From Arenicellales bacterium (GTDB lineage Bacteria > Pseudomonadota > Gammaproteobacteria > Arenicellales > JAJDZL01), in contig CAXXJB010000001.1 of NCBI GenBank assembly GCA_963663095.2, positions 1,355,203 to 1,379,202 on the forward strand: DNA of 24,000 bases. Reading direction: 5' to 3'. Position numbers and translations under genes: made by a program. Shown one piece after another: positions 1 to 24,000 of the stretch. The notes beneath the pieces were generated by a model. That model saw only the letters and a program-made list of their open reading frames with translations, had not been told where the DNA came from and did no database searches. How positions within the stretch are numbered: position 1 is the first letter of the stretch; every line of letters begins with the position of its first letter.

Positions 1-2129
1 CCCGATACAAGCAGTTGCGCCCGGTGTCGGTTGGATATCTTCTGTATCGGGGACTGTACTATATCAAATAGCCTTATACCGGAACAGGATTGACTCCTCA
101 GTATACTCGCGGCATTGTCGAACGCCTGACTGAGGAATTCCAATTCTTTTCCGGCATCAGGTGAATTTGCGCGAAGCAGCGCATAGTGCGTATAAGGTGG
201 TTGTCTTGCCGCCTTTCTCTGATTCATTTCCTGCGTGGCGAAGTTGAGGTAGTCGTGTGTGAGCAAGCTCGTAAAAACCTCGTGGTCCGGAAATAATGTC
301 TGTATGTAGACATCGCCCGGCTTTTCGAATCTTCCCGCTCGGCCAGCCACTTGCAATACCTGCTGAATCATGTGCTCTGTCGCCCGAAAGTCCATGCTGT
401 AGAATCCGGAATCGACATTGAGGATGCATACCAAAGTGACATTCGGAAAGTCATGCCCTTTCGACAACATCTGCGTGCCGATGAGAATGTCCACCTCGCG
501 GTTGTGGATTCGCTGAAATTTCCGTTCAAACTCGGCATGGGATTGGGTGGTATCGCGATCGATCCGCATAACGCGTGCACCGATTATCTCGCTTCGGAGC
601 AGCTGTTCGATTCGCTGGGTTCCCTCTCCCAACTGACTGATACGGTCTGACATACAGTCAGGACATTGACTTGGCATCTCAAATCTGGCGAAACAGTGGT
701 GGCAGTGCAGTCGATGGTCAGAGACGTGATAGATCAGCTTCGCATCACAATTCGTACAATTCGCCGTCCATTTGCAGTCTGGACAAATGACCACCGGTGC
801 AAATCCACGGCGATTGATGAAAATCAGACTCTGCTCGCGGCGATGCAGTCGCTTCTCGATTTCGCTCAAAATCGGAACCGCTACCCCGTCTCTGAGGAGC
901 GACCTGTTGAGGTCGACAAGGTTCATTGACGGCATCTGGATGTTTGTTGCGCGCTCAGGTAGGTCGATCTTTTCCAGTCGGTCTTTTTGTGCGGCGAAGA
1001 CTGTCTCAATCGACGGCGTAGCCGTTCCGAAAACCAGTGGAATCTCCAATGTTGCGGCACGGTGGATTGCAACCGAACGTGCGTGATACCGCACTCGCTC
1101 CTGTTGCTTGAACGAAGTGTCATGTTCTTCATCGACAACAATGATTGCGAGTTTACTGAATGGAATGAAGACCGCTGATCGTGTTCCGATCACGACTTTC
1201 GCATCTCCGGTACGCGCACCCCACCAGGTCTTGTGTCGCTGTGCGTCTGTCATCCCGGAGTGAAAACACGAAGCTGTGACACCCAGTGCGCGACTGACAC
1301 GCTGCTCAAGCTGTGGAGTCAGTCCGATTTCCGGAACCAGCAACAAGGCTTGTCCGCCTTTGCGGAGAACCTTGTATATGGTGTGAAGATACACTTCTGT
1401 CTTGCCGCTGCCTGTGACACCGTGAACCAGGAAACACCGGTAGATGTCCAGTGCGCCAGCAATCTTTTCGACAGCCAGGGCCTGAGCATCTGTAAGATCC
1501 TGAATCAGTTCCGTGTGATCCGAATACTCGGAGCTCTTGAGCGGTTGTGCCTCTACCAGCTGTTTGGATATCAACTGCCGAATGGCGCTCTGCCAGCTTT
1601 TGCCTGTCTCGCAAAGTTGCACGCGGGCGACCGGTTGGGTCGCAGACTTCAGAATCTCAACGATCGCCTTTTGAACTCGCGCTCTCGAAAGCTCGCCTAT
1701 GTCAAGGTTACGGCCAATATCGGACAGAACATAACCCAATTCGATGTTTGGCTGCAGCGACTTTCCGGTACGAACGGCGTTTGGCAGCGCCGCCCAGATG
1801 ACCTCACCGATCGGTTGGTGATAGTATTGTGAGGCCCACTGCAAAGTACGAAGCAAGTCCTCGTCAATGACCGGTTCGGACTCAATCACAGAAATGATTG
1901 GTTTGATTTTGCCGGAATCGATTTTCGACTCGAGCCGCTGTTCGACGATGATGCCCAAGCGCGTTCCACGATGGAACGGAACTACAACCCGGCAGCCCAC
2001 TTTCGCTGAATCGGGCGATTCGCACTGATAGTCAAACAGGTCCATGTGGCGTATCGGTAGCGCAACCCGAACAAAGTGCTGATTTTCGGATTTCGAACTT
2101 TGCGATAAAATTTCGTTCAACTCGTTCAT
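1..2129 (-). CDS. priA: Primosomal protein N' / replication-restart helicase PriA; C-terminal end runs off the left window edge
   Basis: Absent from the ORF track because it has no stop in the window. The reverse complement from ATG 2129..2127 is open to position 1 (MNELNEILSQSSKSENQHFVRVALPIRHMDLFDY...). An in-frame upstream stop lies at 2153..2151. Walker A HGVTGSGKTEVY lies near 1398-1430 and the DEEH box at 1122-1133. A Cys-rich zinc region CPDCKW..C..C....HCHHC....CPDC spans about 650-795, and QVAGRAGR lies near 335-360. The listed plus-strand ORFs at 351-1832 are antisense shadows. Confidence 0.93.
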   Translation of the reverse strand, partial: MNELNEILSQSSKSENQHFVRVALPIRHMDLFDYQCESPDSAKVGCRVVVPFHRGTRLGIIVEQRLESKIDSGKIKPIISVIESEPVIDEDLLRTLQWASQYYHQPIGEVIWAALPNAVRTGKSLQPNIELGYVLSDIGRNLDIGELSRARVQKAIVEILKSATQPVARVQLCETGKSWQSAIRQLISKQLVEAQPLKSSEYSDHTELIQDLTDAQALAVEKIAGALDIYRCFLVHGVTGSGKTEVYLHTIYKVLRKGGQALLLVPEIGLTPQLEQRVSRALGVTASCFHSGMTDAQRHKTWWGARTGDAKVVIGTRSAVFIPFSKLAIIVVDEEHDTSFKQQERVRYHARSVAIHRAATLEIPLVFGTATPSIETVFAAQKDRLEKIDLPERATNIQMPSMNLVDLNRSLLRDGVAVPILSEIEKRLHRREQSLIFINRRGFAPVVICPDCKWTANCTNCDAKLIYHVSDHRLHCHHCFARFEMPSQCPDCMSDRISQLGEGTQRIEQLLRSEIIGARVMRIDRDTTQSHAEFERKFQRIHNREVDILIGTQMLSKGHDFPNVTLVCILNVDSGFYSMDFRATEHMIQQVLQVAGRAGRFEKPGDVYIQTLFPDHEVFTSLLTHDYLNFATQEMNQRKAARQPPYTHYALLRANSPDAGKELEFLSQAFDNAASILRSQSCSGIRLFDIVQSPIQKISNRHRAQLLVS

Positions 2130-2207
2130 TCTCCTGCTGACGACCGGCAATCAATCCCAATCAATTTTAGACCATCGCGCCAGACTCACCTGACTATACG
2201 TGACTTA

Positions 2208-3083
2208 ATGGACACAGCGTTTCCTCAATCTCCAGTTTGGTCAGAAATCAATTCGTGTCTTCAGGATAGAATTCGGACTGTCACACCCTTGTCGAACAGC
2301 AGTTTTACTCGTAATTTCTCCATCCAATGCGAATCCAGTCAACACTTCCTCAAATTAAGCCCCAACCACGATAGTCTGGAGGCCGAAGCTGATGGACTCA
2401 ATGCATTGTCGACCTCAGATTCGATACGCGTTCCAAGGCTCGTGGCCAGTGGCGAGGCAGAATCCATTGGATTTCTGGTCGTCGAATACCTTGTATTTCA
2501 AAATCGTGATTCAGACTTTGTCCGTCTAGGGTATGACCTGGCCAAGCTCCATCGCGCTTTTGGCACATCTTACGGGTGGCATCGCGATAATTTCCTGGGC
2601 GGCTCAATTCAGACCAACTCACTTCATCACAACTGGACTGAGTTCTTCAGGAACAATCGTTTGGGTTATCAGTTCGAACTGGCGTGCAACAACGGTTTCG
2701 GTAGCAGGTTGGAGGCATTGCGGGACCGGATACTGGACCGTGTCACAGCTATCCTCGATTCGCACAAACCTGAACCGTCGCTTCTTCACGGTGATCTATG
2801 GCAGGGTAACTATGGATTCATGGAAGGCGGAGTACCGGTTATTTTCGATCCTGCCGTCTATGTTGGAGACCGCGAAACAGATCTTGCAATGACCCGGCTT
2901 TTTGGTGGGTTTCCAAAGTCTTTCTACGAAAGCTATCAGAGGGAATGGCCGCTGCCGTCAGGCTGGGAACAGCGACAGGTCATATACAACCTATACCATA
3001 TTCTCAATCACGTGAATCTTTTCGGAGGCGGCTACCTGCGACAGGCAGAATCGATGTGCAGGCAATTGCTGAACGATATATAG
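2208..3083 (+). CDS. Fructosamine/ketosamine-3-kinase family protein (YniA-like)
   Basis: 291-aa ORF carrying the family motifs LLHGDLWQGN and DPAVYVGDRETDLAMTRLFGGF, with the typical C-terminal YNLYHILNH. Confidence 0.85.
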   Translation: MDTAFPQSPVWSEINSCLQDRIRTVTPLSNSSFTRNFSIQCESSQHFLKLSPNHDSLEAEADGLNALSTSDSIRVPRLVASGEAESIGFLVVEYLVFQNRDSDFVRLGYDLAKLHRAFGTSYGWHRDNFLGGSIQTNSLHHNWTEFFRNNRLGYQFELACNNGFGSRLEALRDRILDRVTAILDSHKPEPSLLHGDLWQGNYGFMEGGVPVIFDPAVYVGDRETDLAMTRLFGGFPKSFYESYQREWPLPSGWEQRQVIYNLYHILNHVNLFGGGYLRQAESMCRQLLNDI

Positions 3084-3091
3084 CGATATTG

Positions 3092-3622
3092 CTACCTTAT
3101 GATGTCGTCCACATAAGGCCTATTGTCGCCGGTCCTCAGACTTTCGAAATAACGTGTGAGGCTTGCTCGAACCACCGGGAAGGCCAATTCGTCCCAGGGA
3201 ATCGCATCCTCCGAAAACAATTCGACATCAAGGCTTTCCTCACCAGGCGAAAAGTCCGGGGTTTCGAGATGGGCGCGATAGATGAAATAAACCTGGCTGA
3301 CGTGGGGAATGTTATATACCGCGAACAACTCGTCAATCTGCGCCACCGCCTTCGCCTCTTCATAGGTTTCGCGCGCGGCCGCATTGTACGTGGTCTCGCC
3401 CAGCTCCATGAATCCTGCAGGAATCGTCCATAAACCATATCGCGGCTCGATCGCTCTTCGACACAATAGAATCTGATCTTCCCAATTGATTATGCAACCC
3501 GTGACAATCTTGGGATTCTGATAGTGTACAGCGTCGCAGCTGTCACAGACATGGCGCGGAAGATTATCGCCTTCGGGCACTCTCCTTGATACCGTCGCGC
3601 CACAAAGACTGCAATAGTTCAT
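3092..3622 (-). CDS. Nudix hydrolase with N-terminal zinc-ribbon (Nudix_N_2-like) domain
   Basis: Nudix box GFMELGETTYNAAARETYEEAKAV, preceded by CSLCG...C.SC and HYQNPKIV. The track ORF extends to 3718. I prefer the internal ATG at 3622..3620 (MNYCSLCG...), because the longer form overlaps the divergent gene starting at 3709. The start is uncertain and no clear Shine-Dalgarno is visible. Confidence 0.8.
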   Translation of the reverse strand: MNYCSLCGATVSRRVPEGDNLPRHVCDSCDAVHYQNPKIVTGCIINWEDQILLCRRAIEPRYGLWTIPAGFMELGETTYNAAARETYEEAKAVAQIDELFAVYNIPHVSQVYFIYRAHLETPDFSPGEESLDVELFSEDAIPWDELAFPVVRASLTRYFESLRTGDNRPYVDDIIR

Positions 3623-3708
3623 CTTTTTTGGATCCCAATAATTTGACTGACCTGATCGTGCAATACAGTATAAACCGCGATTCGTATTGACATTGAATGT
3701 CGTAGCAC

Positions 3709-4635
3709 ATGACAACATTCCTGATCATCATTCCGTTCTTTGCCGTCATCGCGTGCGGGTTTTTTGCATCGCGGCAGGGAATCATTGATTCCGCAGGACG
3801 AACGGGACTCAATCGTTTTGTCTACTATTTCGCACTACCGGTTCTGATATTTTCGCTGATGGCGCAAGCTGACCTCAGGGGGCAGTTTGAATGGACTTTT
3901 GTCGTTGCCTATCTCAGCGTGGCAGTCACGCTGTTTTTCTTATCGTTCGTTGTCGCTCGTCTAATTTTCCAGTTGGGCCGAGGCTATTCAGTGGTGTTCG
4001 CAACAGCGTGTATATACGGTAATACCGGGTATTTCGGCCTACCCTTTGTAATCATCGCTTTCGGACAGGATGCGAGCGTCCCGGTGGTGTTGTGTACAAC
4101 CATTGATCTTGCTGTCATGCTGCCGCTGGCTTCGGTGCTACTCGAAAAAACAGAACCCTCGAGCGGTGCCAGCAACATTTACACGGATTCGCTTCTGTCG
4201 ATAGTCAAGAACCCCTTGATTGTCGCGGTGGTTCTAGGTGCTCTGTTCTCATTATCGGGACTCCAGATTCCAGAGGCTGCTGATCGTTTCGTGGTGTTGC
4301 TCGGGTCAGCTGCAGCGCCTTGCGCACTGTTTGCTCTTGGCTCAAGCATCGATGAGGACCGTGCTGATTTTCTACAGGCACAGATTTTTGTCATCAGTCT
4401 GATCAAGCTGGCGATCCATCCGTTGCTTGTCTGGTTCGCCATGTATCATCTGTTTTCGGTTGACGCGGACTGGGCGAGAAGTGCTGTGATCGCAGCGTCC
4501 ATGCCGGTCGCAGTGACTGCGTATATTCTCGCTCAGCAATACAACACCTACATCGCACGCACTTCTGCTTCCATTCTTCTGTCAACTGTGGTTTCTGTCG
4601 CAACTCTGGCATTCATTCTGACGCAGGTCACCTGA
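3709..4635 (+). CDS. AEC (auxin efflux carrier) family membrane permease
   Basis: 308-aa polytopic hydrophobic protein of about 10 hydrophobic segments. The N-terminus IIPFFAVIACGFFASRQGII....LNRFVYYFALPVLIF is typical of the AEC/Mem_trans family. Confidence 0.75.
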   Translation: MTTFLIIIPFFAVIACGFFASRQGIIDSAGRTGLNRFVYYFALPVLIFSLMAQADLRGQFEWTFVVAYLSVAVTLFFLSFVVARLIFQLGRGYSVVFATACIYGNTGYFGLPFVIIAFGQDASVPVVLCTTIDLAVMLPLASVLLEKTEPSSGASNIYTDSLLSIVKNPLIVAVVLGALFSLSGLQIPEAADRFVVLLGSAAAPCALFALGSSIDEDRADFLQAQIFVISLIKLAIHPLLVWFAMYHLFSVDADWARSAVIAASMPVAVTAYILAQQYNTYIARTSASILLSTVVSVATLAFILTQVT

Positions 4636-4787
4636 CTTCGCACGTCGACCCGCGCAGTCCAAACTATGCAGTTATCATATTATTGACTAAGGGAAGGCAG
4701 TGACTTGTCTCAACGTCAATTCTCTCGGCTCATTCGCCTTTACAAATTTTTTCAATTCGACACCTTCCTGACATAGGAATTTCGGAC

Positions 4788-5525
4788 ATGAATCTTCTGG
4801 TTGATATCGGCAATCAATACGCCAAATGGTCGTTTGGAGACAAGCAGGGATCCTTCGAATCATCACCGCCATCCTCGCTTGAACTGTGCTTTAAGGAACA
4901 GCTGCTTCCGCTTGACGGTGTAACAGCAATATATTTTGTCAACGTCGCAGGGAGGGAGGCATCCGAGAAATTCAGAAATTGGATATGGTCGGTATGGAAC
5001 CTGGACCCGGTTGAAATACTCCCTCAGTCGGAACAATGCGGTGTCAAAAACCGCTATCGACAAATCCATCAGCTTGGCGCTGATCGATGGGCGGCAGCCA
5101 TCGGTGCCTGGCACGTCACTCGAACCGCAACGGTTTTCGTCGACTGCGGTACAGCCATTACGGTCGATGGATTATCCGAATCAGCAGAATTTATTGGTGG
5201 GTCCATTATGCCTGGCAAGCAATTAGCTAAAGAATCTCTTTATCGCCGGGCACCTGGAATCAGTGAAACATCCGGCCAGATGCCCACCGGCATACCGGCG
5301 CGTGCGACTGTAGAGGCCGTTTCCACCGGTGTAATATTCTCGTTGGTGGGTGGAATCGAGATACTGGTCGACAAGTATCGTGAAATCACCGGCGAATCTT
5401 CAAGACTGCTGATCACTGGCGGCGACGCGCAAATCATTCAGAAACATTCCTCGAAGCAGTACGAATATGTACCGAACCTCGTGTTGGAGGGACTTTCGAA
5501 GATCGCTGACTCGGCTCATGGATGA
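4788..5525 (+). CDS. coaX: Type III pantothenate kinase
   Basis: MNLLVDIGNQYAKW (phosphate-1 DxGNT-like), GADRWAAAIGAW, VFVDCGTAITVD, IMPG and the LITGGDA motifs match the CoaX/Bvg accessory factor family. Confidence 0.88.
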   Translation: MNLLVDIGNQYAKWSFGDKQGSFESSPPSSLELCFKEQLLPLDGVTAIYFVNVAGREASEKFRNWIWSVWNLDPVEILPQSEQCGVKNRYRQIHQLGADRWAAAIGAWHVTRTATVFVDCGTAITVDGLSESAEFIGGSIMPGKQLAKESLYRRAPGISETSGQMPTGIPARATVEAVSTGVIFSLVGGIEILVDKYREITGESSRLLITGGDAQIIQKHSSKQYEYVPNLVLEGLSKIADSAHG

Positions 5526-5600
5526 GCACCTGGTCTGAATCCATGGTCAGAAAGTCTGCCATTCGCTCTCACCATCTTGAAAAACCGGAATTGAGCAGGA

Positions 5601-6266
5601 TTATGTTTGTCTTATTCTTGGTACAGCGTATGCGACAAATGATTCTTCCACTTCGGAACAGTCAATCAGGTCGACAAAATAACACCCGTCTCCGAAATCG
5701 CACTCCGAATACCTGAAGTTTATCGAACAATATTTCCTCAAAGCCGGAACTTCGTTCAACTGTTCGGGATCCTCCTCTCGCAGATTGCCGCGAACCCGCG
5801 AATCCAAAACCAGTATATGAGGCAGAAACTCTCCTTCCATGCAAAGGCTCCCGCGCATCCTGAAAGCTGTAACACCCTTGGAGCGGAGCACCGCAGTCGC
5901 AAGTCTCGACGATAGGCCCTCACCTTCGCAATAGATTCCAGCGTTGGCGATCAGAAGGTTCGACTGCGCGGCGAACTCACTAGCCGCCACTATGCTGCGG
6001 GATATCCCCGCATCCTCATCCAATACCAGATAGGACAAATCCGCTTCCAAATTCGTGAATTGACGAACGACCTCGCGGTGGCGGATAAGATTTTCGGGCG
6101 TTGCAGCGATCAGGATTTTTTTGATGCCCGCCGCTGCCATCATTTCAATGGTAAAACATACGCGGGGAATGTCATCGACTCTTTCAGTATAGCTTCCGGT
6201 TACCGTTAAGGGCAGATAAGCCTGCGACCACCGTCCTAGTGCATATATCAATCCCTTGCAGTTCAC
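5601..6266 (-). CDS. Hypothetical protein with sugar-nucleotidyltransferase-like (RmlA/GlmU N-terminal) fold and a degenerate signature loop
   Basis: 221-aa ORF with a GTG start that overlaps the upstream stop as GTGA at 6263-6266. The N-terminus KGLIYALGRWSQAYLPLT....PRVCFTIEMMAAAGIKKILIAATPE lines up by eye with KGIILAGGSGTRLYPLT....[23 protein letters not shown] of RmlA-type enzymes. The GGxGTRL loop is not conserved. Confidence 0.4.
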   Translation of the reverse strand: MNCKGLIYALGRWSQAYLPLTVTGSYTERVDDIPRVCFTIEMMAAAGIKKILIAATPENLIRHREVVRQFTNLEADLSYLVLDEDAGISRSIVAASEFAAQSNLLIANAGIYCEGEGLSSRLATAVLRSKGVTAFRMRGSLCMEGEFLPHILVLDSRVRGNLREEDPEQLNEVPALRKYCSINFRYSECDFGDGCYFVDLIDCSEVEESFVAYAVPRIRQT

Positions 6267-7111
6267 CGAAAACCCATATAGACTGAAACCTGTTGGTCGT
6301 CCGACAGCCCGTGAAAGACGGCTCGCAGGCGGCTCAGTTCCTCAACAGACACACCGTTTGTGAGCGGACCCAGTGCGATCAGGTCATCCCGCTGAAGCAG
6401 AATCCCTCTCTGTGACAGCGCATCGCGTATTTCCAAAACGACATCGAGCGGATGAGTGGCAGCCGAATTCTGGTAATCGGAAATTGTTGATTTGTCCTGG
6501 TCGTACATCACAACTGAGTATTCAGCAAGTCGATCAACCCAGTCGACACCGGAAATAAGTTTCAATTCGCCACCGAGCACACACATTCGCACTTCGAGAT
6601 TTGCTGCAGAGGTCACTGCATGGTGGTGCGGTTTGCCATCAGCCAACAGCGCATCCGACAACCGAACGCCTGGAATAACAGACTGCAGTGCTGCCAATGC
6701 CTCCATCCTGTCGGTTGCGATATTCAGTTCATCAGAGCCAACACGAAACAGCAACTCCGCCGAAGCACGCATGTGAATACCATACGAACGGTCTATAACC
6801 GCGCGGGTACCGGTAAACATGTTTTCCAGCAAAATGCCGGTCAACGGACCTGATGCGCTGTCGCCGCTTGCCGCTGCGTATCCGACATCCATCCCCCAGG
6901 TCGGCCGCAGTAAGGCGATATAGTAATCCTGAACCGCCACAGCGAGTGCGGGACTGACATCCAAGCCGCTTTCCAGTTGGTTGGCTTTGCTAAAGGCCTT
7001 GAAAATTCGGTTCGCGGTTTCCTCCACAGAAGAGGCGGCAGAAAGGTTGCTGGCACCTGCCGTCAGCAACAGACAGGTAAACAAACATACTACGTAGAAA
7101 CGAGGCTTCAT
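6263..7111 (-). CDS. Secreted 2-keto-4-pentenoate hydratase / fumarylacetoacetate-hydrolase-fold (MhpD-like) protein
   Basis: Blocks align by eye to MhpD: AVAVQ, PLTGILLENM, ASAELLFRV, VIPGVRLSD, MCVLGG, HPLDVVLEIRDALSQRGILLQRDDLIALGPLT and VSVYMGF. I prefer the ATG at 7111..7109, which gives a Sec-type signal peptide MKPRFYVVCLFTCLLLTAGASNLSAASS. The track start at 7210 would add 33 non-signal residues and abut the divergent gene at 7214. Confidence 0.55.
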   Translation of the reverse strand: MKPRFYVVCLFTCLLLTAGASNLSAASSVEETANRIFKAFSKANQLESGLDVSPALAVAVQDYYIALLRPTWGMDVGYAAASGDSASGPLTGILLENMFTGTRAVIDRSYGIHMRASAELLFRVGSDELNIATDRMEALAALQSVIPGVRLSDALLADGKPHHHAVTSAANLEVRMCVLGGELKLISGVDWVDRLAEYSVVMYDQDKSTISDYQNSAATHPLDVVLEIRDALSQRGILLQRDDLIALGPLTNGVSVEELSRLRAVFHGLSDDQQVSVYMGFR

Positions 7112-7213
7112 GTATGAGCGGATTTTGATTTCAATCGCGGTAACCCAAAGTGATGAATTTGAATAAAATAAGGTGATACCCCAATTTATTCTTCGTTTTT
7201 TCAATGTCATGAA

Positions 7214-7840
7214 ATGATACTATCTAGCGCAGATTTTGACAATGGAGAGCAAATTCCTGAAAAGCTGGCTTTCTGCAAGCTGGACCCGGGATCCAACGTA
7301 GGGCTGTCGAACAATTGCAACCCTCACCTCAAATGGACTGGTGCCCCGGACGGGACGCGGTCATTCACACTGCTCTGTTGCGACCCGGATGTTCCAAGTC
7401 GCCCCGATGATGTCAACCAGGCAGGAAAAACTGTGCCTGCAAGTTTACCGAGAATTGATTTCTATCACTGGGTACTGGTGGATATTCCGGAATCAATCAC
7501 CGAAATTGCTTCAGCATCTCATAGCAGTGAAGTCACACCTTGCGGAAAATCGGCAGATGATGCGCCATCAGGTATGCGTCACGGAATCAATGATTACACA
7601 TTGTGGTTTTCAGGTGACAAAGATATGGGCGGTGAGTATTTTGGCTACGACGGGCCTTGCCCGCCGTGGAACGACAGTATCACGCATCACTACCACTTCA
7701 CTGTCTATGCGTTGGACATCGAAAGTCTGTCTGTCAGCGGCTCATTTACCGGACAGCAGGTTGTTGAGGCCATGCAGGGCCACGTTCTCGATCAAGCTTC
7801 GTTAATCGGCACCTATGCGCTCAATCCAGAATTACAGTAA
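7214..7840 (+). CDS. YbhB/YbcL family Raf-kinase-inhibitor-like (PEBP) protein
   Basis: CCDPDVP, FYHWVLVDIP, GINDY, YDGPCPP and HHYHFTVYALD are the PEBP family signature blocks. Confidence 0.88.
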   Translation: MILSSADFDNGEQIPEKLAFCKLDPGSNVGLSNNCNPHLKWTGAPDGTRSFTLLCCDPDVPSRPDDVNQAGKTVPASLPRIDFYHWVLVDIPESITEIASASHSSEVTPCGKSADDAPSGMRHGINDYTLWFSGDKDMGGEYFGYDGPCPPWNDSITHHYHFTVYALDIESLSVSGSFTGQQVVEAMQGHVLDQASLIGTYALNPELQ

Positions 7841-7843
7841 CCC

Positions 7844-8569
7844 GTGACCGGTTACACTCGTTACATTCTATCCGCCGCTGTTGTCTCATTGATTTGGGTG
7901 CTCACCGGTTGTGCAACGCTCTATACACCGACTGCCTGTAACGCGCTGGACCCCGAAGAATACACGGAAACACCCGATCCCTTCGAATCGGTCAATCGCG
8001 CGGTGTTTAAATTTAATCTAAGTTCAGACAAGGCCATTTATCAGCCTATCGCGAGAGCGTACAAAAAGATCACGCCCGACCCGGTAGAATCCAGTGTTTC
8101 CAGCTTTTACAGGAATCTCAAGGAACCGCGAAACATGATCTCATCTCTGTTATCGGGGAGATTGGGTATAACGGCTCAATCCGGAATACGATTTACCATG
8201 AACTCGACTGTCGGAGTGTTCGGCTTGTTTGATTTTGCAGATAAGGCAGGAATTCACTATTCGGACTACGATTTTGGTCACATGTTCGGATCCTGGGGAA
8301 TCGGTGACGGTCCCTACATTGTTTGGCCGTTTACAGGTCCGAGTAATCTGAGAGATTCTATCGGCTCTGCTACTCATCTGAATGTTACCTATGTGGAGAA
8401 ACGTATCAAGAAGTCAGAACATCAACTTTTTGTTCAAGTCGGATCTGTGGTTGACAGCAGGGCTCGCCTGCTGCCGTTCACTGACCTGCTCGAACAACAG
8501 CCGGATCCGTATCTGTTTGCACGGGAAAGCTATCGGCAATCCCGCCTGAATACAATCTGTAATCCCTAA
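7844..8569 (+). CDS. mlaA: Outer-membrane lipoprotein MlaA (VacJ), phospholipid asymmetry maintenance
   Basis: GTG start and a lipobox VLTGC. DPFESVNRAVFKFNLSSDKAIYQPIARAYKKITPDPVESSVSSFYRNLKEPRNMISSLLSG matches the MlaA core. Confidence 0.9.
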   Translation: MTGYTRYILSAAVVSLIWVLTGCATLYTPTACNALDPEEYTETPDPFESVNRAVFKFNLSSDKAIYQPIARAYKKITPDPVESSVSSFYRNLKEPRNMISSLLSGRLGITAQSGIRFTMNSTVGVFGLFDFADKAGIHYSDYDFGHMFGSWGIGDGPYIVWPFTGPSNLRDSIGSATHLNVTYVEKRIKKSEHQLFVQVGSVVDSRARLLPFTDLLEQQPDPYLFARESYRQSRLNTICNP

Positions 8570-8600
8570 AATACCTTTTTCCTTCAGATACCTGCAGGTA

Positions 8601-9416
8601 ATGGCAACTTATGCAGTCGGCGACATTCAAGGTCGCTACTACGATTTATTACGTCTGCTTGATCGCATCAGGTTCACTCCTGAGTGTGACAATCTAATCC
8701 TGCTTGGGGATTTGGTCAATCGCGGACCGAATTCTCTGGAAGTGGTCCGTTTTGCCATGTCTCACGCGTCGTCGGTCAGGACTGTGCTCGGAAACCACGA
8801 CCTTTACCTGCTTGGCGCCTTGGAAAATGTCGTCGAACCTCGCGAACGAGATTCATTCTCAAATATCTTGACCGCACCTGACCGCGAGCCAATCCTGGAG
8901 TGGATTTGCAGCCAACCCTTGGTGATAGACGAGCCGAACCTGAACATTCTCGCGGTTCATGCCGGTGTTCATCCGTTCTGGACCCATAATGATATTCTCA
9001 CATATGCAAAAGAAGTCGAACGGGTGATCGCCAGTCCCGGTCGGTCAGACTTCCTGACTCATATGCTCGGTAACAAGCCCCGTCGCTGGTCAGATTCCCT
9101 GTCCGACTGGAAACGTATACGAACTTTGGTCAACATCTTCACTCGCATGCGATATATCAAGCGAAACGGAAAACTCGACTTCAAGGAAGTCCGAACCCGA
9201 GGCAAGCAACAGAAAAATCTCATACCGTGGTTCGAGTTCCCCGGTCGAGTCAAAATCAAACCTACGGTCATATTCGGGCACTGGTCGACGCTAGGTGTCT
9301 ACCAGCAGCCCGGGATCCTTGCAATGGACTCGGGTTGTTGTTGGGGGCGATGCCTGAGCGCGGGGAGACTGGACGGCGAGTCGTTTGCGATCACCCAGGT
9401 TTCCTGTCAGAAGTAG
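8601..9416 (+). CDS. apaH: Bis(5'-nucleosyl)-tetraphosphatase, symmetrical (Ap4A hydrolase)
   Basis: MATYAVGDIQG, LILLGDLVNRGPNSLEVV, VLGNHDLYLL, FTRMRY, FGHWS and DSGCCWG align along the whole length with E. coli ApaH. Confidence 0.93.
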   Translation: MATYAVGDIQGRYYDLLRLLDRIRFTPECDNLILLGDLVNRGPNSLEVVRFAMSHASSVRTVLGNHDLYLLGALENVVEPRERDSFSNILTAPDREPILEWICSQPLVIDEPNLNILAVHAGVHPFWTHNDILTYAKEVERVIASPGRSDFLTHMLGNKPRRWSDSLSDWKRIRTLVNIFTRMRYIKRNGKLDFKEVRTRGKQQKNLIPWFEFPGRVKIKPTVIFGHWSTLGVYQQPGILAMDSGCCWGRCLSAGRLDGESFAITQVSCQK

Positions 9417-9517
9417 CCGTCATCCTGATCTGAACCCGGAATATTCGGAAATTTCATCAATTCACCTCGAACGTACATCTACAATGAACGGTTGACAACC
9501 ACCGAATCAAGAACGCA

Positions 9518-9895
9518 ATGTCCGATGCCCATAAAATCGACATCAATGTCGAAACTCACTACATAGCCAACAACTCCAACCCGGCAGAGCACAGTTTTGT
9601 ATTTGCTTATGTCATTACAATCACCAACGCAGGGACCATTGGCGTGCAGCTGATGACGCGACACTGGATCATCACCGACGGCAACGGCGAAGTGGAGCAT
9701 GTTCGCGGAGACGGGGTAGTCGGTGAGCAACCGCACCTGATGCCGGGTCATTCTTTCGAATATACAAGTGGCGCGGTGCTGGAGACTCCTGTAGGAACCA
9801 TGAAAGGCAGTTATCAGATGGTCACCGATGAAGGGGAGAGTTTTGATGCGGAAATTCCGCAATTCGTGCTGTCTGCGCACAGCACTTTGCACTGA
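9518..9895 (+). CDS. apaG: ApaG (DUF525) protein
   Basis: 125 aa. FVFAYVITITNAG...VQLMTRHWIITDGNGEVEHVRGDGVVGEQPHLMPGHSFEYTSG..L.TP.G.M.GSYQM is the canonical ApaG domain. Confidence 0.92.
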   Translation: MSDAHKIDINVETHYIANNSNPAEHSFVFAYVITITNAGTIGVQLMTRHWIITDGNGEVEHVRGDGVVGEQPHLMPGHSFEYTSGAVLETPVGTMKGSYQMVTDEGESFDAEIPQFVLSAHSTLH

Positions 9896-9906
9896 AACAG
9901 GAATGG

Positions 9907-12363
9907 TCAGATATCCAGATTTTGGACGGACAGGGCCTCTGTTTCGATGAACTCGCGTCTCGGCAGCACTTCGTCGCCCATCAGCACCTCAAACGCCTTG
10001 TCTGTCCGCATGGCGTCTTCGATCTTGACTTTTCGCAGCATGCGCTCGCTGGTGTCCATCGTCGTTTCGCGCAACTGATCTGCGTTCATTTCACCGAGCC
10101 CCTTATAGCGCTGGATGGATATGCCGTCGCGTGCGTCGTCAAGCAGCCAGTCGAGTGCTTCGATAAAACTTACATCGCCGACAGTCTTGCCGCTTTTGAT
10201 GACTTCGACCGTACCTTGCGCATACTTGCTCGACTCCTCTTCAAATCTGACTATCGATTTATAGGCCTGTGACCGTATGAACTTGTCGTCTATCCTGTAC
10301 ACGACCTTGTCGCCGAAGTGCTCCCTGACGATTCGCAGTCGGTAACGCTGGTGCCCGTTCTTCTCACCGTCCAGTTCGATGTCAACTTCGTAATGCGTGT
10401 TGCCATTCAGTTCCTTTACGAGATTTTCCCTTAATTCCCGAGCAACTGCAGTCAAATTCGATTCATCTTCGAATTGTGCTGCATCCAGCACCGACATCTT
10501 GGCCAAGACCGCCAGAACATCACTATCAAATGATCTCTTCAGTGAATTGACGGCGTTTTTGGCACCGACATGGAGCTCACACAGCTTTTCCAAGGCATCG
10601 CCTGTCAGAGTCAGTCTATTCGATTCTTTTTCTGATTCGAATCGAATTTCACTGCCGTTTACCGCAACTTCCAGAATATACCCATTCAGTTCCTGATCGT
10701 CGTTGAGATATTTTTCGGACTTACGATATTTTGCTTTATACAGCGGCGGCTGGGCGATATATAGATGGCCGCCCTCAATCAGACCGGGCATCTTGTTGTA
10801 GAAAAAGGTCAGAAGCAAGGTGCGGATATGCGATCCATCCACATCGGCATCCGTCATGATGATGACACGGTGATAGCGCAACTTTTCAATATCGAATTCC
10901 GGCAAAACACCCGTGCCCAATGCGGCAATCAAGGTCTGAATCTCATCGGAGCGCACAATCTTGTCGAAAGAGGCTTTCTGAACATTCAGAATCTTGCCCT
11001 TCAACGGTAAAATCGCTTGAAACTTTCGGTCTCTCGCCTGTTTGGCCGAGCCACCGGCCGATTCACCCTCTACAAGAAAGAGCTCACTTTCGGCTGGATC
11101 TTTCTCCTGGCAATCAGCCAGCTTACCGGGTAGACTGGTTGACTCAAAAGCGCTCTTGCGGGCCATCGCCTTTTCCTTTTGCGATTTCTCTCGAATGGCT
11201 GCAGCGCTGTTCACCTTTTCGCAGATCAGTTTGGCGACCTTGGGGTTCTCTTCCAGGAACTCAGCCAATCCTTCGGACACCACCGACTGCACCGCACCTT
11301 CAACATTCGATGAAACCAATTTGTCCTTGGTTTGGGAAGAGAACTTGGGATCGTGAAACTTGATCGACAATATCGCGGTCAGACCCTCCCGGGCATCCTC
11401 CCCGGTAACCTTGATCTTCTTGCTGAGTCCCTGTTTTTCCATATATCCCGTAATAGTCCGGGTAACAGCCTTACGGAATCCGGTATTGTGGGTGCCGCCG
11501 TCTCGCTGATACACGTTGTTGGTGTAGCAGCGAATATTTTCGTTGTAGTATTGTTGACACCACTGAAGCGCGGCGTTTACCTGGACGCCATCCTGTTCAT
11601 CGCTTACCGCAATAACCATCTCGTTCAGCGGATGTCGCACACGATTCATATCCGCTACAAATTCAACAATACCGCCTTTGTGGAACATGATCTGTTGCTG
11701 ACCGTCTCGCTCATCATACAATTCAATTCGCACTCCAGGATTGAGATACGACAATTCCCTCAGTCGCTGGTGCAGGGTATCGAATCGAAATTCGGTATCC
11801 GAAAACACTTCGGAAGAAGGCAGGAAGCGGATGGTGGTGCCTGTATTTTCGGTTTCGCCGATCACTTTCAGTGGCTCCACCGGTACGCCGTCACGAAACT
11901 CCTGATAGTGAATCTCGCCTTCTCGATGAATGGTCATCGACAGATGCTCTGACAGCGCATTGACAACCGACACACCGACACCGTGTAACCCGCCCGATGC
12001 GTCATAGGAAAGGTTGTCAAATTTCGCACCGGCGTGCAGGATCGTCATGATGATCGTGGCACCAGGTAAATCTTCGCCGTTTTCACCCTCGCCCTCCATG
12101 ATTCCAGTCGGAATTCCGCGGCCGTTATCAGAGACTGAAACAGAACCGTCGACATGTACTCTTGTTTCAATCCGATCGCAGAATCCCTGTGAGGCTTCAT
12201 CGATCGAATTGTCAACCACCTCCGTGACCATGTGATGGAGTCCGGTACCGTCATCCGTATCTCCGATATACATGCCGGGGCGTGTACGTACCGGAACGAG
12301 TCCGCGTAACACTTGAATATTAGTGTGGTCGTAGGTGTCGCTTGAGGGTTTATCAGGTATCAT
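9907..12363 (-). CDS. gyrB: DNA gyrase subunit B
   Basis: 818 aa. Motifs include YDHTNIQVLRGLVPVRTRPGMYIGDT, HHMVTEVVDNSIDEA, LHGVGVSVVNALS, EGESAGGSAKQARDR, PLKGKILNV and IMTDADVDGSHIRTLLLTFF. The length includes the long C-terminal-domain insertion typical of proteobacterial GyrB, and the protein ends ...SVQNLDI. Confidence 0.97.
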   Translation of the reverse strand: MIPDKPSSDTYDHTNIQVLRGLVPVRTRPGMYIGDTDDGTGLHHMVTEVVDNSIDEASQGFCDRIETRVHVDGSVSVSDNGRGIPTGIMEGEGENGEDLPGATIIMTILHAGAKFDNLSYDASGGLHGVGVSVVNALSEHLSMTIHREGEIHYQEFRDGVPVEPLKVIGETENTGTTIRFLPSSEVFSDTEFRFDTLHQRLRELSYLNPGVRIELYDERDGQQQIMFHKGGIVEFVADMNRVRHPLNEMVIAVSDEQDGVQVNAALQWCQQYYNENIRCYTNNVYQRDGGTHNTGFRKAVTRTITGYMEKQGLSKKIKVTGEDAREGLTAILSIKFHDPKFSSQTKDKLVSSNVEGAVQSVVSEGLAEFLEENPKVAKLICEKVNSAAAIREKSQKEKAMARKSAFESTSLPGKLADCQEKDPAESELFLVEGESAGGSAKQARDRKFQAILPLKGKILNVQKASFDKIVRSDEIQTLIAALGTGVLPEFDIEKLRYHRVIIMTDADVDGSHIRTLLLTFFYNKMPGLIEGGHLYIAQPPLYKAKYRKSEKYLNDDQELNGYILEVAVNGSEIRFESEKESNRLTLTGDALEKLCELHVGAKNAVNSLKRSFDSDVLAVLAKMSVLDAAQFEDESNLTAVARELRENLVKELNGNTHYEVDIELDGEKNGHQRYRLRIVREHFGDKVVYRIDDKFIRSQAYKSIVRFEEESSKYAQGTVEVIKSGKTVGDVSFIEALDWLLDDARDGISIQRYKGLGEMNADQLRETTMDTSERMLRKVKIEDAMRTDKAFEVLMGDEVLPRREFIETEALSVQNLDI

Positions 12364-12443
12364 ATGGAGCAGAATTTCTAGAATTTCCGGTCTTTGACCT
12401 GGTCATCGGCCGGATGAATTGATTAAAATCAACTTTTTGATTT

Positions 12444-13640
12444 TCAGCGATCCTTCAACAGCATCACAAGAAAATTTGAGGATTCATTCCCCGGAAATTT
12501 GAGCAGGCACGCGGACTGGGCATTTTTCAGGTTAAACTCAACTTTGTCGTATTCTTTCATCACCTCGAAAATATCCAGCAGATATTTTCCGTTGATCTGA
12601 AAGTCAAGAGACTCCCCGTTTTGTTCGACATCCATTTGCTCATCAATCTCAGCTTGCGAATTCCTGGATGACTGCGCATGGATTCTCAATCTACCGTCCC
12701 TGACTTGCATCGATGTTGGCACTTCCGGACCTAGAATCCCAACAACTCTGCGAAGTGACGCAATAATATTTTCCCGCGTAACTTGAAAGACACGCGATAG
12801 ATTGGCCGGAATCACACCCCGCCAGTCCGGATAGGTTCCTTCCAAAAGTTTCGAGGTAAACTTAATGTTGGGCGTACTCACCTGCACGTGATTGTCGTTG
12901 AATTCCAGTGTAACCGGTGATGAGAAATCAGCGAGCAACTTGCTAAGGTCCAGCACAGTTTTCCGAGGCACGATTGCGCGGTGCATGCTGTCATTCAGTC
13001 CGGTCACCACTTCAGTGTGGCACACCGCCATTCTATGACCATCGGTAGCCACTGTACGCAACTCGGATTCGTTCATTTCAAACAGCATCGCGTTGAGATA
13101 GTAACGTAAATCCTGAGATCCCATCGCGTGCTGGGCGCGTTGCACGATTGTCCGCAGGTCGGAACGACTGATCTGAAACTTGATATCCCAATCGCCTGCG
13201 TTGAGAATCGGAAATGGACCCGCCAATGTGTCCTGTGCCATTGTCTGCAGACTCAGGTGACTCTTCCCACTCTCACCTTCTGAATTTGCCGCTTCATCTG
13301 ACTCGGTTCGGGAACCGATACCGTCATCCAATTTGTTGATGTTCATCATCCCGTCTGAAATGTCAAACTTCAACTGGCAATCTTTTGGTTGCTGCCGGCA
13401 GTATTCCTGCACCGTCAGACCCGGAAACGCGACCCGTCCAGATTCTGTTACCTGAACATCTGATACGAATTCACTGATCTCTATATCAATATTGGAACCT
13501 GTCAGTTGAATTCCGTTCCTTTCATCATTGACAGTCAGAAGAACGTGAGAGAGAATTGGAATTGTGGGATTTCGGTCAACAACAGTGTTGACTCGATTCA
13601 GAGGATTGAGAATCTGGTCTCGTTCAACAATAAACTGCAT
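12444..13640 (-). CDS. dnaN: DNA polymerase III beta sliding clamp
   Basis: 398 aa. MQFIVERDQILNPLNRV, PILSHVLL, DLRYYLNAMLFE, LRTVATDGHRMAV, FTSKLLEGTYPDWRGVIP and the C-terminal LVMLLKDR are collinear with E. coli DnaN. It carries an extra acidic loop at about residues 104-126. Confidence 0.95.
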   Translation of the reverse strand: MQFIVERDQILNPLNRVNTVVDRNPTIPILSHVLLTVNDERNGIQLTGSNIDIEISEFVSDVQVTESGRVAFPGLTVQEYCRQQPKDCQLKFDISDGMMNINKLDDGIGSRTESDEAANSEGESGKSHLSLQTMAQDTLAGPFPILNAGDWDIKFQISRSDLRTIVQRAQHAMGSQDLRYYLNAMLFEMNESELRTVATDGHRMAVCHTEVVTGLNDSMHRAIVPRKTVLDLSKLLADFSSPVTLEFNDNHVQVSTPNIKFTSKLLEGTYPDWRGVIPANLSRVFQVTRENIIASLRRVVGILGPEVPTSMQVRDGRLRIHAQSSRNSQAEIDEQMDVEQNGESLDFQINGKYLLDIFEVMKEYDKVEFNLKNAQSACLLKFPGNESSNFLVMLLKDR

Positions 13641-13821
13641 AAAAATTCCAAAGGTATTAATTATGTTTTTATTTGGCTTGTGTGCAACTAGAACAAGTCG
13701 ACTTTAGCCAATATAATCAAGCTGTTATATCGAGCAATGCCTGTCGAAAACTTTCTGCAAAACAACTGAGAACATGTGTATCGACAAATTCGCTTGATGG
13801 TCCTCGAAGAACCTCAAAAAC

Positions 13822-13841
13822 TTATGCACACATTATACACT
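13822..13841 (+). promoter_or_regulatory. Tandem DnaA-box pair in the dnaA-dnaN spacer: TTATGCACA (13822-13830) and TTATACACT (13833-13841)
   Basis: The first 9-mer fits the E. coli-type consensus TTATNCACA exactly. The second differs only at the last base. Weaker reverse-orientation matches are TGTGTATCG at 13775-13783 and TGTGCAACT at 13681-13689. Confidence 0.5.
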
Positions 13842-13891
13842 GAAAAGCGTACAGACTGCTGTCAATAAGTCGTTGTTGCAGGTCAGCAAAG

Positions 13892-15262
13892 TCAAGACGA
13901 AAGTATATCTTTCAGGGTGTTGAACTCGGTTCTGAATTCGCTGTCTTTCTCAAGCAGACCATCGATTTTCTTGCTCGCATGCACCACTGTGGTGTGGTTC
14001 TTGCCACCGATTTCCCGGGCAATTCGGGGCAGGCTGTGGGTTGTCAGATTCCTGGACAGAACCATTGCGACATGCCGGGCCCGCGCAATGTTCGCTTTGC
14101 GGCTATTTGAATGGATATCGTCGACCCGAATGCGGTAAAAACGGGCAACTTCCCTGACTATCGTCTGAATATCAATGGGGCGGGCGTTGAACTCGAGCAT
14201 GTCATACAAGACCTGTTTGACTACTGCGATGGTGATCCCCTTGTTTGTGAATCGATGACTGGCGATCAGTTGGTTGAGCGCACCTTCAAGTTCCCGCACG
14301 CTGCCGTAGATTTTTTCGGCGACGAACCTTGAGACCTCTGGGTCAAGTTCGACACCGCGCCTTTCCGCTTTGGATTCAAGGATGGCTATTCGGGTTTCGA
14401 GTTCCGGTGGTTTGACCCGGATCGCGATGCCCTGTCCAAGTCTGGATTTAAGGCGATCCTCCACGCCCTGAATTTCCTTGAAAAACCGGTCACTGGTGAT
14501 GATGATTTGCTTGTTTCCCTCCAGCAGTGCATTGAACGTATGCAGAAACTCCTGCTGCGAGACATCCGCACCGGCAAAATGATGGATGTCGTCGATCAGC
14601 AGCACATCAAGGTCGTGGTAGAAATTCTTGAATCGCTCAATACTCTCACTGTCCTTTCTTTTCATCAGCGTGACCAGATGCCGCACAAAATTGTTCGCCC
14701 TGACATATCGGGTCTGCTTGTCGGGAAACCTTCGAATCAGCTCGCGTCCGGCTGCCTGCATCAGATGTGTTTTTCCGTTCCCGACATCACCGTATATGAA
14801 CAGTGGATTGTGGTCACGCAGTCCTGGCTCTTCGGCCGCTCTTTGTGCCATGTACCTTGCCAGTTGGTTGGATTCACCCACGACATGCTGGTCGAAGGTA
14901 TATTCCGGAGTGAGTTTTTCGAATCCGAAAGGTTGTTTGTTGTTCATCGCTGTCGCTTGGCGACTGTTTGGATTGGTTTTACGACTAAAAGTATTCCCGT
15001 CGGAATTGGCCCCGGAGTTTGATACTGTACCAATATTTACTGAAATTTCGTACTTTTGGCCGGTCAGAAATTCAGCGATCTCGGCAATTTGTGGAAGGTA
15101 ATTTGATTCGATTTTCCGTTTTGTGAAGCGGTTGGGTGCGTTTAGTACAAGAGAAGTGCCGGATTCAACCGCGCTCAGAGAGCGCAGCCAGGCAGTTACT
15201 TCGGCCTCATTGTGGTCTTGCTCCAAACGCGAAAGAGTTTGTTTCCATAGAGCTGAAGGCAT
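13892..15262 (-). CDS. dnaA: Chromosomal replication initiator protein DnaA
   Basis: 456 aa. Walker A is LFIYGDVGNGKTHLMQA and Walker B is LLIDDIH. Other matches are ITSDR, LKSRL..G, the domain IV ARHVAMVLSR.LT..SLP.IA...GGKNHTTVVHA, and the N-terminal LW...L..L......AWL. Confidence 0.97.
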   Translation of the reverse strand: MPSALWKQTLSRLEQDHNEAEVTAWLRSLSAVESGTSLVLNAPNRFTKRKIESNYLPQIAEIAEFLTGQKYEISVNIGTVSNSGANSDGNTFSRKTNPNSRQATAMNNKQPFGFEKLTPEYTFDQHVVGESNQLARYMAQRAAEEPGLRDHNPLFIYGDVGNGKTHLMQAAGRELIRRFPDKQTRYVRANNFVRHLVTLMKRKDSESIERFKNFYHDLDVLLIDDIHHFAGADVSQQEFLHTFNALLEGNKQIIITSDRFFKEIQGVEDRLKSRLGQGIAIRVKPPELETRIAILESKAERRGVELDPEVSRFVAEKIYGSVRELEGALNQLIASHRFTNKGITIAVVKQVLYDMLEFNARPIDIQTIVREVARFYRIRVDDIHSNSRKANIARARHVAMVLSRNLTTHSLPRIAREIGGKNHTTVVHASKKIDGLLEKDSEFRTEFNTLKDILSS

Positions 15263-16068
15263 AATTTTTCAGACCATTTCTAATTCTTTAACTTGGTTTG
15301 AAATGCAATAATATTTGCATGAATATTCGGTATTTTGATACTCGAATGGAGCATGGCGTTCCATAGCCGATTGTAATGCACAGTTTACGCAGTCTGTCAA
15401 ACTTTTTGAGGGTGATTTGTCTCCTTTCCGCTAAGAGATTGATTTTATAAGCCGTTCGAATCCATCAACTACAACTGGCAGCAAAAAAAATTCTGTCATT
15501 GCCAAATAAATTCATGTGAAAGTCACTGGATGGGCTGTTTCCTTACGTTTCGATAACTGCTGAAAAATACTTTGAAATTTCGATAAGGTATTGATTTGTA
15601 AATTAAATTTAAGACTTGATTTGACAAATGTAAGTTGTCCAGTCGATTGATCACGGCAAAATCAAGGCGACGGAGTCAGTCGATTCTACGTGAGAACAGA
15701 CTGGATTCAAACCCTCCGAATATCGTATTCGCTTCACAAAATACATTGAGTATCAACAGAATAAATCACGGATTTACCAGAAAACACACCCCACCTGCGC
15801 GTGACAATAGTCTCTACTTTGGCATGCTGGCCGAGTGGCTCGATTTTCAGCTTGACCAATGTCGAAATAGAGCGCGAAAAGAGATTTGCAGGATAGCCTT
15901 CTATTGAACCCATCGGGAGACTATCGGTGTTGGCTCCAAAGCAACCTAAATTGGTAGTCGAACAAATCTACGAGGGCGATTGGGTGAACAGTGAAATTGC
16001 TATACTGTCTGTATTCGATTTGAGTTTGATTCAGTTCAATATAATCGACTAAAAGTGCCATAAAACGA
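15263..16068. other. 806-bp non-coding, partly AT-rich region between divergent dnaA and frmA; candidate dnaA promoter and/or oriC/DNA-unwinding region
   Basis: No convincing ORF; the only one is a 90-aa TTG-start ORF with no recognisable family. The most AT-rich stretch is about 15540-15640, with short direct repeats TTTCGATAA (15548, 15578) and TTGATTTG (15591, 15616). Gene orientation switches from minus on the left to plus on the right across this gap. Confidence 0.3.
15303..15320. repeat. Inverted repeat ATGCAA-N6-TTGCAT, 41 bp upstream of the dnaA start codon (function unknown, possible operator)
   Basis: Read directly from the sequence: aaATGCAAtaatatTTGCATgaa. The arms are perfect 6-mers. 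Confidence 0.4.
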
Positions 16069-16086
16069 ATGACGGAGGGTGAATTT

Positions 16087-17199
16087 GTGCAGACTAACGC
16101 AGCCGTAGCCTATGAAGCAGGCAAACCACTTGAAATTGAGAGGGTAGAACTTGACGGCCCCAAGGCTGGAGAGGTGATGGTGGAGATCAGGGCCACCGGC
16201 ATTTGCCATACCGATGAATTCACACTATCTGGTGCAGATCCCGAAGGGCTGTTCCCGGCGATATTGGGCCATGAAGGAGCTGGTGTGGTGGTAGATGTGG
16301 GTGAGGGAGTTACCAGTGTGAAGGCTGGCGATCATGTAATTCCTTTGTACACACCCGAGTGCAGGCAATGTGAGTACTGCACAAGCGGTAAGACCAATTT
16401 GTGTCAGGCGATTCGGGAAACACAAGGTCAAGGCCTGATGCCTGATGGAACCAGCCGCTTTTCCCTGGGTGGCAAGCCGCTATTCCACTATATGGGAACA
16501 TCGACGTTTGCGAACCACACTGTCGTGCCTGAAATTGCAGTTGCGAAAATTCGTGAAGACGCGCCATTCGACAAAGTTTGCTACATCGGTTGTGGTGTCA
16601 CCACTGGAATTGGTGCTGTCATGAATACCGCAGAAGTGCAGCCAGGCGATAATGTGGTTGTGTTTGGTCTTGGCGGAATCGGTCTCAATGTTGTCCAAGG
16701 TGCGAGAATAGCGGGTGCTGACATGATTGTTGGCGTTGACATCAATCCGGCACGAGAAGCGCTCGCAGACAGATTCGGTATGACCCATTTCGTCAATCCG
16801 AATGAAGTTGAGGGTGATATTGTGCCATATCTGGTGTCGCTGACGGGTGGTGGAGCAGACTTCAGTTTTGAATGTGTCGGGAATGTCGAACTGATGCGGC
16901 AGGCACTTGAATGCTGCCACAAAGGCTGGGGCGAAAGCATCATCATCGGTGTTGCGGGAGCCGGTCAGGAGATCAGCACACGACCGTTTCAGCTCGTCAC
17001 AGGCCGGGTTTGGCGCGGCACTGCATTCGGCGGTGCCAAAGGCAGGACTGATGTGCCCAAGATCGTTGACTGGTATATGGATGGAAAAATAAATATTGAT
17101 GATCTGATCACCCACAAAATGCCATTGAATAGGATCAATGATGCGTTTGACCTGATGCATGCGGGCAAATCCATCCGCAGCGTCGTCGAGTTCGCGTAA
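16087..17199 (+). CDS. frmA: S-(hydroxymethyl)glutathione dehydrogenase / class III alcohol dehydrogenase
   Basis: [62 protein letters not shown], the Rossmann VFGLGGIGL and the C-terminal GKSIRSVV support the call. I prefer the GTG at 16087, which is preceded by GGAGGG at 16074-16079 and gives 370 aa like homologues. The track ATG at 16069 is the alternative. Confidence 0.93.
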
Positions 17200-17205
17200 G
17201 TCGTT

Positions 17206-18039
17206 ATGGAAGTTGTCAGCGAGCACCGCTGTTTCGGTGGTGTGCAGGGTATCTATCGCCATCAGTCCCGGCAAACCAAGACTCCGATGCAATTTTCGGT
17301 ATTCGTACCTTCATCAGCTGGCGAGGGCGTGCGTCCCGTTTTGTGGTTTTTATCTGGATTAACTTGTACGGAGGAGAATTTTACGGTCAAGTCCGGGTCA
17401 CAGAAATTTGCCGATAGCCACGGAATGATCTTAGTCGCGCCTGACACAAGTCCAAGAGGTGCCGGGGTCGAAGGCGAGGATGAGAGCTACGATTTTGGAA
17501 CCGGTGCTGGATTTTACCTGGATGCCACTCAACCGCCTTGGAATGAGCATTACCAAATGTATTCCTATATCACCCAGGAACTTCAGAATGTGGTTTGCGG
17601 GAATTTTCCAGTCGACCGTTCACGACAGGGAATTACCGGGCATTCAATGGGTGGACATGGAGCGTTGACTATCGGTTTGAAGAATTCGGAGCTGTACAGA
17701 TCGATATCTGCCTTCTCTCCGATCTGTTCACCGACTCGATGTCCGTGGGGCCAAAAGGCGTTGAGCGGGTATCTTGGGGAAGACCGTAGTGCATGGGTCC
17801 AATACGATGCAGTGGAACTGATCAGAGACGGTCATCGAAGCGGCACGATTCTTGTCGATCAAGGGGATGCGGACAATTTCCTTGATGAGCAGCTGAAACC
17901 GCAGCTTCTAAATTCCATTTGTACTGATACCGGTCAGCCTCTGCAGTTACGTATGCAGCAAAGCTATGATCACAGCTACTATTTCATCTCCAGCTTCATT
18001 GAGGACCACATTGCGTTCCACGCCTCACAATTGAAGTAG
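17206..18039 (+). CDS. fghA: S-formylglutathione hydrolase (esterase D family)
   Basis: The N-terminus HRCFGGVQGIYRHQS....MQFSVFVP, then LSGLTCTEENF, the nucleophile elbow GHSMGGHGAL, DQGDADNFL and the C-terminal YDHSYYFISSF support the call. It lies 6 bp downstream of frmA, the canonical pathway pairing. Confidence 0.92.
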   Translation: MEVVSEHRCFGGVQGIYRHQSRQTKTPMQFSVFVPSSAGEGVRPVLWFLSGLTCTEENFTVKSGSQKFADSHGMILVAPDTSPRGAGVEGEDESYDFGTGAGFYLDATQPPWNEHYQMYSYITQELQNVVCGNFPVDRSRQGITGHSMGGHGALTIGLKNSELYRSISAFSPICSPTRCPWGQKALSGYLGEDRSAWVQYDAVELIRDGHRSGTILVDQGDADNFLDEQLKPQLLNSICTDTGQPLQLRMQQSYDHSYYFISSFIEDHIAFHASQLK

Positions 18040-18199
18040 ATATATCTGGGATCAACAATAGTTGTCCTGAGTTCATGAATGGTACTCCTGACTGTCAATT
18101 CTGTCGCTTGCGATAATGAGAAATTAATTGCTCAACGGAATTGAACTACATTATGTGGCAATCACATCGCACAAATTTAAAGCCCATTTCGTACTTGAT

Positions 18200-18208
18200 T
18201 GTTATAAT
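18200..18208 (+). promoter_or_regulatory. Candidate extended -10 promoter element TGTTATAAT upstream of rpmH
   Basis: A TGnTATAAT match was read at 18200-18208, about 93 bp upstream of the rpmH ATG. No good -35 hexamer lies at 17-bp spacing, which is tolerated for extended -10 promoters. Confidence 0.35.
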
Positions 18209-18300
18209 TTGGCAGTTGCTGTCCACTCCAAGTAGCACGGTTTGAGTTGTCGCAGCATTCGGATAGCAGAATTGAAAACAGAATATCGTGGTTTGAAATT

Positions 18301-18435
18301 ATGAAACGTACCTTTCAACCGAGCAATTTGAAAAGAAAACGCAAACACGGGTTTCGTGCCCGCATGAGAACCCGTGGCGGTCGGGCCGTAATCAATGCAC
18401 GACGAGCGAAAGGCCGCTCAAGGCTCAGTGCATGA
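18301..18435 (+). CDS. rpmH: 50S ribosomal protein L34
   Basis: [44 protein letters not shown], 44 aa, is the canonical L34. The track ORF starting at 18247 is an upstream TTG extension. Confidence 0.97.
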
Positions 18436-18796
18436 TAAAAATTCATCGCCGAGAGGACATTGCTTTCCAGGAGGCCTTAGATTAAAGCGGCGCGGTGACT
18501 ATCGGACGGTTTTCCAAAAGAACAGGCAGGTTTCAAACCGGTATTTTCGGGTTCTGGTGCACGGCGAACCGAACCGAACAGGTCCACGTCTCGGAATCGT
18601 TGTTTCTCGCCGAGTATCTAAAAAGTCAGTTGAGCGAAATCGAATCAAGCGTCAGATACGTGAGTGTTTCAGAACCCATCAACATCATTTGATTTATCGC
18701 GACATGGTGATCATCGCGCACCATGCTTGTGTGTCGGCACCAAATGCTGAATTGCGCAACAGACTGATCAGACTATTCAAACAGTTGGAAAATTGA
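18428..18796 (+). CDS. rnpA: Ribonuclease P protein component
   Basis: [44 protein letters not shown] (the RNR motif) and the 122-aa length from GTG 18428 match RnpA. This start overlaps the rpmH stop by 8 nt. The track start at 18395 lies inside rpmH. The start is uncertain. Confidence 0.88.
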
Positions 18797-19020
18797 GAAG
18801 AATTCTTGTTTTGGCCATACGTGGCTACCAATATGTAATCAGTCCGCTGTTCGGTCCGTGCTGCCGGTTCCACCCGACATGTTCCAGTTATGCGGTTGAG
18901 GCGATCAAGAAGCACGGTGCGTTGAAAGGATCGTTCCTCACGGTTTGCCGAATCGGCCGATGTCATCCTTGGCATCCGGGTGGTTTCGATCCGGTGCCGG
19001 AGGCCGGTGAAAATAGCTGA
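18793..19020 (+). CDS. yidD: Membrane protein insertion efficiency factor YidD
   Basis: [62 protein letters not shown] supports the call. The TTG start overlaps the rnpA stop as TTGA. Confidence 0.92.
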
Positions 19021-20729
19021 TGGACTTCAGACGTGCACTACTGTCCATTTCACTCGGGCTGATCTTGCTGCTGATTTGGCAGGCATGGCTGGATTTTCAG
19101 CAAAAGAAGGAGCAGATCACGCCGGTCGTCCAAACTGATTCCACCCCGGGTGTTCCGACATCACCGTCCTCCACGGGCCAGCCTCAGACTGCCGCAATCG
19201 GCGAAGTTCCTGAAACACCTACCGCTCCAACAGCAACAGCGCCGACTGCTGGCGTTCCAACGGCCAGTTCTGTGCTGGAATCAGCGCAACGCATCAAGAT
19301 CCAGACCGATCTTCTGAAAGTGGAGATCGATACTTACGGCGGTGAAATTCGAGAAGCGAAGCTGCTTGAATACCCGGTCGAGGTTGATATGCCGGATGTC
19401 CCGTTTCGACTGCTGACGGATACCGGGCCTGGAATCCTGGTGGCACAATCAGGCCTGGTCGGAACGGGCGGCGAGTTTCCGAATCATAAAACGGAATTTA
19501 AGGCTGAAGCGGAATCCTATGAACTACTGGATTCAGATAGTTCGCTTGAAGTGCCTCTTCGCTGGACATCGCCCGACGGCATAAACTATTTGAAAACATT
19601 CACTTTCTATCGAGACAGCTATCTGATTGATGTTGATTTTACGGTCGACAACAGAAGTGGAAAGCGATTGGAAACCTATCAGTATGGACAATATCTGAGC
19701 ACCGAGTATGTCGAGGAATCCGAGGGATTTTTGTTTTTCAAGGCCTTGCCGAGCTACAAGGGGGCGGCGCTTTACACGCCCGAGAACAAGTACGAAAAGA
19801 TAGATTACAAGGAAATACGAAATGACAGTCCGGTGTTCGAGACGAATTCCGGATGGGTGGCAATGCTGCAGCATTATTTCATGACCGCGTGGCTGCCTTA
19901 TGAAAACGCACCGTATGAGTTTTATACCAAGCCGCTTCATGACGCAAGCGGGCAGACACGCTATCTGGCCGGCTATGTCACTCGTACTCCAACGATTGTC
20001 GAAAACAATTCTGTCGGCACACTGCGCACCCAGATCTATGTCGGGCCGAAAGAACAGGACAGAATCAAGGATCCGTCCGAAGGCCTGATACTGACGGTCG
20101 ATTACGGTTGGCTGACACCCGTATCTTCACCTCTTTTCTGGATTCTGCAGAAAATCAACGACGTAATAAAAAACTGGGGATGGTCAATCATTCTGCTGAC
20201 ACTACTGGTCAAAATTGTGTTCTATCCACTGTCGGCTGCCAGCTACAAGTCCATGGCGAAAATGAAGAAACTCCAGCCGAGGCTGAAAACTCTTAAAGAA
20301 CGATATGGCGATGACAAGCAGAAGCTGAATCAGGAGATGATGCAGATCTATAAGAAAGACAAAATCAATCCGCTTGGCGGCTGTCTTCCGATATTGATCC
20401 AAATTCCAGTTTTTATCGCTCTTTATTGGGTCTTGCTGGAAAGTGTCGAACTTCGTCAGGCACCGTTCATTTTCTGGCTTGACGATCTTTCGCGCGCAGA
20501 CCCTTACTATGTGTTGCCGGTGTTGATGGGAGCGTCGATGTTTGCACAGCAGTTCTTGAATCCGACTCCGTTGGATGCGCTTCAGAAAAACATCATGATG
20601 AGTCTGCCGATAGTATTTACCTTTTTCTTTCTGTGGTTTCCGTCTGGTCTTGTGCTTTACTGGCTCATCAACAATGTCCTTTCAATTGCACAGCAGTGGT
20701 ACATCACCAGAAAGTTGGCAGCGATCTGA
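19020..20729 (+). CDS. yidC: Membrane protein insertase YidC
   Basis: 569 aa with an N-terminal TM and a large periplasmic domain. The conserved C-terminal core is GWSIILLTLLVKIVFYPLS..SYKSMAKMKKLQPRLK.LKERYGDDKQKLNQEMMQIYKK.KINPLGGCLPILIQIPVFIALY. The ATG overlaps the yidD stop as TGATG. Confidence 0.96.
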   Translation: MDFRRALLSISLGLILLLIWQAWLDFQQKKEQITPVVQTDSTPGVPTSPSSTGQPQTAAIGEVPETPTAPTATAPTAGVPTASSVLESAQRIKIQTDLLKVEIDTYGGEIREAKLLEYPVEVDMPDVPFRLLTDTGPGILVAQSGLVGTGGEFPNHKTEFKAEAESYELLDSDSSLEVPLRWTSPDGINYLKTFTFYRDSYLIDVDFTVDNRSGKRLETYQYGQYLSTEYVEESEGFLFFKALPSYKGAALYTPENKYEKIDYKEIRNDSPVFETNSGWVAMLQHYFMTAWLPYENAPYEFYTKPLHDASGQTRYLAGYVTRTPTIVENNSVGTLRTQIYVGPKEQDRIKDPSEGLILTVDYGWLTPVSSPLFWILQKINDVIKNWGWSIILLTLLVKIVFYPLSAASYKSMAKMKKLQPRLKTLKERYGDDKQKLNQEMMQIYKKDKINPLGGCLPILIQIPVFIALYWVLLESVELRQAPFIFWLDDLSRADPYYVLPVLMGASMFAQQFLNPTPLDALQKNIMMSLPIVFTFFFLWFPSGLVLYWLINNVLSIAQQWYITRKLAAI

Positions 20730-22075
20730 TCGTTGAAGCCGATACCATTGCGGCGATTTCTACCCCCGCCGGCATCGGCGGCATTGGAATAATAAGAGTA
20801 TCGGGGTCGAAGGCATCTGATTTCGCGCATGCCGTAACTCGCAAAGCCGTCATTGCGAGACAGGCAATGTTCACAGGATTCTTCAACGACGGTGGCGAAC
20901 TGATTGATGAAGGCGTTCTTCTCTTCTTTCCGTCGCCCGGGTCCTACACCGGTGAAGACGTATGCGAATTCCACAGTCACGGAAGTCCTGTCGTGCTCAA
21001 TTTGCTCTTGTCAAGGTTGCAGGAACTCGGTGCAAGACTGGCGGACCCCGGAGAATACACACGAAGGGCATTTTTGAACGGCAAACTCGACTTGGCTCAA
21101 GCAGAAGCTGTCGTTGATCTGATCAACAGTTCAACAGCCGTGGCTGCGCAATCTGCCATACGCTCCCTGAGCGGGGAGTTTTCTGAGCGGGCGCACAAGA
21201 TCGTGGAAAAAATTGTCAATCTGAGGGTTTTCATTGAGGCCGCAATTGATTTCCCGGAAGAAGAAATTGATTTTCTGGCGAATTCAGATATTGCAGTGGC
21301 AATAAAACAAATCAGGCATGATTTGACAGAACTGATTGATCAGTCATCTGCTGGCAGCCTGTTGCGCGAGGGTATTACGGTTGTGATCGCAGGCCGTCCA
21401 AATGCAGGAAAATCTAGTCTTTTCAACCGGTTGGGAATGCAGGACCGTGCAATCGTGACACCGCATCCCGGAACAACCCGTGACACAGTGGATGTTACTG
21501 TCGACGTAAACGGACTGGCGGTTCGGCTGATCGATACTGCCGGATTGCGGGACATTTCCGACGAAATTGAAAAGGAAGGTATCTCACGCACAAGACAAGC
21601 GGTGCAGTCGGCTGATGTCGTTCTCTATGTCATCGACAGTGAGCAGGGGGTATGTAATGAGGACCTGCAGGAGATTGAGGGTTTGGATTCCACACGTTGT
21701 TCCGTCGTATGGAACAAGACCGACTTGATCGGGGATGCTCGGCCTACACTTTCATCCAAGTCTTTTCATCAGACTCATGTGTCCGCGTTAACTGGTTTGG
21801 GCATGGAAAAAATATATAAAATAATACAGCGGATTGCGGGTTATGAAGTGAATGAAGAAGGACTTTTCCTCGCACGTCGAAGACACCTTTCCGCAATGAA
21901 GCGGGCCGGCGAGTTCGTGGTGCGGGCGCAAGATGCTCTCGTACGGCAGTCGGCAGGTGAACTTGCAGCCCAAGACTTGTGGGATGCGATGAAATCGCTC
22001 GATCAGATTACCGGAACGCCTTCCTCGGACGAATTGCTTGGCGAGATATTCGCTAGTTTCTGCATTGGTAAGTAA
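20696..22075 (+). CDS. mnmE: tRNA modification GTPase MnmE (TrmE)
   Basis: DTIAAISTPAGIGGIGIIRVSG, the G-domain motifs GRPNAGKSSLFN, DTAGLR and NKTD, and the C-terminal FCIGK support the call. I place the start at GTG 20696 (459 aa), overlapping yidC by 34 nt. The track GTG at 20633 is the alternative, and no ATG lies near the conserved N-terminus. Confidence 0.93.
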   Translation: MVHHQKVGSDLIVEADTIAAISTPAGIGGIGIIRVSGSKASDFAHAVTRKAVIARQAMFTGFFNDGGELIDEGVLLFFPSPGSYTGEDVCEFHSHGSPVVLNLLLSRLQELGARLADPGEYTRRAFLNGKLDLAQAEAVVDLINSSTAVAAQSAIRSLSGEFSERAHKIVEKIVNLRVFIEAAIDFPEEEIDFLANSDIAVAIKQIRHDLTELIDQSSAGSLLREGITVVIAGRPNAGKSSLFNRLGMQDRAIVTPHPGTTRDTVDVTVDVNGLAVRLIDTAGLRDISDEIEKEGISRTRQAVQSADVVLYVIDSEQGVCNEDLQEIEGLDSTRCSVVWNKTDLIGDARPTLSSKSFHQTHVSALTGLGMEKIYKIIQRIAGYEVNEEGLFLARRRHLSAMKRAGEFVVRAQDALVRQSAGELAAQDLWDAMKSLDQITGTPSSDELLGEIFASFCIGK

Positions 22076-22147
22076 ACCAGGTAATTGGCACTCTCTCCGG
22101 CTCGAACTGCGATATTGTTCTCCGACTGAATTGGCATCGAACACAAA

Positions 22148-23080
22148 ATGACTAATTTAAGTAAATCCCAGACCATTCTCCTGCAGATGCTGCTCGTATT
22201 GGCGGCGGTCGCTTCGGTTGTAATTTGGCAGTACGACTACTTGGCCGACTTATATATCCGAAACCAGATCACCCGAATCGGCTTGGTCATCAATGTTGCG
22301 ATTGTGGTACTTTTTATTTCAGGTCTTTCGCAGTTGATTCGGCTGTTCTTTCTGTATGATCGGGAGGAGAAGGCACTGCAGCAGTTTTCTGACGCGATTT
22401 CGTCGGAAGATGTGGAGCAGAAACTCAATCAGCTATCCGAGAGCACCATCATCGGACAACGATATCGGATTGTGAGCGATTTTTTCAGTGCCCGCGCTGA
22501 GTTCAATCACAACGCGCTTGCCGCAACGCTACTTGCACACGAGACCAGCCGCACCAGTTTCGCTAAGTTTGTCAACAACATACTGATACTTACGGGAGTA
22601 TTCGGAACGATAATTTCGCTGACTGTGGCACTTCTGGGAGCGTCGACAGCGATTTCCGATACCAATAGCCTGCGAGGTATTGATATTGTCATTCACGGCA
22701 TGTCGACAGCGTTGTCCACTACCATGACCGCGATTCTGGCCTATTTTCTGTTCGGCTATTTTTACCTGAAGTTGCTCGACACCCAGTCTTACATCCTTGG
22801 AAAGATTGAACACGTAACAGCCACAGTATTGATTCCACAGTATCAGGCGGCTACCCGTTCACCCGAACAGAATTTAAACGCGATGCTCGCCGGGACAGTT
22901 GAAACAATCGAGAAATTTGACACTTTCATTCGTCAAATTCAGGAAATCAGTGCCAAGCAGGACGAGGTATTCACCAATTTTGAGAAATTGACCGACCAGA
23001 ATATGCATCTGCTAACGGATATTCGCGGCATATTGCGTGCTGGATTCAGATTGCGCGACGAGTCTGACGAAGAAAACTGA
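22148..23080 (+). CDS. MotA/TolQ/ExbB-family proton-channel-like membrane protein (stator A-subunit-like) with a charged helical C-terminal tail
   Basis: 310 aa with four hydrophobic segments at about residues 10-27, 44-68, 146-168 and 178-208. The last two carry ILILTGVFGTIISL and GMSTALSTTMTAILAYFLFGYFY. By eye these align with the LLGLLGTVWGI and GIAEALLATAIGLVAAIP blocks of ExbB/TolQ/MotA. A tail of about 95 aa, rich in E, Q and K, ends in DESDEEN. Confidence 0.65.
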   Translation: MTNLSKSQTILLQMLLVLAAVASVVIWQYDYLADLYIRNQITRIGLVINVAIVVLFISGLSQLIRLFFLYDREEKALQQFSDAISSEDVEQKLNQLSESTIIGQRYRIVSDFFSARAEFNHNALAATLLAHETSRTSFAKFVNNILILTGVFGTIISLTVALLGASTAISDTNSLRGIDIVIHGMSTALSTTMTAILAYFLFGYFYLKLLDTQSYILGKIEHVTATVLIPQYQAATRSPEQNLNAMLAGTVETIEKFDTFIRQIQEISAKQDEVFTNFEKLTDQNMHLLTDIRGILRAGFRLRDESDEEN

Positions 23081-23097
23081 CCCCGGAGGGGAAGGAC

Positions 23098-24000
23098 ATG
23101 ACTTGGAATACTGGCGGATTCGTTGATCTTCGCGTTCATCGGGCATCTGAAGCCAGTCACTCAGACGATAGCATATGGCCATCATTCACGGACATCATGA
23201 TGGTGATCGTGATGATATTTCTGATGGCTTCCGTCATATTCATGCTACGAAATGTTCAATTGGGTAAAGATCTGCAGTCATCCCTCTCGGCTGAAAGCGA
23301 CGCGACCCAGGAAATCCGCTCACTTCAAGAAAGAACTGCCTATCTATCTGAAATCATAAAACAAACAGAACAACGAGTAGTCGATTCTGAGCGCCTCAGG
23401 AAAGAAACAAGCAAACTCGCCGAGCAGCGCGGTACCCGAATTGCTGAGCTCGAATACGAGACCGCCGATCTTTATCGCACACAGGCGCAGTTGACTTTGG
23501 AATTGGAAGGTCTCAACACTCAACTCAGCGAGTCTCGGGTCGAACGTGCGCAACTGACCGAACGTATCACATCAATGAACTCGATTATCGCGGACTTGGA
23601 GTCTGTCAGTGAGAGCAAGACGACGGCCCTGGCTACTCTGCAACAGAACTTCGACCAAAAGCTGATTGAGCTTCAGACCGTAGAATCAAACCTTGAGGAA
23701 AAACAAATTGAAATCGCAACCCTGCAGGATTCCTTGGAAAATCTGCGAGCGGTTGAACTTGAACAACAAAAAAACATCGTGGAATTGATTGAGACCCGGA
23801 TGGCATTGGAATCAATAAGCGAACTACAAAAATCACAAATAACTCAATTGGTTCAATTACATACTGAACTTGAACAGCAGTCTGAAAAGCAACAGTCAGA
23901 GATTGCCCAACTGACAGAAAGACAAGAAGAGCTGCAATCGCTGAGCGAGGAACAGGTCACACGCATCGCGACGCTTCTTGAGAATCGCGGACGACTTGAG
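23098..24000 (+). CDS. MotB-like stator B-subunit-like protein: N-terminal TM with conserved Asp followed by a long coiled coil; 3' end runs off the window
   Basis: Absent from the ORF track because it has no stop in the window. GGAGG at 23086-23090 lies 7 nt before ATG 23098, and the frame is open to 24000 (301 aa). Residues 26-50, IWPSFTDIMMVIVMIFLMASVIFML, resemble the MotB/PomB/ZorB W..(F/Y)(A/T)D(L/F)MT...FF TM. Its Asp is at residue 32 (codon 23191-23193). From about residue 60 onward the sequence is heptad-like and rich in L, E and Q (LQERTAYLSEIIKQTEQR...LQTVESNLEEKQIEIATLQDSLENLR...QLTERQEELQSLSEEQ). Confidence 0.65.
   Translation, partial: MTWNTGGFVDLRVHRASEASHSDDSIWPSFTDIMMVIVMIFLMASVIFMLRNVQLGKDLQSSLSAESDATQEIRSLQERTAYLSEIIKQTEQRVVDSERLRKETSKLAEQRGTRIAELEYETADLYRTQAQLTLELEGLNTQLSESRVERAQLTERITSMNSIIADLESVSESKTTALATLQQNFDQKLIELQTVESNLEEKQIEIATLQDSLENLRAVELEQQKNIVELIETRMALESISELQKSQITQLVQLHTELEQQSEKQQSEIAQLTERQEELQSLSEEQVTRIATLLENRGRLE

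Follow-up and report, generated by a model that had tools for sequence, protein, structure and literature searches.

An undescribed two-gene relative of ion-driven membrane motors, with a long coiled coil in its Asp-bearing subunit, next to mnmE in Arenicellales

Ion-driven membrane motors of the 5:2 class supply the power for flagella and gliding, for the import of nutrients, for upkeep of the outer membrane and for defence against phages, and each motor of this kind that has newly been understood showed another way to send inner-membrane energy outward. Whether the Ton and Tol members of the class rotate is still debated.

A stretch of 24,000 nucleotides from an Arenicellales genome, referred to here as the window, ends in two genes (A and B) that resemble the two subunits of such a motor, the second of which turns into a long coiled coil that is still running at the window edge. 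What is this pair, and what could a coil of that kind do for a membrane motor? An earlier note, made from the sequence alone, had read the genes as a machine driven by the proton motive force and matching none of the characterised 5:2 systems. We found no description of the family in a literature search. The analysis below, which combines gene neighbourhoods, sequence profiles, structural models and the heptad statistics of the coil, identifies the pair as an undescribed relative of the flagellar, Ton/Tol and Zorya motors.

A conserved gene pair at the chromosomal origin

The window covers the chromosomal origin region, including the gene strings gyrB-dnaN-dnaA and rpmH-rnpA-yidD-yidC-mnmE, with no enrichment of DnaA boxes. 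(The annotated GTG start of mnmE is perhaps too early, and the real start may lie further downstream.) Coordinates and sequence agree with the earlier description of two adjacent plus-strand genes directly after mnmE, in which B has its own GGAGG ribosome-binding site; this site lies within the 17-bp spacer that separates the two genes (Table 1). Flagellar, Tol, Ton and Zor genes are absent from the 24,000 nucleotides, as had also been stated, the gene content being that of origin-region housekeeping genes, and tonB, tolA, tolB and pal are absent from both the window and the related Arenicellales loci.

Table 1. Features of the A-B locus, in window coordinates
Feature	Position	Strand	Basis and remarks
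mnmE (tRNA modification GTPase)	20633..22075	+	ORF; adjoins A upstream, likewise in 17 Arenicellales loci
Gene A, 310 aa	22148..23080	+	ORF
A TM3, residues 142-165 (predicted), LTGVFGT154 block	22571..22642	+	Invariant G150, V151, G153, T154
A TM4, residues 182-207 (predicted), ALSTTMTAI block	22691..22768	+	Invariant G184, A188-I196
A cytoplasmic tail (predicted), helix 239-299, L296..G299-F-R-L302 motif	22862..23053	+	AF2 secondary structure
GGAGG ribosome-binding site of B	23085..23089	+	Sequence; 8 nt ahead of ATG
Gene B, first 301 codons, open to window edge	23098..24000	+	Translation; start codon ATG at 23098
GFVDLR motif, B residues 7-12, N-terminal, cytoplasmic (predicted)	23116..23133	+	Family consensus MxxxGFxDLR
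B TM helix, residues 27-50 (predicted), WPSFTD32IM	23176..23247	+	Invariant residues, ZorB profile alignment; Asp32 codon 23191-23193
First part of the uninterrupted heptad coil, B residues 52-301	23251..24000	+	Single frame, no Pro

Across 17 Arenicellales genomes A is 64-94% identical and occupies the same locus, which argues against a chance pair of open reading frames, and in these 17 related loci the gene after B is mnmG. The mnmE-A-B-mnmG stretch of Arenicellales contains no promoter or terminator signals between its genes. Together with the fixed place of the pair in the origin region, with mnmE on one side and mnmG on the other, this points to a vertically inherited housekeeping pattern rather than a defence island. 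Genes for parAB lie near the pair in Arenicellales, but not in the contexts from other lineages.

At 50% identity the family falls into about 380 clusters, with A invariably preceding B, and the domain at the end of B alone has 351 representatives at E <= 1e-10. One culturable carrier is Leucothrix pacifica (P0026). In 8 unrelated contexts, A lies directly 5' of B, abutting or overlapping it, and these contexts have only A and B in common, with no conserved third gene. The succession of B by mnmG in Arenicellales and the lack of shared partner genes elsewhere bear out the view that the pair matches no characterised 5:2 system.

Four hallmarks define the family: a WPSFTD TM helix, a Pro-free heptad coil, a C-terminal domain with the signature RPARS…YDYYxQ (the head domain) and an A-type gene immediately upstream. 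The TM helix, the coil and the A gene are visible in the window itself; the head domain lies beyond its edge and is present in the closest relative and in 17/17 Arenicellales loci. The B gene of the window is cut at 24000, and an exact search with A and with its 100%-identical cluster representative gave no contig that reaches further. Its full length was derived from 17 related Arenicellales genomes, in which B measures 610-1261 aa, compared with 258-538 aa elsewhere. The closest relative (locus L002, 94% identical) has a B of 841 aa, with 284 of the 301 window residues identical, and the window's B is probably about 840 aa long. A large protein search with the N-terminal B profile, aimed at sister families whose C-terminal domains differ, yielded nothing but short fragments from the ends of contigs.

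Membrane helices and the assignment of the two subunits

Four hydrophobic helices, predicted to span the membrane, are found in A (residues about 10-27, 46-70, 142-165 and 182-207), followed by a tail of ~100 aa. The two C-terminal TM helices, glycine/threonine-rich blocks and tail that had been described from the window are all recovered, with invariant blocks in both helices and further invariant columns in the tail (L296, G299, F300, R301 and L302). In an AF2 model of A (pLDDT 81.7) the last two TM helices form a hairpin, accompanied by a helical cytoplasmic domain, and its top 50 Foldseek matches in the PDB are all ExbB, TolQ, ZorA, PomA or MotA chains (probability 0.97-1.00; TM-score up to 0.65; E-values modest, 1e-3 and weaker), ExbB, TolQ and ZorA outranking MotA and PomA.

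The Pfam model MotA_ExbB (PF01618) matches 36 of 40 A homologues at E <= 0.01 (best 2.7e-5). The earlier placement of A in the MotA/ExbB/TolQ family is thus upheld by the fold and by the homologues, whereas the window protein's own score (20.4 bits, E = 4.4e-4) falls under the gathering score of 22.9. Profile alignment with hhalign sets GVFGT154 of A on GLFGT148 of E. coli ExbB and on the matching TolQ block (weak, E 0.02-0.03), and ALSTT192 on ALLAT181 of ExbB (weak, E = 0.02), so that the invariant T154 and T192 of A align with T148 and T181 of ExbB. Searched against the PDB, a full-length A profile gave only coiled-coil noise from the tail, and a profile of the TM3-TM4 core recovered no solved motor subunit. 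The link of A to the superfamily is therefore weak in sequence terms, carried by Pfam's broad model together with the fold; by its modelled structure, A is a member of the MotA/ExbB/TolQ superfamily with an ExbB/TolQ-like fold.

In B, the run W27, P28, S29, F30, T31, D32, I33, M34 is invariant, and Asp32 (WPSFTD32IMM) occurs in 23/23 aligned family members. The B profile matches the solved ZorB chains 8vvn_B, 8vvi_A and 8qyd_F (E = 1.7e-6, 3e-4 and 1.3e-3) with the Asp aligned, and the PADLOC models ZorB1, ZorB2 and ZorB3 match B at E = 2.4e-8 (ZorB1) to 7.6e-4. These alignments agree with the earlier identification of a MotB-type TM segment with a protonatable Asp; judged from its profile, B is a subunit of the ZorB/MotB/ExbD type, with a single predicted N-terminal TM helix and the Asp near the cytoplasmic end of that helix. 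NCBIfam PRK09039 and PRK09040 also match, weakly, over the TM helix plus the 150-190 coil residues that follow it (E = 3.4e-7 and 0.0069 to 0.0014; 30 bits against a cut-off of 305). As a whole, the pair is nearer to ExbB/TolQ (through A) and to ZorB (through B) than to flagellar MotAB.

Given that ZorB supplies the best PDB sequence matches as well as the PADLOC matches to B, the pair could be imagined as a Zorya-like anti-phage system whose long periplasmic coil senses envelope damage. The PADLOC ZorA2 model matches A only faintly, however (E = 0.034), and has 590 positions against the 310 aa of A; B has no OmpA-like domain; and ZorC, ZorD, ZorE, ZorF, ZorG or an effector is absent from the window, from the 17 Arenicellales loci and from the 8 other contexts. 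With the housekeeping pattern of the Arenicellales locus also speaking against it, we regard such a defence role as highly improbable.

A heptad-quantised coil and a new head domain

Of 32 sliding windows across residues 51-301 of B, 27 share the same heptad frame, the share of L/I/V/M/F being 57% at a/d positions vs 14% at the others. The resulting heptad contrast of 0.43 compares with 0.087 ± 0.037 in 2000 shuffles (largest 0.28). No Pro and only 4 Gly occur in this stretch, and the whole B fragment of the window is free of Cys; N52, L55 and L59 are conserved, Asn52 being invariant and at an 'a' position. What had been noticed from the window, an uninterrupted coil of at least 240 residues, is confirmed by the single frame and the lack of Pro, but falls far short of the true extent: the coil reaches ~700 aa in the closest relative, and 465-1108 aa, without Pro and with a hydrophobic period of 3.5, among the relatives. 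Matches of SMC, Rad50 and JetC HMMs to B were rejected as coiled-coil bias, far under their cut-offs. Some databases tag homologues as 'Smc', which we ascribe to that bias.

Across the family, the distance from the TM Asp to the Arg of the PARS motif is a multiple of seven in 88 of 140 representatives and leaves a remainder of four in another 31 (chi-square p = 3e-62). The modal distance is 196 aa, that is 28 heptads or about 29 nm, which is about the width of the Gram-negative envelope. Arenicellales shafts are much longer (70-166 nm, 70-163 heptads), several times the normal periplasm, and those of close relatives differ by whole 42-aa repeats, which fits poorly with a ruler of fixed length across the periplasm. 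Folding of these long coils back and forth in passes of ~28 heptads was ruled out, the 70-163 heptads not being odd multiples of the mode.

Could the coil then be a passive element, such as a periplasmic distance ruler of the Lpp kind or a curvature filament of the CrvA kind, attached to a degenerate channel-like anchor? A modal length that matches the width of the envelope and lengths that vary, as is seen in structural proteins, through the expansion of repeats would suit a spacer or filament of this type. The strongest constraint nevertheless lies on catalytic features, namely Asp32 with its flanks and the Thr/Gly blocks of A, all invariant, which is not expected were ion flow irrelevant. 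A non-motor role seems to us quite improbable.

Cys is missing from the coils altogether (0 in 43,168 residues), an avoidance that fits a periplasmic location, and homology and Cys avoidance together suggest a periplasmic topology for B. The inverse arrangement would place the coil in the cytoplasm, where it would be a scaffold anchored in the membrane, or part of a cytoskeleton, perhaps tied to the origin or to parAB. The Arenicellales coils far exceed the periplasm, and rods of 100-170 nm would be held more easily in the cytoplasm; the positive-inside signal at the TM flanks of B is not clear, and both the nearby parAB genes and the 'Smc' labels could be read in the same sense. Against it, the N-terminus, TM helix and Asp of B are collinear with those of ZorB, MotB and ExbD, all N-in, and the only Cys residues come in pairs, within head domains; parAB do not accompany the pair in other lineages, and the SMC matches reflect coiled-coil bias. 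We see hardly any likelihood in an inverted B.

The coil ends in an α/β domain of ~90 aa, with the signature given above, whose model is compact and confident (core pLDDT above 90). This head domain is always C-terminal, and every full-length match to it has the Asp-bearing TM helix; Cys is absent from 189 of 191 head domains, the remaining two each containing a Cys pair at matching positions. The earlier note had proposed looking past the window edge for an OmpA-like, peptidoglycan-binding or other C-terminal domain, and the relatives show no OmpA-like one: neither OmpA nor MotB_plug matches B, the ExbD Pfam model matches a single one of 22 sequences, at no better than E = 0.1, and the head domain has no match in Pfam, NCBIfam or the PDB, or by fold. 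Foldseek against the PDB gave a best E of 0.04 with no ExbD/TolR chain in the top 50, and when the head was aligned by hhalign with TolR and with ExbD of E. coli, E was 0.3 and 0.63. The head is a new small domain, not OmpA. Its order of secondary-structure elements resembles that of ExbD/TolR, to which a very remote, though unsupported, link is conceivable.

A proposed motor with a built-in shaft, and its relatives

We propose that the two proteins form an A5B2 ion-driven motor in which the B dimer is a rigid periplasmic shaft that conveys force or torque to the outer envelope, a reading to which we give about as much credence as doubt. Five A subunits would form a ring in the inner membrane, their last two TM helices bearing the conserved Thr residues, and two B TM helices, each with a protonatable Asp32, would occupy the pore. 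Leaving the membrane without plug or linker, the B helices would pair into one parallel, in-register, two-stranded coiled coil, which would serve as a rigid periplasmic shaft with the small α/β head at its tip. Ion flow would rotate A5 relative to B2, and the shaft would hand force or torque to the head's target in the cell wall or outer membrane, B thereby performing the job done elsewhere by TonB, TolA or GldM.

Within this model, the 5:2 stoichiometry, the rotation and the dimeric, parallel nature of the coil are presumed, and the partner of the head in the envelope is a guess, since the head has no recognisable binding fold. The occurrence of the pair inside housekeeping gene strings suggests constitutive envelope work as its cellular role. 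Counting directly in favour of the shaft model are the fold and motifs found for each subunit, the close coupling of the two genes, the continuous and heptad-quantised coil, the avoidance of Cys and the novel head; counting against it are the shafts of 70-166 nm in the window's own lineage, which exceed the periplasm. The broader reading as a machine driven by the proton motive force is supported as an inference from the A fold, the Asp-bearing TM match of B and the absence of known partner genes.

The conserved cytoplasmic GFRL end of A means that the output could be cytoplasmic instead. The pair might act as an anchored stator in the manner of MotAB and ZorAB, the head serving only to tether the B dimer, at the cell wall or the outer membrane, while the A pentamer moves, and the output might then pass through the 60-residue tail helix of A and its invariant GFRL tip to a soluble or membrane partner encoded elsewhere. 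ZorB chains are the closest solved relatives of B, A has a long predicted C-terminal helix with the invariant columns described above, and in Zorya the signal is carried by the cytoplasmic ZorA tail (PMC11946911, PMC11890865). On the other hand, an in-register rod of 28 to 163 heptads would be an elaborate anchor where MotB and ZorB make do with a short linker plus an OmpA-like domain, which B lacks, and in the 8 other contexts no conserved cytoplasmic partner gene lies nearby. Anchoring of this kind we consider possible but doubtful, and the cytoplasmic output is tentative to the same degree.

Returning to the shaft, a bolder version of the model is that of a proton-driven rotary motor with a coiled-coil drive shaft, in which the heptad phase from Asp to head would serve to carry torque, and not just pull, to the outer envelope, and the repeat-expanded Arenicellales shaft of 70-166 nm would be a powered periplasmic cable. 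A shaft of that length cannot stand across the periplasm and would have to lie within it, and how rods of more than 100 nm fit there is a structural puzzle. We think this version unlikely; if true, it would amount to a periplasmic tensioner, twister or stirrer without a described counterpart.

As a minimal version of two genes, with a rigid shaft and a new head built directly onto the central subunit, the pair would add a distinct design to the 5:2 class, with a typical coil of about 29 nm and an extreme version in the lineage of the window. Heptad-exact spacing between Asp and head would be a requirement of a torque-carrying axle, and a coiled coil is easily lengthened, shortened, phase-shifted or labelled, so that the family could allow rotation to be tested directly in 5:2 motors other than the flagellar ones.

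Among known systems, ZorAB (PDB 8QYD, 8VVN, 8VVI) is the best sequence match for the N-terminus and Asp-bearing TM helix of B, and the A fold matches ZorA too, both having a helical C-terminal tail. The tail measures several hundred residues in ZorA, however, vs about 100 aa in A; ZorB carries an OmpA-like peptidoglycan-binding domain where B has the long coil and the new head; and ZorC/D, ZorE or ZorF/G adjoin ZorAB, whereas the A-B pair lacks them and sits in a housekeeping locus. MotAB and PomAB share with the pair the superfamily, four TM helices in the A-type subunit and an Asp at the cytoplasmic end of the B-type TM helix, but they have a plug, a Gly-rich linker and an OmpA-like domain, none of which is present in B, where the coil starts straight after the TM helix; their context is flagellar, and no flagellar genes lie near A-B.

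GldLM and PorLM resemble the proposed motor in that the central dimeric subunit is prolonged as a long rigid periplasmic shaft. The central GldM dimer extends from the pentamer pore and is thought to transmit rotation to the outer membrane (PMC9389320). Its shaft consists of globular domains, whereas that of B is a coiled coil; the TM helices number two in GldL vs four in A; T9SS genes accompany GldLM, with none near A-B; and there is no meaningful sequence link, a faint GldL HMM match (E = 0.082) being confined to the coiled region. A B-type protein with an Asp-bearing trans-pore helix has likewise been predicted to be a periplasmic force transducer in the TPH-vWA systems with TolQ-like genes, where there is no separate TolR/ExbD (Mol Biol Evol 2025, PMC12204202). 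Those proteins end in a vWA domain and come as heterologous pairs, whereas B is a single gene whose product ends, behind the coil, in an unrelated head of 90 aa. Other B-type proteins with a coil after the TM helix are hinted at, as a lead only, by the PRK09039 and PRK09040 HMM matches; these families take their name from a C-terminal part that binds peptidoglycan, which B does not have, and are set apart by family name and score.

ExbB-ExbD-TonB and TolQ-TolR-TolA provide the best fold matches of A (TM-score up to 0.65), with aligned Thr-bearing GxxGT and ALxxT blocks, although A has one extra N-terminal TM helix compared with ExbB/TolQ. ExbD and TolR have about 140 aa, as against 610-1261 aa for B in Arenicellales and 258-538 aa elsewhere, and their homology with the B head domain is not supported. 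The likeness to Ton and Tol is that of an inner-membrane motor spanning the periplasm via a long, stretched-out element that ends in a small C-terminal head; in Ton and Tol that reach comes from a third protein of its own, TonB or TolA, which is bound at the pentamer rim, whereas here it would be built into the coil of B.

Gene layout and the putative motor subunits

The earlier note had described an orphan MotA/MotB-like pair whose B subunit carries a very long coiled coil, a description that proved accurate wherever it could be checked. The two genes directly follow mnmE (mnmE stops at 22075, and A begins 72 bp further on), 17 bp separate the A stop codon from the B ATG, and B has its own GGAGG, all as first read; the absence of flagellar, Tol, Ton and Zorya genes from the window was also borne out. 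The window outside the pair is a chromosomal origin neighbourhood (9910-15262, minus strand; 16069-22075, plus strand), and consensus DnaA boxes are not enriched in the window (2 found vs. 4.9 expected).

Coordinates of features in the window and at related loci (L numbers denote loci in other genomes)
Feature	Position	Strand	Remark
ORF, 199 aa	1233-1832	+	no Pfam match at E <= 1e-5
ORF, 221 aa	5601-6266	-	no Pfam match at E <= 1e-5
ORF, 315 aa	6263-7210	-	no Pfam match at E <= 1e-5
MlaA outer-membrane lipoprotein gene	7844-8569	+	lipid asymmetry maintenance; 14 kb upstream; no evident tie to A/B
gyrB, dnaN, dnaA	within 9910-15262	-	origin region
Class-III alcohol dehydrogenase	16069-17199	+	between dnaA and rpmH
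S-formylglutathione-hydrolase-like esterase	17206-18039	+	between dnaA and rpmH
rpmH	about 18307-18435	+	then rnpA, yidD, yidC, mnmE
Gene A	22148-23080	+	ORF, 310 aa
GGAGG sequence	23085-23089		between A and B
Gene B	ATG at 23098	+	open for 301 codons up to window edge, which cuts it
B genes of L002, L003, L004, with tandem DNA repeats	about 10940-13720		
Tandem DNA repeats, L018	12178-13762		
Tandem DNA repeats, L004	11819-12186		
A/B pair, L001	8972-13096		unrelated gammaproteobacterial contig
Envelope-related genes and pair, L022	1-6796		Zetaproteobacterium
SH3_3-like protein gene, L019	15228-16064	-	weak SH3_3 match
SH3_3-like protein gene, L026	7122-7898	+	weak SH3_3 match; directly downstream of B

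The proposed membership of A in the MotA/ExbB/TolQ family stands on fold, while its Pfam MotA_ExbB match (E = 4.4e-4, 20.4 bits) falls slightly under the gathering score of 22.9; the same model matches 36 of 40 aligned A homologues (best E = 2.7e-5). All of the best 50 PDB matches to an AlphaFold2 model of A (built on the homologue alignment; mean pLDDT 81.7) are A subunits of 5:2 motors, in which an A pentamer surrounds a B dimer; ExbB and TolQ head the list (TM-score up to 0.65 on target), followed by ZorA, PomA and MotA, with modest E-values from 1e-3. Conservation is strongest in LTGVFGT154 (TM3) and HGMSTALSTT192MTAI (TM4), blocks that hhalign places, with weak statistics, onto GLFGT148 and ALLAT181 of ExbB and the equivalent blocks of TolQ; the aligned threonines are those facing the Asp in the ExbBD and TolQR structures. 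A profile of the TM3-TM4 core found no solved A subunit by sequence, and A therefore appears to be a very divergent member of the superfamily. Compared with ExbB, it has an additional N-terminal TM helix and a long C-terminal helix (residues 239-299) tipped by an invariant L..GFRL motif.

The MotB-type TM helix with Asp32 recognized in B is upheld by the PADLOC ZorB1 model, which matches residues 15-96 (E = 2.4e-8), and by a family profile built from the first 88 B residues, which, searched against solved chains, finds 8vvn_B (E = 1.7e-6), 8vvi_A (E = 3e-4) and 8qyd_F (E = 1.3e-3) with the Asp aligned; WPSFTD32IM is invariant throughout the family. Two of these chains come from the type I (8VVN) and type II (8VVI) ZorAB complexes of Mariano et al. 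(PMC11890865), and 8QYD is a ZorAB structure in the fold-search listing. By these profile comparisons ZorB is the closest solved relative of the B N-terminal part; ExbD matches it weakly.

A coiled coil in heptad phase

Over residues 51-301 of B, 27 of 32 sliding windows share a single heptad frame, with L/I/V/M/F at 57% of a/d positions vs. 14% elsewhere (heptad contrast 0.43 vs. 0.087 ± 0.037 in shuffles). Pro is absent from this stretch and Cys from the whole fragment in the window, and the claim of an uninterrupted heptad-like coil of at least 240 residues up to the window edge is thus confirmed. Invariant Asn52 occupies an 'a' position. A buried Asn at 'a' is a classic sign of a parallel, in-register dimer, which the B coil probably is, and fits two B chains per motor.

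Scanning species-representative genomes for A yielded 17 loci from Arenicellales or Gammaproteobacteria (64-94% identity), all in the order (yidC)-mnmE-A-B-mnmG-rsmG-parA-parB; no promoter-like or intergenic terminator-like sites were found between mnmE, A, B and mnmG. B is 610-1261 aa long in these genomes (841 aa in L002, where 284 of 301 positions are identical to window B), and in all 17 it closes with a conserved domain of ∼90 aa (…RPARS…(I/V)xxP…EAWxFT…YDYY(H/Y/S)), at the C-terminus or a few residues from it. Since B ends in this domain and mnmG follows, extension through the related genomes reveals neither the OmpA domain nor the downstream partner gene for which the earlier note proposed to look. 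The Arenicellales coils (465-1108 residues) contain no Pro and have a dominant hydrophobic period of 3.5.

The strongest result is the quantization of coil length. Among 140 full-length representatives, the spacing between the membrane Asp and the Arg of RPARS is divisible by 7 in 88 and 4 mod 7 in 31 (chi-square p = 3e-62), the commonest value being 196 residues, or 28 heptads. The exact-multiple class includes 9 of the 17 Arenicellales proteins (70, 72, 101, 103, 109, 115, 130 and 163 heptads). Because any flexible break would erase this quantization, the spacing indicates that the helix must be unbroken and kept in phase from the intramembrane Asp to the end domain.

Length differences arise from tandem DNA repeats of 126 bp (42 aa, 6 heptads) in Arenicellales B and of 231 bp (77 aa, 11 heptads; 6.6 copies in L018). 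In three near relatives whose A is 91-94% identical to window A, B measures 841, 883 and 925 aa, steps of exactly one 42-aa repeat. In the B proteins of L008 and L011-L016 the periodicity is 81 aa, a length that 7 does not divide.

With a rise of 0.148 nm per residue, a rod of modal length extends about 29 nm from the Asp, and the Gram-negative envelope span is close to this value. A purely passive spacer might have such a length as well; we consider that reading unlikely, and the parts under conservation, the pore helices of A with their Thr residues and the Asp-carrying helix of B, are those of a 5:2 ion-driven motor. Rods in the window's lineage reach 70-166 nm and cannot stand across a normal periplasm. 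Simple folding back does not solve this, since odd multiples of the modal length do not give the lengths seen; either the long rods lie in the plane of the periplasm, or the envelope is unusual, or phase matters more than length.

The end domain and the wider family

The end domain has no match in Pfam, NCBIfam or among PDB sequences. Its AlphaFold2 model (core pLDDT above 90) has the element order β-β-β-α-β-α, reminiscent of the periplasmic domain of ExbD and TolR; hhalign comparison with the E. coli TolR and ExbD proteins was not significant, Foldseek gave ribosomal and RNase-H-like chance matches in the PDB (best E = 0.04) and none among viral models, and we regard the domain as new. A search of 1.84 billion cluster representatives with its profile found 380 proteins at E <= 1e-3 (351 at E <= 1e-10), the domain being C-terminal in every match. 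All full-length proteins among the best 147 new matches carry the WPSFTD helix; the 35 without it are N-terminally cut fragments. Full-length B representatives are 258-538 aa long (median 332), and the same three-part build recurs in homologues from other lineages (mostly Gammaproteobacteria, together with Leucothrix pacifica and a Zetaproteobacterium).

Collinearity with ZorB, MotB and ExbD implies an N-in, C-out topology for B. Cys is absent from all 43,168 coil residues and from 189 of 191 end domains; the two exceptions, homologues P0013 and P0016, each contain just two, whose positions match (…HC…LYV… and …xCx at the C-terminus), which suggests a lineage-specific disulfide. This pattern, expected in an oxidizing compartment, lends the topology independent support, and an inverted B is unlikely.

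Eight contexts from other lineages share nothing except an A gene (306-341 aa) that immediately precedes B and abuts or overlaps it; the surrounding genes are ordinary housekeeping genes. A and B are thus a self-contained two-gene module, and the pair stays, as proposed, outside known clades with partner genes, mnmG being next in the 17 related loci. A Zorya-type defence role, with which the ZorB-like N-terminus might be reconciled, is unlikely; the genomic placement is unlike a defence island. In L001 mnmG (gidA) again comes right after the pair, as it does in Arenicellales, although the upstream genes differ; this link is not preserved in the other seven contexts. A protein of ∼260-280 aa with a faint SH3_3 (bacterial SH3) match, encoded near the pair in two of the eight, could be chance or an occasional partner. 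In L022 the pair follows a string of envelope-related genes (rsmI-like TP_methylase, UPF0102, SIS, a BON-domain protein and others), which may be coincidence.

Proposed mechanism and comparison with known motors

B has neither plug nor linker, its TM helix leading directly into the phase-locked coil, so that any turning or piston-like motion of A5 relative to B2 would be passed rigidly down the rod to the end domain. We propose, as the likeliest reading, that the pair is a motor with a built-in transducer, in which B would act on a target at the wall or outer membrane by transmitting force or torque. The chief alternative turns this around: the end domain would anchor B, as peptidoglycan-binding domains do in MotB and ZorB, and A would rotate, with cytoplasmic output through its tail and the invariant GFRL tip.

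Full-text literature searches found no description of this family. A survey of MotAB relatives lumps such pairs among 'generic ion transporters', a structurally diverse set of unknown function, and does not mention coiled coils (PMC12505986). Other MotB-like proteins may also have a coiled stretch, as weak matches of B to NCBIfam PRK09039 and PRK09040 hint. A and B are a new, discrete family within the 5:2 motor superfamily, in which the architecture of B and its end domain are new. As a motor with a built-in transducer, the pair would do with B what the separate proteins TonB and TolA do elsewhere, and its shaft would be a coiled coil, whereas that of GldM, in the same proposed role, consists of globular domains. 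Closest among published ideas is the TPH-vWA family, whose predicted B-type subunit carries an Asp in its trans-pore helix and itself transduces the force (PMC12204202).
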